From the NCBI GenBank assembly GCA_963840885.1, contig CAWJAN010000001.1, positions 9,669 through 73,668 on the forward strand: DNA of 64,000 nucleotides. The letters are read 5' to 3'. The position numbers and the translations under genes were made by a program. Numbering within the stretch: position 1 is the first letter of the stretch; each line of letters opens with the position of its first letter. The notes under the pieces were generated by a model. The model saw only the letters and a program-made list of their open reading frames with translations, searched no databases and had not been told where the DNA came from. Below are positions 1-64,000 of this stretch, one piece after another. The DNA is from an uncultured bacterium. GTDB lineage: Bacteria; Patescibacteriota; Minisyncoccia; Phycocordibacterales; GWA1-40-21.

Positions 1-939
1 TCTGGAAGCCGAAACGAGGGTCGCCAAGCAGCGTCGTGATGACTCTCGGCGAGCGATGCACGGCGCGGTGCAGGCAGTCGCACGCCAGCTTGGAATCGCG
101 AGCGTGCAGGGCGTCGTGGGCTCGATTCAGGAGGGCGCGGCTCACGCGAAGGTTGGCAGGCGCAGGCGCAGTCGAGGTGCGTCGGCTCGATCCTTGAGGT
201 CAACGGCGAAGAGAAGCGCTCGAGGAATCGACTTGTCTCGTCGAGGTCGGCCAGACCGGTCTTGAAGCGATGCGTCTCGCTGGCGGTATGCCAGCGGACC
301 CGCACGGTTGGCCGTGCCAGCCACGCCACTGCCATCACCGCGGACGCGCAGCCAGAAGTCCCAGTCAACGACATAGCGAAAACGCGTCGAAGCCGCCGGC
401 TTCGTTGAACGCCTCCAGCCGCAGCGTCACCGCCGAACAGCGGAGCGGGTTGCCGTCGGCCATCGGCGCGATGCCCGGCCGAGGACCACGGTCGATCGGA
501 CCTAGGCCCCCCTGCTCGACCACCGTCGCGGCGACCGGTCCCCCGCGCTCGTCGATCACCACGGACGCGCTGGCGACGAGTCCGATGCCGACATCGGCCG
601 CAACGCCGCCGCATGGGCCGCCAGGTGCCCGGGCAGCATCACGTCGTCCTGGTGAAGATCGCGACGATCGGCGTGCGAGCCAGGGCCGCGCAACGGTTCC
701 AGTTTCCCGCCAGGCCGAGACGCTCGGAATTGACCTCGATGCGAGCACGGTCGCCGGCCGCGCGCGAACCACTCCGAGCGTATCGTCGTCTGATCGGTCG
801 TCCGAGACGATCAGCTCGAATCGACGCCGTTCTTGCGAGAGGATGCTTCGCGAGCGCTTCGCGCGAGATGACACGCACCGTTGGTAGTCGGGATGGCGAC
901 GGTAAGCGGGGCCAGGCAGGGGCGGCCACGCGGGTCTCG

Positions 940-1258
940 ACCTCAGTTCGCGCAACGGGCCTGGCTCGCCGATCGCCCGCAGCGTTTCCCACGTGAAGAT
1001 CCCCGACGAATGGCCGTCGTTCCAGGCAAGCTGGACCGCGTAGGTTCCGATGTTTTCCATGCCGACCAGCTTCAGGTCGGGGCGGATCGATTCGGGTCGA
1101 GCATCCGCTCGCCGGTCCATTCGTTGCGGCACGTCGCACACGGGCATTCGCTGCGGAGCACGTGATAGGGAAAGCGATCGACACGCGACATCCGGCCAGG
1201 TCACTTCGAGGATCTGGTCGGCTTGAAGGGCGCGGATGTTGGTGGGAGGATCGGACAT
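940..1258 (-). CDS. DUF971-like protein (gamma-butyrobetaine hydroxylase N-terminal-like), apparently frameshifted
   Basis: ORF 365..1258 N-terminal part reads ADQILEVTWPD ... VQLAWNDGHSSGIFTWETLR, resembling the duplicated W-DGH motif of DUF971; the frame changes inside. Confidence 0.3.
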
Positions 1259-1458
1259 GGCGGATGAATCCTATTTCGTGTGTACTCCCGTCCGACCTCA
1301 AGGTAAATTCTCGAGATCGGCGAGATCCTTGAGCCTGCCGGACCACGCTTGTTAACCTTTAGATCCTCAGAGGGAGATGAGAGACACCGGGACGTCGTCG
1401 ATGACATCGACGACCCGATTTGCGTAGGCAACGGCAAAGTCCAATCCGGAGATCGTCG

Positions 1459-1764
1459 TCAGAATCTCAATGGTAAGCGGCCGTCTACCCATGCGCGTGA
1501 TTTGATCGGGCAGGGGAGAAATTGTTCGGGCGTTATGCCGAGACCACCGAAACCGAACTCCTCCAGCGTCGCTATAACCCGTTTTGCATTCTCCTGGCCA
1601 ATCGCGATCCAGATGTCCATGTCATCCGTGGTGCGCGGATACCCGTGATAAGAGACGGCGTAACCGCCGATGAGCAGGTACTCAACGTGATGGTCGCTTA
1701 ATAACCTCAAAAACTCTTTCAAGTGCACTGTAAGGGGATCATAGCCATAAGCCACCTGACGCAT
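1459..1764 (-). CDS. minimal nucleotidyltransferase-fold protein
   Basis: 101 aa ORF with the GG-x10-DxD motif (LLIGGYAVSYHGYPRTTDDMDI) typical of MNT-type nucleotidyltransferases; it sits in a locally lower-GC stretch. Confidence 0.5.
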   Translation of the reverse strand: MRQVAYGYDPLTVHLKEFLRLLSDHHVEYLLIGGYAVSYHGYPRTTDDMDIWIAIGQENAKRVIATLEEFGFGGLGITPEQFLPCPIKSRAWVDGRLPLRF

Positions 1765-2577
1765 GTTATTCGAGGGCTTCCAATAGCACGGAATCGGGGA
1801 GTCTGCATTGCCCCAGTATTGCTTCTATCGATTGCGTCAGCTTTCATGAAGAGACACAACGGCAAAGGCGGTTTTGTCCAGGCGAAGGGTGTCCATCGGC
1901 GTCAGCATTTTTCCGGTCGCATCGGCTGTTGTATTTCGCTCTCCGGTCATGTGATCAAACCCCCAGGAGGGCGGAATGCACCTTGACACGCCATCGGATC
2001 ATAACACAACCCGCCGATTACGATTAAACGCGAGATGTCGAACCCGACCGTAACTTCTACGTCCGCACCCCAAGCATCAACGCGGTCCGGCGGGCCCTCG
2101 ACCGGGCTCCAGGCGGAGCGAAGGTCGTGGGCCGCCATGACCGCGAGACCATTCTCTGCACGCACACCATGGACGGGCATAGCCTCGCCCGCCACTGGAA
2201 AGTGATCGTGAGCCGCCTCGCCCAAGCCGGGCTGGCCGTTGTTCCGCGTCCGGAGCTTGCGAGACCGAAGACCGGCGAGTCCCGCACGAAGTCCATGAAG
2301 CGCTTCATTTCTTCTCCGCCGAGAGCTTCTTCAGAAGCTCGATGGCGTGGTTCAGCTCTTTGGTGGCCCTGGTTGCCCCACCGAGCTCCTCCAGGGCTTT
2401 CCGCAGCTTCTTGATCTCAGCGTCCAAATCGTCCAGCCGCTTCGAGAGCGCAGCGGTTGGATCCTTGGACTGCTGGTCCTTGGGTTTGTCTGCCAGGCCA
2501 GTCAGAGGGGCCGCGTCCCGGGACCCAGAAATTGCGCCGGGCTCTACGCGAGCGTGAACACGATCCGCGGCATCTCG

Positions 2578-3400
2578 ATGGACGGCAAGGTGCCGATCTT
2601 CTACATGATCGGTCTGCTGAGCCGCGAGAAGGACAAGGACCCGAAGGACTCGCGGCACTCCATGGTCCGCTTCGCCGAGCCGCTGCTCGACATCTTCGGC
2701 GTGCCGCACGCGCGGCTGGAAGGGCCGAACGACGTGCACCTGATCCCCGAGTACTACCGGCTGAGCCGCGAGCGCAAGGGCCCGGCCGCGGTGCTCGTCG
2801 GCCTGGAGACCGCGTGCATGGCCGATGAAGCCGGAAGAGATCCTGAACCTGATCACGGCCGCGCGCGGCACCGCCATCTGCGTGCCGACCATGACCACCG
2901 GGCCCGCACTGGCGGACGATCGCCCCCGACGATCTCTCGGTCGGGCTGCGTCGGCTTCATGGGCGGCGCCTCGTCGATGGGTCTCGGCCTCGCGCTGGCG
3001 CGCCCGACCGCCGCGTCATCGTGTTCGACGGCGACGGCTCGCTCCTCATGCAGCTCGGCTCGCTCGCCACCGTCGCGGGCGCCGCGCCGCGCAACCTCGT
3101 GCACTTTCTCTTCAAGAACGGCGTGTACCACACCTCGGGCGCGCAGGGGATTCCGGGCGGCCTGACGGTGGACTTCGTCGCGATGGCGAAGGGGGCGGGC
3201 TACCGGAGCACGTGCACGATCACGAGCCTCGACGAGTTCAAGCAGCGCCTGCCCGGCCTCCTCTCCGACGAGGGCCCGATCATGGCGCAGCTCATCACCG
3301 GCCTCGCGGGGAGCACGCCGATGAACTCGCCGCCCGGGACGCCCTTCCCCCAGCAGGTGGCGAACGTGCGCGCCAAGGTGACCGGCGGGCGCCTATCCGT
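2578..3400 (+). CDS. TPP-dependent decarboxylase (sulfopyruvate/phosphonopyruvate decarboxylase-like), disrupted by frameshifts
   Basis: Three + frames carry consecutive pieces: [34 protein letters not shown], then [15 protein letters not shown], then [30 protein letters not shown]. The last piece contains the TPP-binding GDGS motif. Confidence 0.45.
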
Positions 3401-3852
3401 AGACGATGCCGAGCGTTTCCGCCACCATGGCGGGGCGCGTGTTGCCCTCGACCTCCATGGTCATCTCGCTGGTGATGCGGAAGCCGTTGTCCTCCACCGG
3501 CTCGACCTTGACCAGCTTCTGGCGCAGCCGCACGCGCGCGCCCGCGGGCACCGGCGCGGTGAAGCGCACGCGGTTCGAGCCGTAGTTCAGGCCGCGGCGC
3601 CGCTTCTCGATCTTCATCAAGGTCGGGGCGAGCTGCGGGCAGCAGCGAGAGTGTCAGGTAGCCGTGGGCGATGGTCTTGCCGCCCGGCATCTCCTTCTTG
3701 GCCCGCTCGACGTCCACGTGGATCCACTGGTGGTCGCCGGTGGCGTCCGCGAACTTGTCGATCATCTCCTGGGTCACCGTGAGCCACTCGGACGGACCCA
3801 GCTCCTTGCCCACGTGCTGGAGCAAATCCTGCGGCTTCTCGACCTTGAGCAT
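3393..3852 (-). CDS. MaoC-like (R)-specific enoyl-CoA hydratase/dehydratase, hot-dog fold, one frameshift
   Basis: [34 protein letters not shown] in ORF 3295..3888; C-terminus continues in ORF 3393..3620 ([22 protein letters not shown]). Confidence 0.55.
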
Positions 3853-3923
3853 AGCGTTCCTCCCTCGGGTATGATCTGCGGGCGCCATTATCGCCCAGTC
3901 CCAGTCCCGGAGGAAAGCACGCG

Positions 3924-5040
3924 ATGAGTTACGACGCGCCCTTCGCCGGCCTCACGGTGGTGGACCTGAGCCAGGGGATCGCGGGGCCCTACTCGGGCAT
4001 GCTGCTCGCCCAGTACGGCGCCGACGTGATCAAGGTGGAGCCGCCGGAAGGTGACTGGGCGCGCGCGCTCGGCAAGCGCTACGGTGACATGACCGCGTTC
4101 TCCATCGCGGCCAACCTCGGCAAGCGCTCGATCGTGCTCGACCTCAAGACCGAGGAGGACCGGCAGATCCTCCGCCGGCTCGTGGCCACCGCGGACGTGT
4201 TCCTCGAGTCCTTCCGGCCGGGCGTGGCGGCGCGCCTCGGCGTTCGGCTACCCGGACGTCGAGGCGATCAACCCGCGCATCATCTATCTTTCGGTCTCCG
4301 GCTTCGGCCAGACCGGCCCTGACGCGGAGCGCCCGGCGGTGGACACCGTGTTCCAGGCTTTCACCGGCCTCATGTCGGTGAACCGCGGCCTCGACGGCAT
4401 CCCGCACCGCGTGCCGGTGATCGTGATGGACATGGCCACCGCGCTCAGCAACTTCCAGGCGATGGCGGTCGCGCTCTACGCCCGCCGCGACGAGCCGCGC
4501 GGCCGCTACATCGAGTCGAGCCTGCTGCGCGGCGGGGCGACGATCCAGGCGGTGTCGATGATCCAGCACCACCTGGAGGGCGGGAAGCCGCAGCCGGGCC
4601 TCACCCCGTCGGGCACCTTCAAGGCGAGCGACGGCTGGATCAACCTGACGATCCTGCGCGACGCGGAGCTTCCCGGTGCTCTGCGACGCGCTCGAGATCC
4701 CCGCGGCCAAGGGCGATCCGCGCTTCGCCACCAACGACTCGCGCTTCGCCAACGTGACCGCCCTCACACGCGCTGCTCGACCCCGCGTTCGCCCGGCGCA
4801 CCACCGCGGATCTCTCGGCGCGGCTTCGCGGCGCCGCCTCATGCACCAGCGGGTGAACACCTACCTCGAGTTCCTCGACGATCCGCACGTGAAGGCGATC
4901 GGCGCGGTGACCTGGATCGAGCAGCCGGGGCTCGGGCGGGTGCCGGTGCCCGCAGGTGCCGGGCCTGCCGCCGCTCCGCAGCGGGACGCCGCGGGCGGTG
5001 GCGCCGTCGCTCGACCAGCATCGCAAGGAGATCCTGGCCG
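3924..5040 (+). CDS. family III CoA-transferase (CaiB/BaiF-like), disrupted by frameshifts
   Basis: N-terminus [35 protein letters not shown] (3924..4322). Continuation [27 protein letters not shown] (4339..). C-terminus [31 protein letters not shown] (4676..5056). Confidence 0.6.
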
Positions 5041-5052
5041 AGCTGGGGCCGC

Positions 5053-5838
5053 ATGATCTCATACGATGCCGGCGCGGCCTCCTACGATCAGCTGTCAGGA
5101 CGATGGTCCCGGCTGTACATCCCGACTTTGCTCGCTCAGGCCGGCATCGCGGTTGGTCACCGGGTTCTCGACGTCGCGACGGGCACCGGGGAAGCGGCAA
5201 TTCTCGCTGCATCTCGCGTCGGCGCAGGCGGAAGGGTTGGGATTGACGTGTCGCGGCCGATGCTCGGCGTGGCCGCGGCGAAAATGGCCAAGCGGCCGAT
5301 AGCGTTACTACAGATGGATGCGCAGGCGCTAGCTTTCAAAGACGAGAGTTTCGACGCGGTGGTGTGCCAGCTCGGCCTCATGTTTCTGCCCGACGCGGTC
5401 AGAGCGCTCCGAGAGTGGACGCGCGTTCTTCGCTCGCGCGGCCATCTCGCGGTCTGCGTCTGGGCCACCCCCGACCGCGTACCTCTTTTCGGAATCCTGA
5501 TGGACGAACTCAGTCGCCACCTCCCTGACCAGCGTGACGTGCTTTATCAACCCTCCGCATTGGCCGATCCGGACATTCTCGAACGATTACTCGCGGGCGC
5601 GGGCCTGAAAGCCGTTCGTGTGACGCGGGAGACTCGCGTCCATCGGTTCACGTCGTTTGACGAATACTGGCAGCCGTTTGAGGCGGGAGGCGGACGCCAC
5701 GGGCAGCTGTACCTGAGACTTCCGGTTCCGGTGCGGCGGACAGTTCGAGATACCGTGCGCAAGCGCATGGAACCGTTCTTCGTGGACGGATGTTTAGAGA
5801 TGGAAGCGGATGTCTTCTTCGCTGCCGGCGAGCGATAG
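5053..5838 (+). CDS. class I SAM-dependent methyltransferase
   Basis: Intact frame with VLDVATGTGEAAILAASRVGAGGRVGIDVSRPML and FDAVVCQLGLMFLPD motifs; locally lower GC. Confidence 0.6.
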   Translation: MISYDAGAASYDQLSGRWSRLYIPTLLAQAGIAVGHRVLDVATGTGEAAILAASRVGAGGRVGIDVSRPMLGVAAAKMAKRPIALLQMDAQALAFKDESFDAVVCQLGLMFLPDAVRALREWTRVLRSRGHLAVCVWATPDRVPLFGILMDELSRHLPDQRDVLYQPSALADPDILERLLAGAGLKAVRVTRETRVHRFTSFDEYWQPFEAGGGRHGQLYLRLPVPVRRTVRDTVRKRMEPFFVDGCLEMEADVFFAAGER

Positions 5839-7180
5839 CGTCGGCTTCACCGCCCGCGGGTGCAGGACGTCGATCGCCCATCCCACGTCGAAGGGCTCTC
5901 CGGGCCGGGCAAGGCCCGCCGTCCGGGCGTTCAGGTGAAGGCCCTGCGCGTCGTGACACGTTCGCAGCGCCGCGACGGGATCAGCAGGCACCGCGGCGGG
6001 TGGCGGCACCTCGGGGAGCGGCCGACCATCAGGCCGGCGGAACTGGAGGGCCCCGTCCGGTCCCGGCGCGACCTGGTAGCCCTCCTCGTGGACTGCTCGA
6101 TGATGCCGTCGACAGAGCAGGAGGAGATTCGCCAATACGGTCGGTCCGCCCTGCGCCCAGTGGCGCACGTGATGCCCCTCGCCGACCCGCACATGGCAGC
6201 CCGGGAAGCGACAGGTCCGGTCCCGGTGCTGCAGCGCCCGCCGCAGCGCGGGCGGAATCGTCCGGGTGCGGGCTCCGATCTCGACCACGCGTCCGTCCTC
6301 GTCGTGTCGCATCACCACGCGGCTTGCGTCGCACGCCAGCCGCCGGGACGTTTCCGCGGAAACGTGGCTCCCGTCTTCCAGCACCGACTGGCCGGGTTGC
6401 GCCGGGTCCGCCAGCACCGCGGCGTCCACGTGGACCACCACCTGGTACCGCTCGCCGGGAGCGCCGGGATCGAGCTCGTGATGCAGCGCGGTCTCGGCCA
6501 GCAGCGCCAGCGCGTCCGCGTGCTGCTGCGCCCGGGTCGGCGGCGTCAGGGCGGGGTCAGCGGCCGGCCGGCTGCCCCCGGCGACGCGCGTCCGCTGGTA
6601 GAGGGTTTCGCGGGCGGCGTCGAGCGCTCGGAGCAGCAGGGCGCCCACGTCCGCCGTCAGCCGTCCGCGCAAGACGACCGTGCCGTCCTCGTCCTGGTAC
6701 ACATGCAGGGCGCGCGCCGCGTGCTGCCGCGAGGCCTCCTGGCTTCGGCCTGGCGGTCCACTCGCCGCCAGCCGCGCACGATGCGCTCCACGTGGCAGGC
6801 CGTGCCCGCGCGCCCGACCGCCAGCAGGCGTGCCTCCGTCTCCGGCGTCGCCACGCGGGTCAAGGCGCGCACCTTGGCGTAGGACAGCTCGCCACGAGCG
6901 AGGGCCTCGGCCAGGCGGGGCAGTGTCCCGAGGGCGCGCGCCACCCTGACTCGCTCGCGGGCGGCGCCCAGGTCGAGGCCCACGCGCCAGCTCAGCCAGT
7001 GGGCGCAGGAGCGGAAGCCGTGTTCCAGCCGCCGCGGGCGTCGAAGTCGCGGATCAGCGCGAGCAGGCGCGCGGTGGCGGCATCGAGGTGCGCGGACAGC
7101 TCGGCGATCTCGTCGCCGAGTCGCTCGAGCGCCGCCACGCGAGCCGGCGCGGGAACCAGGGTGGGCAATTGCATGGCCAT
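5794..7180 (-). CDS. DUF222-family HNH endonuclease, disrupted by frameshifts
   Basis: C-terminal HNH core RTCRFPGCHVRVGEGHHVRHWAQGGPTVLANLLLLCRRHHRAVHEEGY (5794..6702). DUF222 N-terminal pieces RGELSYAKVRALTRVATPETEARLL and LIRDFDARGGW lie in two further minus frames. Confidence 0.55.
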
Positions 7181-7458
7181 GACGAGTCCTCCTTCGACTG
7201 GAGCGACTCTGCACCCTGGCCTTCGACGCCTCTGGCGTTCACCAAGGCCGCGCGATCGCGTGGCGAGAAGTGATTTTTCATCCGGCATCGCCCGACCGTG
7301 AAGCAGGGTGTCCCTGCGGGACGCTGAGCGAACGTTTTGCCAAAGGTTGCCGCCGCGCGACGAGCCGCTCAGTGAACGCTGTCAAGTTGAAACGCGCGCG
7401 ACCGTCCACTATCGTCTCGGCGGAGGGATCTGGGATAGGATCCAAGCAGGAGACCACC

Positions 7459-9072
7459 ATGACAATGCAGATCTCGACCCGGCTCGTGCTGCTGGGCCTC
7501 GTACTCGCCACGCTCGCGCCGGCCACCGGCCGGGCGCAGGCTCCGGAGCGGTTCGGGACCGTCGACTTCCCGAACTCCTGCGCGCCGGCGGTGCAGGAGG
7601 CGTTGCAGCGCTCGGTCGCCATGCTGCACTCCTTCAACTACGGCCCGGGCGAGCGAGCCTTCCGGGACGTGCTCGCCCAGGACCCGTCGTGCGCGATCGC
7701 GACCTGGGGCTTCGCGTCCATCCTGATGTCCAACCCGCTCGCGGGCATCGGCGCCGCGCCAAGGACGCGCCGCGCGCGCAGGCCGCCATCGACGAGGGGC
7801 GCGCAGATCGGGCGCGAAGACCGCAGCGCGAGCGCGACTACATCGAGGCGGTCGCGGCGTACTACGAGGACTGCGCCGACCGCCCGCGAGCGCGAGCGCC
7901 AGCGCGCCGCGCGCCGAGGCCTACGAAAAGCTCGCCGCGCGCTACCCGAAGGACGACGAGGCGCAGATCTTCTACGCGCTGTATCTCGCCGGCACGCAGT
8001 CGCAGTCCGACCAGACCTACGCGGCCTACCTCAAGGCGGCGGCCATCCTCGAGAAGCAGTTCGCGAAGCATCCCGATCATCCCGGGCGTGGCGCACTACC
8101 TGATCCACAGCTACGACGCGCCGCCGATCGCGGCGAAGGGCGTGCCGGCCGCGCGCCGCTACGCGGGCATCGCGCCCGCCGCGCCGCACGCGCTGCACAT
8201 GCCGTCGCACATCTTCACGCGCGTGGGGCGCTGGAAGGAGTCGGCCGAGACCAACGCGCGTCCGCCGGCCGCGCGGAACCCTGGCCGCGAGCGGCGAGTC
8301 CGGGCGACGAGGGCCTGCACGCGATGGACTACATGATCTACGCCTACCTGCAGCTCGCGCGCGACGGCGAGGCGCGCGGCGCTGGTGGAAGCGGTGCAGG
8401 CGACCGGAAGCTGAACGTGGCCGCTTCGCCGGGCCCTACGCGCTGGCCGCCATGCCGGCGCGCTACGCGGTCGAGCGCGGCGAGTGGGCGGAGGCGGCGA
8501 CGCTGAGCCGACCCCCGGACCGCTGATCCGTTCGCCGAGGCCGATCCACGGTGGTTCGCGCGCGGGCTCGGCGCGGCGCGCAGCGGCGACGCGGCGCGCG
8601 CCCAGAAGGACCTGGAGCCGGATCGAGGCCTGCGCGACGCGCTACCGCGGCGAAGAACGAGTACTGGGCGCACCGAGGTCGAGGTGAGCGCCTCGCGGTC
8701 GCGGCCTGGATCGCGCACGCGCGAAGGCCGGACGACGGAGGCGCTCGCGCTGATGCGGGCCGCCGCGGACGCGGAGGACCGCAACGAGAAGCACATCGTG
8801 ACGCCCGGGCGCATCCTGCCCGCGCGCGAGCTGCTCGGGCGACATGCTGATCGAGCTGAGGCGCCCGGCGGAGGCCCTGAAGGAGTTCGAGGCCTCGCAG
8901 CGGCGCGAGCCCGACCGCTTCCGGGGCCCTACGGCGCCGCGCGCGCCGCGGTGCAGAGCGGCGACGGGCGAAGGCCCGGCACTACTACGTCAAGCTGGTC
9001 GACATGGCGGGCGCGGGCGACGCGCGGCCCGATCTCACCCAGGCCCGCGCGTTCCTGGCCGCGAATCCCTGA
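7459..9072 (+). CDS. secreted TPR-like repeat protein, disrupted by frameshifts
   Basis: Signal peptide MTMQISTRLVLLGLVLATLAPATGRAQA; helical repeat segments recur across three + frames up to a TGA near 9070. Confidence 0.35.
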
Positions 9073-9960
9073 GGCGCCGTCAGCGGAAGAGGTCGATCAG
9101 CTCCTGGAGCGCGACCATCTGGTTGCCCTTGGTGGAGGACGGCACCATGATCAGCGTCTTCACGCCCGCCGCGTACCAGGCCTCGACGCCGTCGCGGACC
9201 TCCGACGGCGCTGCCGTAGAGCGTGACCTGGGAGAGCCAGCGGTCGGACATGAGCGAGGGGATCTTGTCGTCCTGGCCCGCCGCGATGGCCTTGCGGATC
9301 GCCTGCATCTCGTCCTCGAAGCCGGCCTCGATCCAGTAGTTCTGGTAGTTCGGCAGCTTGACGTAGCCGGTCAGGGTGCGGCGGTTCACCGCGGCGGCGG
9401 CGGCGCGGTCGTCGTCGATGCAGGTCGGCACCATGTTGCCGATGAAGAAGTCGGACCCGCTGCGCGCGGCGGCGGGCAGGGCCTCGAGCGACGCGGGCAT
9501 GTGCGAGCGCGCCGCGTTGGCCCACACCGCGCCCTGGGCGATCTCGCCGGCCAGCGCGACCATCTTCTGGCGCAGCGTCGCCAGCACGATCGGCGGCAGC
9601 TCGCCCGCCAGCTTGGCGCCGGCCTGCGAGCTCGCTGCACGAAGCGGCGCATGTCCTCGAGCGGCTTGCCCGGCCTGATCGCCGAGCCGGTCGTGGGTGG
9701 GCCCGTGGCTGACGCCGACGCCGAAGCGGAAGCGGCCGCCCGACGAGCTCGTGGATCAGCGCCGCGGTCTGCGCGTAGTCGTAGGGGTGGCGCGTGTAGA
9801 TGTTGGCGATGCTGGTGCCGAACGGGATCTCCGTGGTGGCGAGCGCGAGCGCCTCGCAGAGGCCGAGCCCGTCGCCGAAGCTCGGGCAGTAGATGCCGGC
9901 GAAGCCCTCCTCCTCGAGGCGCTGGGCCATCTCGACGGTGGCCTTGCGCCGGCCGGGCAC
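9073..9960 (-). CDS. LLM-class flavin-dependent oxidoreductase (luciferase-like), disrupted by frameshifts
   Basis: N-terminal MAQRLEEEGFAGIYCPSFGDGLGLCEALALATTEIPFGTSIANIYTRHP. Middle YVKLPNYQNYWIEAGFEDE. C-terminus ends VALQELIDLFR at a stop at 9073. Confidence 0.5.
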
Positions 9961-10039
9961 CGCGGCGAGGCTGACCGCGGGCTTGCGCGTCACGCCCACG
10001 GCACCGCGCCCGCCCCAGCGGTTCGAGCGAGGTGGTCTC

Positions 10040-10622
10040 CGACGTCGGCCGCGCTTGCTCGGGCCGTACTTCACGGCCGGGTAGCCGAGCGGGATGCAGA
10101 AGTGGAAGGTCATCTCCTTGGGGATGTCGAACATCGCGTGGAAGCGGTCCATCACCGTCGGCGTGCAGCGTGGTGGGCAGCGAGCCGATGCCGAGGGCGT
10201 GCGCGGCCAGCATCAGGTTCTGGCAGGCGGGGATGACCGAGTTGGCCCCGCCGGCCGGCGCGGTGAGCGCGAAGACGACGCAGGGCACGTCCTTCATGTC
10301 CTCGGACAAGCCCCATCGCGGAGCGGTGGTTCTTGTCGGTCGAGCGGGATGTCCTCCGGCTTCGTCCAGCCGTGATCGTCCCAGCGCTTGGCCCACCACG
10401 CTTCCTGGTAGAGCGCGCCGAACTCGCGGATCTTCGCGCGGTCGGTGACGACCAGGAAGCGCCCCATCTGGTGGTTGCCGCCGTTCGGCGCCTTCACCGC
10501 CGCCTCGATCAGGAGGTGGAGGTCCTCGATCCGGGATCGGGTCAGTGCGGAGCTTCCGAGTCGACCGCTGGGTGAACATGGCTTCGCCGATCGGCATCTT
10601 CAGACGGTCGGTCTGCATGGGC
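10040..10622 (-). CDS. nitroreductase-family protein, disrupted by frameshifts
   Basis: Pieces in different minus frames: MFTQRSTRKLRTDPIPD, KAPNGGNHQMGRFLVVTDRAKIRE, VPCVVFALTAPAGGANSVIPACQNLMLAAHALGIGS, FDIPKEMTFHFCIPLGYPAV. Confidence 0.45.
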
Positions 10623-10641
10623 TCTCCTCCTGGGCCTCGGT

Positions 10642-11310
10642 TCAGCCGAGGACGCGCCCGAGCCAGCGGGCGACGTCGGCGATCTCCTCGGCGGAGACGG
10701 AATGGGGGATCGCGTACTGGTGCCACTCGATCGAGTAGCCGAGCGCGGCGACCTGCGCGCGCCCGTGCTCGGCCATGGCCAGCGGGATCATCGGGTCGTG
10801 GACGCCGTGGGCCCAGAAGATCGGCACGTCGCGATTCGCGGCCGCGGCCTCGGTGCCCAGCGTGTCGCCCAGCGTCAGATAGCACGAGAGCGCCATCACG
10901 CCGGCCAGGCGCTCCGCGTGGCGGAGGCCCACGTGCAGGGCCATCGCCCCGCCCTGGGAGAAGCCGGCCAGCACGAGACGGCCGGGCGCGATCCCGCGCT
11001 GGCGCTCCCGCTCCACCAGCGCCTCGATCTGGCGGGCCGACTGGCGCACGCCCGCCTCGTCCTCGCGCCGCACCCCCGCGAGGGCGCGGATGTCGTACCA
11101 CGCGCGCATGACGTGGCCCTGGTTGATGGTGACGGGCCGCAGCGGCGCGTGCGGGAACACGAAGCGAACCGGAAGGGAGGCCGGGAGCCGCAGCTCGGGC
11201 ACGATGGGCTCGAAGTCGTGGCCGTCCGCGCCCAGACCGTGCATCCAGATCACGGCCGCGGTGGGGTTCGGCGCGGTCTCGATCTCGATGGCGTCCAGGT
11301 GGTCGGGCAT
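10642..11310 (-). CDS. carboxylesterase / phospholipase (alpha-beta hydrolase, Abhydrolase_2 family)
   Basis: Intact 222 aa ORF with a GFSQGG nucleophile elbow and the typical esterase layout. Confidence 0.8.
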   Translation of the reverse strand: MPDHLDAIEIETAPNPTAAVIWMHGLGADGHDFEPIVPELRLPASLPVRFVFPHAPLRPVTINQGHVMRAWYDIRALAGVRREDEAGVRQSARQIEALVERERQRGIAPGRLVLAGFSQGGAMALHVGLRHAERLAGVMALSCYLTLGDTLGTEAAAANRDVPIFWAHGVHDPMIPLAMAEHGRAQVAALGYSIEWHQYAIPHSVSAEEIADVARWLGRVLG

Positions 11311-11399
11311 GTCGGGCGTCGGACGGCAGTATACGTCGGATCGGAGCGTCCGGCGTGATTGACACGCGATCGCCCCAGCCCCTATCGTCGGCCTCGTGA

Positions 11400-12545
11400 G
11401 CGGCGCGAGCGAGCGCCCGCCGGGCCGCGTGGCAGGCGCGTCTCGACTGGCTCGACGGGACGAAGGGGATCGCGATCCTGTGGATCGTGGGCTTTCACTT
11501 CTTCATCGCCTACGCGGCTGGCCGGCTGCCGTGGCCGCTCGACCCCGGCTACTTCGCCGCCTACGAGAAGTTGCTGGCGCCGGCGTCTCTCGGCGCGCGG
11601 GCGCTCTGTCTCGCGGCCGCGGGGCTGGCCGCGGTGGTCGACTTCGGCTTCCACGGGGTCGCGGTCTTCCTCGTCCTCTCGGGCTTCGGGCTCTCGTATT
11701 CGCTCGCCCGGAGCGGTCGCCCGGCGGTGGCCTGGCCGGGCTGGTACCGGAGCCGGCTGATTCGCCTGTTGCCGATGTACTGGGTCGCCCACCTGGTCTA
11801 CCTGGTGTCTCCGTTCCAGGCCCGGTTCGATCCCGTCGACTACCGCTTCGCGCTGAGCGTCCTCGGCGATCGCGTGGTGCCGATCGGCACGATGTTCTAC
11901 TACTTCAACCCCGCGCTCTGGTACTTCGGGCTACTGCTGCAGCTGTACCTCGTGTATCCGGTGCTCTTCCGGGCGCTCGAGCGCCTGGGCGTGGCCCGCT
12001 TCCTCGTCGTCGCGGCGGTCGTCACCTTCGGCGCCCGGTGGGCCCTGGTGCTGGCGGTGCCGGTGGACGGCAAGTGGGTGCAGGGCGGCTTCTTCGCGTG
12101 CCGGCTCTGGGAGTTCGCGGTGGGCATGGCCGCGGGGGCGCTCTGGCGGAGGGCGCCCGCGGCGATCGACGCACGCGGTCCTGTCGTGGCGGGGCTTCGT
12201 GGCCGGGGCCGGGCTCTACGCCCTCGGCGTCTACTCCTACGGCGCCCTGTGGTCCTATCTCTTCACCGACGCGCTCATCGGCACCGGTCTCACCGTGATC
12301 CTCGTCAACGTCGCGCGCGCGATGGGCCGCCTGCCGCGGGTGAGTACCGCGGTGATGGCGGTGGGGGCGTCCTCGTACGGGCTCTACCTCGTCCATCAGC
12401 CCTACGTGCACTACTTCGGCACGCGGATGCGATCGCTCGATCTCCCGCTGTTCGTGGTCGGTGCGGGCGGGATCGTCGTCGCGCTCGTGCTCGGAGCGAT
12501 GGCGCTCGAGCGGGGGGTGAATGCCCTGACGAGGCGGGTCCTCGG
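11400..12545 (+). CDS. acyltransferase family 3 membrane protein, at least one frameshift
   Basis: LDGTKGIAILWIVGFHFF start and multi-TM body (11487..12180); continues in another frame (12199..12545). Start codon not resolved. Confidence 0.55.
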
Positions 12546-12546
12546 C

Positions 12547-12632
12547 CGGGGTCAGGTCTTACATTCCGACATTTCCGGGAGGCGCTGAGTCGCGGGGCGC
12601 CCAGAAAATGTCGGAATGTAAGACCTGACCCC
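12547..12632. repeat. large near-perfect inverted repeat (about 29 bp arms, about 28 bp loop), AT-richer than its surroundings
   Basis: Left arm GGGGTCAGGTCTTACATTCCGACATTTCC and its reverse complement on the right arm differ by one T. Confidence 0.6.
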
Positions 12633-12740
12633 AGGCTGTCGGCGGGCATTCTGGTAATCCGCGAGAGCCGTTGACAAGGCGCGGCCCGCGTCGCAGAGTC
12701 TTGGCACCCGACAACCCCTCTCACTCTCGGAGGTGCAGGC

Positions 12741-14328
12741 ATGGCGCGTCGAGCATTCTCGCTGGGACTCCTTACCGCGGTCGCGATGGTCGCGCTGCTC
12801 ACGTTCGGAGCGCCGGCCGCCGACGCCCAGAAGAAGGGCGGCGTGCTCCGGGTCGGCAACCTCGGCGAGCCGCCCGACGCTCGACGCGCACTGGACCACC
12901 GCCAACATCACCGAGATCCTCGACCAACCACATCTACGAGGGGCTCTACACCCTCGACCGCGACAACAGGCCGATCCCGATGCTGGCCGAGGGCCTGCCC
13001 CCGGTCAGCCGGGACGGCCTCACGCTACACCATCAAGCTCCGGCAGGGCGTGACGTTCCACAACGGCAAGGAGATGACCTCCGAGGACGTGGTCGCCTCG
13101 CTGACGCGCTGGGGCAAGCAGTCGATCTACGGCAAGGCGCTCTTCGCCCAGGTCGCCGACCTCCGCGGGCGTGGACAAGTACACGGTCGAGCTGAAGCTC
13201 AAGGAGCCGTCGCCCATCGTGCTGATGGCGCTGGCGGTGCCCAACAACTTCGGCGCGATCTATCCCAAGGAGATCGCCGAGAAGTTCCCGCCCCAGGTGA
13301 AGATCACCGAGTACGTCGGGCACCGGTCCGCTTCCGGCTCGCGGAGTGGAAGCCCGACCAGTACATCCGGATGGTGCGCTTCGACGACTACAAGCCGCGC
13401 AGCGAGAAGCCCGAACGGCTACGGCGGCGGCAAGACCGCGTGGCTACGTCGACGAGATCCGCTGGATCCCGACGCCCGAGGTGGCCACCCGGGTGGCCGC
13501 AGCTGGAGACCGGGCGAGCTCGACTTCGCCGACGACCTGACGCTCGACTCCTACGACCGCCTGCGGCCGAGCCCGGTCGCGCGGCCCCTGGTCGCCAAGC
13601 CGTACTTCTGGCCCATGGCCGTCTTCAACAAGAAGGAAGGCCTGATGACGAACCAGAAGCTGCGCCAGGCCTGGCAGGCGGCCCTCGACATCGAGCCGAT
13701 CATGAAGAGCGTGGCCGGCGGCAAGCCGGAGTTCTACCGCCTCGACAGCAGCCTCGATCCCCGGCGAGATCGCCGGAGTGGCACACCAAGATCGCCGGGC
13801 CTGCCCGTGGAACGAGCACAACGCGGCCAAGGCCAAGCGCTGCTGCAGGAGGCCGGGCTACAAGGGCGAGCCGATCCGCTTCATGACCACCCAGGAGTAC
13901 AAGTGGATGTACGACTTCGCGCTGGTCACCAAGCAGCAGCTGGAGGACGCGGGCTTCGTCGATCGACCTCCAGGTGCTGGACTGGGCCACGCTGGTGAAG
14001 CGGCGCAACAACCCGAAGGAGTACGACGTCTTCACCACCGGCATCGGGCCCTTCTACGACCCGACGCCAGCCCTCTTCCTGAGCTGCTCCTGGCCGGGCT
14101 GGACGTGCGACGAGGACATCCAGAAGCTGCAGACCGGAGCTGGCCCAGGAGACCGATCCCAAGAAGCGGCAGGCGCTGTGGGAGCAGCAGACCAGGCTGT
14201 TCTACGAGAAGGTCCCGGTGATCCGGTACGGCGACCTCTTCGGCCTCCGCGCGGTCCGCAAGACCGTGAAGGGCTTCAACGAGCGGACGGAGCGGCCGCG
14301 CTTCTACAACGTGTGGCTGGAGAAATAA
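12741..14328 (+). CDS. ABC transporter substrate-binding protein, family 5 (peptide/nickel, DppA/OppA-like), disrupted by frameshifts
   Basis: Signal peptide MARRAFSLGLLTAVAMVALLTFGAPAADAQ. SBP_bac_5 segments recur in all three + frames up to a TAA near 14326. Confidence 0.6.
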
Positions 14329-14358
14329 CTCGACGCGCGGGCGGCCTGACCCGCCCGC

Positions 14359-15307
14359 ATGCTTTCGTATCTCGTCCGGCGCCTCCTCGCCGTCATCCCG
14401 GTGATGGCGGTGGTGGTGACGGTCGTGTTCCTGCTCATCCACCTGATCCCGGGCGATCCGGTGAGCGTGATGCTGGGGCCCGACGCGACCCCGAGCCAGA
14501 TCGACGCGACGCGCAAGGCGATCGGGCTCGACCGGCCGCTGCACGAGCAGCTCGCTGGGCTTCTACGCCCGGGTGCTGCGCGGCGACCTCGGCCAGTCCT
14601 ACTTCCTGGACCGGCCGGTGACCACCGCGATCCTGGGAGCGGGCCGAGCCCACTCTGGTGCTGATGGCGTGCGCCCTGCTCGTGGCGGTGGCGATCGGCG
14701 TGCCGTCCGGGGTGGTGGCGGCGGCCCACCGCGGCTCGATCTGGGATCGCGTGCTCATGATCGGCTCGCTGCTCGGCGTCTGCGTGCCCGGCTTCTGGCT
14801 GAGCCTCAACTTCATCTACCTCTTCGCGGTGCGTCTCGGGCTGGCTGCCCGCCGCGGGCTACGCCTCGCTCTTCACCGAGCCGGTGCGCCGCGCTGCGCT
14901 ACATGGTGCTGCCCGCGGTCTCGCTCGGCTTCAACCAGTCGGCGCTGATCGCGCGCATCAGCCGCTCCTGCATGCTGGAGGCCCTCCAGCAGGACTACGT
15001 GCGCACCGCGCGGGCCAAGGGGCTGCCCCAGCGCGCGGTCACCTACGTGCACGCCTTCCGCAACGCGCTGGTGCCGGTGGTGACCGTGATCGGGGTGACC
15101 ACCGCGGTGCTCATCGGCGGCGCGGTGGTCACCGAGATCGTCTTCAACATCCCCGGGCCTCGGGCGCCTCGTGATCTCGGCCATCCTGCGCCGCGACTAC
15201 CCGGTGGTGCAGGGGGTGGTGCTGGTGACGGCCGCGACCTACGTGCTGATCAACCTGGTGGTGGACCTGCTGTACGCCTTCATCGATCCGCGCATCCGCT
15301 ATGACTG
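14359..15307 (+). CDS. ABC transporter permease (DppB/OppB-like), frameshifted
   Basis: MLSYLVRRLLAVIPVMAVVVTVVFLLIHLIPGDPV N-terminus; the EAA-loop region and the C-terminal FIDPRIRYD lie in other frames. Confidence 0.6.
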
Positions 15308-16152
15308 AGCGCAGCCGAGCGGCAGCGCTGGATCGCGCCGGCTGGCCGGAACGGGGGCGTGGTGACCGGGGCCGCCCTCCTGCTCGTGCTGGTGGCGGCC
15401 GCGCTGTTCGCCGACGTGCTCTCCACCTACAACCCCACCCGGCTCGGTCCCGGCCAACCGGCTCAAGCCGCCGAGCGCGCAGCACTACCTCGGCACCGAC
15501 GAGTTCGGCCGCGACGTCTACAGCCTGGTGCTGCACGGCAGCCGGGTGTCGCTGCTGGTCGGGCTCACCACCATGCTGCTGCACCTCGGCGGGCGGCGTC
15601 GTCATCGGGCTCACCGCCGGCTACTCGCGGCGGCTCGACGTGCCGGTGATGCGGTGCATGGACGGCCTGATGGCCTTCCCGGCCATCCTGCTCGCGATCG
15701 CGCTGATGGCCGCGCGCGGGCCCGGGGTCTGGAACGTGATCCTGGCGCTCTCGGTCGTCTACATGCCGCGCACCGCGATGCTCATCCGCAGCACGGTGCT
15801 GAGCCTGCGCGAGCTCGACTACATCCAGGCCGCGCGCGCGCTGGGCCGGCGCGACGGCGCGATCGCGCTGCGCCACATCCTGCCGAACTGCGTGGGCCCG
15901 CTGCTCGTGCAGGGCAGCTTCGTGTTCGCCTACGCGATCCTGGCCGAGGCGATCCTGGGCTTCCTCGGCGTCGGCGTGCCGCCCTACGTGCCGTCGTGGG
16001 GCAACGTGATCGCGAGCGGCAAGAACGTCATCCGCGAGGCGTTCTGGGTGAGCCTCTTCCCCGGCTTGGCCTTGACGATCGCCGGGCTCAGCCTCAATCT
16101 GCTCGGCGACGGTCTGCGGGACGTGCTGGACCCGCGGCTCCGAGTGCGCTAG
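15301..16152 (+). CDS. ABC transporter permease (DppC/OppC-like)
   Basis: 283 aa ORF. The conserved DppC N-terminal segment lies in a neighbouring frame (15359..15649), implying an N-terminal frameshift. Confidence 0.6.
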   Translation: MTERSRAAALDRAGWPERGRGDRGRPPARAGGGRAVRRRALHLQPHPARSRPTGSSRRARSTTSAPTSSAATSTAWCCTAAGCRCWSGSPPCCCTSAGGVVIGLTAGYSRRLDVPVMRCMDGLMAFPAILLAIALMAARGPGVWNVILALSVVYMPRTAMLIRSTVLSLRELDYIQAARALGRRDGAIALRHILPNCVGPLLVQGSFVFAYAILAEAILGFLGVGVPPYVPSWGNVIASGKNVIREAFWVSLFPGLALTIAGLSLNLLGDGLRDVLDPRLRVR

Positions 16153-16658
16153 AAGAGGAGGGCCCGGGCGATTCCTTCACCTCGTGACCGAGCGCGGCGA
16201 GACGCCGCGCCAGGAGGCCGGATGATGAGAGCGATGGACTCGAGACAGCCGTCCCTGCTGGAGGGGCCCGCGCCCCGGCGCGCGCCACGGTCCCGGCCGA
16301 GCCGGGGGCTGCTCGCGCGGCTCGCCCCGCGGCGCGGTGGAGATCGTCCGCCACGCCAACGGCCCGGTGGAGGTGAAGGTGTCCGGGCTGATCGACAGCG
16401 CGGAGCGACGGATCCGCCAGTGGCAGGGCGTGGCGGCCATCCTCTTCATCCTCATGGTGGTGGGCGCCGCGCTCGCGGTGGTGGTGGTGGCGCTGCGCTG
16501 GGACTTCGAGCGGGGCCGCGCGGTGCGGGTGCTCCAGGCCGACCTCGAGATCGCCCGGGCGCGCGAGCGCTGCTGGGAAGCGCTGGCTCGCCCCCGGCGG
16601 GCGCGACGCGGGCGCGCTGCATCACGCCCCGCGCGTACGCGCGACGGGACCACCAGCC

Positions 16659-16893
16659 GATGGAGGCGTGCACGCCGACGACCGGGGTGGAGACGCTGCG
16701 CTGGCCGGCAGGAGAGCAAGATGCTCTTCCACCCGAGCCCGCGACCGCCCAACGCGGGCTGGTGCGCTACGAGCCGGGCTCGCATCATCCCTTCCACAAG
16801 CACGACTTCGCCCAGGTCTGGTACATCCTCGAGGGCGAGTTCCAGATCGGCGACCGCTGCACCCGGGGCGCTGCTCTCCCCCGACCCGCCTGA
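16659..16893 (+). CDS. small cupin-domain protein
   Basis: YEPGSHHPFHKHDFAQVWYILEGEFQIGD matches the cupin G(X)5HXH..E motif. Confidence 0.4.
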
Positions 16894-16981
16894 GCGTCGG
16901 CGCGTCCACGACGGGCGGCCCGCTGCCTTCAACATGAGGCCCGGGCCGCCACGTCGATCGCCGGCCCCCTCACCCTGCCCG

Positions 16982-16998
16982 TCTCCCCGTGGGGGAGA
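16982..16998. terminator. GC-rich palindrome between convergent genes (candidate bidirectional terminator)
   Basis: TCTCCCC-GTG-GGGGAGA between the cupin ORF end and the molybdopterin oxidoreductase stop at 17007. Confidence 0.35.
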
Positions 16999-17006
16999 GG
17001 GAGAGA

Positions 17007-19052
17007 TTAGAGGGCGGCGACCTCGACGCGGCAGTCGTTGTAGCAGGCGCCCCCGCAGATGTCCGCGTGGTGCCCCGGAGCCAGCGCCGAGACGGTCTGC
17101 CCGTTGTCGCTGGTCCGCATCCACGCGCCCTTCAGGCTGCACACCACGCCGGGCCGGATCGCGTCGGTGACCTGGAGCGGCAGGTGCACCTCGCCCAGCT
17201 CGTTCCACACCCGCACCACGCATGCCGTCGCGCAGGCCGCGGGCCTTGCGCGTCGTCCGGATGCATCTCGAGCGGCGGCGTCACGTCGCCCGGCTTGAGC
17301 CCGCCGAACGTGGAGGTGATGCGCTCGTCCGACGCGGGCGAGATGAGGACGAGCGGGAACGGCGTCTCGTAGGCGCGGAAGGTCGGCAGGCGCGCTGCCG
17401 TACTTCTGCTCGAGGTAGCCGGACGCCAGCTCGATCTTGCCGGACGGCGTCTTCGGGAAGACGTTGCTTGAAGAGGATGGCGGGCTCGCCGTTCGACCGT
17501 CATCGCGGTGGCGCGGTCGGTGGGCAGCCGGCTCGGCGCGCACGCCGCCCAGGCGCGGGTCCGCGCCGTCCACCGCGTCGTCGATGAGCTGCGGCGTCGC
17601 TGGCGGTGAAGGCGGGGTCGGTGAAGCCGAAGCGCGCGGCGAGCCGCCGGAAGATCTCGGTGTTGGGCAGCGACTCGCCCTGCGGCGGGATCACCGGCTC
17701 GGCGCGCTGCAGCCAGTGCTGGCCGTAGGCCGCGTAGATGTCGTCGTACTCGAAGTGGCTGCGAGGCGGGCAGCACCACGTCGGCGTAGGCGAGGCTGTC
17801 GGTCATCACCACGTCCGAGCCCACCGTGAAGAGATCCTCGCGCGCGAGCCCGCGCCGCATCCGGTTCTGGTCCGGGTGCACGACCAGCGGGTTGTGGTTG
17901 TAGATGAAGAGCGCCTTGATCGGCGGGGACAGGGTCGGATCGAGGAGGTGCTGGCCCATGTCCACGATGTTGAGCGTGCGGGTGCCCGGCGGCAGCAGGT
18001 CCGGCCGCTGCAGCTCGGCCGGCGTCTTGGGGAACACGAAGCCCGCGCCGTTGACGAGCCCGCCGCCCGGCACCCCGAACTTCCCGGCCAGCGCGGGCAG
18101 GGCGAAGATCGCGCGGATGCCGCTGCCGCCGTTCTGGTTGCGCTCGAGCCCGTTGCCCACGCTGATCGCGGCGGGCGAGAGCGTGTGGTACCACTCGGCG
18201 AGCTGCCGGATGTCGGCCTCGGGCACCCCGCAGATGCGCGAGGCGTCCGCCACCGAGTAGCGCGCGCGCGCCGGCCATGAACTCCTCGAAGCCCTCCACG
18301 TGGCGCTCGATGAAGGCGCGGTCGAGCGCGCCGCGCCGCTCGAGCTCCGCCGCGACGGCCCACGCCAGCACCACGTCGGTGCCGGGCTGGAGCGCGAGGT
18401 GCAGATCCGCCTGCTCGCGCGATCTTGATGCGCTTGGGGTCGACGACCACCACCTTGGCCCCGTCCCGCCGCGCCGCGTTGATGCAGCGGCGTGAGGTGC
18501 AGGTTCGACCAGGTGACGTTGTTGCCCCAGGCGATGATGAGCTTGCGAGTGCCGCACCTGCTCGGGCGCGATGCCCGGGCGCGGTCCCGAAGGTGCCGAG
18601 CCACGCCTGGGTGCGGATGCCGCCGCAGAGCGGCGAGCGATCGAGCAGCGAGGCGCCCAGCTTGTGGAAGAAGCGCAGGTCCATCGAGGCGTAGGCGAGC
18701 ATGCCGTGCGGCCCCGCGTAGTTGAGCGGCAGCGACGGCCTGCGGGCCGTGCGCGGCGATCACCGCGGTCACGCGGTCGTGGATGATGTCGAGCGCCTCG
18801 TCCCAGCGACGCGCGCGCGAACCGGCCCTCGCCCTTGGCCCCGACCCGCCGGAGCGGGGTGCGGAGCCGCCCGGGCCCGTGCACCCAGTCCGGGTACGAG
18901 CCGGCCACCTTGGTGCAGATGACGCCGGCGGTGTAGGGGTTGGCCCGGGAGCCGCGGATCTTCACGATCTTCGCGTCCTCCACGGTGACGGTCAGGCTGC
19001 AGGTGTCGGGGCAGTCCAGCGGACAGACGCTCGCGTGCTCGGTGGTCGCCAT
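17007..19052 (-). CDS. molybdopterin (bis-MGD) oxidoreductase, formate dehydrogenase/nitrate reductase superfamily, disrupted by frameshifts
   Basis: N-terminal 4Fe-4S motif CPLDCPDTCSL and GVICTKVAG. Molybdopterin domains lie in two further minus frames. C-terminus ends at the stop at 17007. Confidence 0.6.
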
Positions 19053-19171
19053 GGCCCCGTATCGTAAGGCAATCGGAGGCGTCTCCGCCACCCGGGTAAA
19101 CAGAGCGCGGCCCGCGCTCGTCTATTGCGGCAGAGGGGTGGCCGCCATGACCCCTCGTGAGGAGACCCAAC

Positions 19172-19560
19172 ATGAAAAAGCTGATCGCGCTGGTTCTGGC
19201 CGTCGCGGTCTTTGCTCCCACGCTGGCCTTCGCGGGCGCGTCGACGGACGCGGCCCTCGGGCTCGGCGCCTTCGCGGTGTTCAATCAGATCCTGGGCGGG
19301 GTCGGCATCTTCCACCGCGGCCCGGTGGTGGCGCCCGCGCCCGTGGTCGTCGCTCGGCCCGCGCCGGTCTACGTGCCCGCTCCGGTGGTGGCGCCACCCC
19401 GCGGGTGATCGCGCCGCGGGTGGTCGCTCGGCCCTACCCGGTCTACGTGCCCGCGCCGCGTCCCGTGGTGGTCCACGAGCGGCCGGTGTTCTGCCCGCCC
19501 GGCCACGCCCGGAAGGGCTGGTGCTATCCCGCGCCGGTGCGCCCGGCCTGGCGCTACTGA
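19172..19560 (+). CDS. small secreted Pro/Val-rich tandem-repeat protein (one frameshift)
   Basis: Signal peptide MKKLIALVLAVAVFAPTLAFA, then repeats VVARPAPVYVPAP; C-terminus PGHARKGWCYPAPVRPAWRY in a second frame. Confidence 0.45.
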
Positions 19561-19615
19561 TCGCGTCCGTCGCTCACGTCCGGCGCTGACCGGCCCGCTG
19601 ATCGGATGACTCCCG

Positions 19616-19646
19616 CCCTCTCCCCCCGAGACCCGGGGGGAGAGGG
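19616..19646 (+). terminator. GC-rich stem-loop (12 bp stem, 7 nt loop), candidate terminator
   Basis: CCCTCTCCCCCC-GAGACCC-GGGGGGAGAGGG immediately after the repeat-protein gene and before chrA. Confidence 0.45.
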
Positions 19647-19663
19647 TGCTACACTCCAGGGGC

Positions 19664-20830
19664 CATGTCGCTCGCGCGCTCGCTCGAGCTCGACGAGTGA
19701 GACGCGTCTCCCTCCTCCGGCTGATCGCGGTCTTCGCCTGGACCGGCCTCTCGAGCCTGGGCGGCGGCCGCAGCGCCTACTTCCACGACGCGCTGGTGCG
19801 GCGGCGCGGCTGGATCCGCCACGACGAGTTCGTCCAGGACTTCACGCTGAGCCAGGTGCTGCCCGGGCCCGAACTTCAGCAACCTCGCGGTCGTCCTCGG
19901 CTACCGGCTCGCCGGCTTCGCGGGCGGCGTGTGGGGGCTGCTCGCGATCGTGCTGCCGGGCGCGGTCATCCTCCTGGGCGCGAGCGCGCTCTACGCGCAG
20001 GGCGCCTTCGGGAGCGGCGCCAGTCTCCTGCATGCGCGGGCTGAGCGCGGCGGTGGTGGGGCTCGTGCTCGTGACGTCGCTCCGCATCATGCGCGGCTCG
20101 CTGCGGGGCGGACGTGCGGTCGTGATCGCGCTGATCACCTTCGTGGCGGTCGGCCCGCTGCGCCTGCCCACCGTCGGCGTGGTGCTGCTGATGACCGCGC
20201 TGAGCCTCGGGCTGCACTGGTCGGCGCCCGCGGCGCGGCCGGTCCTCGCCGGCTCCCCCGTCCACCCCGCCACCGGAGGGCGCGTGATGGCGGACCTCGC
20301 GCTGCTCACCTGGACGTTTCTCTGGCTGAGCTTCCTCTGCGTGGGCGGCGGTCTCGGGGTCATCCCGGAGATGGAGCGGCAGGCGGTGACCATCCACCAC
20401 TGGCTCACCGCCCGCGAGTTCGTCGACGGCTACACGCTGTCGCAGCTCACCCCGGGCCCCGGCATGCTGGTCGCGGTCTTCGTGGGCCACCGGGCCCACG
20501 GCCTGCTCGGCGCGGCGCTCGCGGGGCTCGCGATGTTCGTGCCCACCTCCGTCCTGGCCATCGTGATCTCGCACCACTGGCAGCAGTGGCGCGCCCGGCC
20601 GTGGGCGCGTCGCCGCCGAGCGGGCGCTCCTGCCGGTCGGGGTCGGGCTGATGGCGGGCGGGGTCTACACGCTCGCGCGCACCGCGATCCACGACGGCGC
20701 GACCGTCGCCCTCGCGGCGGCCACCGCGCTCGTGGTGGCCACGGATCGCGTGCCGCCGGTGGTGGCGGTGCTGGCCGCGGGCACGGCTCGGCTGGCTCCT
20801 CTCGCGATAGGCGCGCCGGCGACGCTTGAC
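19664..20830 (+). CDS. chrA: chromate ion transporter ChrA (two CHR halves), disrupted by frameshifts
   Basis: First half WTGLSSLGGGRSAYFHDALVRRRGWIRHDEFVQDFTLSQVLPGP; second half FLCVGGGLGVIPEMERQAVTIHHWLTAREFVDGYTLSQLTPGPGMLV; several frame changes. Confidence 0.55.
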
Positions 20831-20901
20831 ACGCGGCTTCGTCCCGACATAAGGTCGCACCGGCTCGTCGGCGGCTCCCGCGCCCCTCGACCCGAGGAGG
20901 A

Positions 20902-21795
20902 ATGCCGTGCTCGGCTCGCGCTCCCCCGTCTCCCACGGTGTCGTCGTCGCCGCTCGCGCTCCTCGTCGTCCTCGCGGTCTCCTCCGCGGTCTCGGTGACC
21001 GCGCAGCGGCTGGCCGACGGCCAGGCGCCGAAGTTCACGGTGGATCCGTTCTGGCCGAAGCCGCTGCCCAACCGCTGGCTGCTCGGCCAGGTGGCGGGCG
21101 TGGCGGTCGACCCGCTCGACCACGTGTGGATCGTGCAGCGGCCGCGCACCCTGACCGACGACGAGAAGGGCGCCACGCTCAACCCGCCGCGCAACGAGTG
21201 CTGCGTGCCCGCGCCGCCGGTGATGGAGTTCGACAGCGAGGGCAACCTGCTCCAGGCCTGGGGCGGGCCCGGGCCGGGCTACGACTGGCCGGCCAACGAG
21301 CACGGCATCTTCGTGGACCCGTCCGGCAACGTGTGGCTGGCCGGCAACGGGGAGAAGGACGACCAGATCCTCAAGTTCAGCCGCGACGGCCGGTTCCTGA
21401 TGCAGATCGGCAAGCCGGGCTCGAGCGGCGGCGACGCCGACACCGCGCAACCTCAATCGCCCCGCCGACGTGCGGGTGGACGCGGCGGCCAACGAGCTGT
21501 ACGTGGCGGACGGCTACGCCAACCACCGGGTCATCGTGTTCGACGCGACCACCGGCGCCTACAAGCGCCACTGGGGCGCCAACGGCCGGCCCCCGGGCGA
21601 CGCGAGCGTGAAGCAGTTCCGGAACCCGGTGCACTGCGTGCGCATCGCGACCGACGGGCTCGTCTACGTCTGCGACCGGATGAACAACCGGATCCAGGTC
21701 TTCAAGAAGGACGGCACCTTCGTGAGCGAGTTCGCCCTGGCGATCTCGACGACCGGCAACGGATCGGTGTGGGACCTCGACTTCTCCCGCGACCC
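20902..21795 (+). CDS. secreted NHL-repeat beta-propeller protein, 3' truncated at the composition junction
   Basis: Signal peptide plus repeated VVFDATTG / LVYVCDRMNNRIQVF motifs. The frame runs into low-GC sequence at about 21,795 with no natural stop. Confidence 0.5.
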
Positions 21796-22596
21796 ATATT
21801 TATCGTCCTTATCGGTATTGTAAAATTCCACCCAGCCGCATCTTGCTCCCGGCCAAGGAAATTCTTTTGAGATTCCGCGCATCGCAAGCCCTGGAACGCC
21901 GTCTATCACTTGTGCAAGCTTCCTGTGCTCAACGCCGCCGTAATAAAGATTGGAATATATCTCATCCGATATGACGAATAGGTCGAATTCCCTTGCAATA
22001 TCGACGATTTGTTTCATTATTTCTATCGGAAATACGGCGCCTGTGGGATTGTCCGGATTTACGATTAAGACGGCACATATTTCAGGATGAGCTTTTATTT
22101 TTTCACGCAAATCTTTAAGGTCCGGATACCAATGGTTTTCCGGATCAAGCTTATATGTCATATGCGGCGAGCCTGCATGGGCGGCTTCGGCTGAGGAGTG
22201 AGTGGAATATGCTGGATTCGGCCCTATTACGCGCGAGCCGGGATTGAGATAATTATAAATGGTGGCGATAGCATCGCCAAGGCCGTTGAAGAATAAGATA
22301 TCGTCCGGTTTTATCTGTGCTCCGCCTTCCAGGTTTCTTTCGTATGCTATGTATTCTCTCGTATCCAGAAGTCCTTTTGTAGGCGAATAGCCGAAGCAGG
22401 AATTATCTTTCAAAACAGTGTCGGAAACTATTTTCTTTATCCAGGCCGGCACTTCCTCGCCTTTTGCCACCGGATCGCCGATATTTTCCCAGACGATTTT
22501 AACGCCGGTCTTTTCTATCTTGTTTGCAACATCCACTATCTCGCGGATTTCATAAACGAGCTCATCAGCTCCTGGATGTACTATATTATTTCGCAT
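21796..22596 (-). CDS. class I/II (PLP-dependent) aminotransferase, 3' truncated at the composition junction
   Basis: MRNNIVHPGADEL..NPDNPTGAVF..GLAMRGISKEFPWPGARCGWVEF; only about 265 aa of an expected 390 precede the junction. Confidence 0.7.
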
Positions 22597-22634
22597 TCCA
22601 CAATTCTATACAAAAATATGAAAAATAAAAGGGT

Positions 22635-23180
22635 TTAAAGGCTTTTTATGAATTCTTCGAGATGCTCTCCTACAAGCGCGGCATCGGCGCTTTCTTTTAT
22701 GTCGGCAACAGATCTTATATTGCTTGCCTGGCAAATCCATCCTCCGAAAATTTTCCTGGCTTCTTCGAAAGTTTCTTTCTTCTGACCTCCGGTATTCAGG
22801 TCTCTCGTATTCCATACCACTTTCATGTCTCTCGGTATTTTCTTGAGTTCTTCAAGATTAAGCGGCTCTATAAAGACCTTATTCAAATGGACTTTAGGAA
22901 TTCTTCCAACAACAAGAACATAATCAGCCCCGGCTTCCAGGGCCCTTTCTATTTCAGAATCCTTTTTATGTATTCCTTTGGCAAGAATAGGCTTTCTTGT
23001 CATACTCCTTGCCATCGTTATTTTGTTTAGCGAGCCGCCCCAGCGCTTGTCCGTGTGGACAGAAATCATGTCGCCGTATTTGCTGGCTATTTCAAAAAGC
23101 TCGTCCCAAGTCTTTTCCGATTTGAATCCAAACGGCGATTCTGTCTTTACCTCTGCAATGAGCTGGAATTTTCTGCTCAT
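22635..23180 (-). CDS. TrpC-like (indole-3-glycerol-phosphate synthase family) TIM-barrel protein, short form
   Basis: LIAEVKTESPFGF resembles the IGPS IAEIKRASPSKG motif; GADYVLVVGRI. Confidence 0.4.
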   Translation of the reverse strand: MSRKFQLIAEVKTESPFGFKSEKTWDELFEIASKYGDMISVHTDKRWGGSLNKITMARSMTRKPILAKGIHKKDSEIERALEAGADYVLVVGRIPKVHLNKVFIEPLNLEELKKIPRDMKVVWNTRDLNTGGQKKETFEEARKIFGGWICQASNIRSVADIKESADAALVGEHLEEFIKSL

Positions 23181-24010
23181 TTTTTTATTTCAACAAGGCT
23201 TCCGCTTGTATATTTAAGGTATTTCGAGACTCCGAGAGACGGCGCAGTTGTCATCGGTTCGCCTGGATTTCTATCCGCATAATTTGCGATTATTTCCCCG
23301 TTTTTGATTTCCGTCTGCTGGGGCGCAATGCGGTCGCCGAGGAGCACGGCATTCGTTCCGCTATATCCGCCCGATGTTTTTATTGCGGCAACGATATAAA
23401 AGAATGTTCCGCTTCCGCCTGTATCTTGAGTGAGAATGAAAGCAGTATCATCCACGCCGTCGCCATTTATATCTCCGTATGCTTCATTGCCGAAATATTT
23501 TGTGGTGATTTTTGAAGCCGAGCCTGGAGCCGCTTCCGTTTCTGAGACTCCGCTTACAAGGGTTATCTGTTCGCCATTTATGGTATAAGTGCCATTTTTT
23601 GGACTATCCGATATATGCTGGAATTTTACCGCACAGTTCATATAATTTTTCTCAGCGCCGTTTTCAAGCACTAGCGCACTGTCGCCTTTGCTCCAGAAAA
23701 CAAAAGATTCATCTTCATTCGTATATCGCACGCCGTCTGCGGAAATTGTCTGGCGAAGAGTCATATTCCTTTCATCGCTTAATTTTATATTCGCTATTCC
23801 GCCAGGAGTTGGCGGCATACCCGGAGTAGTTGATGCCGCTTCGCCTTCATATAATTGTGCCGTTATGGTTTTTCCACCATCGCAGGAATAGATGAGCGAA
23901 TTCAAAAGACTTTCTTTTATAATTTTTTGCTGCTCTGATTTTAATACGAAAATAGCGGTAATTATGGCAATAATGATCGCAATAATTATTGATAACTTGT
24001 ATTTTCTCAT
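23177..24010 (-). CDS. membrane-anchored extracellular protein of unknown function
   Basis: N-terminal TM MRKYKLSIIIAIIIAIITAIFVL, then Gly/Thr-rich beta-type domains. Confidence 0.5.
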   Translation of the reverse strand: MRKYKLSIIIAIIIAIITAIFVLKSEQQKIIKESLLNSLIYSCDGGKTITAQLYEGEAASTTPGMPPTPGGIANIKLSDERNMTLRQTISADGVRYTNEDESFVFWSKGDSALVLENGAEKNYMNCAVKFQHISDSPKNGTYTINGEQITLVSGVSETEAAPGSASKITTKYFGNEAYGDINGDGVDDTAFILTQDTGGSGTFFYIVAAIKTSGGYSGTNAVLLGDRIAPQQTEIKNGEIIANYADRNPGEPMTTAPSLGVSKYLKYTSGSLVEIKK

Positions 24011-24504
24011 TTCTTTATTATATCTGAAATATCCCTGAGTATTTCTCCGGCATGGTTTACCGGATCGACATTGTCGTATGCTTTCAGGATGATTCCGTCC
24101 TTGCCTATTATGTATGAGATCCTTTTTGTCCCGGGGTTACCGAAAATTTCTTTTGAAGCCTCGTAGTCGTTTATAACTTTTCTGTCAGAGTCCGATAAAA
24201 GCGTAAATGGAAGATTGTATTTGTCGGCAAATTTCTTATGGCTTTCCACGCTGTCTTTGCTGATGCCGAAAACTTTCACGCACTGCTTTTGAAATCCGCT
24301 GTACATATCGCGTATAGTGCAGGCTTCTTTCGTGCATCCCGGAGTATCGTCTTTCGGATAAAAATAAACCAAAACAAGCTCGCCTTTGTGAGATGAAAGA
24401 GAATGTTCTTTCCCGTTCTGGTCTTTAAGTTTGAAATCCGGCGCTTTTGTTCCTACTTTTAACATGATTGTATTATACCAGAGATTACTTTTTTCTTTCC
24501 CCAC
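24007..24504 (-). CDS. bcp: peroxiredoxin (Bcp-type thiol peroxidase, AhpC/TSA family)
   Basis: LKVGTKAPDFKLKDQNGKEHSL..YFYPKDDTPGCTKEAC; probable true start is the internal Met at 24465. Confidence 0.8.
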   Translation of the reverse strand: MGKEKSNLWYNTIMLKVGTKAPDFKLKDQNGKEHSLSSHKGELVLVYFYPKDDTPGCTKEACTIRDMYSGFQKQCVKVFGISKDSVESHKKFADKYNLPFTLLSDSDRKVINDYEASKEIFGNPGTKRISYIIGKDGIILKAYDNVDPVNHAGEILRDISDIIKK

Positions 24505-25645
24505 TCTTTTTCGGCTTGTAGTATTTCTTTCCTTTCAGCTTCTCCGGCAGCAAATCTTCCTTAGGATAGCGTTCATATCCTTTTCCATAGTCCAGGTTTT
24601 TCATAAGCTTCGTCACGGGATTGCGTATCATAAGCGGTATGGGCAAGTTGCCGTATTTCTTGGCGTCCTCGAGCGCTTCCATATATGCTTCATAAGAAGC
24701 TTTTGTTTTTGGCGCTAGAGAAAGATAGACGACACCATGAGCGAGGTTGATTCCGCATTCTGGCAGGCCGATGGTTTCTACCGCTTTGAAGACTTCATTG
24801 GCAACGACTAGCGCCGTAGGCTGTGCCATTCCTATATCTTCAGAAGCGAAAATCACCATTCTTCTGGCGATGAATTTCGGATCTTCGCCGGATTCAATCA
24901 TCCTTGCAAGATAATACAGCGCCGCATCCGGCTGCGATGCGCGCATGCTTTTTATAAATGCCGAAATAGTATTGTAATGCTCATCGCTTTTCTTGTCGTA
25001 GCGCAGGAATTTAGACTGCAAGGTTTTTTTCAGGTTTTCAATAGTTATTTCCTTATACAAGCTCGCCGTATTTTCTATCATCGCTATCGCCTGCCTTGCA
25101 TCGCCATTTGCCATTTGCACAAGCCAGTCGCTCGCATCTTTTTTGAGCTTGTATCCTGTGCGTTTTATTATTTCCCTTATCTCATCGTCAGAAAGCTCTT
25201 CCATGACAAAAACCCTGGCGCGGGAAAGAAGCGCAGGAATGATTTCAAAGCTCGGGTTTTCTGTCGTGGCGCCGATGAGGACGAGCCTGCCGCTTTCTAC
25301 AAATGGCAAAAGAAAATCCTGCTGAGCCTTGTTGAAGCGGTGGATTTCATCTAAGAAAAGAACTGTCGGCCCGAGCAATCCTCCAGCGCGAGTATCCACG
25401 ATTCTCCTGATATCATCCTTCCCTGCGGAAACTGCAGAAAGCTCAAAATAGCTTGCGTCTATAGCTTTAGAATATATCCTTGCAAAAGTAGTCTTGCCGA
25501 TTCCCGGCGGTCCCCAAAGTATGAATGAAAAGACATGCTTTTTATCTATCGCTTCGCGAAGCGGCTTGCCTTCGCCCACAAGATGCTTCTGCCCGATGAA
25601 TTCATCAAGTTTCTGCGGCCTTATTTTATGCGCGAGTGGTTCCAT
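24485..25645 (-). CDS. rarA: replication-associated recombination protein A (AAA+ ATPase)
   Basis: [45 protein letters not shown]. Confidence 0.85.
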
Positions 25646-25736
25646 GAGTTAAGTATTACATTTTCATAAAAAATGAAAATATTGACAAAAAGCAGATAAA
25701 AAATGCCAGGAATTTCCTGGCGTCCAAAATAAATTC

Positions 25737-26195
25737 TTAAGAAGTCAAAAGATTGCCGCGTAGGGTTTTTGTGCTGAAATAAAGCGCTAGTACCGAGAGT
25801 ATGAAAAGAAGCACGTTTGCCAGGAAGAATAAGTCTGTGTAATCGCCTGCATAAGATGCTATAGTCTGATATCCGAAAACTACGGAAGCCGCTATTGAGA
25901 TGACAAAATCTATTATTATTATCACTGCCGATTTTGGATTGGTAAGCCCTGCGAAAATAGTGAATCCGACGACGGCGATAATGGAAAGGAGCGACTGCAA
26001 GAGCAATTGGTATTTGAAAAACGGCGTCGTCACTATCATTACGATAGCTATGAGCAGATAGATAAACCTGACTTCATCACCGTAATAGTGCCTTGAGGCC
26101 ACCTCCATATTATTCTTGTTTACGATATTTCTTATTTTATTTTCTGTTTCCGGCTTCATATTTTTAATTATACGATAAAAACCTATCAGATACAA
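25737..26195 (-). CDS. hypothetical integral membrane protein
   Basis: 152 aa, four predicted TM helices, no recognised domain. Confidence 0.45.
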   Translation of the reverse strand: MYLIGFYRIIKNMKPETENKIRNIVNKNNMEVASRHYYGDEVRFIYLLIAIVMIVTTPFFKYQLLLQSLLSIIAVVGFTIFAGLTNPKSAVIIIIDFVISIAASVVFGYQTIASYAGDYTDLFFLANVLLFILSVLALYFSTKTLRGNLLTS

Positions 26196-28229
26196 TTAAA
26201 CCGTTAAACTCAATTCTTGAGCGAAAAATGCAAGCATAAGAGCCTGACTTTCCACTATTTTTGTAATAGGTTTTCCTGAACCATGTCCAGCATCCATTTC
26301 AGTAAAAATTAATACCTTATTATTTTTATTTACCGATTGTAATATTGCTGTCATTTTTCGGGCATGAAGCGGATCAACTCTTGTATCTTTTTCCGCAGTA
26401 GTAAAAAGAAAATTCGGATATTCAATTCCTTGTTTTACATTATGATACGGGCTCCATTTTAAGATATTTTCTAATTCCTCTTTTATTTCCGGATTTCCAT
26501 ATTCGTGAATCCAGCGAATGGCAATTCCAAACTTTGGGAATCTCACCATGTCAGTCAATGGAACCCGGGAACAAACAGCTTTAAATAAATCTGGACGCTG
26601 AATAGCAACCACAGAGACAAGTAATCCGCCATTACTTCCGCCCAAGATGCCTAATTGGCCCGCATTTGTATATTTTTTAGATACCAAATATTCAGCAGCT
26701 GCAATAAAATCATCAAAAGAGTTTTGCTTATGTTTTTTCATTCCTCCTTTATGCCATGATTCTCCAAATTCATTGCCTCCGCGTATATTTGCAATCGCAA
26801 AAATACCTTCTCTTTCCATCCACGGTATCCAACTTCTTGTAAATACGGGCGTTTCATTATTACCAAATCCACCGTATCCATATAAAATGGTCGGATTTTT
26901 TCCATTAAGCACAACATTTTTCTTATGTATGATAAACACTGGTACTTTCGTTCCATCCTTTGACACGCACCATTCCTGTTTTACTTCATAATCATCGGGA
27001 TTTATGGGATTATCAGTTTTTCGGTTTATTGAATACTTTTTTGCCTTCGGATCGTAATAATAAAGAATTTTAGGAAATGTAAAAGAATCTACTCCATAAA
27101 AAAATTCCTCTTCTTCTCTATTTGTAGACATCCCGGCAAGACTCGAGTATTGCGGAAGCGGAATTTTTCCGGCTTCTTTGCCTTGATAATCAAATATAAC
27201 GACTTCGGAGCAAGCATTTACTAGATATTCAATAATAATTTGATTTTTTGTAACATGGTACGACTCGAGGGATACATTCCTTTCAGGAATAAACTCCTTC
27301 CAATCATCTATTGGTTTATAGAGATCATTAAATGTCGTCCAAAGAATTCTTCCGTTGTTTGCCTTATAGTTTGTATATAGGAGAACTTTATCGGCCAGAA
27401 AGGATATTGAAGATTTTGCTTTTACTCCTACAATAAAATCTTTTGTTTCTCTTGTTTTTGTATCATAAATATACAGGTCATTCTCAGTCCATGTCTGAGA
27501 AGCATAAATAGACAAATACCTTCCATCGATAGAAATAGTAAGACCAATCATGTCGTCTTTAGGCCTTCCTTCGCCAAAAATAAGTTCATCGGCATCTGGA
27601 TTATCTCCTAATTTATGAAAATAAACTTTGGAATGCAAATGCTCTTCATTTTTAGGCACCGTTCCTGGTCGTGGATTTCTCACATAAAAAAACCCGGAAT
27701 CATCAGGCAGCCATGTTATTGCCGCAAGCCTGCAATGAACAATCTCTTCCTTTAAATTTTCATTCGAATCGACATCCTTGATATATATTGTTGCCATTTC
27801 ATTACCGCCCTCTGAAATACCGTATGCAACGTATTTACCGCTACGGGATTTGTTCCAATAATCTATGGAAACCGTATTACCCTCTCTTTTGCCATTTGGA
27901 TCAAAAATTGTTACAGGAGAACCATTGAATCCATTTTTCATATAAAGAACAAATTGGTCTTGGTCCTGCTTACGTTCCATATAGAAATATCGTCCATTAG
28001 TAAAAGTCGGATTGGAAAAATTAGCCGCTTTAAAATTTTTAGTCAGTTCATTGGAGAATGTTTCGAAAACATTATTTTTTAGGACAGAATCAGTATATTC
28101 ATTTTCATTTTTTATCCAATTTTTGACTTCAGGATCATTTGCATTTTCAAGCCAGCGATATGGATCATATACCTTTATACCTTGTATTTCATCTACAATC
28201 TTTTCTTTTTTAATCTTAGAAAAATCCAT
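26196..28229 (-). CDS. prolyl oligopeptidase (S9A serine peptidase)
   Basis: VYDPYRWLEN N-terminal propeller motif; C-terminal GGSNGGLL catalytic Ser; 677 aa. Confidence 0.85.
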   Translation of the reverse strand: MDFSKIKKEKIVDEIQGIKVYDPYRWLENANDPEVKNWIKNENEYTDSVLKNNVFETFSNELTKNFKAANFSNPTFTNGRYFYMERKQDQDQFVLYMKNGFNGSPVTIFDPNGKREGNTVSIDYWNKSRSGKYVAYGISEGGNEMATIYIKDVDSNENLKEEIVHCRLAAITWLPDDSGFFYVRNPRPGTVPKNEEHLHSKVYFHKLGDNPDADELIFGEGRPKDDMIGLTISIDGRYLSIYASQTWTENDLYIYDTKTRETKDFIVGVKAKSSISFLADKVLLYTNYKANNGRILWTTFNDLYKPIDDWKEFIPERNVSLESYHVTKNQIIIEYLVNACSEVVIFDYQGKEAGKIPLPQYSSLAGMSTNREEEEFFYGVDSFTFPKILYYYDPKAKKYSINRKTDNPINPDDYEVKQEWCVSKDGTKVPVFIIHKKNVVLNGKNPTILYGYGGFGNNETPVFTRSWIPWMEREGIFAIANIRGGNEFGESWHKGGMKKHKQNSFDDFIAAAEYLVSKKYTNAGQLGILGGSNGGLLVSVVAIQRPDLFKAVCSRVPLTDMVRFPKFGIAIRWIHEYGNPEIKEELENILKWSPYHNVKQGIEYPNFLFTTAEKDTRVDPLHARKMTAILQSVNKNNKVLIFTEMDAGHGSGKPITKIVESQALMLAFFAQELSLTV

Positions 28230-28579
28230 TTTGAGTGATTTGTTTTATTTAAAAAAATGGGGGATCTTAAGTTTCCCCCATTTTTGCTGTGCCAATGGCC
28301 TGAGAGGCCTATTGGTCAGGTATTTCCGGATTGTTCCCTTGTTCGGTTGCGGCATCGTCATCGATGTCAGTATCCGGTTCATCTGGGCCGAGATAAGGCA
28401 TAAACGTTTACCCCCTTTCATAGAATGAACTGCATACCAATATATTAACAAGTATAATAGATTAATCAAAATAATGTATTTTATTGACTAACTCTATAAA
28501 TAATGTTATTACATTATCAGTTGAACATTAAATACTAAAGAGTTTGAAATGCTACTTACAATAAGTTCGGGAGGATAGA

Positions 28580-29146
28580 ATGACCTTATCAAAGAGGAAT
28601 GACTGGAAGAGGCGCCTTGTCTCTTTCAGAAATCATATGATTTTCATCTTTCAGCCGTTTTGCATCGCTCTTTTGATTACGGCTGCCTGGTACCAGTTTT
28701 ATCTGCGCGGATGGAATTTTTCATCGGACGATGAGCCTGTACTGATAGGAGCGATTATCGGTACCTTGGCAATAGCTTTTTCCATCACGGCTTCAACTGT
28801 TTTCGAGTCAACATGGAAAAAGTATCAGACTGTGGTGATATGCGTGCTGAAGGGAGACCGCAATACGTTTCTGTATTACAGGGATGAGCGTCTGCCCATC
28901 ATTATTCATATCCTGCTTCTGACCTTTACCACGATGATTATCATTATGGTCGGAGGAATCCATTACAAGCATCTTGTAAGCGGAATCGTGTCTGTATTTT
29001 CAATCTCATTCGTTCTTATCCTATACTTTATCGTTATCGTCGAGCTGCAAAACCCTGCGAAGGCTTTGTGGTTTGCTGAAAGGATTCCGAAGGAGTGGCT
29101 CGAAGTCGATATCGATAAGCATTTCAAACTTGATAGGAGGAAATAA
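28580..29146 (+). CDS. hypothetical membrane protein
   Basis: 188 aa, multiple TM helices. Confidence 0.45.
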   Translation: MTLSKRNDWKRRLVSFRNHMIFIFQPFCIALLITAAWYQFYLRGWNFSSDDEPVLIGAIIGTLAIAFSITASTVFESTWKKYQTVVICVLKGDRNTFLYYRDERLPIIIHILLLTFTTMIIIMVGGIHYKHLVSGIVSVFSISFVLILYFIVIVELQNPAKALWFAERIPKEWLEVDIDKHFKLDRRK

Positions 29147-29185
29147 ACAGCCTCAAAAAAAGCCCGGCGCATATCGCCCGGGCTT

Positions 29186-29722
29186 TTATTTTTTCTTTAT
29201 AACCCTTTTCTTATATTCGGAAAACATCATGATTGTTTTTGTGTCCTTAATTCTATCCATATAGCCAAGGCCGTTTAAATGATCTATCTCATGCTGGAAA
29301 ATTATTGCCCAAAAGCCGGATGCTTTTTCAACAACTTTCTTCCCGTTTTCATTATAATATTCAACGGTAATATCTTTTGCTCTAGGTACCATAGCCCTTA
29401 TCCCTCTTAAACTTAGGCATCCTTCCCAGCCATTAATTTTATTTTTTGAGTATTTCAGGATTTTTGGATTCACAACCACAATCGGACCTTTACGCTTTAA
29501 TTTCGGTCTGTTCACCGACGGGCGCATTTCCATTACAGCAAGGCTTAATGGCTGGCCAATCTGCGGAGCGGCCAAGCCGACGCCGTTATCGCGCCTCATC
29601 GTATAGAGCATATTTTTAATAAGCTTTTTGCCTTTAGCGGATTTAAGAAATTTTAGCGGAACTTTTTTAGCTTTGGAACGCAAAATCGGATTGCCGAATA
29701 GTGTACGAGGTAAAATTTTCAT
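29186..29722 (-). CDS. def: peptide deformylase (copy 1)
   Basis: Motifs GVGLAAPQIG, EGCLS, HEIDHLNG. Confidence 0.85.
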   Translation of the reverse strand: MKILPRTLFGNPILRSKAKKVPLKFLKSAKGKKLIKNMLYTMRRDNGVGLAAPQIGQPLSLAVMEMRPSVNRPKLKRKGPIVVVNPKILKYSKNKINGWEGCLSLRGIRAMVPRAKDITVEYYNENGKKVVEKASGFWAIIFQHEIDHLNGLGYMDRIKDTKTIMMFSEYKKRVIKKK

Positions 29723-29804
29723 GAGCTGATTATATCAGATTAAAATGTCAAAGAAAAAGCCCCGCGTGCTACGCCGCGGGGCTTGTATTTTTTAATGACT
29801 CTTA

Positions 29805-30209
29805 CTATAGAGTCAAAAGAATTGCTGAAGCGATAGCGCAAACGAAGCCGATTCCCTGTTTGAGAGTTAGGCCGTCAATATACGCTTTATACACGGCAGA
29901 GATGGCGATCTCCAAGACAAATGTGATAACAATCAAAAGTCCCACATTTGCCGCTGTCGATTTTGCAAGCATTCCATTAAAAAGCAGTGTTCCAACCCCT
30001 CCGAGAATGCTCGCAATCACCACGAACCACCAGTTCACGCCGGCTGTGTTTCCGATATTACCAATGGTAAATGGATACACAACCACAAGCATAATGCCGA
30101 TGAAGAAAAGCGACGACGCATTGCCGCCAAGGCCGCTTTTGTTCATGATAAGCGGCCAAATACCCCAACAGATGCCAGTCAAAACGGATTTCACTATCAG
30201 TTCTTGCAT
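29805..30209 (-). CDS. small EamA/DMT-like 4-TM membrane protein
   Basis: 134 aa, four TM helices. Confidence 0.45.
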   Translation of the reverse strand: MQELIVKSVLTGICWGIWPLIMNKSGLGGNASSLFFIGIMLVVVYPFTIGNIGNTAGVNWWFVVIASILGGVGTLLFNGMLAKSTAANVGLLIVITFVLEIAISAVYKAYIDGLTLKQGIGFVCAIASAILLTL

Positions 30210-30413
30210 GGACGCCTCGTTTCTAGCTAGGAATGACCAACCTGGAATTTAGATTACAATGAATAAGAGGAATGTCAATTTGATTTTTTATTTCTTTTAA
30301 AACAGATGCGATTTTTTCAGATATTTGCATATTATGTTTCATTCTACAGATATTTTTATATCTTTGTAAGATTAAATTTTTCGACGCGACTCGTGTGCTC
30401 GAACTACGCACGT

Positions 30414-30444
30414 GCTAGCTGGCAGTCTAGGACGATGTTGGAAC
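30414..30444. repeat. tRNA-Gln 3'-end-like repeat, copy R1
   Basis: GCTAGCTGGCAGTCTAGGACGATGTTGGAAC; immediately 3' of the minus-strand DUF305 gene. Confidence 0.6.
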
Positions 30445-30453
30445 AATCATCAC

Positions 30454-30900
30454 TCAATTTAAAGATTGAAGTTTGGTTTTCATCCAATCAATCTGTGATT
30501 GTTGGCTTGAAATTATATCTTTGCATAACTGTTGAATTTCAGTGTCTTGTAGGTTGGCTTTATTGCACATTAGTATCGCAGCACCATGATGAGATATCAT
30601 TGATTTTAGAAATTCTTTATCCGAGATACCAGTCTGGTTGCGTATGAAAATAAAAGACACAACAAGAAAAAAAATACTTATAATCATAGTAATAATTTTT
30701 GTTTTATTTTCGTACATTGATCCCATCACTGCTATTTCAATTAGTACCATAGCAGATGTCATGGCGAGTACCATGTAGACTTGATCCAGGTTTATGTAGA
30801 TATTACCAAAAGTATCAACCATCATGTACATAAGTACAAACATCACGCAGAATGAAAGTACAATCATTATGAAAAATTTAGATAATTTTATATGTTCCAT
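30454..30900 (-). CDS. DUF305-family membrane protein
   Basis: MISHHGAAILMC motif of DUF305 plus N-terminal TM helices. Confidence 0.55.
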   Translation of the reverse strand: MEHIKLSKFFIMIVLSFCVMFVLMYMMVDTFGNIYINLDQVYMVLAMTSAMVLIEIAVMGSMYENKTKIITMIISIFFLVVSFIFIRNQTGISDKEFLKSMISHHGAAILMCNKANLQDTEIQQLCKDIISSQQSQIDWMKTKLQSLN

Positions 30901-30933
30901 ACAACTAAATTATATCAGACTTAAAAAGTATTT

Positions 30934-30960
30934 GCTGGCCGTCTGGGACGATGTTGGAAC
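30934..30960. repeat. tRNA-Gln 3'-end-like repeat, copy R2
   Basis: GCTGGCCGTCTGGGACGATGTTGGAAC, 3' of the DUF2726 gene. Confidence 0.6.
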
Positions 30961-30964
30961 TAAA

Positions 30965-31468
30965 TTAAGACTTTAAATAAGGTAATATATTACTTACTGA
31001 TTCATAAAAATTATGACCAACCTTAATAGTTATTAACGGTAAGTCAGCTTCTTTAAATATCTGTTGTTTTTCTTTATCCATTGTTATTCTATCTAATCTG
31101 TTGTGAGAACTACCATTTAATTCAATTGCAACTATCGGTTTAAAATTTTGATCACAAATTACAAAATCTATATGTCTAGGTAATATTTTATTTCTTCTTT
31201 TATAGAAACCGGGACCATTAACAGCATCTATAACATCAGCTATACGCATATTAGGAAAAATATAATAATCTTGTGGTAGTTGTTTCCTTAATTCAAAAAA
31301 TAAAGCTGATTCAGTATGATTCATAATCTTGAATCTTTTCTTGTATCCGACGATAGATTTTTTGTCTATGACAGGAGCATGATGTCCTACAATTCTAATA
31401 TTTTCATAAAATTTTAGAATTAATATGACAACAAAAATTGCAATAATATACCAAATTAAGAAAATCAT
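30965..31468 (-). CDS. DUF2726-family protein (PD-(D/E)xK nuclease-like) with N-terminal TM
   Basis: IDFVICDQNFKPIVAIELNGSSH core typical of DUF2726. Confidence 0.55.
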   Translation of the reverse strand: MIFLIWYIIAIFVVILILKFYENIRIVGHHAPVIDKKSIVGYKKRFKIMNHTESALFFELRKQLPQDYYIFPNMRIADVIDAVNGPGFYKRRNKILPRHIDFVICDQNFKPIVAIELNGSSHNRLDRITMDKEKQQIFKEADLPLITIKVGHNFYESVSNILPYLKS

Positions 31469-31500
31469 ATTTAAAAGTATATCAAATTATAAATCTATTT

Positions 31501-31570
31501 GCTGGGGCTCGTGAGAGACGTTAGAACTGCGGTACTAGAATCCAATCACGATTACACTCTAAATATACCC
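31501..31570. repeat. tRNA-Gln 3'-end-like repeat, long form, copy R3
   Basis: GCTGGGGCTCGTGAGAGACGTTAGAACTGCGGTACTAGAATCCAATCACGATTACACTCTAAATATACC; near-identical to R4 and about 80% identical to R5 over the shared part. Confidence 0.7.
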
Positions 31571-31652
31571 GAGTTTTTTAAAAAAGAAAAATCGGACGAT
31601 ATAACCGATCTAAAATTCGTTGTATAAGGCTTTGCCACGATGAAAAAACTCG

Positions 31653-31982
31653 CTAGGAAACTTTGCTTTTAAGTTCTTTTATATAAGTTTTAAAAATCCA
31701 CTTTTCAAGGCGATTGTTTAAAAAATCATCATCAATACCATCAGCTGATATAGCTAATGCCCATTCTATTCCGAGTTTTTCATTCTTAAAAAATACAGCC
31801 TTACTCATCTTTTGGTCTTCTTTTTTAATTGGTTTACTATCTTTATCAAAAGTCATTTTAGATTCTTTTACATATACTTCCAAATCAGGGTCAATATCGT
31901 TAATAAGGGACTCGGCTTTCTCTTTTGTCTTCTCAAACCAATCTATTTCAGCAATATTTTCTTTTATGTTTAGTGTTTCCAT
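31653..31982 (-). CDS. hypothetical protein
   Basis: 109 aa acidic ORF, no recognised domain. Confidence 0.4.
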   Translation of the reverse strand: METLNIKENIAEIDWFEKTKEKAESLINDIDPDLEVYVKESKMTFDKDSKPIKKEDQKMSKAVFFKNEKLGIEWALAISADGIDDDFLNNRLEKWIFKTYIKELKSKVS

Positions 31983-32049
31983 ATTTTATATATTAACACA
32001 AATATATAATTTCTGACTTGACTTGAGCGTCGCAAGTGCTGGCTGGGGC

Positions 32050-32122
32050 TCGTGAGAGACGTTAGAACTGCGGTACTAAATTCCGATCAAGATTACACCC
32101 TAAATATACCTGAATTCCTAGG
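32050..32122. repeat. tRNA-Gln 3'-end-like repeat, long form, copy R4
   Basis: GCTGGCTGGGGCTCGTGAGAGACGTTAGAACTGCGGTACTAAATTCCGATCAAGATTACACCCTAAATATACC. Confidence 0.7.
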
Positions 32123-32257
32123 AGAGGAAAAGTCAGGTGATGACTATGTATCATCTCTTTTTCCGTTTTTACAACAAGGGTGAGAAATATGTTGTCCTAC
32201 AACTCGGTATTTTTTGTATGATTTAATAAACAGTGCCAAAAATGAAGTTTCCCATTT

Positions 32258-34120
32258 TTATTTAATTATGCTTTTAAAATATTTTTCGGTTTCCTTATCT
32301 ATAAAATAAACATAGCACCCTTTCATTCCGCGAGTCATAAGCGTGCGATAGGTATTTTTTATAATTTTATCCGATTTCTCAGAGGCAAACTTTGGATTAT
32401 TCTTAAAATCTGCTTTATATCCCTTTAATGAGGCATCTGTCTTAGCGCGTTTACTCGGATCAGTAATAACTTTTCCGTCTCTGACAACAAAATCCGGACC
32501 AACTATCACACCTATATAGTCAACCTCAAGACCCTGACAGGTATGTATGCAACCGACTTCATTTACTGATTTTGGTGAGATAATCCAAACGTTTCCATCT
32601 TCTGATAGGTTCCATTTCATTTCAAAGTCATATTCTGGAATGACAATATCTTTGAGTGATTTATTCTTCTTACTTATCCAGTTCCAACAGTAACCTGCGA
32701 CAAGGCGAGCCTTATTATTTATTTCGTTTTTATTGAAAATTAAATCTCTGAGTTCATTAGGTGAATCAACAATTTTAAAATCATAGTTAATACCTTCAAG
32801 TGTTTTGTTTGCCGTTTCTTTTATTTGTAATGAATTATCAAGCCATGAAAGATAACCATCTGATCCATTACATCTAAATTGCGATTCTAATTTTAAAAGA
32901 TGAGTTTTTGCGCCAATTTTTATTGCCCACTTTTCTATTTCTTCTTTTTTCCCTATATCGTGCCATGTGACTTTTTGATCTTCATCAATAAAAAATACCG
33001 AACATTTTGAAGCCTCTATTATTTCTTTAATCTGATTTTCTCCAAGATTTTTAAACATACCAGACTTTTCATTTAATCTATGAGCTTCATCAACAAGAAG
33101 ACAATCAAAAGTGTCCATATTACAGCTAATATAAGAGCCGGAACCGGTAAACATATTTGAAATTTGTGTTTTTTTAAGCGTTCCAGTTAGTTTACTCTCG
33201 AAAACTGCCCTCGGTGCAGCATTCTTTGTTACATATTGAGTATTCAAACCAAGCTTTGTTATTGCTACAAGCAAGTTAACGGCGACAACTGATTTACCTG
33301 TTCCTGGACCTCCATCAACCATGAGAACATTTTTATTATCACAAGTGGATTTTTTAGTTAGAGCTAAAGCAGTTTCATAAACAATTTTTTGGTCATCAAT
33401 CATGATAAATTCTTGATTGCCTTTTATCATTGATGCCATACTATCTGCAAGATTTTTTGATGGACGTATATCTCCATTATCAATTCTATATAATGTATTC
33501 TTTTTCTCTCCATGTTTAATAAACTTCGTAATAAAATCTTGAAGTTTTTTTTTGTCTCCTTTACAGAAAGCTGGAGCCTTTCCTAGGTAATCATTATAAA
33601 AGGAATCCAGAATTACAGCATTATCTAAGTAATTATGTAGGTAAGCACATGGTTCAAGTCCAATATTCTCTTCGTAGACAACAGCATTAAAACCATAAAG
33701 TAATGTTGAATATGACCATGCTTGATACGATGGATGTAATTCCTCGCTTGGACCACTTGCAAAGTGAGTAATAACCATTGCATCCTTATCTGTTTTTTGA
33801 ATATCAGTCCACTGTTTGAGTTCAATAATGACTACTTTTTCCTTACCATTTTCATCTTCCCCTGTAATAACAAAATCGATTCTGTTTTTGGTTCTAGGTA
33901 TTGAGTATTCGATAGCAACACCAGAATCATTCGGTATTTTGTCTGACTGCATCACTTTATACATTGCATCACCCAAAGAGTTCTTCCATGAGTTATATTC
34001 ACTACTTCCTACCTTAATATCAATATTGAGTTTTTCCTTTACTTTAGATTTTACGATGTCCTCAATCCCATTGGAAGCATCATTCAAAAATCCAAGCTTG
34101 GTGGATTGATAGACTATCAT
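32258..34120 (-). CDS. DUF2075-family protein: N-terminal PD-(D/E)xK nuclease-like domain fused to a Schlafen/SF1-like P-loop ATPase
   Basis: N-terminal IDFVITGEDENGKEKVVIIELKQW (D..ELK). Walker A VDGGPGTGKSVVAVNL. Walker B LLVDEAHRL. Start overlaps the MazG stop by 4 nt. Confidence 0.7.
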   Translation of the reverse strand: MIVYQSTKLGFLNDASNGIEDIVKSKVKEKLNIDIKVGSSEYNSWKNSLGDAMYKVMQSDKIPNDSGVAIEYSIPRTKNRIDFVITGEDENGKEKVVIIELKQWTDIQKTDKDAMVITHFASGPSEELHPSYQAWSYSTLLYGFNAVVYEENIGLEPCAYLHNYLDNAVILDSFYNDYLGKAPAFCKGDKKKLQDFITKFIKHGEKKNTLYRIDNGDIRPSKNLADSMASMIKGNQEFIMIDDQKIVYETALALTKKSTCDNKNVLMVDGGPGTGKSVVAVNLLVAITKLGLNTQYVTKNAAPRAVFESKLTGTLKKTQISNMFTGSGSYISCNMDTFDCLLVDEAHRLNEKSGMFKNLGENQIKEIIEASKCSVFFIDEDQKVTWHDIGKKEEIEKWAIKIGAKTHLLKLESQFRCNGSDGYLSWLDNSLQIKETANKTLEGINYDFKIVDSPNELRDLIFNKNEINNKARLVAGYCWNWISKKNKSLKDIVIPEYDFEMKWNLSEDGNVWIISPKSVNEVGCIHTCQGLEVDYIGVIVGPDFVVRDGKVITDPSKRAKTDASLKGYKADFKNNPKFASEKSDKIIKNTYRTLMTRGMKGCYVYFIDKETEKYFKSIIK

Positions 34121-34122
34121 TT

Positions 34123-34470
34123 TTACAATTGGTTATATTTTTTGTGATTACCTTTAGCTTTTTCAACTGAATATTTTTGTTCATTCTTTTCCATCTTATC
34201 ATCTAAAGATTTTACAAGATCAATATCTAAATCCTTACTCATGAGAAGTATCCAGTATAAAGTATCAGCTAATTCATCAGCGATATCAGTCTTATTGGTT
34301 TTTATATATTCTTCTATCTCCTTAGTATTTTTCCATTGGAAATGTTCCATCACCTCAGTAGCTTCAAGTACAAGTGAAATTGCTAAATCTTTAGGGTTAT
34401 GAAATTGTTTCCAATCTCGTGCATCTCTAAAATCTAATATTCTTTTTGAGAGTCTTTCAATATCTGACAT
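34123..34470 (-). CDS. MazG-like all-alpha nucleoside triphosphate pyrophosphohydrolase
   Basis: 115 aa with EExxE-type metal-binding motifs (LEATEVMEHF, ADELADTLYWIL). Confidence 0.6.
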   Translation of the reverse strand: MSDIERLSKRILDFRDARDWKQFHNPKDLAISLVLEATEVMEHFQWKNTKEIEEYIKTNKTDIADELADTLYWILLMSKDLDIDLVKSLDDKMEKNEQKYSVEKAKGNHKKYNQL

Positions 34471-34479
34471 TATTTTATT

Positions 34480-34950
34480 TTAAATTTTATTTTTTAATAT
34501 AAAGTTTTTTAACCATTCAGCATCTTCATTCATAATAAGTAATGAACCAGACGGTCTATTTTCTGAATTTCCATTATTTATTCGTATTTGGCCAGGAGAC
34601 GCCGTCCATATATTTATTCTACTCACTCCAAAAATCATAGCAATAATACCCTTTTTTATAATTATATTTTGGATACTACTAAAAGGAATGGATTTTGATT
34701 TTTTAATTAAAATCCCTGAATTTATTGTTAGTGTTTTTTCAGACACAATAAAATTAATACACGCATAATCTAAAAGTAACCAAATGGCAACCAAAATCAT
34801 AAATCTACCAAGAGAATTAAAAGTATCTGGCATATCGCTAACAAGACCACCAATAAATAAGGTAATTATAAAGAGTATTATAAAAAGCCAAGTTATTCCA
34901 TATAATCTTGCTGACCAAGGTAATTTTATTTTTTGATTAAGTGTAATCAT
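34480..34950 (-). CDS. membrane protein with bacterial PH domain (bPH_2, YdbS/YdbT-like)
   Basis: Two N-terminal TM helices then a PH-like region; ends 10 nt upstream of the MazG gene. Confidence 0.5.
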   Translation of the reverse strand: MITLNQKIKLPWSARLYGITWLFIILFIITLFIGGLVSDMPDTFNSLGRFMILVAIWLLLDYACINFIVSEKTLTINSGILIKKSKSIPFSSIQNIIIKKGIIAMIFGVSRINIWTASPGQIRINNGNSENRPSGSLLIMNEDAEWLKNFILKNKI

Positions 34951-35159
34951 TTGGTTTTTAATCAGATTAATTTTAATTATACTATAAAATAAATATTTAT
35001 CGTACTCAGGAACAATCTTAAAATGTTACTTAGTATGTTTTGGTCATTTGTTGTCTCTTGTGAGTCACTGCATATAAATTAAAATAGCTTTAAGAAGACC
35101 CATATAACACGAATGTCATAAAGCTATTAACGTAAACGGTATCTAGTCTGAAAATCCAA

Positions 35160-35210
35160 GGTTAGAACCGCAGTACTGGAATCTAACCATGATTACACTC
35201 TAGATATGCC
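35160..35210. repeat. tRNA-Gln 3'-end-like repeat, copy R5 (3' portion of the long form)
   Basis: GGTTAGAACCGCAGTACTGGAATCTAACCATGATTACACTCTAGATATGCC. Confidence 0.6.
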
Positions 35211-35252
35211 TAAGTTTATGAAAGAGATGCAATAATCTGATAGTGAAGAAAA

Positions 35253-35918
35253 TTATTTTTTTCTTGGGCTATAAAGTTTTTCTTCCGCAAGTTTAAGTGT
35301 TTCTTCACCTAATCTCTTGAGACTTTCAGGTAAGTTTTTCAAAACTTTATGAAGATCATCCAGATAATAATTTGGCATACCACTTTTTTTAACATACTCT
35401 CTTATTTCTGGAAGTGTTTCTTCAGCACCAAAACCTGCTTTTATATCCATTTCTAATTTTTCGATCATTCTTGAAATTTCTCCAACTTGTCCCTTATCTC
35501 TAAATTTTTCAATCTCGAAGTCTATAATTGTTCGTTTAATATCAAAAATTTCATTTTCAAATTTAGTCTGAATAGACTTAATTTGAATAGCAATAGAATC
35601 AGAACTTTTCTTTATTTGATTTTGAAAAGAATTTTTTGCATCAACCAATTCTTTTTCAAGAATACCTAACTTAGAATTTTTTACTTCTTTTCTTATTCTA
35701 AAAATAATTACTGTAATGATAATGAGACAAATTAATATAAACAATTCAAAAGGATACTTACAAACTAAAATGAATAATCTAGATAACTTATCAAACAAGT
35801 ATGAATATATTTGCCACTTTAATAAATAGTCAATTAAAGTCATCAAAGCAACCAGTGAAGTTATTATTGTAATAATCTTTCCTATTAGGGTTTTTGTCCA
35901 AAAATATATTTTTTGCAT
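35253..35918 (-). CDS. hypothetical membrane-anchored coiled-coil protein
   Basis: N-terminal TM helices then a long coiled-coil segment. Confidence 0.4.
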   Translation of the reverse strand: MQKIYFWTKTLIGKIITIITSLVALMTLIDYLLKWQIYSYLFDKLSRLFILVCKYPFELFILICLIIITVIIFRIRKEVKNSKLGILEKELVDAKNSFQNQIKKSSDSIAIQIKSIQTKFENEIFDIKRTIIDFEIEKFRDKGQVGEISRMIEKLEMDIKAGFGAEETLPEIREYVKKSGMPNYYLDDLHKVLKNLPESLKRLGEETLKLAEEKLYSPRKK

Positions 35919-35968
35919 TTTTTAAAAATTAATAATAAATCAAAGCAAGCTGAACTACACTTCTGTTA

Positions 35969-36120
35969 GCTGGGACTTATAACGGACGTTAGAACTATGA
36001 TGCTTAAATCTGAACCTGAAAATCTTTCGTTAGAACCAACCGATAATGTAGGATTGAAGCCACAAAATAGTAATTTTGAAACTCTAAATCCTACTTTGCT
36101 GGCCGACTCGAGTTAGAACC
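35969..36120. repeat. cluster of three partial tRNA-Gln 3'-end-like repeats (R6a-c)
   Basis: GCTGGGACTTATAACGGACGTTAGAAC (35969-35995); CGTTAGAACC (36028-36037); GCTGGCCGACTCGAGTTAGAACC (36098-36120). R6c is 17/23 identical to the tRNA-Gln 3' end. Confidence 0.6.
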
Positions 36121-36405
36121 ACCACTGGTCAAGCACCCCAATGTCATTCTTAGCTTTTTAAGTGTATCAGAACGACGCGACTCGAGCGACTTAAAAAGTG
36201 ACAAAAGTGACAATTTTATCGCTTGTAATATTCACTACCTCTTGCGAGACTTTCAAACGTTTCTTACAACACCATAATAAAGTTAGAGAAACTAGATAGA
36301 CCTGCAAATCCAACCGTAGAAACACTCACGCTTCTTGCGAAGGCACTGGAAACCTCTATCCCAGCATTGCTCTCTCATGAGGGATAGCTGACTTTCCTGA
36401 TTATT

Positions 36406-37368
36406 TTACTTGCCCCGCAGTAGAGTTAGGAAGAACGTCAAGATACCTGAAGCGAAAAAGGCAAAAGCGAAATTGTATTGGATTATGGTAACAATCAGGG
36501 ACAGCAACCAAAGAGCTACAGACACAACGACGAATAGCCAAACCCACTGAAGAACGAAAGCACTGAATTTGATACCGAAAGAAACTTTATTCTTTACTTC
36601 CTTCTTCGTAGATGCGGGTTTTTTGTTTAGAAATACCTCAATATGTTCTAGGATTTCTTTACTTGATCTAAATTCACCATTAGAAATACCAACATACTCT
36701 TTTGATTTCTCATCAAACAATTTCTCTTGGATTTTGTTTACATGTTCTATGGCTTTTTTGCTTTCTTCATCTGACATAGCGTCTTGTTTTGATTTTGGAT
36801 ACCAAATTTCTCGTCCTGTTGCATATTCATCAGTAATTTTTAATCCGGTAGTATCTGATGCGAGGATTTTCTCAATTTTAAGTGTTGCAGTCTTTATTTT
36901 TTCTGCGAACTGTCTCAGATGACGGCGATAATCATCCGGAGAAATTATTTCAGGGTGTTTAGAAAGTATATACATAGATACAGGCAACCAGCCCTCGTGC
37001 CATTCAACTTCTTTTTTAAGACCATCGATAAACCCTTTGGTCATCGAGCTCATAGAAGCCACTTCATTTCTGTCAGTAAGAATATCGGTCTCCAAAACAA
37101 CACCATCTTTCACACAGTATCGTTCTGGTGGCTCATCTACTCGTTCAGTTAGTCGAGTTTCCACTTTCACTGGATCAGTTTTAATGCGATATTCAAATTT
37201 TTCGGTACGGTAGTAGACATCATCCTTCAAACGCATTCTTGATTGATAAGTTTTTGAATCCGGAAACACATCAATTGTAAAATCTGCGTATTCGTCGTCA
37301 AGTGAAAGTGTATTATCGCCGTCTTCTTCAAAGATTTCTATTTTCATATTAAAAATATAATACCACAA
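36406..37368 (-). CDS. hypothetical protein with C-terminal TM helices
   Basis: 320 aa; soluble N-terminal region, two C-terminal TM helices; immediately downstream of the HEPN-motif gene. Confidence 0.45.
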   Translation of the reverse strand: MWYYIFNMKIEIFEEDGDNTLSLDDEYADFTIDVFPDSKTYQSRMRLKDDVYYRTEKFEYRIKTDPVKVETRLTERVDEPPERYCVKDGVVLETDILTDRNEVASMSSMTKGFIDGLKKEVEWHEGWLPVSMYILSKHPEIISPDDYRRHLRQFAEKIKTATLKIEKILASDTTGLKITDEYATGREIWYPKSKQDAMSDEESKKAIEHVNKIQEKLFDEKSKEYVGISNGEFRSSKEILEHIEVFLNKKPASTKKEVKNKVSFGIKFSAFVLQWVWLFVVVSVALWLLSLIVTIIQYNFAFAFFASGILTFFLTLLRGK

Positions 37369-37374
37369 AACTAG

Positions 37375-38142
37375 TTAAATTTCTGCTCCGTAAGCTTGGT
37401 CACAAATACCAACAACAAAATTAAAAAACTTCTGTGATAATTCCAAGAGTTTAGTATTTATCGGAGAATTTTTATTACGTGGATCATCTTGTACCATAAT
37501 CGCATAATTTAAATCTATCACTACTTTATCATTGATGTTATTCGGAGCTTCTACAATTTTAACCACACCTTCATGTTCAATAACATTTCTGTAATCAAAA
37601 AGAAGTTTGTATATGGTATCGTTATTTGAATTTTCAATTATACTTTTAAGTTCGGTGTTTTTCTTTTCAAGATCTTTAAGCTTTTTACAAAGTTCCCCCC
37701 AATCTGGTCTTTTAATTCCAAGACTATATATTTCATTTATCTCATTTGCCAACCAATCAAGAGAACTCATAAGAGAGATTGTTAGAGTATAAAAATATTC
37801 GTGTATTCTAATAGTTTCAATTGTAAATATCTCACCGGTATTTCCAGTTGATGGATCTGGATATAATGTAGAAGTTGGAACTCCCGATAGACCTATTGTG
37901 GTTATTGGTAATGTATATTGTCCAGTTTTTCTTGCCACACTAAGTTGTTGCTCTTTTAAATTAGAAAGTGCATCTTGAGCAAAGAGTAAACGCATAGTTA
38001 AAACATTTATTCCATATTTTTTAAGTGGGTTGTTGCCTATATTTTCAAGTTTGTTCCACAAAAACTCTTGGTTATTAAAAAATGGTGCTAGATCTGCCAA
38101 ACCACGATTATCTCTATAAGTGTTGAAGAAATATCCTTTCAT
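37375..38142 (-). CDS. hypothetical protein with a HEPN-like Rx4H motif (Abi-like)
   Basis: 255 aa; C-terminal YRNVIEHEG fits the HEPN Rx4-6H signature; no other domain recognised. Confidence 0.4.
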   Translation of the reverse strand: MKGYFFNTYRDNRGLADLAPFFNNQEFLWNKLENIGNNPLKKYGINVLTMRLLFAQDALSNLKEQQLSVARKTGQYTLPITTIGLSGVPTSTLYPDPSTGNTGEIFTIETIRIHEYFYTLTISLMSSLDWLANEINEIYSLGIKRPDWGELCKKLKDLEKKNTELKSIIENSNNDTIYKLLFDYRNVIEHEGVVKIVEAPNNINDKVVIDLNYAIMVQDDPRNKNSPINTKLLELSQKFFNFVVGICDQAYGAEI

Positions 38143-38298
38143 ATTTAATGTCTAACATAAAAACCTCTTATTCACAATTAATCTGCCATTGGATAGCAGA
38201 AGTTCGAATCCCACCTCCTATTATTTTATGGTGTGGTGTAATATGTCAAATATTCAGACTTGAGGGTCTATTTTAATACTTGTATTTAAATACAACTT

Positions 38299-38321
38299 GC
38301 TGTGCGGCTCGAGTTAGAACC
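38299..38321. repeat. tRNA-Gln 3'-end-like repeat, copy R7
   Basis: GCTGTGCGGCTCGAGTTAGAACC; 20/23 identical to R6c. Confidence 0.6.
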
Positions 38322-38394
38322 TTGCTCGGACAAGCCCCACAAGGTGATTTTGAATGATTTGAGTATATGAAATCAACGTGACTAGAGGTACTAG

Positions 38395-38601
38395 TTAAGC
38401 CTTACGCCAATGATCTCGTTTACCAATCTTTGTTATTCGAACACGCTCAATAAGAAGTTCTTGTGGGTCGAGCTTTTGCGCTTTCTCGATCGCCTTTTCT
38501 TGTGTAGTAGCAGTTGCAATAGGTTTTTTTACCTTAGGCGCCTTTACTCCATAATTACCATTTGGTAATCGTTCTACAAATAATTTTTTAGGTTTGTTCA
38601 T
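38395..38601 (-). CDS. DUF2188-family small protein
   Basis: VERLPNGNYGVKAP..TTQEKAIEKAQKL..ERVRITKIGKRDHW matches the DUF2188 pattern. Confidence 0.5.
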   Translation of the reverse strand: MNKPKKLFVERLPNGNYGVKAPKVKKPIATATTQEKAIEKAQKLDPQELLIERVRITKIGKRDHWRKA

Positions 38602-38615
38602 CTTTTACATTCTAT

Positions 38616-38638
38616 CACAAAAGTGACAAAAGTGACAG
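38616..38638 (-). promoter_or_regulatory. direct repeat GTGACAAAAGTGACA in the 5' region of the DUF2188 gene (operator-like)
   Basis: CACAAAAGTGACAAAAGTGACAG lies 15-37 nt upstream of the start codon; a second copy is at 36194-36213. Confidence 0.35.
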
Positions 38639-38641
38639 TTT

Positions 38642-39784
38642 TTAATCCTCTATATTTATATCTGGAATGTACCCGTAATTATGTAGAGCATTTAGTATTA
38701 CTGAGTACAAAGCTTCTTGAGGTACTTGGAAAAGTGGAAATAGTGGTAGCGCTTGAAGTGTTTCTGCATTACCAGCGTCTTTATCAGTTTGATAATGAAA
38801 CGAGAAATTAGTAAAATATACTGCATTATATGTTGATGGGTTTTCTGGTGTATTTGGTTCTTGTTTTTTTGCCGTATTTAAAATATCTTTTATCCATGTT
38901 TTTTGCTTAAAATCCTCAAAGTCTTCTTGCGGTGCATTTACATCAATAAAAATTATAAAGGGCATTTTCCCGCACTCGGTTTTCTTTAAAGCTTGATTAA
39001 ACAGACGTTGAATATCTCCCTTACGATTTTTTAAATTATCTACTTTACCTGGAGTATGCAGAACTCCAGCTCGATGTCTACTTTTTGCCTCAACAGCTAT
39101 TTCAGTACCTGTTTCCGTATGAATTGCAATAAACTCAGAATGTTTTTCTGTATTATCATCTATCCATTTTATGGTGAATCCTAATCTTGCAATTATTGCG
39201 GCTACCATAATTTCATATCTTGCACCTTGATATTGACGTGGTATACGTAAACGTTTAATAAGCGAATCAGGGAGGTTTGAACAATTTCTTAGGGTCGCTA
39301 TATCAAATGCAAGTGTCAACATAGATTTAACCCAACCATTTGGCGGGTATGCAAATATCCCATCCTTTGATGGTTCAACTATTTTTATTAGTTCTTTTTT
39401 CCACTGATCAGCATGAGAAAAACATTTAAAGATATGGTGCCTGTCATCTTCTGATAATAATTTCTGTTTTGAAAACCAATCAGACCCAAGTGTATCCCTA
39501 AGGGCGATCTGGACAAAATCATGGAAAGTTTGATTCAGTTCTGGACTTGAATATAGTTGATTGCCCAAGGCCCAGATTTTTTTATCCTTAAATATTATGG
39601 GTGTTACATAATTCATATAGATACCTCTACTTTGTAATTCCTCCTTTTTCTCTTTAGTTTTTTTGAAAAAATCCAATGCTTCTTGGGGAATTTTGTCTTG
39701 ATCCATATGACATTTTTTATATTTTTTCCCACTATTACATGGGCAGTGATCATTTCTGCCTATCTTCATACTATTTATAAACAC
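38642..39784 (-). CDS. SEC-C metal-binding motif protein with a possible PD-(D/E)xK-like core
   Basis: N-terminal NDHCPCNSGKKYKKCH SEC-C motif; internal EFIAIHTETGTEIAVEAKSR segment. Confidence 0.55.
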   Translation of the reverse strand: MFINSMKIGRNDHCPCNSGKKYKKCHMDQDKIPQEALDFFKKTKEKKEELQSRGIYMNYVTPIIFKDKKIWALGNQLYSSPELNQTFHDFVQIALRDTLGSDWFSKQKLLSEDDRHHIFKCFSHADQWKKELIKIVEPSKDGIFAYPPNGWVKSMLTLAFDIATLRNCSNLPDSLIKRLRIPRQYQGARYEIMVAAIIARLGFTIKWIDDNTEKHSEFIAIHTETGTEIAVEAKSRHRAGVLHTPGKVDNLKNRKGDIQRLFNQALKKTECGKMPFIIFIDVNAPQEDFEDFKQKTWIKDILNTAKKQEPNTPENPSTYNAVYFTNFSFHYQTDKDAGNAETLQALPLFPLFQVPQEALYSVILNALHNYGYIPDINIED

Positions 39785-40124
39785 ATAGATTCATAATGAT
39801 AGGATTTACGACTAAATATATTTCCCAAATAAATAAACAAACAAAAACAAGAAACATTGTTGAGATCACCACCTCTTCTTTTTTCTCATTTTTCCCTTCA
39901 AGTTTCGATTGATATTTTTTTAGTTCTTTATATAAAATATTAAAAAAATTGAATATGATATAGAGTATACCAATAGTTACCAAACTCTTAAGTGCTGTGA
40001 TGCCAGAGATATCCTTAATTGGTAGTGCACAATATGTTTGTGATAGGAATATTACCAAAGATAAACCAGCGGCAACCTCGAATAAAGATTTCATAACCGA
40101 AAATATCAGGAGCATTACTAGCAT
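39771..40124 (-). CDS. small hypothetical membrane protein
   Basis: 117 aa, three TM helices; overlaps the SEC-C gene start by 14 nt and the alternative ORF 40015..40281. Confidence 0.35.
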   Translation of the reverse strand: MLVMLLIFSVMKSLFEVAAGLSLVIFLSQTYCALPIKDISGITALKSLVTIGILYIIFNFFNILYKELKKYQSKLEGKNEKKEEVVISTMFLVFVCLFIWEIYLVVNPIIMNLCVYK

Positions 40125-40319
40125 TATGTTTGATCCCCATTTGGGTTTCTAACCAGTGACCATCTTTACCATCATGGCTCTGGTTTGAGCCTGAAGTATC
40201 CGAGCTTTTACCTCTGACATTTTTATTAAAGAGATCAACAATTTTCTTGATGATCTGCTGACGACTAAGATTTACTGACATGAATAAATACTAGCAAAAA
40301 TAAGAGAATATTGCGACCC

Positions 40320-40823
40320 CTACTTTATATTATCAAGAACAATTTTAGCTTCTGCCAATAGTGATTTTGTAACACTTAAATTCCAAGCTCTCATCGTGGA
40401 GTGCCATCTTTTGAATTTAAGAAATTGTTCCCAAGTTAATTCAATAATTCTTTTAGGTTTATAGTCTTTAAAGATTTGAACAATAATGACATATTCAAAC
40501 TTTTTGTCTGGAATAATATAATCGTCTTTTTCGCCAACACCGTAAAAAACGCCAGTGGTACTACTCGGTTCAGAAATTGTCTTAATACTGTATCTTTCTC
40601 CTTTTCTACTTAAAGCATCTACATTCTGAGTACCTTCGGGAGCAGCTTGAAGATTAGGCATTCCACTTATTGAATTATAAGTTTCAACAGCCAAAAATTC
40701 CCCTCGTTCACCAACGATGTTATTTGTTCTAACTAGGTTACGTTTTTTTAATTCTTGCTGAATATCAGCATATCCTAGCCAAAGCTCTTCATTGTTTAAT
40801 TCATCAGTATTTACTTTTTTCAT
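40320..40823 (-). CDS. hypothetical protein (possible nuclease-like fold)
   Basis: 167 aa; GERGEFLAVETY segment; first gene next to tRNA-Gln; ORF 40015..40281 might be a frameshifted continuation. Confidence 0.4.
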   Translation of the reverse strand: MKKVNTDELNNEELWLGYADIQQELKKRNLVRTNNIVGERGEFLAVETYNSISGMPNLQAAPEGTQNVDALSRKGERYSIKTISEPSSTTGVFYGVGEKDDYIIPDKKFEYVIIVQIFKDYKPKRIIELTWEQFLKFKRWHSTMRAWNLSVTKSLLAEAKIVLDNIK

Positions 40824-40850
40824 AGCTATCTTTGAGCTAGCTCAAACTTG

Positions 40851-40921
40851 CTGGGGGACTTGGATTCGAACCAAGATAACAGCCTTCAAAGGGCCGTGTC
40901 CTACCATTAGACGATCCCCCA
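40851..40921 (-). tRNA. tRNA-Gln (anticodon UUG)
   Basis: Reverse complement folds as a cloverleaf: 7-bp acceptor UGGGGGA/UCCCCCA with U1:A72, T-arm CTTGG-TTCGAAT-CCAAG, anticodon loop CTTTGAA. Confidence 0.75.
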
Positions 40922-40929
40922 ATACTTTG

Positions 40930-40960
40930 GGTTTCGTGTCCTGCCATTAGCCTGCCCCCT
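40930..40960 (-). other. truncated tRNA 5'-half fragment (pseudo-tRNA) immediately upstream of tRNA-Gln
   Basis: Reverse complement GGGGGCAGGCTAATGGCAGGACACGAAACCC parallels the first ~31 nt of the intact tRNA. Confidence 0.5.
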
Positions 40961-41027
40961 AGTGCGGGCAAGCGGCCAGGGACATCACCCAATATAAAAA
41001 CAGCTTAAGAATACTTGAAAAACCTGG

Positions 41028-41417
41028 TTAATTCAAGCCGAAATCAATTAGTTTTGATTTGATATCCGCCAGCTCATTATATGCCGCTGCTTCCCCGCTC
41101 TCCATTTCGGAAATGGCATCATCTATCCTTTTTCTGACGTCATAAAATTTTTCTTTATAATCCAATTTGTTTTTATCGGTTTCCTCCAAATCCCTCATCT
41201 CGGTCAATTCTTTCAATTCATCTTTTGTAATATCAGCTTTATTCAACAGCTCCACAAGCTCATCTTTACTGTAGTTTATGCGGACACCCGGATGTATTCT
41301 TATCAATGCTTCCGTGACAGCTTTTGAGCCACCATAGGACATCAAATCTCCGGATGTTGTCCCTTCCTTTTTGTTTTCTTTGGTTTCCGCGCCTTTAAAC
41401 ATTTCAAATATTCCCAT
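41028..41417 (-). CDS. hypothetical protein
   Basis: 129 aa acidic, coiled-coil-prone ORF. Confidence 0.4.
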   Translation of the reverse strand: MGIFEMFKGAETKENKKEGTTSGDLMSYGGSKAVTEALIRIHPGVRINYSKDELVELLNKADITKDELKELTEMRDLEETDKNKLDYKEKFYDVRKRIDDAISEMESGEAAAYNELADIKSKLIDFGLN

Positions 41418-41545
41418 ATTGATTAAAAGTTAATTGTTAAGCTGATTGCTAACCTGATTATTATACCAGATTATACCAGCCAGGCGCCATCTTCTTAAGA
41501 TTTTATATTAAGTTTAGCAATCTTCCCTCACCATCTTTCCCATAG

Positions 41546-41567
41546 GACACATTCGTGCGAATGTGTC
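41546..41567. promoter_or_regulatory. perfect 22-bp palindrome in a divergent intergenic region (operator candidate)
   Basis: GACACATTCG-TG-CGAATGTGTC between the minus gene 41028..41417 and the plus gene 41720..42847. Confidence 0.4.
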
Positions 41568-41719
41568 ATATATTATCCAAATCTTATTTTTACATAATCT
41601 TGTTTTTTATATAATCTGCATAAGCTATGAGTTTGACAAAACCGGCGCTTATTGTAGCTTTAGAGCAGATTTTGTAAGGTAAAAAACCAATTTGAAAATT
41701 CAGATCGAAGGAGGTTTAA

Positions 41720-42847
41720 ATGAAACTTGTTCTAAGCGACGAGAAGCTAGGAAGCGCAGTTATACCGGTGCAGTGGTGCTTGACGCAGGAAGAAGTGGAA
41801 AGGATCAAGGGCGAAAAAAACGTTCATGTTCTTTTCGTTATTGTGAACAACAAAGTCGAAGTGAAGCATGAGCTCGTTCCGGTGATGCAGATGATGACAT
41901 ATCTTGAGTTCACTCGCCCCGGCAAAAACACGGTTTTCGCTATGCTTGTCTGGAACGAAAAGATGAAAGATCTCAAGAGGTCATATCTTGCGAGGCAAAG
42001 CAATTCAAGATACGAATTCGAATATTATAGCCCAGGAAAGGATGAAATTAAGCTGTGGTATTTAGCTCACGGCTTTGACGACAGCCTTACCAGGGCCGCA
42101 GTGGACGTTTCCGCGGAATTTTTTGCCAAGGATCCATCGGAGCTTGAAAAATGGTGGGTAAATCTTTGGTACGAAACGAAATCGTACGACCAGTGCCAGT
42201 TCCGCAAGCGCCGGATGATTGCATACACGATACAGCCGCCGGCTGTCATCTTGTGGCTCATCTTCACGACGTTCTTGCGCCTTATACTTGCTTTAATCTG
42301 GACATTCATCCTGACTAAAGCCAGAGTTAGGTATGAAGCGATTATCCATCCGTTCAAAAATGATATCGGCGATGTCTACGGGCTCGCCGAGAACAGCAGG
42401 AACTTCTATACGGAAGATAAAAACGGCAAGAAGAAGCCTGCATTCTGGCTTCTGTTCCATCCCGTTCCGATTTTCTTCGGATGGCTTGTCATCTTCCTTA
42501 TGAATATATTCCTTTTGGAGCATTCATTCCTCTGGTGGATGTGCGTCCTAGGAAGCCCTGTTCTTGTTTTCAGTATTGCCGCTGTGGCGCTTCTCGTCTA
42601 TCAGATTTTCATCAAAAGCGGAGAGGGTATCAAAACCCAATTCCAAAATTTTGAGAAAAACTGGAGGATGACGAGGAAGGAACAGCAAGAATTCATGTTG
42701 GAAAGGAATGCCAAAGAGCTCCAGCTGCTTGCATGCAAGAAATTGCCTGTCGCAGCCAGGCTCGAGGCCTTGCCGAGAGAGCGCCAGACGTTTTACCTCA
42801 GGTTCCTCGATTTGAAAGCGAAGGTTTGCAAGCCTTTTGCAAGATAA
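41720..42847 (+). CDS. hypothetical polytopic membrane protein
   Basis: 375 aa; soluble N-terminal region then TM helices; AGGAGG ribosome-binding site upstream. Confidence 0.5.
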   Translation: MKLVLSDEKLGSAVIPVQWCLTQEEVERIKGEKNVHVLFVIVNNKVEVKHELVPVMQMMTYLEFTRPGKNTVFAMLVWNEKMKDLKRSYLARQSNSRYEFEYYSPGKDEIKLWYLAHGFDDSLTRAAVDVSAEFFAKDPSELEKWWVNLWYETKSYDQCQFRKRRMIAYTIQPPAVILWLIFTTFLRLILALIWTFILTKARVRYEAIIHPFKNDIGDVYGLAENSRNFYTEDKNGKKKPAFWLLFHPVPIFFGWLVIFLMNIFLLEHSFLWWMCVLGSPVLVFSIAAVALLVYQIFIKSGEGIKTQFQNFEKNWRMTRKEQQEFMLERNAKELQLLACKKLPVAARLEALPRERQTFYLRFLDLKAKVCKPFAR

Positions 42848-42913
42848 AAGGTTTTTATACAAGGTCCCGCACAGTGTGGGACCTTTTTTATTTGTTATAA
42901 TATTCACCATATC

Positions 42914-43810
42914 ATGCTTGAAATTCCGAATTTAAAAGAGAATATTCTCCTTGCGCCTTATACGACATACAAGATCGGTGGGCCGGCGGATTATTTTGTC
43001 ATTGTGAAAAACAAAGAAGACTTGGCTAATGCGATAACAGAAGCCAGAAAAAACAAAATCCCCTTCTTTTTCCTAGGCACAGGGGCAAATATACTTGTCG
43101 GCGACAAAGGCATACGCGGGCTTGTCATAAAAAATGAGTCAGAAGATATAAAAATAGATAATGATGCCGTGATTGCCGGAAGCGGAGCGACAATAGCTGA
43201 AATCATAAAAAAAACTTCCGATGCCGGTCTTTCCGGCTTCGAGCATTTTGCCGGAATACCGAGCACTGTCGGTGGCGCGCTTTGGCAGAACCTGCATTTT
43301 CTTTCTCCGGACAGAACGAAGACGATTTATATCGATTCAATATTCGAATCCGCCGAGCTTTTGGACGAATCAAATAAAATAATTACAGGCGATAAGGATT
43401 TTTTTGAATTCGGCTATGATACGAGTATCCTTCATAAAAGAAATCTTATCGTGCTTGAAGCGAAATTCCGCCTTGAGAAAAAAGATGCGGCGATTATAAA
43501 AAATCAGGCGGAAGAAAACCTTAAGTGGAGAGAAGAAAGGCAGCCTGCGATAGAAAAATTCCCTTCCTGCGGCTCTGTTTTCAAAAAGATAGAAGGCGTT
43601 GGCGCCGGGCGGCTCATTGAAAAGGCTGGGCTTAAAGGATATAAAATCGGTGGAGCGCAAGTTTCGGAAAAGCACGCAAACTTTATAGTGAATATCGGCA
43701 ATGCAAAAGCCGCTGATGTTTTGGCGATAATAAAACTCATTCAAGAAAAAGTCCTTGAAGAAAGCGGCTATAAACTTGAAACTGAAATAAAGCTCGTTGG
43801 AGAATTTTAG
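42914..43810 (+). CDS. murB: UDP-N-acetylenolpyruvoylglucosamine reductase
   Basis: LAPYTTYKIGGPADYFV FAD-binding N-terminus; GSVFKK C-terminal motif. Confidence 0.85.
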   Translation: MLEIPNLKENILLAPYTTYKIGGPADYFVIVKNKEDLANAITEARKNKIPFFFLGTGANILVGDKGIRGLVIKNESEDIKIDNDAVIAGSGATIAEIIKKTSDAGLSGFEHFAGIPSTVGGALWQNLHFLSPDRTKTIYIDSIFESAELLDESNKIITGDKDFFEFGYDTSILHKRNLIVLEAKFRLEKKDAAIIKNQAEENLKWREERQPAIEKFPSCGSVFKKIEGVGAGRLIEKAGLKGYKIGGAQVSEKHANFIVNIGNAKAADVLAIIKLIQEKVLEESGYKLETEIKLVGEF

Positions 43811-44844
43811 ACGCTTATTATCAGTTTTGAAAGCACCAGCTCTAGCGGCAGCTCAGGAATATAGGCGTTTTTCGCCATATCGTAATACGAGAGCACAGTG
43901 AGCAGTGTTTCTGAATTTATCTTGGAATCTTTTTTAACAGACAATGATTTGAGGAAAGAAAAATCGGTATCGGTAAACTCATCGGCAAGCGTTTCTGCTG
44001 AGCTTTTGAGATTCCTCAGGAGCAATACGGCGCGCATCTTATGAAGAATCATTTTATAATATAAAAGCATGTCTATATCGGCTTCCGCAGATTTTTTCAC
44101 CGCATCGAGACCGAGCTCTATATTGCTTTCATCAATCGCTCTTATATAGTCGTTTACAAGCTCTGATTTTGGCGCGCCTGTCACAAGCTCCACTTCCCTA
44201 GCAGAGATTTTATCGTCTTTTGAAGCGCTCATGACTTTCTGTAAAATGCTTTGCGCGTCGCGGAAAGAACCTTCGGAAATCATGGCTATGAGATCGGCGC
44301 TTGAAGCTTCGAGGGTGAATTTTTCCTTTTTGGCTATCGCCATTATAACTTCTTTCAGCACTTTATGGCTAGGTTTCCTGAATGAAAAAGTCTGGCAGCG
44401 CGAGATGATGGTCTCGGGAATTTTTTCCAGCTCAGTCGTAGCCAGGATAAAAATGACATGCTTCGGCGGCTCTTCGAGAGTTTTCAAAAGAGCATTCCAG
44501 GCGCCTTTCGAAAGCATATGGGCTTCATCGAGGATATAAACCTTGTATTTTGATTCGAAAGGAAGAGAGCTTACGGACTCGTTGAGTTCGCGGATATTAT
44601 CAACACCGGTATTCGAAGCCGCATCGATTTCGGTGATATCATTTTGCGTCGTGCCGATTTCTTTTGCGAAAATCCTGGCGACGCTTGTCTTCCCTGTTCC
44701 GCGCGAGCCTGAAAATATATAAGCATGGGCTATATTGCTAAGCTTGATGGATGATTCAAGGACTTTGACTATCTGCTCCTGGCCGAAAACTTCTTTGAAA
44801 TTTTTCGGGCGGTATTTCCTGTATAAAGCTGTTTCTTCTGGCAT
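43807..44844 (-). CDS. dnaX: DNA polymerase III subunit gamma/tau, short form (AAA+ clamp loader)
   Basis: LYRKYRPKNFKEVFGQEQIV..FSGSRGTGKTSVARIFAKEI. Confidence 0.85.
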   Translation of the reverse strand: MPEETALYRKYRPKNFKEVFGQEQIVKVLESSIKLSNIAHAYIFSGSRGTGKTSVARIFAKEIGTTQNDITEIDAASNTGVDNIRELNESVSSLPFESKYKVYILDEAHMLSKGAWNALLKTLEEPPKHVIFILATTELEKIPETIISRCQTFSFRKPSHKVLKEVIMAIAKKEKFTLEASSADLIAMISEGSFRDAQSILQKVMSASKDDKISAREVELVTGAPKSELVNDYIRAIDESNIELGLDAVKKSAEADIDMLLYYKMILHKMRAVLLLRNLKSSAETLADEFTDTDFSFLKSLSVKKDSKINSETLLTVLSYYDMAKNAYIPELPLELVLSKLIISV

Positions 44845-44867
44845 ACAAAAGATTATACCAGAAATTT

Positions 44868-44907
44868 TTTAAAAAAATAAAAACCCATTCCTTTCCGGAA
44901 TGGGTTT
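44868..44907 (-). terminator. rho-independent terminator (minus strand) 24 nt upstream of the dnaX start
   Basis: Minus strand reads AAACCCATTCCGGAAAGGAATGGGTTT then TTTATTTTTTT. Confidence 0.6.
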
Positions 44908-45205
44908 GTTGGAGCACCGGCCGAAAGTCCTCGATCGGGCGGAGAGACCGCCTTATCAGGTGAACAATAGCCGGTATAAACCGAGCGGTGTTTTGGGTAC
45001 CGTTGTCGGTTCATTGAATTCTGAAGAAAGAACTGCTTGCTTTTTAATATTAGCGATTTTTATCTTTTTTGTCAAAAGAAAAACCGGCCGAGTGCTGAGA
45101 GGTTTGGAATTTACCCAAACAAGCTCAATGAGCACTGGCCGGTTATAATCCGATTGCCGCACGCCGCAGTGGGCACGGATCTGGATATCAAAGAAGAACT
45201 TAAGC
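44908..45205 (-). ncRNA. candidate structured ncRNA of unknown class between a minus-strand promoter and the terminator preceding dnaX
   Basis: No ORF over 80 aa in roughly 1 kb. Promoter-like TTGACT-17-TAGTAT at 45241-45213. Long imperfect hairpin CCGGCCAGTGCTCATTGAGCTTGTTTGGG..CCCAAACCTCTCAGCACTCGGCCGG. Terminator at 44868-44907. Confidence 0.3.
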
Positions 45206-45212
45206 TTTTAAT

Positions 45213-45241
45213 ATACTATCACATGACTATTAATTAGTCAA
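45213..45241 (-). promoter_or_regulatory. sigma70-like promoter on the minus strand
   Basis: -35 TTGACT, 17-bp spacer, -10 TAGTAT. Confidence 0.35.
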
Positions 45242-45245
45242 TATA

Positions 45246-45277
45246 TGTAAATCTGGATAAAAAAAGCCCCTCATCCA
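45246..45277 (-). terminator. rho-independent terminator (minus strand)
   Basis: Minus strand reads GCCCCCATCCATGTGGATGAGGGGC followed by TTTTTTT. Confidence 0.55.
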
Positions 45278-45946
45278 CATGGATGGGGGCTTGCCGTCTC
45301 GCATCACTGGGGTGCGATGGCATTTATGCACGCCTGACTTAAGCACGCTGAGCATTGTCCCTTAGCGGGGGCTCTGGTTTTGCAGCTCTAGGCCGCTAGT
45401 GCAAGTCTGACGTACAGGTATGACGAAGTGATTGTATTTTTCCTAGCCCGATGGCCTCGAAACTATCTGAGCGTTCTTCCCTTTCAGAAAGATCTCTTTC
45501 GGGTGGCTGAGCCTGTTATGACTCCTTTTCTTGGTCTTTTGGATTGAACTTCTTTGTTTTTATCTGAAGTTTTTTCTTCTTCGTTGTCGTGTTCCAAAGG
45601 AATTTTGTTTTTCCCTTTCGTTAAATTATTCCTTTGGAAGAGCGTTAAACGGTAGGACCTCTGATATTCAAGGAATCAATCCTTTCTTTTTATCAGGTGC
45701 GACCCGGAGATTTTGTATTTGCCAAATCAATGGCAATCTCTGGCCGCTCGGCCGCGGATGATCACGTCGTCATGGTGTGAAAGAACATCTGATTCGGAGC
45801 CCTTATCATGAGCGATCCTCCTCAATAAAATTCAGGCAACTTCGCCTGTTCTAGAAGTCTATCATACTATTAATTTTTGTCAAGTCATTATGATATGCAA
45901 CAAAAAAGCCGTTTCTTGCAGGAAACGGCGCATGGTCTGGCAATAT

Positions 45947-46330
45947 TTATTTAATTGTAGCGGTGCAGGTAACAGTGCCCTTGCCGCTTTCGCTCGCCAA
46001 TGAAGAATTGTCATCTTCTGAAAAATCAATTCTTACGGTTGTGAAGGCATTCACACCGCTCATATAGGAGATCGTTAAAGAAACGATGTCTCCCGGAGCA
46101 AGATACTGGTTACTCAGAGAAATCGGCAGAATTCCCTGATTAAGCTGGCTGCCGTTTCCGGATATGTCGATATGCTGGCCGTTACGTCTGTACGAGATCG
46201 TCACGGCAGCACCATCTGAACCAGAAACAGCCCATCCGAATGCGGGATACGGCTTTGTCGGGCTCGAACACGAACCTAGCAATGCCATTGAAACAAGAGA
46301 CAAGCAAACCGCAAACAGAAATTTTTTCAT
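45947..46330 (-). CDS. lipoprotein of unknown function
   Basis: Lipobox signal peptide MKKFLFAVCLSLVSMALLGSCSS. Confidence 0.5.
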   Translation of the reverse strand: MKKFLFAVCLSLVSMALLGSCSSPTKPYPAFGWAVSGSDGAAVTISYRRNGQHIDISGNGSQLNQGILPISLSNQYLAPGDIVSLTISYMSGVNAFTTVRIDFSEDDNSSLASESGKGTVTCTATIK

Positions 46331-46458
46331 ATAAAGCCTCCTTCAACTTCCTCTGCAAAATGCACCGGTTTTCTTGTCAAGGAAACCAATGCCACATCTA
46401 AAAATATTTTACTGCGTCAAATTATATTGTCAATGACATTCTATGCCGGCGGAATATC

Positions 46459-47445
46459 TTATTTAACAGAGTCTTTTAGGAGCTTTATCGCTTCTTTTAC
46501 CGTTTGCGTTTCCATCATCTTTATCCTGAGTTCTTTTGCGCCTTCAAACTCCCCCACATATGCTTTGAAATGCTTTTTCATGACGGCAAAATTCCTGTGC
46601 CCTTCCATATATTTTTCAAAAAGTTTCAGATGCTCTATAAGCGCTTTGAGCTTTTCTTCCCTTGCCGGCGGAGATTTTTTCTTTGAATCGAAAAACCAAG
46701 GATTGCCGAAGATGCCGCGGCCAATCATTATTCCGTCAAAGCCGCTCTCCCGCGCTTTTTCCCTGCCATCTTCCAGATTTTGTATATCTCCGTTTGCGAT
46801 AAGAACCACGTCTTTATTGAACTCCCGACAGACTTTAACTATATCTTTTGCGAGTTCCCAATGAGCCGGCACCACGGACATTTCCTTCCTCGTCCTCAAA
46901 TGTATGGAAAGAGCCGAAATGCCTTCCTTGAGAAGTTCCGGAAGCCATTTGTCGTATTCTATCTTATGAAAGCCTATTCTTGTTTTTACTGATATAGGAA
47001 GATTTGGCGCGCCTTCTTTCGCGGCTCGGATAATTTCCCTGGCCAACTTAGGATTTGTTATGAGCTTAACTCCGGCATTCTGCTTTATTACCGTCCTGTC
47101 AGGGCATCCCATATTTATATCTATCCCGTCAAAGCCGAGATTGGATATGTATTTGCAGGCGATTTTTATATTTTCAGGAGTCGAGCTGAATATCTGGGCG
47201 ATAATCGGCTTTTCCTTTTTTGAAAACTCAAGCATGAACGAAAGCCTCTTTCTTCCTTCTTTGGAAGCAAGACCGTCGGCAGAAATGAATTCAGTCCAAA
47301 AGACATCGGGCCCGCCTCCAGGTTTTCCATGCCTCGAATATTTGGCGATATTCTGCCTGAAAGCTGTATCGGTGACATCTGCCATCGGAGCCAAGCAGAA
47401 AAACGGCTTCTTTTCGTCTTTGATTTTTTGCCAGAAATTTTTCAC
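46459..47445 (-). CDS. dus: tRNA-dihydrouridine synthase
   Basis: FCLAPMADVTDTAFR..GFDGIDINMGCPDRTVIKQNAG..SVKTRIG. Confidence 0.8.
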   Translation of the reverse strand: MKNFWQKIKDEKKPFFCLAPMADVTDTAFRQNIAKYSRHGKPGGGPDVFWTEFISADGLASKEGRKRLSFMLEFSKKEKPIIAQIFSSTPENIKIACKYISNLGFDGIDINMGCPDRTVIKQNAGVKLITNPKLAREIIRAAKEGAPNLPISVKTRIGFHKIEYDKWLPELLKEGISALSIHLRTRKEMSVVPAHWELAKDIVKVCREFNKDVVLIANGDIQNLEDGREKARESGFDGIMIGRGIFGNPWFFDSKKKSPPAREEKLKALIEHLKLFEKYMEGHRNFAVMKKHFKAYVGEFEGAKELRIKMMETQTVKEAIKLLKDSVK

Positions 47446-47533
47446 CTAAGAAATATAGCATTTTAAGCGTATTTGACAAATTTAATACCACCAGCTAAAA
47501 TATTTCAGGATTTTCCAACTCAGGAGGCTTCAA

Positions 47534-47728
47534 ATGGCACACGAAATCGAAGAGCTGAAAACTATTGTAATAAAGAAGACCTCAGAGATGAGCTATGAGG
47601 CTTATCTCCGGACCGACACTGAAAAGAAGGATATTGCTATCGGCAGGTCGTCTGCCGAGGCGCTGGGCAAGTATATCCAGACGTATCATGATAAGTTCAA
47701 GCTCATCGGCATATTTGAAACAAGCTAA
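47534..47728 (+). CDS. small hypothetical protein
   Basis: 64 aa, ribosome-binding site AGGAGG upstream. Confidence 0.4.
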   Translation: MAHEIEELKTIVIKKTSEMSYEAYLRTDTEKKDIAIGRSSAEALGKYIQTYHDKFKLIGIFETS

Positions 47729-47813
47729 GGCCGATCATTTTTCACAAAAGCCGCTTCGCAAAAGGCGGCTTTTTTTATTTTATTTTAAATGCTATTGTTT
47801 TTACTAATAAATA

Positions 47814-48371
47814 ATGACGAACAAAAAGATAAAAGAATCCCCCGTGCCAATAGTCCAAAAGGACAATAAAGTTTTGAGGCAGGTTTCCGCTGAAATCCCG
47901 AAAGACAAGATAAAAAGCGCAGAAATCAAAAAAATAATTTCCGATATGGAGGCCGCCATGGATTCCCAGGTGGATGCTGTAGCCATAGCGGCCATACAGA
48001 TAGGCCGACCAGTCCGCCTTTTTATCATTTCAAAAAGGGCTTTCAATCTTACCGGCAAGGCAAAAGACAAAGATGATATGGTTTTTATAAACCCTAAAAT
48101 AATCAAGCAATCCAAAAAGAAGCAGCTTCTCGAAGAAGGATGCCTTTCCGTCCGATATGTTTATGGCGAAGTTCCGCGCGCTGAAAAAACAACAATAGAG
48201 GCGTTTGACGAAAGCGGCAAGAAATTCACCCGCGGCTTTTCCGGCCTCTTATCTCAGATAGTCCAGCACGAGACAGACCACCTAAACGGCGGGCTTTTCA
48301 CCGATAAAGCGAAGCACACCATTGAAATTTCCAGGGATGAATATGAAAAAAGCATTTCGGAAACAAAGTAG
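47814..48371 (+). CDS. def: peptide deformylase (copy 2)
   Basis: Motifs IGRPVRLFII (G-x-G-hAAxQ region), EEGCLSV, HETDHLNG. Confidence 0.8.
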   Translation: MTNKKIKESPVPIVQKDNKVLRQVSAEIPKDKIKSAEIKKIISDMEAAMDSQVDAVAIAAIQIGRPVRLFIISKRAFNLTGKAKDKDDMVFINPKIIKQSKKKQLLEEGCLSVRYVYGEVPRAEKTTIEAFDESGKKFTRGFSGLLSQIVQHETDHLNGGLFTDKAKHTIEISRDEYEKSISETK

Positions 48372-48428
48372 ACAAAACCAGTATTTTCTTGTAATGTAAA
48401 TATCGGTTAAAAAACAAGGAGGCCGGAT

Positions 48429-48656
48429 ATGAAAATTGAATTCGACCTCGCCATTCAGATATGGGGTCCTTTCGAAAAAACATCGATGAAATTCTCCGAA
48501 TTGGAATTTCCTGAGGCGATATGTTATTTATCGGTCCAGGAATTGCCGTCGCAGGAAAAAAAAGTTATATTTGATATCCAGAAGCATGAGGGAGAAAAAT
48601 CCCTAAGCGAGCTCGCCAAGATTGTGTCTGATAAAGGCATAAGCTTGGTGGCCTGA
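48429..48656 (+). CDS. small hypothetical protein
   Basis: 75 aa with ribosome-binding site. Confidence 0.35.
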   Translation: MKIEFDLAIQIWGPFEKTSMKFSELEFPEAICYLSVQELPSQEKKVIFDIQKHEGEKSLSELAKIVSDKGISLVA

Positions 48657-48779
48657 TGATTAAGGATATCCTAGTAATCCCCGCCTAAGATTTGCGCGGG
48701 GATTTTTTATTTGACAAACCGGTGATTTAACAATAATCTTCATAAAAGAAGTCTAAGTCTTGAAAAAAGGAGGCTAAAG

Positions 48780-49118
48780 ATGATAACGAGAACGAATCGT
48801 GTGGCTATAGCGATCGAGATCCTTAAAAAAGATCTTGAGAAGCAGGTCAAATCAGGCGGTCCGGAATACCTGCGGGTGAGAGAATGGAGCAGAAGCAAAG
48901 ATTGGGTGAAGATATTTTCCAATCAAAAAAAATTCCAGTTTAAACCGGAAAATGTCATTGTTTCCCTGGAACGCGCGATTCCGGCTTCAATCCTCTCATC
49001 CTTGAAAAGAAACAGGGCTCTCAATGCGCAAAACGGAATCACCCTGACACACAGTGATTTTGTCAGGCTGGAAACCGTTTCGAAAATGAAGAGCGCCAAG
49101 GAGGCTAAGGTTGGTTGA
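48780..49118 (+). CDS. hypothetical protein
   Basis: 112 aa, ribosome-binding site AGGAGG. Confidence 0.4.
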   Translation: MITRTNRVAIAIEILKKDLEKQVKSGGPEYLRVREWSRSKDWVKIFSNQKKFQFKPENVIVSLERAIPASILSSLKRNRALNAQNGITLTHSDFVRLETVSKMKSAKEAKVG

Positions 49119-49497
49119 AATCACCGTAGTCGGCTATAAGAAATCGTTCAGCAAGATGTTTGAAGCGGCGTTTGCCGAGATGAATCGGAATGCCGTTTCG
49201 GGCAAAAAGCTTGATCTGGAAATACATTTTTACAGCCACCCGATAAATAACCAGGAACTCAGCAATGGCCGCAATAAATATTTCCTTATTTCAAGTGTAT
49301 CGCTAACGGATTTCATAAAAATTTTCAGGCTTTTCGGCGAATTTTCGCGGATGTCCGATTGGGAATTTTTTCTGAACTGTCCGGAAGCGAGATATTCTGC
49401 CGAAGTCCGGTATGCGGAAGAGAAATACTCCGGAAAATCGGTAATTTTCCAGAATCTCAGCATAAGCAGCAAAGCTAAGAATAGTAGCGCCGAATGA
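49111..49497 (+). CDS. hypothetical protein
   Basis: 128 aa; start overlaps the upstream ORF stop. Confidence 0.4.
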   Translation: MVEITVVGYKKSFSKMFEAAFAEMNRNAVSGKKLDLEIHFYSHPINNQELSNGRNKYFLISSVSLTDFIKIFRLFGEFSRMSDWEFFLNCPEARYSAEVRYAEEKYSGKSVIFQNLSISSKAKNSSAE

Positions 49498-49552
49498 AAA
49501 ATTAATAATTCGGCGCTATTTTTATTTGTGAAAATATAATATAATTTTTTTA

Positions 49553-50413
49553 ATGATTAACAGCGGCGTAAAAATAGCATTTTTCGGAACATCGGAGTTC
49601 TCGGTCTTCTTTCTAGAAAAGCTCAAAAAGCTAGGCATATTGCCTGATATAGTGGTCACTTCGCCGGACAAGCCGCAAGGCAGGAAGATGATAATGACTC
49701 CGACTCCGGCTAAAATTTGGGCGGAAAATAATTCTATAGAATATGCGGAGCCAGAAAAGCTGAAGGATGAAAAGTTTTTAGAAAAAATAAGGGATTACAA
49801 TCTTTTCATTGTCGCTTCTTATGGAAAGATAATTCCAAAGACGCTTGTAGATATGCCTGAATATAAAATACTGAACATTCATCCTTCTCTTCTGCCAAAA
49901 TACCGCGGCCCTTCCCCACTTCAGGAACAGATATTGAATGATGAAAAGGATATGGGAGTTTCTATAATGCTTATTGATGAGCAAGTCGATCATGGGGCTA
50001 TCGTAGCTCAGGAAAAAATAGAAATCCCAGGCTGGCCGGTCGGTTTCCGAAAGCTCTCAGAAATTTTAGCTGAAGAAAGCGCAAAAATAATGGCAAGAAT
50101 ATTGCCTGAATGGATAAAGGGAAAAATAAAATCAAATGAGCAAAATGACAGTGAAGCCACTTTTACCAAGAAAGTGGAAAAAACCGACGGGCTCATAGAC
50201 TTATCTGGAAATCCTTACAAAAACTATCTGAAGATCCTGGCTTATGAAGAATGGCCTCAGGCTTATTTCGAAATTATCAAAGATGGCCAGAATAAGAAGG
50301 TAATAATAAAAAAAGCCGAATTTAAGGATGAAGAGCTTAAGATTCTCCGCGTTCTGCCGGAAGGCAAGAAAGAGATGGGTTACGAGGCGTTTTTGAGAGG
50401 CTTAAGAACTTAA
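49553..50413 (+). CDS. fmt: methionyl-tRNA formyltransferase
   Basis: KIAFFGTSEF..NIHPSLLPKYRGPSPLQEQIL..GVSIMLIDEQVDHG. Confidence 0.85.
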   Translation: MINSGVKIAFFGTSEFSVFFLEKLKKLGILPDIVVTSPDKPQGRKMIMTPTPAKIWAENNSIEYAEPEKLKDEKFLEKIRDYNLFIVASYGKIIPKTLVDMPEYKILNIHPSLLPKYRGPSPLQEQILNDEKDMGVSIMLIDEQVDHGAIVAQEKIEIPGWPVGFRKLSEILAEESAKIMARILPEWIKGKIKSNEQNDSEATFTKKVEKTDGLIDLSGNPYKNYLKILAYEEWPQAYFEIIKDGQNKKVIIKKAEFKDEELKILRVLPEGKKEMGYEAFLRGLRT

Positions 50414-50422
50414 GAAACTGAG

Positions 50423-50791
50423 TTATTCGTAAAATCTTTTTATCATCGCTTTTATCTGGGCTCCGCCTCTTTTCAATAATCCTTTTTTCCTTTTCTCGAA
50501 TCTTTTGAGCTCGGTTGCCATTTCATCGACAGCCAAATCTATAGCTGCGTATAAATCATCTTTTTCCACTTCGGCACGCAATGATTTTCCACCGATATGT
50601 ACCGTAAGTTCGGCGACAAAATAATCGCCTTTCTTATGATGCTGGCTTGTCTTACCGATTTCTACATAGCATATGGTTTCTTGCATATTGTCCGGATTGA
50701 TGAACTTGTCGAGATGCTGAATTTTCTTTTCCACATAATCCGCTATTGCCGGGGTAAGGAATATTTCTTTCGTCTTTATATTGTGTTTCAT
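50423..50791 (-). CDS. hpf: ribosome hibernation promoting factor (RaiA/HPF family)
   Basis: 122 aa; N-terminus MKHNIKTKEIFLTPAIADYVEKKIQHLDKFI is typical of HPF/YfiA. Confidence 0.7.
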   Translation of the reverse strand: MKHNIKTKEIFLTPAIADYVEKKIQHLDKFINPDNMQETICYVEIGKTSQHHKKGDYFVAELTVHIGGKSLRAEVEKDDLYAAIDLAVDEMATELKRFEKRKKGLLKRGGAQIKAMIKRFYE

Positions 50792-50792
50792 T

Positions 50793-51050
50793 TTATTTTT
50801 CTAAGCTGATAATTTTATTCGGCGAATGATGCCCTTTGATGATCTTTATCTTATTATAACCTTTAAAATGCTTCCTTAAAAGCTCGATGACCTTCTTATT
50901 CGCAAGTCCTTGTTCAGCCGGCTCCTTTATATGCATGTCGAAAGAATCGCCGGATTTCTTGTGCAACCATTCTCTTTTTTCTTCCGTATAAACTTTGATT
51001 TTAACGAACATATGGACTATTATATTTGAAATATGAAAAAAATACGACAA
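50793..51050 (-). CDS. DUF167/YggU-family protein
   Basis: FVKIKVYTEEKREWLHKKSGDSFDMHIKEPAEQGLANKKVIELLRKHF matches the DUF167 pattern; probable true start is the internal Met at 51011. Confidence 0.55.
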   Translation of the reverse strand: MSYFFHISNIIVHMFVKIKVYTEEKREWLHKKSGDSFDMHIKEPAEQGLANKKVIELLRKHFKGYNKIKIIKGHHSPNKIISLEK

Positions 51051-51566
51051 CTCACACGCTTAGATATTATTTTCGGAGCTTCTTTTCTTTTTTGGCTCAT
51101 ATCGGTAACTTATCCGTTCATTGACCCTGATTTCATAATGAATGGCTCCTGTATGAAATATTTAGGCTGCATAGACGGCTTTTTCGGCTTTGACGCTGTT
51201 CAGCATTTTCTGTTTGGTATAGCGCTTCTTTTTACTATTTTCTGGCTTTGCAAAAGATATCCTGAATATTCAATACTGCCTGAAGATAAGAACAAGAGAT
51301 GGAAGACCGCGCTTACATTAATCGCTTACGTCGTTTTCATAAGCGTTCTTTGGGAATTTTTGGAATGCGCACATGATTATTACAATGTTTCGCTCCTTCA
51401 TCAAGATTTTTTCAATTATACTTTGCATATAGACATCAATTATCTGGATCAGCCCACAAACCTCGATACCATGGGAGATCTTTTCTTTTCGGCAGTTGGA
51501 ACTATCGTAGCATTGTTTATTTATTTGGTTTCCAAACCGGAAAAGGAAATAAAAATTAAAAAATAA
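51033..51566 (+). CDS. hypothetical membrane protein
   Basis: 177 aa with four TM helices. Confidence 0.45.
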   Translation: MKKIRQLTRLDIIFGASFLFWLISVTYPFIDPDFIMNGSCMKYLGCIDGFFGFDAVQHFLFGIALLFTIFWLCKRYPEYSILPEDKNKRWKTALTLIAYVVFISVLWEFLECAHDYYNVSLLHQDFFNYTLHIDINYLDQPTNLDTMGDLFFSAVGTIVALFIYLVSKPEKEIKIKK

Positions 51567-51567
51567 A

Positions 51568-52053
51568 TCAGATTCTTTTATAAAGGCCGATAAGCTCTCC
51601 TTCAGCAATTATGTGTCCGTCCATGGCTTTTTCTATATTGGCTTTTGGCGAACCTGAAGGCAAATCGAGCATCTTATCTAAAGCATAAATCTTGAAAAAA
51701 TACCTATGCTCTCTGTCCGGTGGGCAAGGGCCTTTATAATCTGTTCCTCCTCTTGTGTTTGCGCCGGAAACTCCTTCAGGACTTTCGCCTTCTTTTATAA
51801 CTGCAGTATCAGGCGGAATATTGAACATTATCCAATGATCCCATACGTCTATGTTGTATGTTTTTTTCGCCGTTTCCGGTATATCAGGATCATCCATTAT
51901 CAAAACCAGGCTTTTTGTTTCCGCCGGAACACTTTCTATCAGGAGTTCCGGATTTATATTTTCCCCGTCGCAGGTAAATTTTGAATGAATTGATTTTCCA
52001 TTTTCAAATGACGGGCTTCTGAGCGTTATATGTGCAGTACCATCTTTTTCCAT
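51568..52053 (-). CDS. YbhB/YbcL-family PEBP (Raf kinase inhibitor-like) protein
   Basis: YKGPCPPDREHRYFFKIYALD signature. Confidence 0.8.
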   Translation of the reverse strand: MEKDGTAHITLRSPSFENGKSIHSKFTCDGENINPELLIESVPAETKSLVLIMDDPDIPETAKKTYNIDVWDHWIMFNIPPDTAVIKEGESPEGVSGANTRGGTDYKGPCPPDREHRYFFKIYALDKMLDLPSGSPKANIEKAMDGHIIAEGELIGLYKRI

Positions 52054-52142
52054 GATTTATTCATTATACCAAAAACCGAGACAAACGCTTCACTTTTTAT
52101 AAATCTTTTGCTAATATTCTTCTGTTCATTAATTTGAACATT

Positions 52143-52216
52143 ATTCCGCGGTAGCTCAGCTGGTAGAGCGGTCCCCTGTTAAGGGATTGGTCGTAGGTTC
52201 GAATCCTACCCGCGGA
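52143..52216 (+). tRNA. tRNA-Asn (anticodon GUU)
   Basis: UCCGCGGUAGCUCAGCUGGUAGAGCGGUCCCCUGUUAAGGGAUUGGUCGUAGGUUCGAAUCCUACCCGCGGAGCA; 7-bp acceptor stem, anticodon loop CUGUUAA. Confidence 0.8.
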
Positions 52217-52218
52217 GC

Positions 52219-52247
52219 AAAATTAAACCCCTTCATGGGGTTTTTAT
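52219..52247 (+). terminator. rho-independent terminator after tRNA-Asn
   Basis: AAACCCCTTCATGGGGTTTTTATTTT. Confidence 0.6.
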
Positions 52248-52371
52248 TTTGCTCCGCGAGCAAGCAGTTTTATCTGCTTGCGTGGTAGGATTCGAAGACC
52301 TTGAGTATATTTATGAGAATGTAATCATCCGAATAAATACGAAAGGTATACAGATTCTGTAAGAATCGAAA

Positions 52372-52392
52372 CTCCTACCCGCGGAGCAGTTG
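52372..52392 (+). repeat. direct repeat of the tRNA-Asn 3' end (att-like scar)
   Basis: TCGAAACTCCTACCCGCGGAGCA matches the tRNA 3' end TCGAATCCTACCCGCGGAGCA about 170 bp upstream; an inverted partial copy GGTAGGATTCGAA lies at 52285-52297. Confidence 0.55.
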
Positions 52393-52454
52393 ACTAATAA
52401 CTTTATTGTAGTAATTTTTATAGCGAAAGAACCTTATAAGAAAGGAGAAATGGT

Positions 52455-52652
52455 ATGTCCAGTAAAAGACACTTGCGCAGACGCTCTTGCGTGTCTAAGC
52501 AACGACACAAAGACCGGACGTCTGCCCTTACTCATATCAGAAGTTTGATGAAAGTGAGCAGACAGCATTATCATGCATATCCTTGCAAATTTTGTAACGG
52601 ATGGCATGTTGGTCGCCCTTTTTTAAAACAGCTGATAGGAAGTTTTAAATAA
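52455..52652 (+). CDS. small basic Cys/His-containing hypothetical protein
   Basis: 65 aa with ribosome-binding site AGGAGA; C..C..H..C pattern. Confidence 0.35.
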   Translation: MSSKRHLRRRSCVSKQRHKDRTSALTHIRSLMKVSRQHYHAYPCKFCNGWHVGRPFLKQLIGSFK

Positions 52653-52674
52653 ACCGGAAAGGCGGTGATGAGAA

Positions 52675-52917
52675 ATGATGCTGAAAAAATCAGTATTTTT
52701 TGGAACAATCTCGGGAATAGCCGGGGCTATCCAAATGGATAATTTGAAACCGGTAGCGGAACGGAAAGGCATGCAAAAAATTGCACATGAAGCCGGTCTC
52801 TTCATAAATCCAGGAGATCCTATTGCTAAAGCAATATCTTGGGCAAAGGGTTCCGATGCTCTTCACGTTATATCTATGGCAGAAGCGGCCTGGGAACATT
52901 ACCAAACTATGACGTAA
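52675..52917 (+). CDS. small hypothetical protein
   Basis: 80 aa ORF. Confidence 0.3.
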   Translation: MMLKKSVFFGTISGIAGAIQMDNLKPVAERKGMQKIAHEAGLFINPGDPIAKAISWAKGSDALHVISMAEAAWEHYQTMT

Positions 52918-53262
52918 GTTCCATTTGCCTAGCTTAGCTTAGCTTAAGCCCCCTCATTTTATTTGATGGGGGCTTTTTTATAAAAATGTAAACCTTTAAA
53001 TAAGAAAAGTTTAAGTAAAATTTAACCGCACTATGTTATAATTTACTTATGCAAAAAATAGCTACACGTGTGTTTATATGTTCATCAATCGCTTTTGGGG
53101 TTATAGGAATTTTACTCGTTTGGATCGGAGGACCTGATGGAAATAACCCTTCACTGCTGAACCAAACGCTGCATGAACTTCTACTTACGACTGTTTGTAT
53201 AATACTGCCTTCATTTGCACTTAGTATCGCTGCTAAATATCTGAAACCGTAAATTAAATTTA

Positions 53263-53514
53263 CTAACGATGCGGACAGCCGGCCCAGCAGCAAGGCCTGC
53301 GTTCCCCTTTAGAAAACTTATCAAGCATTATCTTCATCCTGCGGTCTCTCGTTTCGATTTTTTTAGCGGATTCAACCCAGCATATCCATTCATTGCGAGC
53401 GAGCGGCGTAATATCATTCCAAATTTCCAGACTCTTAGGTAAAGAAATCAGTAGTTTCCTCATATATGGCGGAATATTATGAACAACGCCGTTTGCCAGT
53501 GTCTTTTTTGTCAT
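53263..53514 (-). CDS. YdeI/OmdA-domain protein
   Basis: ITPLARNEWICWVESAKKIETRDRRMKIMLDKFSKGER matches the OmdA pattern. Confidence 0.55.
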   Translation of the reverse strand: MTKKTLANGVVHNIPPYMRKLLISLPKSLEIWNDITPLARNEWICWVESAKKIETRDRRMKIMLDKFSKGERRPCCWAGCPHR

Positions 53515-53597
53515 TTAATTATTTTTATCAAATTGTTCAGTTTATCTCCAATAATGATATAATACCCTTATTATAAATTATAAAAAATAAATAACAT

Positions 53598-54044
53598 ATG
53601 ACGATTATTTTACTAGGTATTCTTGGCGCCGTTATCAGCGCTGTAATAGGAACATTTTGGTATTCGATGAAAACCCCTATGGGGAAACTTCATTTGGAAT
53701 CGACAGGCTTTTATAAACTCACAAAAGACGAACAGGATAAAAAGATACAAGAAATGAAGCCTAAGATGTGGAAATATTACTTGTCACAGATGTTTCTTTC
53801 CTTTCTGACTTCCGGCTTTATCGCCTTCATTATGATAGAACAAAAGCCTTTAGGAATCGGCTCTGCTCCTATCTACGGTGAGGTTGTGGCGATCTGGCTT
53901 TGTTTCGTGATCCCTAATATCGGACAAAATCTGCTTTGGGGAAATTGCGATTTAAAATTGAGATGGAAGAAATTCTTCTCTGATTCGTTTTCAAATCTTC
54001 TGACACTTTTGGTAATCGTCCTTGTCTTTAGTTTTATAGTATAA
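53598..54044 (+). CDS. DUF1761-like membrane protein
   Basis: 148 aa with TM helices and a GTFWYS segment. Confidence 0.4.
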   Translation: MTIILLGILGAVISAVIGTFWYSMKTPMGKLHLESTGFYKLTKDEQDKKIQEMKPKMWKYYLSQMFLSFLTSGFIAFIMIEQKPLGIGSAPIYGEVVAIWLCFVIPNIGQNLLWGNCDLKLRWKKFFSDSFSNLLTLLVIVLVFSFIV

Positions 54045-54154
54045 ACTCCATATTTAATTTTTGGGTATAATATTGACAAAACAGTTAAACTGTTGATAAT
54101 TATATATTGAAGCGGTTCTTGCCGAATTAAATAAGACGAAGAAAAGGAACGAAT

Positions 54155-54502
54155 ATGAAAAAATTTCTTTTGATCGATGACAACCAGGCCTTTGTGGATC
54201 TCATCAAAAAAGCTTTTCTGAAGGATGGAAATGTCATGGCTTCTATGTGCCTTACGGTGAACGAAGCTTTGGAAGAGATTTCCAAACACTCACCGGACAT
54301 CATCTTTCTGGACCATAATCTGGAACAAGGAGGAGAAGGTCTTAAAATAGCCGACAAGGTTATGTCGACAAATAAAGAAGTTAAGATATATTCCACCACG
54401 AGCGATTTCAGTTCCGATCTTTTATCGGAATATGAGAAAAGAGGGATTGAACATGTCGTTAAGGATTTCGTAACGATTCGTTCGATTGTTTATGGAGATT
54501 AA
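54155..54502 (+). CDS. stand-alone response-regulator receiver (CheY-like) domain protein
   Basis: LLIDDNQAFVDL..PDIIFLDHNL receiver acidic pocket and phospho-acceptor Asp. Confidence 0.65.
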   Translation: MKKFLLIDDNQAFVDLIKKAFLKDGNVMASMCLTVNEALEEISKHSPDIIFLDHNLEQGGEGLKIADKVMSTNKEVKIYSTTSDFSSDLLSEYEKRGIEHVVKDFVTIRSIVYGD

Positions 54503-54517
54503 TAACTTCAATTCGTT

Positions 54518-54552
54518 TGCCTTATGAATCCCCCGGCGATTATTTGCCGGGG
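54518..54552 (+). terminator. rho-independent terminator
   Basis: CCCCCGGCGATTATTTGCCGGGGG followed by TTTTTTTT. Confidence 0.6.
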
Positions 54553-54571
54553 GATTTTTTTTATATTCTTT

Positions 54572-54916
54572 TTATTGGAACTTTTTAATAAAATACCCCA
54601 GGGTATTTCCAAACATATAAAATATAAAGGAGGAAAGAAGTATTATAAGCGCAGTATCATTCGGATCAACCGGCGTAAGATGCTGATTGAGGAAACCCAG
54701 CAATGAAGTAACAGGATAAAAAAATCCGATATCCACGGGCAGTAAAATTTTAGGTAAAAAATCTGGCAGAGTATCTTTTGTAGTAAATCCTACACAATAA
54801 TTTGAAGTCGTATGGTAGGTGCATTTAATATCGAGCGGAACTATAAAAAAATATAGCAGGAAATAAACCAGAAAAACTATACCATACAGCCAGCCTTTTC
54901 TAAAAAAATCAATCAT
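54572..54916 (-). CDS. small hypothetical membrane protein
   Basis: 114 aa, three TM helices. Confidence 0.35.
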   Translation of the reverse strand: MIDFFRKGWLYGIVFLVYFLLYFFIVPLDIKCTYHTTSNYCVGFTTKDTLPDFLPKILLPVDIGFFYPVTSLLGFLNQHLTPVDPNDTALIILLSSFIFYMFGNTLGYFIKKFQ

Positions 54917-55023
54917 AATTGCAGATATTATACAATTTATGCATATTTATAGCCATACATGATATATGTGACAAATTTTGTAATTGATTTGACCTAGCTT
55001 TTAATATTAATTATCATAGTGTC

Positions 55024-56136
55024 ATGTCTTTATTTAAAGAAAAAATACGAAAGGTCCTCAAAGAAGTCGATATCGAGATAAATGGCAAAAGGCCTTGGGA
55101 TATACAGGTTCATGATGAACGGCTTTATACGAGTGTCGTTTTGCGCGGATCAATCGGCCTAGGCGAAGCATATATGGACGGCTGGTGGGATGCCGAAAAG
55201 CTCGATGAATTTTTCCTCAGGATACTCCGCTCGAATATACAGCTTGAACAGAAAGCTCCGGGACAGGATATTTTTCATTTCCTTTCGAACCTCTTCAACA
55301 GGCAGACCGTGGAAAAATCTTTCGAAGTAGGAGAACGCCATTACGACATAGGCAATGATTTATATAAGGTCATGCTTGATAAGCGCATGACCTATACCTG
55401 CGGCTATTGGGAAGGAGCTAAGAATCTGGATGAGGCCCAGGAAAAGAAACTCGACCTCGTATGCAGGAAGCTTGGCCTGAAGCCTGGCCAAAAAATCCTA
55501 GACATAGGCTGCGGCTGGGGCAGTTTTGCAAAATTTGCCGCCGAGAAATACGGAGTCCATGTGACAGGCATTACCGTATCAAAAGAACAAGTGGCGCTAG
55601 GAAAAGAAATGTGCAAAGGCCTGCCCGTAGAGATTATCTTTTCAGATTATAGGAATATAGAAGGAAAATTCGATCACATAGTATCGCTCGGAATGTTCGA
55701 GCACGTTGGCCATAAAAATTACAAGACATTCATGAAAGTAGTGCATGAACACCTGAAAGATGATGGATTATTCCTGCTCCATACCATAGGAGGAAATTTC
55801 TCGGGTATCGATATTGATCCATGGTTCGATAAGTATATTTTTCCGAACGGTATTTTGCCAGAAATACAGCATATGGCCAATTCCATTAAACACCTTTTTG
55901 TCATGGAAGACTGGCATAATTTCGGCGCCTACTACGACCTGACTCTCATGGCCTGGTTTTCTAATTTCGAAAAAGCCTGGCCTGAGCTGTCAAAAAAATA
56001 CAGCAAGCGTTTCTTCCGGATGTGGAAATATTATCTTTTGTCTCTTGCAGGTGGTTTTCGTGCTCGTAATACACAGCTTTGGCAGATAGTTTTTTCTAAA
56101 AAAGGAATTATAGGCGGATATAAGTCAATAAGATAG
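55024..56136 (+). CDS. cfa: cyclopropane-fatty-acyl-phospholipid synthase
   Basis: ILDIGCGWGSFAKFAAEKYGVHVTGITVSKEQ SAM-binding motif in a full-length CFA-synthase layout. Confidence 0.85.
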   Translation: MSLFKEKIRKVLKEVDIEINGKRPWDIQVHDERLYTSVVLRGSIGLGEAYMDGWWDAEKLDEFFLRILRSNIQLEQKAPGQDIFHFLSNLFNRQTVEKSFEVGERHYDIGNDLYKVMLDKRMTYTCGYWEGAKNLDEAQEKKLDLVCRKLGLKPGQKILDIGCGWGSFAKFAAEKYGVHVTGITVSKEQVALGKEMCKGLPVEIIFSDYRNIEGKFDHIVSLGMFEHVGHKNYKTFMKVVHEHLKDDGLFLLHTIGGNFSGIDIDPWFDKYIFPNGILPEIQHMANSIKHLFVMEDWHNFGAYYDLTLMAWFSNFEKAWPELSKKYSKRFFRMWKYYLLSLAGGFRARNTQLWQIVFSKKGIIGGYKSIR

Positions 56137-56202
56137 CTGGCATCCTCAGGCTGATTTGTGATAAAATAATGATAATTAATAATTTAAATATAGTAAAAAA
56201 TT

Positions 56203-56484
56203 ATGCTTTCAAAAATACCTGTGGATTTTGACAAAGTTAACATAGAAGATAAGGATAAGGAAATATTAAGGCTTGGAATAATAGCTGAGCTAGATGCCAT
56301 AAATCTTTATGAGCAATTGGCCGCTACCACCAAAAATGAAAACCTTAAAAGGGTTATCCAGGACATAGCAAAGGAGGAAAAAACCCATATGGGCGAGTTT
56401 CAGGCGCTTTTGCTTAAGCTGGATAAGGATCAAGTCAGTGAACTTGAAGCTGGTAAAAAGGAAGTCGAAGAAAAAATAGGCTAA
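56203..56484 (+). CDS. small ferritin-like (rubrerythrin-like) domain protein
   Basis: IAELDAINLYEQLA and IAKEEKTHMGEFQALL E-x-x-H ferritin-like half-motifs. Confidence 0.45.
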   Translation: MLSKIPVDFDKVNIEDKDKEILRLGIIAELDAINLYEQLAATTKNENLKRVIQDIAKEEKTHMGEFQALLLKLDKDQVSELEAGKKEVEEKIG

Positions 56485-57155
56485 TCCTCGAATAATACTT
56501 TTTCTTTCCTGTTTTTCATCAGAAGATAAATAAAGAATACGAAGCTTACTGCCGCTGCAAAGAAACACCAGACTGAAACGAAGTCTACTATGAAATAAAT
56601 GTGTGCAAATATTGCGAGTACTGCAAACAAAACACCGAACCATTTGAAGGATTCGAAGCTCGAAGTGAAAAGCGGACCGAATACGGCGATCATATAGAGG
56701 GTGGTCAATGCTCCTCCATATGAATAATTAAAATTATAATTTATACATAAATTGATCTTTTGTATGGATAAAGATGAAGCTAGTGGCGCTCCTAGAGAAT
56801 ACAGCGCCACTGCAGCCCCTAAAAATATGAACCACCGCAATATATCCCTTCTTTTTTTATCTATCATGTATACAAAAAACGGAACATATATGGGCCAAAG
56901 TATGAAGGCAAAAAAGAGATACGCGTAGCCGGCAAATATTGAAGTTGAGCCGGAATTCAAGTATAGCCACTGAATTCCTTCAATCCCCTGCTGAACACCG
57001 AAAAGAAGCGGCACGGCGGCAAGGAATTTATCTTCTTTCTTGGCTACGGCAAAAGATGCTCCGCTAAGCAATATCAATCCTCCGCTCGACACAAAACTTG
57101 CAGGTGCAGAAAAACACATGGGCATATTATAACAGGTATTTGTTTTTTTATTCAA
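56481..57155 (-). CDS. hypothetical polytopic membrane protein
   Basis: 224 aa, six or more TM helices. Confidence 0.45.
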   Translation of the reverse strand: MNKKTNTCYNMPMCFSAPASFVSSGGLILLSGASFAVAKKEDKFLAAVPLLFGVQQGIEGIQWLYLNSGSTSIFAGYAYLFFAFILWPIYVPFFVYMIDKKRRDILRWFIFLGAAVALYSLGAPLASSLSIQKINLCINYNFNYSYGGALTTLYMIAVFGPLFTSSFESFKWFGVLFAVLAIFAHIYFIVDFVSVWCFFAAAVSFVFFIYLLMKNRKEKVLFED

Positions 57156-57181
57156 TCAAGCAGTGATATAATAAAAAACCC

Positions 57182-57829
57182 ATGAGACCAAAATTTGCTG
57201 GACTTTTCATACTGATAATAATTCTTTCCTGTTTTGCCACAGGAATAATCATTTATCCTAATTTGCCAGTCATAATGATTTCACATTGGAATGCCGCTGG
57301 AAATGCAAATGCGTTCATAGGAAAATTTTGGGGCGTATTCCTTATCCCGGCATTAATGCTTGTGCTTTCTGGCTTATGGCTTATTCTGCCTATAATAGAT
57401 CCGCTAGTTCCCGGTTATAAGGATTTCAAATATTCTTACGATTTCTTATTTTTTATTTTGATTTCTTTCTTCGCTTATGCATATTCGCTTATGCTTGGAG
57501 CAAACCTCGGCTGGCAAATAAATATGATCAAAGACATCACTCCGGCGGTGGCTGCGCTCTTTTTTACCATAGGTGCTTTGCTTCCTAAAATAAAGCGCAA
57601 TTGGTTTGTAGGAATACGCACTCCATGGACAATATCAAGCGATATGGTTTGGGAGAAAACAAACTCGCTTGGAAGCATTCTGTTTGAAATTTCCGCAATT
57701 ATCAGCCTTATGGGAACATTCATAAACGGAAAGGCATATATATGGCTTGTAATCGCGCCCATGCTTATTTCAGCGCTTGTTTGTGTAATCTATTCATATA
57801 TTATTTTCCACCGCATAGGCAATAGATAG
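57182..57829 (+). CDS. SdpI/YhfL-family membrane protein
   Basis: RNWFVGIRTPWTISSDMVWEKTN signature of the SdpI/YhfL family plus TM helices. Confidence 0.6.
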   Translation: MRPKFAGLFILIIILSCFATGIIIYPNLPVIMISHWNAAGNANAFIGKFWGVFLIPALMLVLSGLWLILPIIDPLVPGYKDFKYSYDFLFFILISFFAYAYSLMLGANLGWQINMIKDITPAVAALFFTIGALLPKIKRNWFVGIRTPWTISSDMVWEKTNSLGSILFEISAIISLMGTFINGKAYIWLVIAPMLISALVCVIYSYIIFHRIGNR

Positions 57830-57905
57830 TTGACAATGTATATCTATTAGTGGTAAAATGTTAACGAATCGTACAATACGTAAGAAATAAGAAAGGAGTC
57901 CGGCA

Positions 57906-58151
57906 ATGAAATGCTATGAAGCAAATTGTAACGGCGAAGTAAATGCCGATCTCCAAGTTGAAATCGGCAACGGCAAAAAAAGCATAGTAAATGTATGCAG
58001 TAAATGCGGAAGGCTGTACAGGATGAATAATAATCCTGTGTTCAGCAGTAAAGGAAACAAAGCGTTTTACATTAATGGCCGCTTCGCAGTTATTGACAAA
58101 AATACGGGAGAAAAAGTTCATATTGATTCTTCCGAAAACAATGCCGACTAG
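57906..58151 (+). CDS. small Cys-containing hypothetical protein
   Basis: 81 aa with ribosome-binding site GGAG; C..C...C..C pattern. Confidence 0.35.
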   Translation: MKCYEANCNGEVNADLQVEIGNGKKSIVNVCSKCGRLYRMNNNPVFSSKGNKAFYINGRFAVIDKNTGEKVHIDSSENNAD

Positions 58152-58235
58152 GCCCGTCATCATGCACGATGACGGGTTCTTTATTTTTAAATAGATGCTA
58201 TAATGATACGGCTTTATCAATCATAAAATATAAAT

Positions 58236-58364
58236 ATGGCAAAAAGAGGAACGTCATTGAAGATAAAAAGGGCATATTCCAAATACTCTCACAAGACGAA
58301 GAAAAGATTGGCCGCCAAGAAAGTGATGCTGGCCAAGAAAATGGCTAAGAAGAAAAAATGGTAA
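58236..58364 (+). CDS. unannotated 42-aa highly basic small protein
   Basis: MAKRGTSLKIKRAYSKYSHKTKKRLAAKKVMLAKKMAKKKKW; not in the ORF track because it is under 60 aa; a strong terminator follows directly. Confidence 0.3.
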   Translation: MAKRGTSLKIKRAYSKYSHKTKKRLAAKKVMLAKKMAKKKKW

Positions 58365-58369
58365 TATAA

Positions 58370-58397
58370 AAACCCGCAAAACGCGGGTTTTTTGTTT
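58370..58397 (+). terminator. rho-independent terminator
   Basis: AAAACCCGCAAAACGCGGGTTTTTTGTTT. Confidence 0.6.
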
Positions 58398-58423
58398 AAA
58401 ATAAAAATGATATAATTGCCATT

Positions 58424-58801
58424 ATGAAAAATGATGCTGATAAAAAGTTTTCCGTAAAAAGAAGGATTGGGAGCTTCTCTCATGCGGGAAGAGGTGTATG
58501 CATACATTTCAAGGAAACGCATAACTCATGGATAGAAGGCCTTATATTCCTATGCGTAGTTTATCTTGGCTGGTATTCCAATATTACAGAAACGGAATGG
58601 CTGTTCATAATACTTGCAAGCAGCATGGTTTTTGTATCTGAAGCTTTTAATACCGCAATAGAAATGCATATGGACCTTACCTCGCCTGAATTCAATCCGT
58701 GCGCCAAAGATACGAAAGACATAGCGGCTGGCGCCGTTTTGATTTCTGCAATAGCAGCTTTGATAGTCGGGCTTATAATATTTGTCCCTAAGATATTCTA
58801 G
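58424..58801 (+). CDS. dgkA: diacylglycerol/undecaprenol kinase family protein
   Basis: EAFNTAIEMHMDLTSPEFNP..AKDTKDIAAGAVLISAI matches the prokaryotic DAGK family. Confidence 0.7.
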   Translation: MKNDADKKFSVKRRIGSFSHAGRGVCIHFKETHNSWIEGLIFLCVVYLGWYSNITETEWLFIILASSMVFVSEAFNTAIEMHMDLTSPEFNPCAKDTKDIAAGAVLISAIAALIVGLIIFVPKIF

Positions 58802-59388
58802 GCGGATATATCTTTGTTCTGTTTTTTGAAACGAAAATAGAAAATGGCAATCAGAGCCGATATCAGTATAAACATGATTACAGATATTATCTTGAGATTG
58901 CTGTCTATCAGGTTATATGCTGAACCAGCATAATATCCAAGAAGCAAGAAAAGTAAAACTTTCGGAATTCCGGCTATTGTGTTGTACACGATAAACGGCA
59001 AAAGCGGCATTTCAGCTGCACCCGCTGCAATGAGTACGGCAAATCCCATTGAATGGGTCAATTTGCCTATAACGAGCGTGCGGCCGCTGTATTTTCCGTA
59101 TAATTTTTCAATCTGTTCTATTTTTTCTTTTGAATAGTTAAAAAAACGATGTTTGCCTTTTATAATGCCACGTTTGCCCAACCAGCCTATGTAATAATAG
59201 CCGAGATCACCAAACAGATCTCCGAAAAAAGTTATGGCGTAGACTAGATACGGGTTAAAAATGCCTTGCGCCGCCAAAAAACCGCCAATTACAGTGGCAA
59301 TCGGGCCTTCAAGAAATGATACGATAAACAGAAATAAATATCCGTAGTGAACAGTAAGCGCAAGAATGGCATCTAAAGTAAGGTGCAT
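58798..59388 (-). CDS. DedA-family membrane protein
   Basis: GYLFLFIVSFLEGPIATVIGGFLA DedA motif. Confidence 0.7.
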   Translation of the reverse strand: MHLTLDAILALTVHYGYLFLFIVSFLEGPIATVIGGFLAAQGIFNPYLVYAITFFGDLFGDLGYYYIGWLGKRGIIKGKHRFFNYSKEKIEQIEKLYGKYSGRTLVIGKLTHSMGFAVLIAAGAAEMPLLPFIVYNTIAGIPKVLLFLLLGYYAGSAYNLIDSNLKIISVIMFILISALIAIFYFRFKKQNKDISA

Positions 59389-59446
59389 ATTTTTGTGTAG
59401 TCAAAGACAGTAAATATGATATCATCAAAAATTATAATAGTAAAAG

Positions 59447-60862
59447 ATGAACATAAAAAAACACGCCGTTTCATGCATAATCCCGGCTTATAACGAAGAA
59501 AAAAATATCGGCAATGTTCTTAAAGCTGTAGAAAACCATCCGCTTATAGACGAGGTGGTCGTAATTGACGACTGCTCAAATGATAAAACCGCCGGCATAG
59601 CATCTTCTTTTGCTTCAGTGCGACTGATAAGGCATGAGAAAAATTCGGGCAAAAGCAAAGCCGTGCTAACCGGCATTAAAAATACTAAAGGAGATATTCT
59701 TCTTTTAATAGATGCTGATCTGACCGGACTTACCAAAGAATATATAAGCGAGCTTATAGACCCAGTTCTTAATGAAAAAGCGTATATGGCCATGAGCTTG
59801 AGAAAATTCAAGCCGTTATTTGATTATATTTATGAAAAAATCATAGGCTTTGATCCCCTCTCCGGAGAAAGAATATTCAGGAGGAATCTGGTGGATAATC
59901 ATCTTGATGAAATCGCAGCCATTCCGAATTTCGGATTGGAGGTTTTTTTGAACAAACTTGCAGTAAAAAATAAAATTAAACTTAAAATAGTGGTTTGGCC
60001 GGATGTCGCTACTCCTACAAAATCTGCTAAACACGGCAAATCAGGTTTTTGGGAAGACCTAAAAATGCATGCTGACATACTGAAAACGATTTCCATTTAC
60101 GGATATTTCAAACAGATATACGAGATGAGAAAACTTATAGTTAAAAAAGATTTTTCAGTATCTCTTATAATCCCGGCTTATAACGAAGAAAAATACATAG
60201 GAGACTGCCTGGAACACGCCATCAAGAGCTCAAACGGTTTTTTTCATGAAATACTTGTTGTAGATAATGCGAGTACCGATAAAACTGCAGAAGTCGCATC
60301 TGAATTTCCAGGCGTAAGAGTCATACGGGAAGATAAAAAAGGAATTACTAAAGCAAGGCAGCGTGGATACATGGAATCGACCGGAGACATACTCGCCTAC
60401 AACGATGCCGATACCAGGATGCCATCAAGCTGGTGCAATACACTTTTGAATGAATTTCAGAATGAAAAAATCGTAGCGCTTAGCGGAAAATATGTTTACT
60501 ACAATGTATCCTGGATTAAAAAGCTTTCCATATGGATGTACTGGTATTTTCTGGGAATACCGACATACTGGATAACCGGATACATGATAATCGGCGGAAA
60601 CTTCGCCATAAGGAGAAAAACCCTTGAAAAAATGGGCGGTTTCGATACTACCATAGATTTCTACGGCGAAGATACCGATATTGCAAGACGCGCGAGCAAA
60701 TTCGGAAAAGTTAAATTTAAATCAAGTTTTTCAATGGAAACGTCACCAAGAAGGCTTAATAAACAGGGCACCATTGGAACGGCTTACGTTTATGTGCTAA
60801 ACTTTCTTCACGAAATAATAATGCATAAGCCTGCCACAAAAAAATACGAGGATTACAGGTAA
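59447..60862 (+). CDS. tandem family-2 glycosyltransferase (two GT2 domains in one polypeptide)
   Basis: Two GT-A starts: SCIIPAYNEEKNIGNVL..VVVIDDCSNDKT and VSLIIPAYNEEKYIGDCL..ILVVDNASTDKT. Confidence 0.75.
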   Translation: MNIKKHAVSCIIPAYNEEKNIGNVLKAVENHPLIDEVVVIDDCSNDKTAGIASSFASVRLIRHEKNSGKSKAVLTGIKNTKGDILLLIDADLTGLTKEYISELIDPVLNEKAYMAMSLRKFKPLFDYIYEKIIGFDPLSGERIFRRNLVDNHLDEIAAIPNFGLEVFLNKLAVKNKIKLKIVVWPDVATPTKSAKHGKSGFWEDLKMHADILKTISIYGYFKQIYEMRKLIVKKDFSVSLIIPAYNEEKYIGDCLEHAIKSSNGFFHEILVVDNASTDKTAEVASEFPGVRVIREDKKGITKARQRGYMESTGDILAYNDADTRMPSSWCNTLLNEFQNEKIVALSGKYVYYNVSWIKKLSIWMYWYFLGIPTYWITGYMIIGGNFAIRRKTLEKMGGFDTTIDFYGEDTDIARRASKFGKVKFKSSFSMETSPRRLNKQGTIGTAYVYVLNFLHEIIMHKPATKKYEDYR

Positions 60863-60866
60863 AATT

Positions 60867-61505
60867 ATGAGAAAAATAGTAGAAAGATACAAAAATGCTT
60901 ACAACAAAGAATTCGTGATATCCATCGCTATTAGCTTTTTTATTCTTATAGTAAGCTTAATCATAAACTATTATGCCGGAGCATACGCCACTAAAAGCGC
61001 CAGCAATTCAGTTACAGATATCATACTTTCTAATATACCTGTTTATAATGTTGACGACCTTTTTGTATACGGGCCAATTGTTTTCTGGCTATTCGTATCA
61101 GTAATACTTTTGATTAAGCCGAAAGCTATTCCATTCACCTTAAAAAGCATAGCTTTATTCATCATAATACGCTCAATATCGATTTCCCTTACGCATATTG
61201 CGCCGTTTCCTACAGAAGTTCCTATAGACAGCAATATAATAAAAGATTTTACCTCCGGCGGAGATCTTTTCTTTTCCGCACATACCGGCCTTCCTTTCTT
61301 AATGTCCCTTATTTTCTGGAAAGATATCAAGCTGAGAGTAATATTCTTGTTAAGCTCGGTTGCTTTCGGAGTAATAGTCCTTATGGGCCATCTTCACTAT
61401 TCCATAGATGTATTTTCAGCATTCTTCATAACCTATACAATATTCCACATAGGAGAACTTCTATTCAAAAAAGATTTCGAACTCTTCTTGCAGGAAAAAA
61501 TATAA
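60867..61505 (+). CDS. PAP2-superfamily-like membrane protein
   Basis: FSAHTG (PSGH-like) and GHLHYSID (SRx5Hx3D-like) motifs within TM helices. Confidence 0.45.
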   Translation: MRKIVERYKNAYNKEFVISIAISFFILIVSLIINYYAGAYATKSASNSVTDIILSNIPVYNVDDLFVYGPIVFWLFVSVILLIKPKAIPFTLKSIALFIIIRSISISLTHIAPFPTEVPIDSNIIKDFTSGGDLFFSAHTGLPFLMSLIFWKDIKLRVIFLLSSVAFGVIVLMGHLHYSIDVFSAFFITYTIFHIGELLFKKDFELFLQEKI

Positions 61506-61540
61506 AAACACCCGGGGATCCCCTGGTGTTTTTATATTTT

Positions 61541-62011
61541 TTAGTTTACTATTATTGTCCCTGTAGTGGTGGAATTATAGTAATCGTGATATCCGAATAC
61601 GCCTACCGCTGTAAATTTGAAGCTGTATTTTTGACCGGGCAAAAGATCATTACTTGTAGGCCCGAGGTTATCGGCGATAATCTTGTGTATTTTATTGTCG
61701 TCATTTATCCATGTAACGACTGACCCGGATTTTATATTCAAGGCTTTTGGACTGAAAGAAAGGCTGTAAATATTTATCGTATTGCTTGATGCGCTCGAAG
61801 TGACTACGCTAGGCTTTGTTGCGCTTGAGGATGTCGTTTTTGGCGAAGTAGAAACCGTATTGGATGTTTCTGCGGTAGATGAACTTTCCACATTGTTCGC
61901 CACGCCATTATTTCCGGAAGACTGGCTTAGCATAAATATTAATATAATAACTATAAGGAGAACCGCACCCAAAAGAATCTGATTTTTTGTCGTATTTGTT
62001 AAAGTTTTCAT
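61541..62011 (-). CDS. secreted protein with Ser/Thr-rich linker and C-terminal cupredoxin-like beta domain (no copper ligand set)
   Basis: Signal/TM MKTLTNTTKNQILLGAVLLIVIILIFML, S/T-rich low-complexity region, then SGSVVTWINDDNKIHKI..FKFTAVGVFGYHDYY. Confidence 0.4.
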   Translation of the reverse strand: MKTLTNTTKNQILLGAVLLIVIILIFMLSQSSGNNGVANNVESSSTAETSNTVSTSPKTTSSSATKPSVVTSSASSNTINIYSLSFSPKALNIKSGSVVTWINDDNKIHKIIADNLGPTSNDLLPGQKYSFKFTAVGVFGYHDYYNSTTTGTIIVN

Positions 62012-62237
62012 TTATCTTTATTTATTAAATTATTAATGAATAACAGTTATATGGGTATATTATAACATTGCTGCTTTTTTATGCCTGTTCATAACAAAAA
62101 ATGATTAAGTAAAAAATATGTAAAAAAATACGCCCAGTTACGTCTTAATATGCAGATGATCTTTCCGGCTATTATTTATTGACAAATTACATAATATATA
62201 ATATAATTAGATACGTAGGTTCTTAAGGAGGCCGCAA

Positions 62238-62582
62238 ATGAGCAACGAAAAAAGTTCTGCGATGACCGTGGCAAAAATGGAGGAGGTGTTCCAGAAATCT
62301 TCCCCAGGTGATCCTCAAAGGAAAACCATAATTCATATGATTCACAAGAAGCATATGAATGCCATGACGCTTGCTGAAAACGTGAAAGAGCAGTTCCGTA
62401 TCATTGGACAGCTCATTGAAACGCTTTCAGGTCTGATTCCTTACTCCCCTGATGGAACAGAGGAGAGGAAAATTATCACGGAAATGAATGATTTCCTTGA
62501 TACTGAGATTTTTAGGCTTCGCGGCAAACTGATGGAGCTTCGTAAGAAGAACCCTCAGAACAAAAATGTCGCTTACCTTTAA
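62238..62582 (+). CDS. hypothetical protein
   Basis: 114 aa with ribosome-binding site AGGAGG; helical. Confidence 0.4.
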   Translation: MSNEKSSAMTVAKMEEVFQKSSPGDPQRKTIIHMIHKKHMNAMTLAENVKEQFRIIGQLIETLSGLIPYSPDGTEERKIITEMNDFLDTEIFRLRGKLMELRKKNPQNKNVAYL

Positions 62583-62676
62583 ACCGACGCCAAAGCCCCG
62601 TGCAACAATGCATGCGGGGCTTTTTTATTTCAAAATAATATTCCTCGTAAATATATTTTATGCTAGACTAATCGAG

Positions 62677-63627
62677 ATGAAAAAAATCGTAGTAATAGGC
62701 GGTGGTTCTGGAATATTCAATGTCCTGAAAGGCCTTAAAAATTATCCAGTGGAAATAACCTCGATAGTGACGGCTTTTGACAATGGCGGAAGTACAGGAA
62801 TACTTAAGGATGAATTCGGCACTCTTCCTCAAGGCGATATAAGAAGATCTCTTGTTGCCCTTGCTCCAGACTCTGGAAATTCCACGCTCAGGGATCTTTT
62901 GAGCTATAGATTCCCAAAGGAAAGTTCTCTAAAAGGACATTCTTTCGGAAATCTTTTTCTGCAAGCTCTTATCGGTATTTCAGGAAACGAAGTTGGGGCA
63001 ATAAAAATGGCTGAAGATATTTTAAATATAAAACATAGGATACTTCCAGTCTCCACCGATAATGCGACTCTTTGCGCTAAACTTTCAAATGGAAAAATCA
63101 TAAAAGGAGAAACGGATATAGATGTGCCGAAACATGACGGATCCATAAGAATAAAAAAAATATATCTTGAACCTGAAGCCAATATTTACTCGGAAGCGCA
63201 TAAGGCCATAATGGAAGCAAATCTGATAGTTATGGGCCCAGGAGACCTGTATACTTCAATATTGCCGAATGTGCTTGTAAGAGGATTTGCAAATGCCATA
63301 AGGAAAAGCAGGGCCAAAAAAGCCTATATACTGAACCTAATGACGAAATGGGGTGAAACCAATGATTTTAAGGCATCGGATTTTGCGAAAACTCTTCTTT
63401 CTTACCTCGGAATGAAAAAACTGGACTATATACTTGTCAATAATTTTCCTATTAAGCCGGCCCTGATAAAAAAATATAAGAATGAAAGATCTTTTCCCAT
63501 AAATACGGATTCCGGCAATTTGAAAAAATATGCCAAAAAAATAATATCTGGGGATATGGCTATTCAGGCGGAAATAATAAGGCATGATCCTAAAAAGATT
63601 TCCAGGGCTATAATGAAGCTCGTATAG
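62677..63627 (+). CDS. YvcK/gluconeogenesis-factor family protein (CofD-like)
   Basis: MKKIVVIGGGSGIFNVLKGLK..VTAFDNGGSTG..GDIRRSLVAL; the ORF-track start at 62566 is an upstream in-frame extension. Confidence 0.8.
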   Translation: MKKIVVIGGGSGIFNVLKGLKNYPVEITSIVTAFDNGGSTGILKDEFGTLPQGDIRRSLVALAPDSGNSTLRDLLSYRFPKESSLKGHSFGNLFLQALIGISGNEVGAIKMAEDILNIKHRILPVSTDNATLCAKLSNGKIIKGETDIDVPKHDGSIRIKKIYLEPEANIYSEAHKAIMEANLIVMGPGDLYTSILPNVLVRGFANAIRKSRAKKAYILNLMTKWGETNDFKASDFAKTLLSYLGMKKLDYILVNNFPIKPALIKKYKNERSFPINTDSGNLKKYAKKIISGDMAIQAEIIRHDPKKISRAIMKLV

Positions 63628-63629
63628 AT

Positions 63630-64000
63630 ATGGCAAGAAATATATTTAAAAAAACTTGGAAAACGGTTAAGGATATAAGATTTTGGACGGCTATAATATT
63701 GATTTATATACTGGCTGTGCTTTTTATGGCTTTTTACGGAAATACGGGCATAAATATAAAAACTTTCCAGATAAAAAATATACAGGGCATACTGGATGAA
63801 ATAACTTCCCCTCAAATTCTTGCGCTCGATAAAGAGGATTATGATGCAAAAATGCTGGATCTTGCCAATATAAAAACAAAAGCCGATGCACAACTATGGC
63901 CAGCCGGCGCAAGCAAAATGGCAAGCACGACATATCCTCTTGATGGCGCAATACTTCCATTTCACAGGATTATCGCATATTACGGAAATTTCCTTTCCAC
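63630..64000 (+). CDS. hypothetical membrane-anchored protein, 3' partial (runs off the window)
   Basis: ATG at 63630, N-terminal TM FWTAIILIYILAVLFMAF, open to the window end. Confidence 0.4.
   Translation, partial: MARNIFKKTWKTVKDIRFWTAIILIYILAVLFMAFYGNTGINIKTFQIKNIQGILDEITSPQILALDKEDYDAKMLDLANIKTKADAQLWPAGASKMASTTYPLDGAILPFHRIIAYYGNFLS

Follow-up and report, generated by a model that had tools for sequence, protein, structure and literature searches.

The geometry of the HEPN domain is well described: the R-x4-H motif ends helix 3 and a conserved acidic residue lies in helix 2 (PMC3710099). Among the groups surveyed so far, the Cthe_2314-like family is entered as having the Rx4-6H motif, with no contextual associations detected (Anantharaman et al. 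2013, PMC3710099), and in the membrane-associated HEPN groups one and the same protein carries both the HEPN domain and a TM segment (PMC3710099). Toxin-antitoxin modules often include HEPN toxins, and integrons are known to carry HEPN cassettes (PMC3710099). As for genomic islands that accumulate cargo, the tycheposon islands of Prochlorococcus are anchored at tRNA genes and built by repeated integration (bioRxiv 10.1101/2020.12.28.424599).

In Patescibacteria (CPR), defence and toxin systems are poorly charted because the proteins escape standard models, and the two adjacent genes treated here, A and B, are a case in point, neither being matched by PADLOC. They lie in a 64,000-nt stretch of a contig from an uncultured member of this phylum (CAWJAN010000001.1), hereafter the window, to which all positions refer. 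An earlier note, made from the letters of the sequence, had likened the pair to an abortive-infection module enclosed by repeats. In the present study we compare this locus, gene by gene and repeat by repeat, with its relatives in other genomes and with the described systems.

Results

The tRNA-Gln island

GC content is about 70% in the window up to ~21.8 kb and ~36-46% thereafter, and the latter part carries the housekeeping genes for MurB, a DNA polymerase III clamp-loader subunit, Dus, Def and Fmt. A low-GC island extends over ~30.4-41.5 kb (GC 27-38%, vs ~42% in the flanking core genes). It starts directly after a tRNA gene, and every gene in it is on the minus strand:

40850..40921, minus strand: tRNA-Gln(TTG), the anchor of the island (ARAGORN and Rfam)

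A and B share the island with genes for a methyl-directed restriction enzyme (PADLOC E=2.5e-58), for SEC-C and membrane/coiled-coil proteins and for a DUF2188 mini-protein, with a group of three genes (bPH_2, MazG-like, Schlafen-type helicase), and with a DUF2726 gene; it is a hotspot for defence genes and other cargo. No site-specific recombinase was found in it: the ORFs that were tested in the 21.6-50.4 kb part of the window are without an integrase domain, and domain searches of the ORFs near the repeats described below gave no IntI tyrosine recombinase. Pseudo-tRNAs were sought in the island with ARAGORN at relaxed thresholds and were dismissed, the calls being scattered and of low quality. 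Homologues of A and B come from Patescibacteria (CPR) genomes and from groundwater or sediment metagenomes; a phage origin was rejected, as neither A, B nor the element that bounds them has a match in INPHARED phages, IMG/VR or BFVD.

Gene A, a member of the HEPN superfamily

37375..38142, minus strand: gene A, 255 aa, HEPN superfamily, predicted RNase (ORF, Pfam, alignment and AF2 model)
37756-37758, 37588-37590 and 37573-37575, minus strand: codons of the motif residues D129, R185 and H190 of A
38220..38249, minus strand: promoter-like site upstream of A and inside the module, TTGACA-18-AATAAT, 11/12 matches (consensus scan)

The 255-aa reading frame to which the earlier note had drawn attention is present, with the segment YRNVIEHEG at residues 184-192. 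Its close relatives number just 4 in 5.8 billion proteins, and when 1.84 billion representatives were searched exhaustively with a profile, the family came to 33 members at E<=1e-3. In an alignment of 31 A-family sequences, which share ~25% identity with A, the sole invariant positions are D129, R185 and H190; the motif consensus, YRNRxxHDG, keeps a polar residue after the Arg, as is usual for HEPN, and the N-terminal region adds ~100 conserved residues to the minimal HEPN core.

The AF2 model of A, computed from four input sequences, has a mean pLDDT of 62, which is moderate, with the helices confident. It contains helices 47-71, 108-139, 176-191 and 232-252, additional helices between the second and third of these core helices, and a beta-hairpin that follows the motif; the predicted fold is a HEPN-like up-and-down four-helix bundle with an insert between helices 2 and 3. 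R185-N-V-I-E-H190 sits at the C-terminal end of helix 176-191, and D129, the acidic residue of helix 2, in the LDRLAxEIN helix 108-139. The third core helix therefore ends in the R-x4-H motif and the second contains the invariant Asp, the arrangement described for HEPN domains (PMC3710099). The HEPN call, which the earlier note had made from the motif, is thus borne out both by the predicted fold and by the invariance of R-x4-H in distant homologues.

Pfam family PF18730 (HEPN_Cthe2314) matches A over residues 113-210 (E=1.7e-5) at 25.3 bits, which is 1.8 bits under the gathering cutoff of 27.1 and hence outside the family at that threshold. The same model matches 14/31 A relatives at E<0.01 (best 2.5e-7), and 3/31 match HEPN_LA2681 instead. 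Judged by these sequence matches, A fits best as a clade sister or peripheral to PF18730, and not as a curated member. A search of PADLOC-DB 2.0, Abi models included, returned no match to A at E<=0.1; of the two kinds of family for which the earlier note proposed an HMM search, HEPN was accordingly recovered, below the cutoff, and Abi was not. No solved structure related to A or B by sequence was found. By alignment and predicted fold together, A belongs to the HEPN superfamily, in a small clade peripheral to Cthe_2314; its catalytic signature is intact, and its activity as an RNase is a prediction. Promoter-like sites overall do not exceed the number expected by chance, so that the one at 38220..38249 is just a candidate.

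Gene B, a membrane-anchored protein

36406..37347, minus strand: gene B, most likely a 313-aa protein, Patescibacteria-specific (ORF, homologue starts and AF2 model)
36493-36579 and 36412-36471, minus strand: predicted membrane helices TM1 and TM2 of B (AF2 model)

When begun at the TTG at 37368, the ORF of B (36406-37368, minus strand) encodes 320 aa, and the earlier note had described it so, 7 nt downstream of A. An internal ATG at 37347 (MKIEIFEEDG...) is, however, the start in 31/31 aligned B homologues, so that translation most likely begins there, giving a product of 313 aa that starts 27 nt after the A stop codon. The two C-terminal membrane helices of that description stand: hydrophobic helices are modelled at 257-285 and 293-312 (AF2), with a Kyte-Doolittle signal over 255-312. 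The AF2 model is confident (pLDDT 87.7): a soluble N-terminal domain, composed of an antiparallel sheet of seven strands and of a helical region, is followed by the TM hairpin.

B has at least 174 homologues, at loci under many CPR labels (Wolfebacteria, Paceibacterota, Magasanikbacteria, Gracilibacteria, Uhrbacteria, Nomurabacteria and others). The family is conserved over its first ~250 residues, with invariant positions Y53, P59, E72, D81-G82-V83, W116, H131, R145, F226 and L240, and the C-terminal membrane segments differ between subgroups. Pfam, NCBIfam, PHROG and PADLOC (the last at E<=0.1) gave no match. The earlier remark that neither protein belongs to a family that can be named consequently holds for B and fails for A, which has its PF18730 match. 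B belongs to an uncharacterised CPR family and is probably horizontally mobile cargo.

Linkage of A and B here and in other loci

In the window, A and B are on the same strand with a 27-nt gap, in which there is neither a junction repeat nor a terminator-like site; the two may therefore have arrived, and may be expressed, as a unit, and B is probably co-transcribed with A in this genome. The other loci tell a different story. B is absent from all nine other A-family loci examined; conversely, no A-family gene lies within 5 kb of B at any of its other loci (26 locus records, ~20 distinct).

What A relatives do have beside them is varied. In three loci, close relatives of A are preceded by N-terminally anchored membrane proteins unrelated to one another, namely a 383-aa protein (4-nt overlap), a DUF4760 protein (4-nt overlap) and a 261-aa protein, and one distant relative is followed by an overlapping 205-aa polytopic membrane protein. 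A membrane protein, mostly overlapping, is thus adjacent in 4/9 of the other A-family loci, and it is a different protein each time. Two distant relatives are each followed after 12 nt by a small DUF3467 gene, and one of the two stands directly behind a HinfI-type restriction-modification pair; an uncharacterised 190-aa ORF precedes the relative in locus P0003, and two A-family loci are without an obvious partner gene. Our literature search on DUF4760, DUF3467 and CPR cassettes found nothing relevant.

Nor does B have a conserved partner: its immediate neighbours do not cluster together, and Pfam searches of 29 of them returned singletons only (HTH, GNAT, S49 peptidase, TIR, SEC-C, endonuclease). 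DNA similarity between B loci is limited to the B ORF itself (72-80% identity). Two contig sets are particularly telling. They have in common a 93%-identical HTH gene, which is followed in one by the 261-aa TM protein and an A relative, and in the other by B and three other genes; DNA homology stops at the HTH stop codon and returns in a 40-nt segment on the far side. One and the same hotspot thus holds either an A relative or B, which makes A-type and B-type genes alternative cargo. Third-position GC also differs in the window (GC3 of 0.20 in A vs 0.32 in B). Taken together, the comparative evidence does not support A and B as one two-gene system, and the abortive-infection-like module of the earlier note finds no backing in the lack of A-B co-occurrence, the exchange of one gene for the other at a shared site, and the difference in GC3; a functional link between the two within this genome is nevertheless possible.

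The bounding repeats and the junction element

38616..38637, minus strand: junction-element head TGTCACTTTTGTCACTTTT (positions 1-22 of the R1 model, E=6e-4)
38295..38387, minus strand: upstream bounding repeat, a junction-element body (R1 model positions 27-119; 45.9 bits, E=3e-13)
36093..36212, minus strand: downstream bounding repeat, a complete junction element (85.6 bits under the R1 model, E=1e-25) in which the head, the 5' block and the block resembling a tRNA 3' end are all present
38.3, 36.1, 36.03, 35.99, 35.16, 32.06, 31.52, 30.95 and 30.43 kb: repeats with the box GTTC[TC]AAC

The att-like repeats by which the pair had been said to be bounded are real. They are direct repeats, ~75% identical over ~64 nt with the exact 14-mer GGTTCTAACTCGAG in common, and both are copies of a ~120-nt junction element, for which the sequence model R1 was built from 50 copies. 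The downstream copy has the head TGTCACTTTTGTCACTTTTT, a block made up of C[T/A]CGAG and ~6 nt and then GTCG, an A-rich spacer, and the 3' end GGTTCTAAC-[T/A]CGAG-...CC[A/C]GC. Upstream, the head at 38616-38637 is parted from its body at 38295-38387 by the DUF2188 ORF, and overlaps the promoter-like site of that ORF (CTGTCA-18-TAGAAT, with an upstream TG). An exact 19-mer of the head occurs 2 times in the window vs 0.01 expected, and the 8-mer GTTAGAAC 8 times vs 1.26 expected, a count that no shuffle reached. At least nine repeats with the GTTC[TC]AAC box are present in the island, most of them ending in ...CCAGC, and they delimit other cassettes as far as ~30.4 kb; the GTTCTAAC box in the repeats is in direct orientation.

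The 3' part of the upstream repeat resembles the 3' end of a tRNA, 19/26 positions being, by eye, those of the tRNA-Gln 3' end, and the 3' half of tRNA-Gln (anticodon arm to 3' end) aligns weakly to element positions 60-120 (7.5 bits, E=0.29). The island has what tandem accretion would leave behind, an intact tRNA at one end and direct repeats resembling its 3' part.

The element is by no means private to this genome. A search for the head followed by 60-90 nt and GGTTCTAAC returned 57 metagenome loci, where we estimate well under one by chance, and the spacing between head and GGTTCTAAC is nearly always 77-78 nt; the composite element is also present in one B locus (L023). A large serine recombinase, its domains confirmed, adjoins the element in 8/57 loci, a reverse transcriptase is near it in 5 and a DNA methylase in 6. 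Among the ten junction-element loci that contain a tRNA gene, seven have the tRNA upstream of the element, at a distance of 1-7 kb and with the same orientation (tRNA-Gln and tRNA-Ser in three loci each). Seven loci carry extra head-less bodies 0.5-4 kb downstream of a full copy and in the same orientation, and two have a second full copy.

Each element contains two C[T/A]CGAG blocks, which are direct repeats that vary together: within a locus the blocks agree at 3.4/8 variable positions, vs 2.79 +/- 0.14 in shuffles. Such covariation of direct blocks fits recombination sites rather than base pairing. We rejected the element as a known or structured RNA, since Rfam found only the tRNA, even at E<=5, RNAalifold gave no consensus structure on the strand tested, and a column-pair scan of alignment columns 61-95 showed no consistent helix; a hairpin that seemed, by eye, to covary in one sub-family is tentative. 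A 40-aa ORF spans the element, and the small-ORF reading was likewise rejected because the copies differ by 1-2-nt indels.

Discussion

On balance, and with some reserve, we favour the view that the module holds two independent cargo genes in one slot of a low-GC, integrase-less cassette array downstream of tRNA-Gln, with A a stand-alone HEPN RNase or toxin, B unrelated to it, and the flanking junction elements marking recombination. By analogy with characterised HEPN toxins, A would dimerise, and R185 and H190, together with D129, would then form a metal-independent RNase site; once released from control, the protein might cut cellular or phage RNA, as a toxin or as an effector of the abortive-infection type. 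B would share the transcript of A by chance, as cargo in its own right and not as a conserved partner. Site-specific recombination at the junction element, with a serine recombinase probably supplied in trans, may have put the module as a whole in its place, a mechanism that we infer from the other loci because this island is without an integrase.

If A and B formed one abortive-infection or toxin-antitoxin-like system, the membrane-anchored B would sense infection, hold or regulate A at the membrane, or be the effector itself. The layout in the window speaks for such a pair: one strand, the short gap with no repeat or terminator in it, a single candidate promoter before A, two junction repeats that enclose both genes as a unit, and a defence-island setting, to which may be added the membrane proteins tightly linked to other A relatives (383-aa, DUF4760, 261-aa and 205-aa). 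Yet we consider this system unlikely. The adjacency was not seen again in 9 A and ~20 distinct B loci; B is far commoner, with at least 174 homologues against 4 close ones of A (33 A-family representatives in 1.84 billion), and is found alone or beside unrelated genes; A relatives are also paired with DUF3467 or with nothing obvious; membrane neighbours in 4/9 loci are not clearly above a background that we estimate at ~20-25%; and PADLOC matches neither gene. That A generally works with some membrane partner, a role filled here by B, is something that could be the case.

Two further explanations concern A itself. It would be a selfish toxin of the addiction type, keeping the cassette or the island stable instead of acting against phage, if its control lay with an RNA, an autoinhibitory N-terminus or a small ORF rather than with B. 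The frequency of HEPN toxins in toxin-antitoxin modules and integron cassettes (PMC3710099), the exchangeable slot occupied by the module, the ~100 conserved N-terminal residues beyond the HEPN core and the antitoxin-like layout of DUF3467, 12 nt downstream of two distant relatives, all agree with this idea, but no MNT or other recognisable antitoxin stands beside A in the window, DUF3467 is absent here, and the computed results do not separate addiction from defence; we hold it to be improbable. It would be more surprising still, and we give the idea very little credence, if A were a HEPN-like helical protein without catalysis, its role being to bind RNA or protein and its motif having no enzymatic meaning, given that R185, H190 and D129, the catalytic positions of active HEPN domains, alone are invariant in 31 divergent relatives and that the consensus YRNRxxHDG keeps the usual polar residue after the Arg. 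Two independent cargo genes in one slot thus remain our preferred reading.

A bolder and rather doubtful extension would make the A-B module one cassette of a platform that Patescibacteria use for cargo, integron-like and so far undescribed, consisting of small integrase-less and often defence-related cassettes that stand after tRNA genes, are parted by ~93-120-nt junction elements and are moved in trans by large serine recombinases encoded elsewhere; A with a changeable membrane protein, here B, could then be a modular HEPN effector design. Irrespective of that platform, A adds a small and previously unnamed clade to the well-known HEPN toxin superfamily, and the negative outcome for the pairing is a warning against naming "systems" from a single adjacency. 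The junction element may be of greater interest than the A-B pair. It is present in dozens of metagenome loci and could explain how small cargo is exchanged in streamlined genomes.

Comparison with known systems

Of the described HEPN families, A most resembles PF18730, having in common with it the four-helix core, the R-x4-H that ends helix 3, the polar residue after the Arg, the conserved acidic residue in helix 2 and an insert between helices 2 and 3. The variable neighbourhoods of the A family also agree with the "none detected" that is entered for the associations of Cthe_2314 (PMC3710099). A differs from PF18730 in its conserved N-terminal extension, its post-motif beta-hairpin and the tiny size of its clade (33 representatives). 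From the HEPN-MNT toxins (PDB 8xdj, 5yep, 7ae2) it differs in sequence, with 5-8% identity, and in having twice the length; Pfam found no MNT nucleotidyltransferase gene among the flanking ORFs or neighbours of A, which places the locus outside the HEPN-MNT type. With Abi-type HEPN effectors (AbiD/F, AbiJ, AbiU2, AbiV; PMC3710099) A shares a HEPN domain in a defence-island setting, and the membrane proteins that frequently adjoin A relatives recall the membrane-associated HEPN proteins, except that the TM protein is here a separate and non-conserved gene.

The cassettes of the island are like those of integrons in being small and mostly promoter-poor, with one or two genes and a ~100-nt repeat after each. 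We nevertheless rejected an attC reading of the repeats, as the core boxes are direct, IntI is lacking and there is no consensus hairpin; unlike attC, the repeats have neither inverted R''/R' core sites nor an imperfect palindrome. In architecture the island resembles the tycheposon islands. It belongs to another phylum, has no integrase and carries cassettes of only 0.5-3 kb, and its repeat is more than a tRNA fragment, being a conserved ~120-nt composite whose 5' part is not derived from tRNA sequence (a head with TGTCAC twice, and the C[T/A]CGAG block). It shares with them an intact tRNA at one end, cargo modules parted by direct repeats that resemble part of a tRNA, older modules pushed inward, an adaptive or defensive cargo, and large serine recombinases among the associated integrases.

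The junction element

The repeat that bounds the pair formed by gene A (the HEPN-superfamily protein, a predicted RNase) and gene B (its membrane-anchored neighbour) was found in the window at the following positions:

36093-36212 (-), complete copy of the junction element
38295-38387 (-), body of the upstream copy
38616-38637 (-), head of the upstream copy

The element is conserved, non-coding and about 120 nt long. A head with TGTCAC twice is combined with a pair of direct C[T/A]CGAG blocks that co-vary and with an end resembling a tRNA 3' end. Rfam gave no match to the element, and a search for a consensus fold found none. The comparison loci noted for it are L023 and L037-L093. The element is present in 57 metagenome loci, with additional head-less copies 0.5-4 kb away in seven loci, and its neighbours include large serine recombinases (8 loci), methylases (6) and reverse transcriptases (5). 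An undescribed cassette system of Patescibacteria may use the junction element as its site of recombination.

Genes beside and within the element

One protein family, of 195 aa, lies 5-24 nt 5' of the element in L051, L072 and L074 (e.g., L074 5220-5807); it has no Pfam match and carries its own R-x4-H-like motif, HEWRNVIAHRW, and it may represent a further HEPN-like cargo family. Another is represented in the window itself:

39771-40124 (-), 117-aa membrane ORF, C-terminus ...NPIIMNLCVYK

Homologues of this ORF, of about 190 aa, are situated 35-39 nt 5' of the element in L053, L057 and L066, and one is also close 5' of it in L074.

In the upstream copy of the window (38395-38637, -), head and body are separated by a 68-aa DUF2188 ORF; L038 and L052 have homologues of this ORF immediately 5' of the element. 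The head of the split copy also serves as a promoter-like sequence, CTGTCA-18-TAGAAT with TG. Gene A has a 5' leader (38160-38215) that contains a tRNA-like fragment in reverse orientation (...TTCGAATCCCACCTCC on the plus strand) and an 8-bp hairpin at 38182-38200. The leader also holds an upstream ORF of 14 codons, which has AAGAGG as its Shine-Dalgarno-like site and overlaps the gene A start out of frame.

A possible partner of the A-family and an HTH hotspot

Among the HEPN relatives of gene A, two distant members are followed, 12 nt 3', by a small DUF3467 gene (L035 2370-2660 and L094 2571-2819). DUF3467 may serve some of the family as a conserved, antitoxin-like partner. A hotspot 3' of a 93%-identical Xre-type HTH gene holds alternative cargo sets (L031 1-2494 versus L010 4151-6228 and L011 17-2833), with sharp homology breakpoints and a right boundary of 40 nt in common.

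The tRNA end, a possible distal end and the remaining cargo of the island

Two more tRNA-3'-like repeats, of sequence GTTCCAACATCGTCC[C/T]AGAC[G/T]GCCAGC, were located in the window:

30932-30960 (-), tRNA-3'-like repeat
30418-30444 (-), tRNA-3'-like repeat

They bracket a 148-aa membrane ORF (30454-30900), and beyond them comes CACGAGTCGCGTCG (30382-30395), a match to the junction element's 5' block. The island may have its distal end in this region, 30382-30960 (-). At the tRNA end, a partial duplicate of the tRNA-Gln 5' half is found directly 5' of tRNA-Gln (40929-40959, -; GGGGGCAGGCTAATGGCAGGACACGAAACCC vs TGGGGGATCGTCTAATGGTAGGACACGGCCC).

Elsewhere in the window, GC content drops from about 72% to about 45% over roughly 200 nt (~21700-21900), and the aminotransferase ORF at this break (21664-22596, -) matches its Pfam model over the first two-thirds only. 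The break has the look of a chimeric junction between two unrelated genomes, which would be an artefact of assembly or binning or would mean that the window was constructed.

The other genes of the island resemble defence cargo. A type II methyl-directed restriction enzyme (40320-40823, -) lies 27 nt past the tRNA. At 32258-34950 (-), a bPH_2 membrane protein is accompanied by a MazG-like gene and by a Schlafen-type helicase; the PADLOC hits here were PDC-S41, Nhi and AbiO-like.

Follow-up and report, generated by a model that had tools for sequence, protein, structure and literature searches.

A candidate SEC-C/PD-(D/E)xK nuclease gene in a tRNA-Gln-anchored defense-type island, and the conserved tRNA-end-like unit that recurs there

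RESULTS

Gene content of the island

The window (the whole stretch of 64,000 nucleotides that we analyzed) holds an island of small modules beside an intact tRNA-Gln gene; the module nearest the tRNA (about 40849 to 38298, minus strand) contains the gene for a SEC-C motif protein. The features of this region, among them two copies (units A and B) of a conserved intergenic unit, are as follows, listed from the tRNA outward.

40850..40921, minus strand: tRNA-Gln(TTG), the island anchor (ARAGORN, Rfam, and repeat family D3).
40831..40846, no strand: palindrome TTTGAGCTAGCTCAAA, immediately following the tRNA, where module 1 begins.
40320..40823, minus strand: cargo gene resembling methyl-directed type II restriction endonucleases, 167 aa (PADLOC mREase_II, E=2.5e-58).
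40015..40281, minus strand: N-terminal fragment of an LlaMI-type restriction endonuclease (Pfam RE_LlaMI, 41.2 bits, model positions 2-48 of 266), which we interpret as a pseudogene remnant.
39771..40124, minus strand: predicted membrane ORF of 114/117 aa, a putative gene ending 1 nt before the SEC-C start.
38642..39769, minus strand: SEC-C protein gene, 375 aa, with an N-terminal zinc knuckle and a C-terminal PD-(D/E)xK nuclease-like domain (E186, E212, E227, K229).
38614..38642, minus strand: arm part of unit B, TGTCACTTT TGTCACTTT TGTGATAGA in gene orientation (nhmmer model positions 2-21, E=4e-4).
38395..38601, minus strand: DUF2188-like ORF, 68 aa, which fills the variable slot of unit B and separates its arm repeat from its 5' box.
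38298..38387, minus strand: 5' box, AT-rich spacer, and tRNA-3'-end-like core (...GGTTCTAACTCGAGCCGCACAGCAAGTT) of unit B (nhmmer model positions 29-118, E=1.2e-12; sequence outside the training set).
38280..38295, no strand: palindrome TTGTATTTAAATACAA, directly after the unit B core, at the start of module 2.
36229..36390, plus strand: truncated gene of the XRE HTH family, lacking a start codon and oriented away from unit A.
36097..36214, minus strand: unit A, the complete short form, consisting of TGTCACTTTTGTCAC, the 5' box CGCTCGAGTCGCGTCG, the spacer, and a core ending in ...GGTTCTAACTCGAGTCGGCCAGCAA (nhmmer E=3e-27, sequence inside the training set; alignment A4).

Unit A is intact and unit B is split, with the DUF2188-like ORF in its slot. 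The arm of unit B directly adjoins the stop codon of the SEC-C gene and shares sequence with a promoter-like site (CTGTCA-18-TAGAAT, with an upstream TG). Sequence comparison aligns the unit cores collinearly with the last 24 nt of tRNA-Gln and its flank (GGTTCGAATCCAAGTCCCCCAGCAAGTT): in units A and B, the cores correspond to tRNA-Gln positions 53-76, share CAGCAAGTT with the tRNA end, run to a common ...CAGCAA(GTT), and all lie on the minus strand. Each unit places a copy of the tRNA-Gln 3' end at the far end of its module, in the orientation of the intact tRNA-Gln. The word GTTAGAAC occurs 8 times (1.26 expected), 7 of these on one strand, at 31.5-38.3 kb. A stretch of 10 kb contains two or more units and, in addition, five or more core remnants, and the modules measure 0.5-3 kb, keep to one strand, and contain no phage genes. 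Pfam and PADLOC assignments identify the region as a defense-type island, in agreement with an earlier reading of this DNA from its letters only (here, the sequence-only reading). No intact regulator was found in the island, and no site-specific recombinase appears among the best 25 of 58 Pfam families in the low-G+C part of the window from 21.6 to 64 kb (42 kb).

The SEC-C protein has a predicted PD-(D/E)xK nuclease fold

The list of open reading frames gives the SEC-C ORF as 38642-39784 (minus strand; 380 aa, GTG start); homologues and an independent gene call place the start at the ATG at 39769 (MKIGRNDHCPC..., 375 aa). Pfam recovers the SEC-C motif (PF02810) at aa 10-27 of the 380-aa form with 32.7 bits (cutoff, 20.4 bits), and the ligands of the C-x-C-x8-C-H pattern are all present (C9, C11, C20, and H21), which bears out the zinc motif that the sequence-only reading had placed at the start of the protein. 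Across 38 homologues, C9 and C11 are invariant and C20 is kept in at least 90%.

The same reading had proposed a PD-(D/E)xK core and fold prediction as its check. The AlphaFold (AF2) model (pLDDT 91.7) supports the proposal: its fold matches are PD-(D/E)xK nucleases, and the C-terminal half of the protein forms an alpha-beta-beta-beta-alpha-beta core, with E186 in helix 1, E212 at the start of strand 2, and E227-x-K229 in strand 3. All four residues are invariant in alignment A1 (38 sequences), and the segment EFIAIHTETGTEIAVEAKSR is present in the protein. The model thus supports a nuclease reading, and we infer a metal-dependent DNA endonuclease of the restriction or defense type. Between the knuckle and the nuclease-like domain lies a conserved middle domain of ~115 aa, in which T81, H83, F85, H111, and D156 are invariant.

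The protein belongs to an uncharacterized family of more than 900 clusters counted at 50% identity (913 at E<=1e-30), for which our full-text literature search found no description as a SEC-C/PD-(D/E)xK family. The SEC-C motif is optional, being absent from many members, and apart from this 19-residue motif the family has no Pfam domain. The closest relatives come from Patescibacteria, and the source genome is low in G+C. Searches of Pfam, NCBIfam, PHROGs, and the PDB (phmmer and hmmsearch) yielded no sequence link for the nuclease domain beyond SEC-C, the PDB matches being SecA and YchJ peptides. PADLOC-DB gave no full-length component match; its E2, E1-E2, and PDC-S12 models match only the ~25-aa SEC-C motif.

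Gene neighborhoods of the SEC-C family

The sequence-only reading had set the SEC-C gene beside a 68-aa DUF2188 gene and had suggested examining the neighborhoods of its homologues. The ORF exists (38395-38601, minus strand); its assignment is borderline, in that Pfam DUF2188 (PF09954) matches with 21.6 bits, 0.4 bits under the gathering cutoff of 22.0 (E=2.4e-4, model positions 7-39 of 62). It has no PHROG match and gives no BLASTP alignment with a canonical DUF2188 protein from a unit locus. A pairing of the two genes does not hold up among homologues: a tblastn search with the small protein found a DUF2188-like gene adjoining the SEC-C homologue in 0 of 80 loci (four weak matches, with E>=0.15, lie away from the SEC-C gene), and the repeat described below is likewise present at none of the 80. 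Neither clustering nor Pfam revealed a fixed partner, and the 111 immediate neighbors of the homologues are spread over 142 Pfam families, each found in at most 4 proteins. These neighborhoods are variable and include many mobile-element genes. The sole homologue of the small protein (72% identity) sits among other small genes, with neither a SEC-C gene nor the repeat nearby. Judged from these gene contexts, the SEC-C gene is a solitary cargo gene.

The repeat opens a conserved unit

The 15-mer GTGACAAAAGTGACA occurs exactly at 38623-38637 and 36198-36212, and a third, degenerate repeat unit, ATCACAAAA, lies at 38614. The stretch common to both copies extends over 24 nt (36194-36217 and 38619-38642; 96% identical). 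Two copies compare with 0.05 expected by chance, and 0 of 100 shuffles reached two, so the direct repeat and its second copy near 36194-36213, both named in the sequence-only reading, stand. That reading had gone on to a shared operator and a common regulator, which stands in part: the copies are not a product of chance and an operator-like, regulatory role is plausible from the sequence, but the 15-mer proves to be the start of a widespread unit marking module ends. One copy lies ahead of the DUF2188-like ORF; the other lies ahead of nothing but the truncated XRE gene, which is encoded on the other strand. For the XRE fragment a single homologue was found (52% identical, in locus L188), differently placed, and we rejected the fragment as a regular part of the unit on that ground. 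The promoter-like site over the repeat does not stand out from background (25 such sites found, 20 expected).

The repeat forms the first 20 bases of a conserved intergenic unit of ~120-165 nt, found in 65 of the 120 metagenome stretches that hold the 18-mer. In gene orientation the unit consists of a TGTMAC/GTTACA palindrome, TGTCAC-TTT-TGTCAC, a CNCGAG box, an AT-rich spacer, and a 24-nt mimic of tRNA positions 53-76, and the conserved blocks are visible in alignment A4. The box is a second partial copy of the tRNA end, and box, core, and palindrome have half-site-like sequence in common that covaries within loci. The boundaries of the unit are sharp on both sides: conservation among related units stops at the putative crossover point, exactly at the CCA or CAA end of the mimic, and seven near-identical units diverge fully past ...GCCCGC(CA). 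In other loci, palindromes related to those in the window (CTCGTGCTAGCACGAG) come after tRNAs and after unit cores. Our full-text literature search found no description of the unit.

Units in other loci

Other loci contain same-orientation arrays of units spaced 0.7-4.6 kb apart, and the genes upstream of units are variable and of defense type (OLD, Abi_alpha, RT, NERD-UvrD, and HNH). Units split at the same point as unit B hold small ORFs in L089, L146, L183, and L197; in L183, the insert is a 155-aa ORF, accompanied by a duplication of 26 nt in which the box is included. Phage-like genomes contain units too, located where the cargo operon ends and, in L167, in front of one.

Genes for a large serine recombinase, a LexA-like repressor, and terminase recur in unit loci. 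The recombinase is encoded in 11 related loci, in three of which (L086, L131, and L196) it is directly beside the repeat, 90-140 nt downstream of it at its start; in most of the loci with a serine recombinase, the unit is ~10 kb away. The LexA-like repressor was considered as the binder of the hexamers and rejected, seven LexA-like promoters in unit loci being without GTKACA hexamers. Candidate binders of the TGTCAC-TTT-TGTCAC and GTTACA-N7-TGTAAC sites are the recombinase, a zinc-finger/HTH protein of ~340 aa that is repeatedly encoded ahead of units, a 49-aa slot ORF, and the DUF2188-like protein. Five of nine tRNA-containing loci have the tRNA in a position that fits an upstream attL. We nevertheless dropped the upstream tRNA as a general attL, keeping it for the window only, because housekeeping genes lie between tRNA and unit in L203, L169, L188, and L097.

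DISCUSSION

A probable mobile-element origin for the repeated unit

The repeat opens a conserved block that ends variable, defense-rich modules, and for this reason we take it to be, as far as sequence can tell, a sequence that bounds or controls a mobile element rather than a private switch joining two modules. The best explanation of the locus as a whole, and one that we hold with moderate confidence, is that the nuclease gene is solitary cargo and that the unit forms both the control region and the attR-type end of serine-recombinase elements, of which units A and B would be the leftovers. The island beside tRNA-Gln would have grown by accretion of small modules, each brought in by an integrative, phage-like element of a family using a large serine recombinase, an enzyme that the window lacks among the families considered and that may since have been lost or may act in trans. 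The hexamer sites would bind a protein controlling the gene next to the attachment site, namely, the recombinase on one side and, on the other, a small ORF in the variable slot, the place that the DUF2188-like ORF fills in unit B. The 15-mer would then be present twice because both modules end in the same type of unit, and not through a dedicated regulator common to the cargo genes.

Several observations count against this explanation: no recombinase is among the best 25 of 58 Pfam families in 42 kb of the window, the unit is ~10 kb from the serine recombinase in most such loci, the link to an upstream tRNA is weak outside the window (the loci with intervening housekeeping genes named above), and the promoter-like site over the repeat occurs at the background rate. 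Serine integrases are not known to depend on arm-type repeats, which makes the role of the hexamers as binding sites a putative one.

Alternative readings

That the two 15-mer copies are a chance or low-complexity coincidence is a reading whose probability we regard as negligible. The sequence is A/T-rich, and the 9-nt tandem repeat GTGACAAAA forms simple tandem arrays in unrelated contigs (L088, L109, and L142), but the shuffles and the position of both copies in one register of the conserved unit (profile E=3e-27 for unit A; 1e-12 plus 4e-4 for unit B) have already refuted it. A functional tie between the SEC-C nuclease and the DUF2188-like protein, as a two-gene defense or toxin-antitoxin system with the repeat as its operator and the regulator encoded elsewhere, has local features in its favor: the genes are adjacent, co-oriented, and 40 nt apart, the repeat overlaps a promoter-like site ahead of the small ORF, and the small ORF has weak matches to PADLOC PDC-S16 (E=1e-3). 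Because the SEC-C and small proteins do not co-occur, however, whether in the 80 SEC-C loci, among the 111 neighbors, or at the one homologue of the small protein, the gene contexts largely refute such a system, and we consider it very improbable.

A different function for the unit itself, either as a small structured RNA gene (a tRNA-like sRNA or a processing signal, with the repeat as promoter) or as a replication origin with iterons and an AT-rich stretch, also seems unlikely. The T-loop/acceptor mimic of exact tRNA length would suit the former, and direct repeats followed by an AT-rich spacer the latter. Against them, RNAalifold found neither a consensus structure nor covariation in 40 units, ARAGORN predicted no tRNA or tmRNA on the unit, Rfam over 29.5-41.5 kb reported only the real tRNA-Gln even at E<=10, a conserved -10 element after the repeat is absent in the short units, and no replication initiator was found recurring beside the unit. 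We give more room, if still on the doubtful side, to a cassette system, in which the ~165-nt unit (GTKACA sites, CNCGAG box, and mimic of tRNA positions 53-76) would be a recombination and control site and a phage-borne serine recombinase acting in trans would serially capture modules without a recombinase of their own (cargo plus unit), inserting defense modules at tRNA 3' ends, at other units, and in phage cargo regions. The modules would then be integron-like or CIME/tycheposon-like, not decayed whole prophages. Consistent with this are the units and core remnants crowded into 10 kb of small, one-strand modules free of phage genes, the arrays in other loci, the units at the end of phage cargo operons (and ahead of one in L167), the L183 insertion with its duplication covering the box, and the covarying half-site-like sequence of box, core, and palindrome. 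Tandem integration followed by deletion could produce the same picture, however, and an integron-type attC hairpin (in 40 units) and IntI (among the best 25 of 58 Pfam families) are absent. Our full-text search found no description of such a cassette-capture system, which, if real, would mean integron-like arrays in small-genome bacteria of the Patescibacteria type and a serine-recombinase route to defense islands in genomes that otherwise show few mobile elements.

The unit profile (~120 positions) serves as a sequence handle for module boundaries and defense-rich cargo in metagenomes of little-studied, uncultured bacteria and their phages. The SEC-C/PD-(D/E)xK family is a concrete candidate for a new, predicted stand-alone nuclease.

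Comparison with known systems

With PD-(D/E)xK nucleases such as HindIII, NgoMIV, Hjc, CdiA-CT, NucC, and HamA, the window protein shares the predicted core of helix, three strands, helix, and strand, together with the acidic residue of the first helix and the strand residues named above (E212 and E227-x-K229). It differs in that sequence profiles tie it to no named family, in its additional ~115-aa middle domain and optional N-terminal SEC-C knuckle, and in standing alone, without a methyltransferase or any other constant partner. The C-x-C-x8-C-H zinc-binding motif is that of SEC-C proteins (the SecA C terminus and the YchJ/YecA family), but the window protein carries it N-terminally on a nuclease fold and otherwise bears no resemblance to SecA or YchJ.

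The CIMEs of Streptococcus thermophilus are products of tandem accretion of tRNA-targeting integrative elements. Tandem accretion of such elements has also been described for the tycheposon islands of Prochlorococcus (bioRxiv 10.1101/2020.12.28.424599). As at these att junctions, the window modules are all on the same side of an intact tRNA, and each ends in a copy of the tRNA 3' end; conservation of the unit is sharply bounded at the tRNA-like end, and the cargo is rich in defense genes, in modules without their own recombinase. Unlike in those systems, the related unit loci encode a large serine recombinase, not a tyrosine integrase, the unit, a putative recombination site, contains hexamer repeats, a second partial copy of the tRNA end (the box), and a slot for small ORFs, and the window modules are very small (0.5-3 kb).

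Prophage KplE1 relies on a tyrosine integrase, arm sites, and the directionality factor TorI, whereas the unit loci have a serine-type recombinase. The control region of the KplE1 integrase gene, intS, is described as embedded in the attachment site (PMC2951348). The unit loci are similar in having repeated, putative protein-binding sites between the attachment core and the recombinase start, an arrangement in which the same DNA could serve both recombination and transcription control. Like integron cassettes, the modules present co-oriented, variable genes in arrays, each followed by a conserved recombination-type element. They differ from integrons in that IntI is missing from the window (among the best 25 of 58 Pfam families), in that 40 units have no attC-type imperfect hairpin with R''/R' cores, and in that the unit mimics a tRNA 3' end.

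SEC-C protein and its neighbors

A SEC-C protein with a possible nuclease core had been proposed, from the sequence alone, to sit beside a small DUF2188 gene, and both ORFs are indeed present:

38642-39784, minus strand: SEC-C ORF, 380 aa with a GTG start (ORF listing)
38395-38601, minus strand: DUF2188-like ORF, 68 aa (DUF2188, 21.6 bits, slightly below the cut-off of 22)

SEC-C is the sole Pfam domain in the larger protein (32.7 bits; cut-off, 20.4), and homologs together with an independent gene call favor a start at ATG 39769 (MKIGRNDHCPC..., 375 aa). Its relatives number over 1,000 at an E of ≤1e-3 (90% clusters), with 913 clusters at an E of ≤1e-30 (profile search, 1.84 billion representatives), many of which begin at profile position 60 to 80 and, thus, lack the SEC-C motif. 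The family is present in 214 of 185,579 species genomes, in hosts that include Patescibacteria, Actinomycetes, Solirubrobacterales, Omnitrophota, and Planctomycetes. Residues conserved without exception in 38 diverse members are C9, C11, T81, H83, F85, H111, D156, R173, Q181, G182, A183, Y185, E186, E212, F213, E227, K229, S230, D276, N278, T320, N321, H325, and Y326.

In the AlphaFold model, which is confident (pLDDT of 91.7, pTM of 0.88), E186 is helical, a strand begins at E212, and the following strand carries E227-x-K229; after these come a helix and then a strand with F-I-D-x-N at its end. Foldseek matches are weak and belong to the same nuclease class (SfsA at an E of 3.6e-3, then HindIII, DdmD, FokI, and EcoRV). 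Together, the model, the residue placement, and these matches show a PD-(D/E)xK fold and motif, such that the suspected core is borne out by fold prediction and by the invariance of E186, E212, E227, and K229. Sequence-profile searches linked the nuclease-like domain to no named family; the protein is an uncharacterized new branch within a known superfamily and, judging from the model, a putative nuclease.

The association with DUF2188 does not recur in the loci compared. Across 80 loci of SEC-C homologs, tblastn detected no adjoining relative of the small protein, and the repeat is near none of them (0/80). The only nonidentical homolog of the small protein (72% identity) is surrounded by other small genes, with a gene for a ~379-aa zinc-finger protein two genes on, and its locus contains neither a SEC-C gene nor the repeat; a SEC-C plus DUF2188 pair or two-gene system is therefore rejected. 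Clustering recovered no fixed neighbor of SEC-C homologs, the immediate neighbors (n = 111) yielding 142 Pfam families with at most 4 proteins per family. Large serine recombinases (9 loci, median distance of 65 bp) and type I restriction-modification genes recur as minority neighbors.

The repeat opens a conserved unit

The direct repeat itself stands: GTGACAAAAGTGACA has perfect copies at 38623 and 36198, with only 0.05 copies of the 15-mer expected and the observed count reached by no shuffle. A third, degenerate repeat unit lies at 38614, and the stretch common to both copies is 24 nt. The sequence-only reading took the 15-mer to be an operator shared by two modules, but it opens a conserved intergenic unit found widely elsewhere. 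An exact metagenome scan shows that the 18-mer is common, in at least 120 stretches among the matches listed, about 45 of which have a long conserved context matching window copy A. We defined the unit from an alignment of 40 copies (A4), and its elements, in gene orientation, are as follows.

Element 1: GTTACA-N7-TGTMAC palindrome, often present
Element 2: TGTCACTTTTGTCAC, then a T run
Element 3: box (C/A)GC(T/A)CGAG plus ~8 nt
Element 4: A/T-rich, ~35 nt
Element 5: CCTTAC.GGGCTTG
Element 6: GGTTCTAGC(C/T)CGAG..GGCC.GC(C/A)A

A DNA profile of the unit matches 65 of the 120 listed stretches and two viral contigs, with no match in the loci of SEC-C and DUF2188 homologs. The terminal core, counted from the G of GGTTC to the final CCA/CAA, is 24 nt, the same length as tRNA positions 53 to 76. 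In seven near-identical units, conservation starts at the palindrome and stops exactly at ...GCCCGC(CA), with unrelated flanks on either side. RNAalifold produced no consensus structure and Rfam no match, so we take the unit to be a DNA-level element.

Unit A is matched over the full length of the profile (36097-36212, minus strand). Unit B, which was outside the profile training, is matched twice, at 38298-38387 (minus strand; model positions 29 to 118, E of 1e-12) and in its arm at 38619-38638 (minus strand; model positions 2 to 21), showing that it is divided between repeat and box by 231 nt holding the DUF2188-like ORF. Other units are split at this point, by a conserved 49- to 53-aa ORF that has the box as its 3' end (loci L089, L146, and L197) and by a 155-aa ORF with a 26-nt duplication on either side (L183).

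The 49- to 53-aa ORF (L089, 503-652; L146, 2974-3123; L197, 1243-1404) begins right after the TGTCAC repeat, has the consensus KNWTKE..DR.V...F..LL..D.KQNPDRYKK, and ends in codons that form the 5' box of the unit. The differences between L089 and L146 include synonymous ones, which points to a genuine small protein that might bind DNA or act as a directionality factor. The palindrome CCTCGTGCTAGCACGAGG, two inverted CNCGAG-box copies around TA/CTAG, lies directly 3' of intact tRNA genes and of unit cores alike (L097, 4290-4314; L188, 6694-6711; L203, 8666-8685; also L174, L193, and L204) and may represent either a crossover site for a serine recombinase or a hairpin in the tRNA trailer. The 9-nt period GTGACAAAA also forms longer simple tandem arrays in contigs without the unit (L088, L102, L106, L109, L141, and L142), and these array copies are unrelated to it.

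Context of the unit in other loci

The gene preceding the unit is co-oriented with it in 32 of 44 cases and variable in content, a Pfam scan of 23 such proteins including OLD-type ATPase-TOPRIM, Abi_alpha, reverse transcriptase, NERD-UvrD helicase, HNH, NUDIX, HD, and RusA. Several loci contain arrays of at least two units, in the same orientation and 0.7 to 4.6 kb apart. Recurring genes encode a ParB-methyltransferase (12 loci), a large serine recombinase and a LexA-like S24 repressor (11 loci each), a zinc-finger/HTH protein of ~340 aa (9), canonical DUF2188 proteins (3), and both terminase subunits, small and large. Usually, recombinase, terminase, and methylase genes share one strand, and the opposite strand runs from the LexA-like gene through variable cargo to the unit. 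The distance from unit to recombinase gene is ~10 kb in most phage-like loci, and in loci other than the window, housekeeping genes separate the upstream tRNA from the unit. In L086, L131, and L196, the repeat and GTTACA/TGTAAC relatives lie 90 to 140 nt upstream of the start codon of the serine recombinase, which points away from the core; LexA-like promoters in unit loci contain no hexamers.

A protein of ~340 to 430 aa with a zinc ribbon and excisionase-like HTH (HPKGFH..C.IC...WYDE.GIKCL.C) is encoded one to three genes before units (L107, L130, L144, L152, L164, L183, and L081 to L083) and also two genes past the sole homolog of the window DUF2188-like protein. It has no match in Pfam or PHROG and is a candidate for the protein that binds the hexamer sites.

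The island in the window

The window is composite, with a G+C content of ~70% up to ~21.6 kb and ~40% beyond, and the SEC-C gene and repeat lie within the low-G+C part. The fall occurs near 21.6 to 21.8 kb (1-21600 versus 21700-64000), where an aminotransferase ORF (21664-22596, minus strand) stops being readable; the window appears to be two contigs of unrelated origin fused at this junction. Within the low-G+C part, an island flanked by housekeeping genes comprises modules that are all on the minus strand.

40850-40921, minus strand: intact tRNA-Gln
Module 1, minus strand: tRNA-Gln, palindrome, methyl-directed restriction enzyme (PADLOC mREase_II, E of 2.5e-58), LlaMI restriction-enzyme fragment, membrane ORF, putative SEC-C nuclease, unit B with the DUF2188-like ORF
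Module 2, minus strand: palindrome, HEPN-like protein (Pfam 25.3 bits, under the cut-off of 27.1), membrane protein, unit A; truncated XRE gene on the opposite strand
Further modules, minus strand: Schlafen-type helicase with MazG-like and bPH_2 proteins; DUF2726 protein; others

The core, the intact tRNA-Gln, and its flank have ...CAGCAA(GTT) in common. The core motif in its plus-strand form, GTTAGAAC, occurs 8 times against 1.26 expected, with 7 copies on the plus strand at 31520-38320, within repeat families D1 to D3.

Besides a MazG-like pyrophosphohydrolase and a bPH_2 membrane protein, the Schlafen module (32258-34950, minus strand) encodes a Schlafen group-3/DUF2075 helicase (E of 3e-105) that also matches the PADLOC PDC-S41, Nhi, and AbiO models. 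The LlaMI-type restriction endonuclease (40015-40281, minus strand) is broken off after ~68 residues, and a single nucleotide lies between the end of the overlapping membrane ORF (39771-40124, minus strand; 114/117 aa) and the SEC-C start; the SEC-C segment may have taken the place of the remaining restriction gene. Between the module 2 palindrome and the HEPN-like gene lies a reversed tRNA-like 3' fragment (38182-38222, plus strand; ...GCAGAAGTTCGAATCCCACCTCC) that overlaps a terminator-like hairpin and adjoins a strong promoter-like site (TTGACA-18-AATAAT, 38249-38220, minus strand). Further tRNA-3'-end-like remnants, GCTGG...GTT(A/G)GAAC, at 30418, 30934, 31501-31600, 32042-32141, 35142-35241, and 35964-36036 form two or three sequence subfamilies and separate small modules of common orientation; none is matched by the unit profile or has the TGTCAC repeat, and they may be scars of other element families.

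Interpretation and comparison with known systems

Starting from the observed anatomy, conservation, and sharp boundaries of the unit, its context statistics, and the SEC-C fold, our best reading is that the SEC-C segment would be a single module in an island built up by accretion at tRNA-Gln, with the SEC-C protein as lone, presumptive nuclease cargo. The repeat would be part of an attR-type end and control block from a family of serine-recombinase phage-like elements, and the DUF2188-like ORF would fill the small-gene slot of that block. Recombination would take place at the core end, and a protein would bind the hexamers. We count as weak points of this reading that no recombinase is seen in the window (best 25 of 58 Pfam families listed), the housekeeping genes between tRNA and unit outside the window, and the ~10-kb distance between unit and recombinase. 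Serine integrases are not known to use arm-type repeats, which we likewise count as a weakness.

The main rival, a true cassette-capture system with the unit as its site, would accommodate the L183 insertion, the units located in the cargo regions of phages, and the very small size of modules that lack a recombinase; we regard it as rather unlikely. An integron is rejected, as RNAalifold found no consensus hairpin in the unit and the best 25 of 58 Pfam families listed for the window include no recombinase.

Full-text searching found no description of the SEC-C protein family or the unit in the literature. Under the preferred reading of accretion at tRNA-Gln, the island resembles CIMEs, which arise by tandem accretion at tRNA genes. 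It is also like tycheposon islands, for which tandem accretion at tRNA genes is reported (10.1101/2020.12.28.424599), and it differs from both in the type of recombinase and in its composite unit.

Follow-up and report, generated by a model that had tools for sequence, protein, structure and literature searches.

Three candidate small RNA genes in a gene-free gap upstream of dnaX in an uncultured Patescibacteriota bacterium

In Firmicutes, the SRP RNA gene (ffs) lies in synteny with dnaX. Low-GC Gram-positive bacteria also encode trans-acting sRNAs of the RsaE/RoxS type, in which a C/U-rich unpaired seed pairs with Shine-Dalgarno (SD) regions, and RNA in these bacteria is stabilised by stalled ribosomes and SD-like 5′ elements, as in the 5′ mRNA stabilisers of Bacillus (the cryIIIA STAB-SD, the stalled ribosome on the ermC leader, and 5′ stem-loops). 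In dual-function sRNAs (SR1/SR1P, RNAIII/hld, SgrS/SgrT), a regulatory RNA contains a small ORF whose conserved peptide functions in its own right, while arrest peptides of the SecM and RAPP type (SecM, ...GIRAGP; ApcA, RAPG; ApdA/ApdP, RAPP/RGPP) are longer secretory or membrane proteins encoded upstream of the gene that they regulate. CPR genomes are among the most compact known, and full-text literature searches brought up no account of regulatory RNAs in CPR/Patescibacteria.

The locus considered here, from an ultra-small bacterium of the Paceibacteria (CPR), lies in a window of 64,000 nt (the whole stretch of DNA that was analysed), in which dnaX is preceded on the minus strand by a gap of ~1.1 kb (44845-45946) that holds no conventional genes and many expression signals. 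Gene callers run on the same contig left this gap empty, and its ORFs had no match in Pfam or NCBIfam. The first-pass annotation had described the region as lacking protein-coding potential, which holds to this extent but overlooks two tiny SD-preceded ORFs (see below). An exhaustive phmmer search with an 82-aa plus-strand ORF of the gap gave a single match, P0122, judged spurious because P0122 consists of a 70-aa unit repeated 16.5 times in perfect tandem, with each matched stretch contributing only ~6 bits. Over positions 43500-47000, we counted 17 promoter-like sites against 5.4 ± 2.2 in shuffled sequences, and 9 terminator-like sites against 4.0 ± 2.2. No tandem or CRISPR/TIGR-like repeats were found when these were sought in the gap. 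Within it, the signals form three promoter/terminator pairs in the correct order, delimiting the predicted units T1, T2, and T3, as follows in the direction of transcription:

45902-45929, minus strand: terminator of the preceding 127-aa ORF, which bounds the island upstream
45888-45861, minus strand: alternative T1 promoter ATGACT-16-TATGAT, overlapping the next
45856-45883, minus strand: T1 promoter TTGACA-16-TAGACT, with an extended -10 TG (TGaTAGACT)
45259-45850, minus strand: T1, predicted transcript of ~590 nt (from promoter/terminator and fold)
45833-45848, minus strand: 5′ stem-loop of T1, CAGGCGAAGUUGCCUG, followed by AAUUUUAUUG
45809-45762, minus strand: sORF1, 15 codons, encoding MIRAPNQMFFHTMTT (MIRAPNQ...) and a stop, with SD GAGGAGGA at 45823-45816
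45671-45645, minus strand: sORF2, 8 codons from a TTG start, encoding MNIRGPTV and a stop, with a weak SD AAGGA at 45684-45680
45259-45290, minus strand: T1 intrinsic terminator, bulged stem GCCCCCAUCCAUGUGGAUGAGGGGC (45290-45266), then U7 (45265-45259)
45213-45241, minus strand: T2 promoter TTGACT-17-TAGTAT, with TG upstream
45076-45207, minus strand: T2, predicted transcript of ~130 nt (from promoter/terminator and fold)
45047-45075, minus strand: T3 promoter TTGACA-17-TAATAT
44871-45041, minus strand: T3, predicted transcript of ~170 nt (from promoter/terminator and fold)
44871-44907, minus strand: T3 intrinsic terminator, 11-bp stem and 5-nt loop, then UUAUUUUUUU
44852-44860, minus strand: dnaX extended -10, TGgTATAAT, 7 nt from the ATG at 44844
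43807-44844, minus strand: dnaX (345 aa), the downstream gene, outside the RNAs

On its dus side, the island is bordered here by an orphan, the 127-aa ORF, for which no relative was found among the 5.8 billion non-redundant clusters searched.

Several of these elements had been recognised by the first-pass annotation, and the layout built on them has changed. The terminator reported at 44868-44907 is real (stem 44907-44881, T-run to 44871), as is the promoter at 45241-45213, whereas the second terminator, given as 45246-45277, exists but is located at 45290-45259, 15-30 nt away. The single ~300-nt transcript drawn between them missed a terminator (a 63-nt hairpin at 45144-45082, then a U-run) and a promoter (45075-45047), and is therefore split into two units of ~130 and ~170 nt. 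Two units are in turn too few, since the promoter of a third, at 45883-45856, had also escaped notice. The relatively GC-rich segment described as ending at the upstream terminator was correctly seen: it spans ~45250-45470, has 52-55% GC, and constitutes the 3′ domain of T1.

T1, T2, and T3 are each framed by a promoter and an intrinsic terminator of their own, and no conventional ORF lies in between, which is the pattern of a stand-alone sRNA gene. The three promoters are near-consensus for sigma-70 and have an extended -10, and it is from these consensus signals only that we infer transcription of T1-T3. Those of T1 and T2 are homologous, with AATTAATAGT..ATG..ATAG in common, and look duplicated. 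Folding of whole units yielded z-scores of -5.7 (T1), -5.1 (T2), and -5.5 (T3) relative to shuffles. For T1 (-186 kcal/mol), none of 100 shuffles folded as well, and its 150-nt tiles gave z-scores of -1.7, -2.9, -0.2, and -2.2, one tile thus being no more structured than chance. For T2, the excess is essentially that of the terminator hairpin (5′ part alone, z -0.95), while the body of T3 without its terminator retained a z-score of -3.95 (0/200 shuffles as good; mean of eight coding controls, ~ +0.15).

T1 is composed of a 5′ hairpin, the two tiny ORFs, an A-rich middle, and the GC-richer 3′ domain. A 5′ hairpin likewise opens the long units of five related loci (L039, L042, L047, L019B, and L046; L numbers denote related loci throughout). 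An E-INS-i alignment of eight long units provided no convincing full-length homologue of T1. As in the Bacillus stabilisers, the stem-loop of T1 and of its relatives' long units stands ahead of a very strong SD (AAGGAGGUG-like), and in some relatives this SD has no start codon at normal distance; unlike in the stabilisers, the SD of T1 has real start codons after it. Both tiny ORFs encode I-R-(A/G)-P with Asn or Thr as the next residue, i.e., R-A-P then Asn in sORF1 (codons at 45803-45792) and R-G-P then Thr in sORF2, and the same core occurs in L050 (IRAGP) and L039 (IRGPT). The L050 counterpart of sORF1 (MHIRAGPF...) differs by synonymous changes only and by a GGU inserted in frame within the motif, and the L039 counterpart of sORF2 (...YIRGPTK, then a stop) by two synonymous differences (AGA/CGA and ACC/ACU), so that within the motif 4/4 nucleotide differences are synonymous and the single indel is in frame. 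The pattern IR[AG]G?P is found in four SD-preceded small ORFs, all on the sense strand of a dnaX-upstream gap, against 0.10 expected (0/2000 shuffles), a count that represents two independent events rather than four because the occurrences form two homologous pairs. Tiny ORFs that lack the motif occur in several relatives (L019, L042, L046, and L047). A long-range conserved helix that would hide the sORF1 stop codon was also considered and rejected, being not above shuffles in any of seven RNAs.

At the sequence level, this I-R-A/G-P motif resembles the cores of SecM/RAPP arrest peptides: the R-A-P/R-G-P core is present, Ile precedes it as in SecM, and the L050 ORF contains the exact SecM pentapeptide IRAGP. 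In published mutagenesis, R-A-P was highly specific and Ala-to-Gly replacement permissive (PMC12992588), and Asn and Thr, the residues that follow the core here, rank high among A-site residues other than Pro in supporting ApcA and ApdP arrest (PMC7897499). ApdA/ApdP strictly need Pro in the A site. The setting differs as well, since the ORFs here, including those of relatives, have 8-28 codons with the motif 2-8 residues from the N-terminus, and they lack a signal peptide, a transmembrane segment, and a regulated gene downstream. In the window, the two peptides (8 and 15 aa) are hydrophilic and place the motif at residues 3-6 rather than near the C-terminus of a secretory or membrane protein, and before the T1 terminator no SD-preceded ORF follows the motif except the second tiny ORF.

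One could take the peptides themselves as the products, with the RNAs as mRNAs bearing long structured UTRs and the whole as a small-protein cluster overlooked by gene callers. The strong SDs (GAGGAGGA in T1; AAGGAGGT in 6/13 relatives' gaps), the well-spaced start codons, the purely synonymous codon variation in the motif, and a 6-nt in-frame indel in one small ORF of L051 relative to L046 would all fit such a cluster. Yet the ORFs in relatives' gaps have anything from 2 to 42 codons, a length that is not kept from one relative to the next, one small ORF changes frame through a poly-A slip between L046 and L051, peptide conservation stops at the 4-5-residue motif, and ~85% of T1 together with all of T2 and T3 lies outside SD-preceded ORFs (T2 and T3 having none). 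We thus consider micro-protein products unlikely, though they are the best-surviving alternative to RNA genes. The same short conservation sets T1 apart from the dual-function sRNAs, which it resembles as a regulatory-type structured RNA with a predicted small ORF.

A second alternative is that the gap is functionless debris of gene decay, duplication, and insertions at a recombination-prone spot, with a fold excess mostly due to terminators. A gene-free gap of ~500-1100 nt upstream of dnaX, mostly between dus and dnaX, was found in L019, L021, L037, L039, L042, L044, L046, L047, and L051, and indeed, L029 excepted, in all relatives whose flank is long enough. Inside the gap, cassettes of one kind make up a mosaic that changes fast: the words common to the relatives' gaps (TTGACAAA, GCCGGTTTTT, AAGGAGGT, and TGTTATAAT) are all expression signals, blastn searches with T1, T2, and T3 in 50 related loci retrieved only short common blocks (relatives' DnaX being 51-84% identical), and RNA content turns over almost wholly even among relatives whose DnaX is 75-84% identical. 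Between related loci, a block of 77 nt is common to L019A and L039, and a 90-nt hairpin to L037 and L044. This turnover is what debris would produce, and the duplicated look of the T1 and T2 promoters and the 5′ part of T2 and the one T1 tile that are not structured beyond chance point the same way. However, near-consensus promoter/terminator pairs are complete and correctly ordered in 3/3 units, and in genomes as compact as those of CPR, a gene-free 0.5-1.1-kb island with several such promoters is unlikely to be idle. In addition, the gap of the strain pair L046/L051, from another lineage than the window, is under constraint: it is 93.4% identical, compared with 80% and 90% at third codon positions of dnaX and dus, respectively, and two of its hairpins show U-A to C-G double changes, i.e., compensatory changes. 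Debris is accordingly a somewhat poorer candidate still than micro-proteins.

From their sequences, T2 and T3 are tandem paralogues of one small family that also includes L018u, a homologous unit directly upstream of dnaX in the closest relative, L018, and the family is so far seen in two genomes. The three share an architecture. T2 opens with a single-stranded CU-rich leader (AAGUUCUUCUUUGAUAUCC), continues with hairpin P1 (45181-45147), and ends in hairpin P2 (45144-45082), which with its U-run doubles as the terminator; T3 has a CU-rich leader, P1 (45014-44976), and P2 (44975-44916), after which come a linker and a separate terminator. In T2 as in T3, P2 is closed by ACCGGC/GCCGGU, and it measures 59, 58, and 60 nt in T2, T3, and L018u, respectively. 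MAFFT did not recover the structural alignment of these three, on which base pairs were counted by script. Compensatory or wobble changes were observed at three pairs, namely two positions among the closing pairs of P2 (A-U, U.G, and G-C in the same order at one, C-G, U.G, and U-A at the other) and pair 3 of P1 (U-A, A-U, and U-A); because the family has only three members, this covariation relies on few pairs. Conservation of P2 does not reach its apical half even in L018 (DnaX 84% identical), where the apex of L018u is wholly different.

The position of T3, with a promoter, a structured domain, and a terminator that ends 26 nt before the dnaX ATG, could suggest that T3, or T2 and T3 together, is a cis-acting, co-transcribed dnaX leader such as an attenuator or riboswitch. 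The first-pass annotation likewise saw no room for a separate dnaX promoter; this proved mistaken, as TGgTATAAT lies at 44860-44852 and the arrangement is conserved in relatives. A TGnTATAAT 5-7 nt before the dnaX ATG is present in 12/16 close relatives, whatever lies upstream (besides the window, L018, L020, L021, L039, L042, L044, L046, L047, L048, L050, and L051), and no SD precedes dnaX. On the strength of this conserved -10 sequence, the dnaX mRNA is predicted to be leaderless, and the dnaX of this clade appears to be independently transcribed rather than co-transcribed with the RNAs; a literature search on leaderless genes in CPR returned nothing specific. A read-through transcript would moreover translate dnaX poorly because of the missing SD. 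No antiterminator alternative to the T3 terminator was found by eye, nor any match to a riboswitch or leader family. In the window, pairing of T2/T3 leaders with dnaX was rejected: when the gap was scanned for pairing with the initial 24 nt of dnaX, z was only ~ -1 (best site, the T2 leader), and among 52 start regions dnaX ranked 7th and 15th for the T2 and T3 leaders. In L037, L018, and L042, segments of the gap are complementary to the 5′ end of the dnaX beside it (z -5.3, -2.55, and -2.4, respectively), strongly so in L037, as a leader would lead one to expect. Overall, we regard a dnaX leader as improbable.

A Firmicutes-like ffs-dnaX co-transcription had been proposed for this locus by analogy, and in both a small gene for a structured RNA directly precedes dnaX in the same orientation. 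Unlike ffs, however, the RNA here is not SRP RNA, is not conserved, and ends at a strong terminator (that of T3) before a dnaX with its own leaderless promoter and no SD, so the analogy is not supported. The Rfam comparison suggested for SRP, RNase P, 6S, and tmRNA yielded no match to any of them in a 1.4-kb segment (44700-46100) even at E ≤ 10; at the gathering score, only tRNAs were found across the window and no family in the gap, ARAGORN detected no tmRNA, and 19 related loci searched at the gathering score had neither SRP nor any other family in their gaps, again with tRNAs only. T1, T2, and T3 match no known RNA family and are not SRP RNA. One unit might still be a highly divergent version of one of these four RNAs that Rfam overlooks in CPR, in keeping with the Firmicutes synteny, the very strong promoters, and a T3 hairpin that by eye superficially resembles SRP helix 8. 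Yet the P2 loop of T3 is UCUCU, flanked by GGCGG/CCGCC, with neither a GNRA tetraloop nor AGCA, and its apex is not kept in L018. None of the three units is conserved across related genomes as SRP RNA would be, and their loss of similarity at 75-84% DnaX identity is incompatible with a housekeeping RNA; we therefore assign this possibility very little probability.

An equally slim chance remains that the island is a type I toxin-antitoxin-like system, with small toxic peptides from T1 and with T2 and T3 as antitoxin sRNAs pairing with it. A structured mRNA with tiny ORFs does stand beside small RNAs, and inverted repeats of 12-22 nt (73-92% complementary) join the T2/T3 leaders to T1 at 45568-45595. 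However, the hydrophilic peptides of 8-15 aa are far too short to be the 20-60-aa hydrophobic toxins of such systems, the units do not overlap in antisense, and the leader-T1 duplexes have z-scores of 0.06 (T2, no better than shuffles) and -2.1 (T3, borderline). Pairing of T1 with tRNA, hinted at by a 25-nt blast match of 84% identity, was likewise rejected (tRNA-Gln, z -0.8; tRNA-Asn, z +0.6). Finally, although the cumulative GC skew minimum and a change of gene orientation fall at ~40-48 kb, a replication origin in the gap is barely credible, given only two DnaA-box-like sites (one mismatch), of which one is within the T1 terminator stem, no oriC-type cluster, DnaA boxes absent from 10/13 relatives' gaps, and no dnaA or dnaN nearby.

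The general suggestion of candidate structured ncRNAs made from the sequence at first reading is upheld, by bounded units, folds far beyond shuffles, the L018 relative, and the constraint in L046/L051. Taken as a whole, we read the locus, with middling confidence that extends to the mechanism proposed below, as an island of three autonomous, lineage-specific small RNA genes, of which T2 and T3 are paralogues and T1 has a translated-leader-like 5′ end. Stalling, RNA stabilisation, and targets for T2 and T3 form the proposal. Ribosomes would load on T1 and pause or stall near its 5′ end, at R-A-P before Asn and R-G-P before Thr; a parked ribosome would protect or remodel the T1 RNA, and the long 3′ domain would be the effector. 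T2 and T3 would be trans-acting, using their unpaired CU-rich leaders to target ribosome-binding regions rich in purines; for the T3 leader, a duplex of -21 kcal/mol is predicted with the ribosome-binding site of the 127-aa ORF. Like the RsaE/RoxS-type sRNAs and RNAIII hairpins of low-GC Gram-positive bacteria, T2 and T3 are predicted to be stand-alone RNAs of 130-170 nt with their own promoter and terminator, stable hairpins behind an unpaired pyrimidine-rich 5′ stretch, and tandem paralogues; unlike those, their putative seed is CU-rich rather than C-rich, and no Rfam sRNA resembles them in sequence or by covariance model.

A bolder version, which we offer as speculation and think unlikely to be correct, is that T1 and its counterparts in Paceibacteria represent a new class of ribosome-gated riboregulators, with minimal arrest ORFs at the 5′ end of a long structured RNA. 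The ORFs beginning M-I-R-A-P (then Asn), M-N-I-R-G-P (then Thr), and M-H-I-R-A-G-P may be the SecM/RAPP core cut down to a few codons and detached from both the secretion-monitoring protein and the downstream gene. The stalled ribosome may itself be the signal or stabiliser that decides the fate of the non-coding effector domain, and the stall may report, e.g., EF-P or ABCF activity, or the supply of Asn- or Thr-tRNA. The paralogous T2 and T3 may be part of the same fast-evolving island beside dnaX.

For the annotation of this genome, the outcome is that there is no ffs-dnaX operon here, and that the gap instead offers three delimited candidates for RNA genes, with T2, T3, and L018u as one small family. 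If the proposal is true, the I-R-A/G-P motif with Asn or Thr would carry the arrest principle of RAPP/SecM over to minimal ORFs that have no part in controlling protein localisation.

Three candidate small RNA genes, none of a known family, form what is best read as a lineage-specific island in the 1.1-kb gap between dnaX and an ORF of 127 codons (127-aa ORF). Reading of the minus strand and a scan for consensus signals defined three promoter/terminator pairs, in order, delimiting units T1, T2, and T3.

Features of the dnaX-upstream region (window positions)
46459-47445, minus strand: dus, upstream of the 127-aa ORF
45947-46330, minus strand: 127-aa ORF
45883-45856, minus strand: T1 promoter, TTGACA-16-TGaTAGACT
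45848-45833, minus strand: T1 5' stem-loop
45809-45762, minus strand: sORF1, a tiny ORF in T1, peptide MIRAPNQMFFHTMTT*
45671-45645, minus strand: sORF2, a tiny ORF in T1, weaker Shine-Dalgarno (SD), UUG start, peptide MNIRGPTV*
45290-45266, minus strand: T1 terminator, bulged stem and U7
45241-45213, minus strand: T2 promoter, TTGACT-17-TAGTAT
45144-45082, minus strand: T2 terminator, 63-nt hairpin and U-run
45075-45047, minus strand: T3 promoter, TTGACA-17-TAATAT
44907-44881, minus strand: T3 terminator, followed by a T-run
44860-44852, minus strand: dnaX extended -10, TGgTATAAT, 7 nt from the ATG
43807-44844, minus strand: dnaX

Promoter-like sites numbered 17, against 5.4 ± 2.2 in shuffles, and terminator-like sites 9, against 4.0 ± 2.2. 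The first-pass annotation had described two terminators and one promoter, a single ~300-nt transcript, and a separate GC-rich segment: its signals are present but belong to three pairs, the supposed transcript is two units of ~130 and ~170 nt, and the ~590-nt T1 has the GC-rich segment as its 3' domain. All whole units folded below shuffles (z -5.7, -5.1, and -5.5 for T1, T2, and T3), with a smaller excess once terminators were removed (T3 body, -3.95; four 150-nt tiles of T1, -1.7, -2.9, -0.2, and -2.2; T2 5' part, -0.95; mean of eight coding controls, ~ +0.15). The T1 and T2 promoters are alike outside the hexamers as well (common AATTAATAGT..ATG..ATAG), suggesting that the cassettes spread by local duplication; gap promoters of relatives have the common pattern TTGACA(A/G)AAAT...TGnTAnnnT.

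On the source contig no gene was called within the gap, and none of the gap ORFs matched Pfam or NCBIfam. The longest (82 aa, plus strand; 44900-45148) was rejected as a gene, as exhaustive search returned only P0122, a 1159-aa database 'protein' in which a 70-aa unit (210 nt) recurs perfectly 16.5 times in tandem, as if a small circular or repeated element had been assembled into a concatemer; since the score sums weak repeats of ~6 bits each, the match is artefactual. The earlier statement that the gap lacks coding potential thus holds for called genes and known domains, but not for the two tiny SD-preceded ORFs of T1. Downstream of the T1 5' stem-loop lie GAGGAGGA, 6 nt, and the AUG of sORF1 (45809). 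SD-preceded ORFs of 2-45 codons were collected from both strands of all CPR loci; of the 298 distinct ones, only four contain R[AG]G?P, all on the sense strand of the dnaX-upstream gap: window sORF1 and sORF2, L050 sORF1 (MHIRAGPF...), and L039 sORF2 (...YIRGPTK*), L039 and L050 being related dnaX loci. For IR[AG]G?P, 0.10 were expected and 4 found, with 0/2000 shuffles reaching as many (271 ORFs, nested ones removed); the four form two orthologous pairs and hence represent two independent events. All nucleotide differences at the motif codons are synonymous (AGG/AGA, GCU/GCA, AGA/CGA, ACC/ACU) and the sole indel within the motif, GGU, is in frame, which argues for selection on the peptide, and not only on the RNA, at these few codons. 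R-A-P is highly specific for arrest, with an irreplaceable Arg and a permissive or enhancing Ala to Gly change, the SecM core being RAGP (PMC12992588); among arrest-supporting A-site residues of ApcA and ApdP, only Pro and Cys rank ahead of Asn and Thr, which come next, yet stable arrest of ApdA and ApdP requires Pro (PMC7897499). Judged from sequence, the likeness to arrest peptides is specific, and T1 carries minimal predicted ORFs with an arrest-like motif. Membership in the RAPP/SecM arrest family nevertheless fails on two defining features: these ORFs encode no secretory or membrane protein, and they precede no regulated gene. Such peptide-level selection might suggest that the gap consists of micro-protein genes, but ORF lengths are unstable and the motif alone is conserved.

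The low-GC portion of the window is CPR bacterium DNA and contains the whole three-unit island. The best species-representative relatives of its DnaX are from Candidatus Paceibacterota and Nomurabacteria MAGs (51-58% identity), and many metagenomic relatives reach 73-84%. GC content falls from 62-75% to 28-50% within ~100-150 nt around 21,700-21,900 (window 1-21800 vs 21800-64000), and the window appears to combine DNA from two unrelated organisms, in either a chimeric contig or a concatenation of contigs from a contaminated bin. A gene-free gap of ~500-1100 nt lies 5' of dnaX in related loci L019, L021, L037, L039, L042, L044, L046, L047, and L051, while dus directly abuts dnaX in L029. Gap content is of one kind throughout without sequence conservation among relatives: the most widely common words (TTGACAAA, GCCGGTTTTT, AAGGAGGT, TGTTATAAT) correspond to promoters, terminators, ribosome-binding sites, and the dnaX promoter. 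Particular lineages also have modules in common, including a 77-nt block in L019A (L019 2435-2510) and L039 (3785-3860; blastn E 9e-9) and a ~90-nt hairpin RNA unit 86% identical between L037 (~3640-3780) and L044 (~2120-2260). The former (...GGAACCAAGUACCnUAAAAnGUnCCCACCCA...CCAG..GCAA..GGUAAA) lies within otherwise unlike long gap RNAs and has no counterpart in the window or among Rfam families; the latter has its own promoter and terminator and one C-G to U.G change in the stem. In the close strain pair L046 (1876-2500) and L051 (715-1354), the dus-dnaX gaps are 93.4% identical, above the third codon positions of dnaX (80%) and dus (90%), and gap hairpins carry U-A to C-G double substitutions in two cases and A-U to G.U in one. 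This comparison thus places island-type RNAs of at least one lineage under purifying selection. The two strains also differ in two tiny ORFs: one has an in-frame indel of 6 nt, and another is altered by a change in poly-A length. Non-functional debris is at odds with this constraint and with a gap that persists in compact genomes.

The claim that no room is left for a separate dnaX promoter was wrong: TGgTATAAT lies at 44860-44852, and the strong T3 terminator ends 26 nt upstream of the dnaX ATG. TGnTATAAT occurs 5-7 nt 5' of the dnaX ATG in 11 further relatives (L018, L020, L021, L039, L042, L044, L046, L047, L048, L050, L051), independent of upstream content; L022, L037, and L052 have GGGTAA immediately 5' of the ATG instead. 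Since dnaX also lacks an SD, with GGAGG-type sites on other genes of the same genome, its mRNA is predicted to be leaderless in this clade. On these signals dnaX would be transcribed separately from the gap RNAs, and both the predicted leaderless promoter and the missing SD weigh against a gap unit serving as a dnaX cis-leader.

Divergent housekeeping RNAs would have to escape every model and lack conservation. At gathering score, Rfam returned two tRNAs and nothing else in the whole 64 kb; relaxing the threshold to E ≤ 10 for a 1.4-kb stretch spanning the gap yielded noise alone and not one SRP, RNase P, 6S, tmRNA, riboswitch, or leader match, which settles negatively the Rfam check (SRP, RNase P, 6S, tmRNA) proposed by the first-pass annotation. 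ARAGORN found no tmRNA, and the corresponding gap of 19 related loci held no known RNA. That annotation's candidate structured ncRNAs therefore stand, with folds below shuffles and no known family, but its analogy to ffs-dnaX co-transcription does not, given no SRP match and a dnaX promoter of its own. A type I toxin-antitoxin is disfavored by tiny, hydrophilic peptides. The cumulative GC skew minimum and the switch of predominant gene orientation at ~40000-48000 suggest that a replication origin may be nearby, but neither a DnaA-box cluster, which oriC in the gap would call for, nor dnaA/dnaN was seen there.

The nearest contig, L018 (DnaX 84% identical), has just 386 nt of upstream flank, with one unit (L018u) adjoining dnaX. 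T2, T3, and L018u have a common architecture: a single-stranded CU-rich leader (AGUUCUUCUUUGAUAUCC, AGUUCUUUCUUCAG, AGUCCUUUUGAUAUUC), hairpin P1 with closing pairs (A/U)CCG...CGG(U/A), and hairpin P2 of 59, 58, or 60 nt with invariant closure ACCGGC/GCCGGU. Pairs vary beside the P2 closure (A-U / U.G / G-C on one side, C-G / U.G / U-A on the other) and at P1 pair 3 (U-A / A-U / U-A), three sequences being too few for statistics. In T2 a U-run directly follows P2, which doubles as terminator; in T3 and L018u a linker and a separate terminator come after P2. We read T2 and T3 as putative tandem paralogues, with no statistical claim.

The three units would most likely be independent small RNA genes with promoters near the sigma-70 consensus. 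Ribosomes loading at the start of T1 would pause at the RAP|N and RGP|T motifs, and one parked near the 5' end would refold the RNA or make it more stable, in analogy to the SD-type and stalled-ribosome 5' stabilisers of Bacillus. Purine-rich start regions would be the targets of the unpaired CU-rich leaders of T2 and T3. Most tests for such targets came out negative: z was 0.06 and -2.1 for the T2 and T3 leaders against T1, and ~ -1 when the whole gap was paired with the first 24 nt of dnaX (best site, T2 leader), dnaX ranking 7 (T2 leader) and 15 (T3 leader) among 52 start regions. In L037, 3290-3323 (UUCUGUA..AGAGCGG..CUGCCAU) forms a three-block complement of the first 24 nt of its own dnaX, AUG included (-26 kcal/mol, z -5.3, 0/100 shuffles); such complementarity is weaker in L018 and L042 and absent from the window. 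The 127-aa ORF start region ranked first for the T3 leader (-21.0 kcal/mol; next best, -14.7) and second for the T2 leader; the predicted pairing with its ribosome-binding site amounts to a lead rather than a finding. This ORF has a lipoprotein-like N-terminus (MKKFLFAVCLSLVSMALLGSCSS), matched only itself among 5.8 billion non-redundant clusters searched, was not found in the dus-dnaX gap of any relative examined, and its RNA folds with a strength uncommon in coding regions (z -2.7 and -3.1). Overall, the units would belong among bacterial small RNA genes, with a modest chance that they represent something more unusual.
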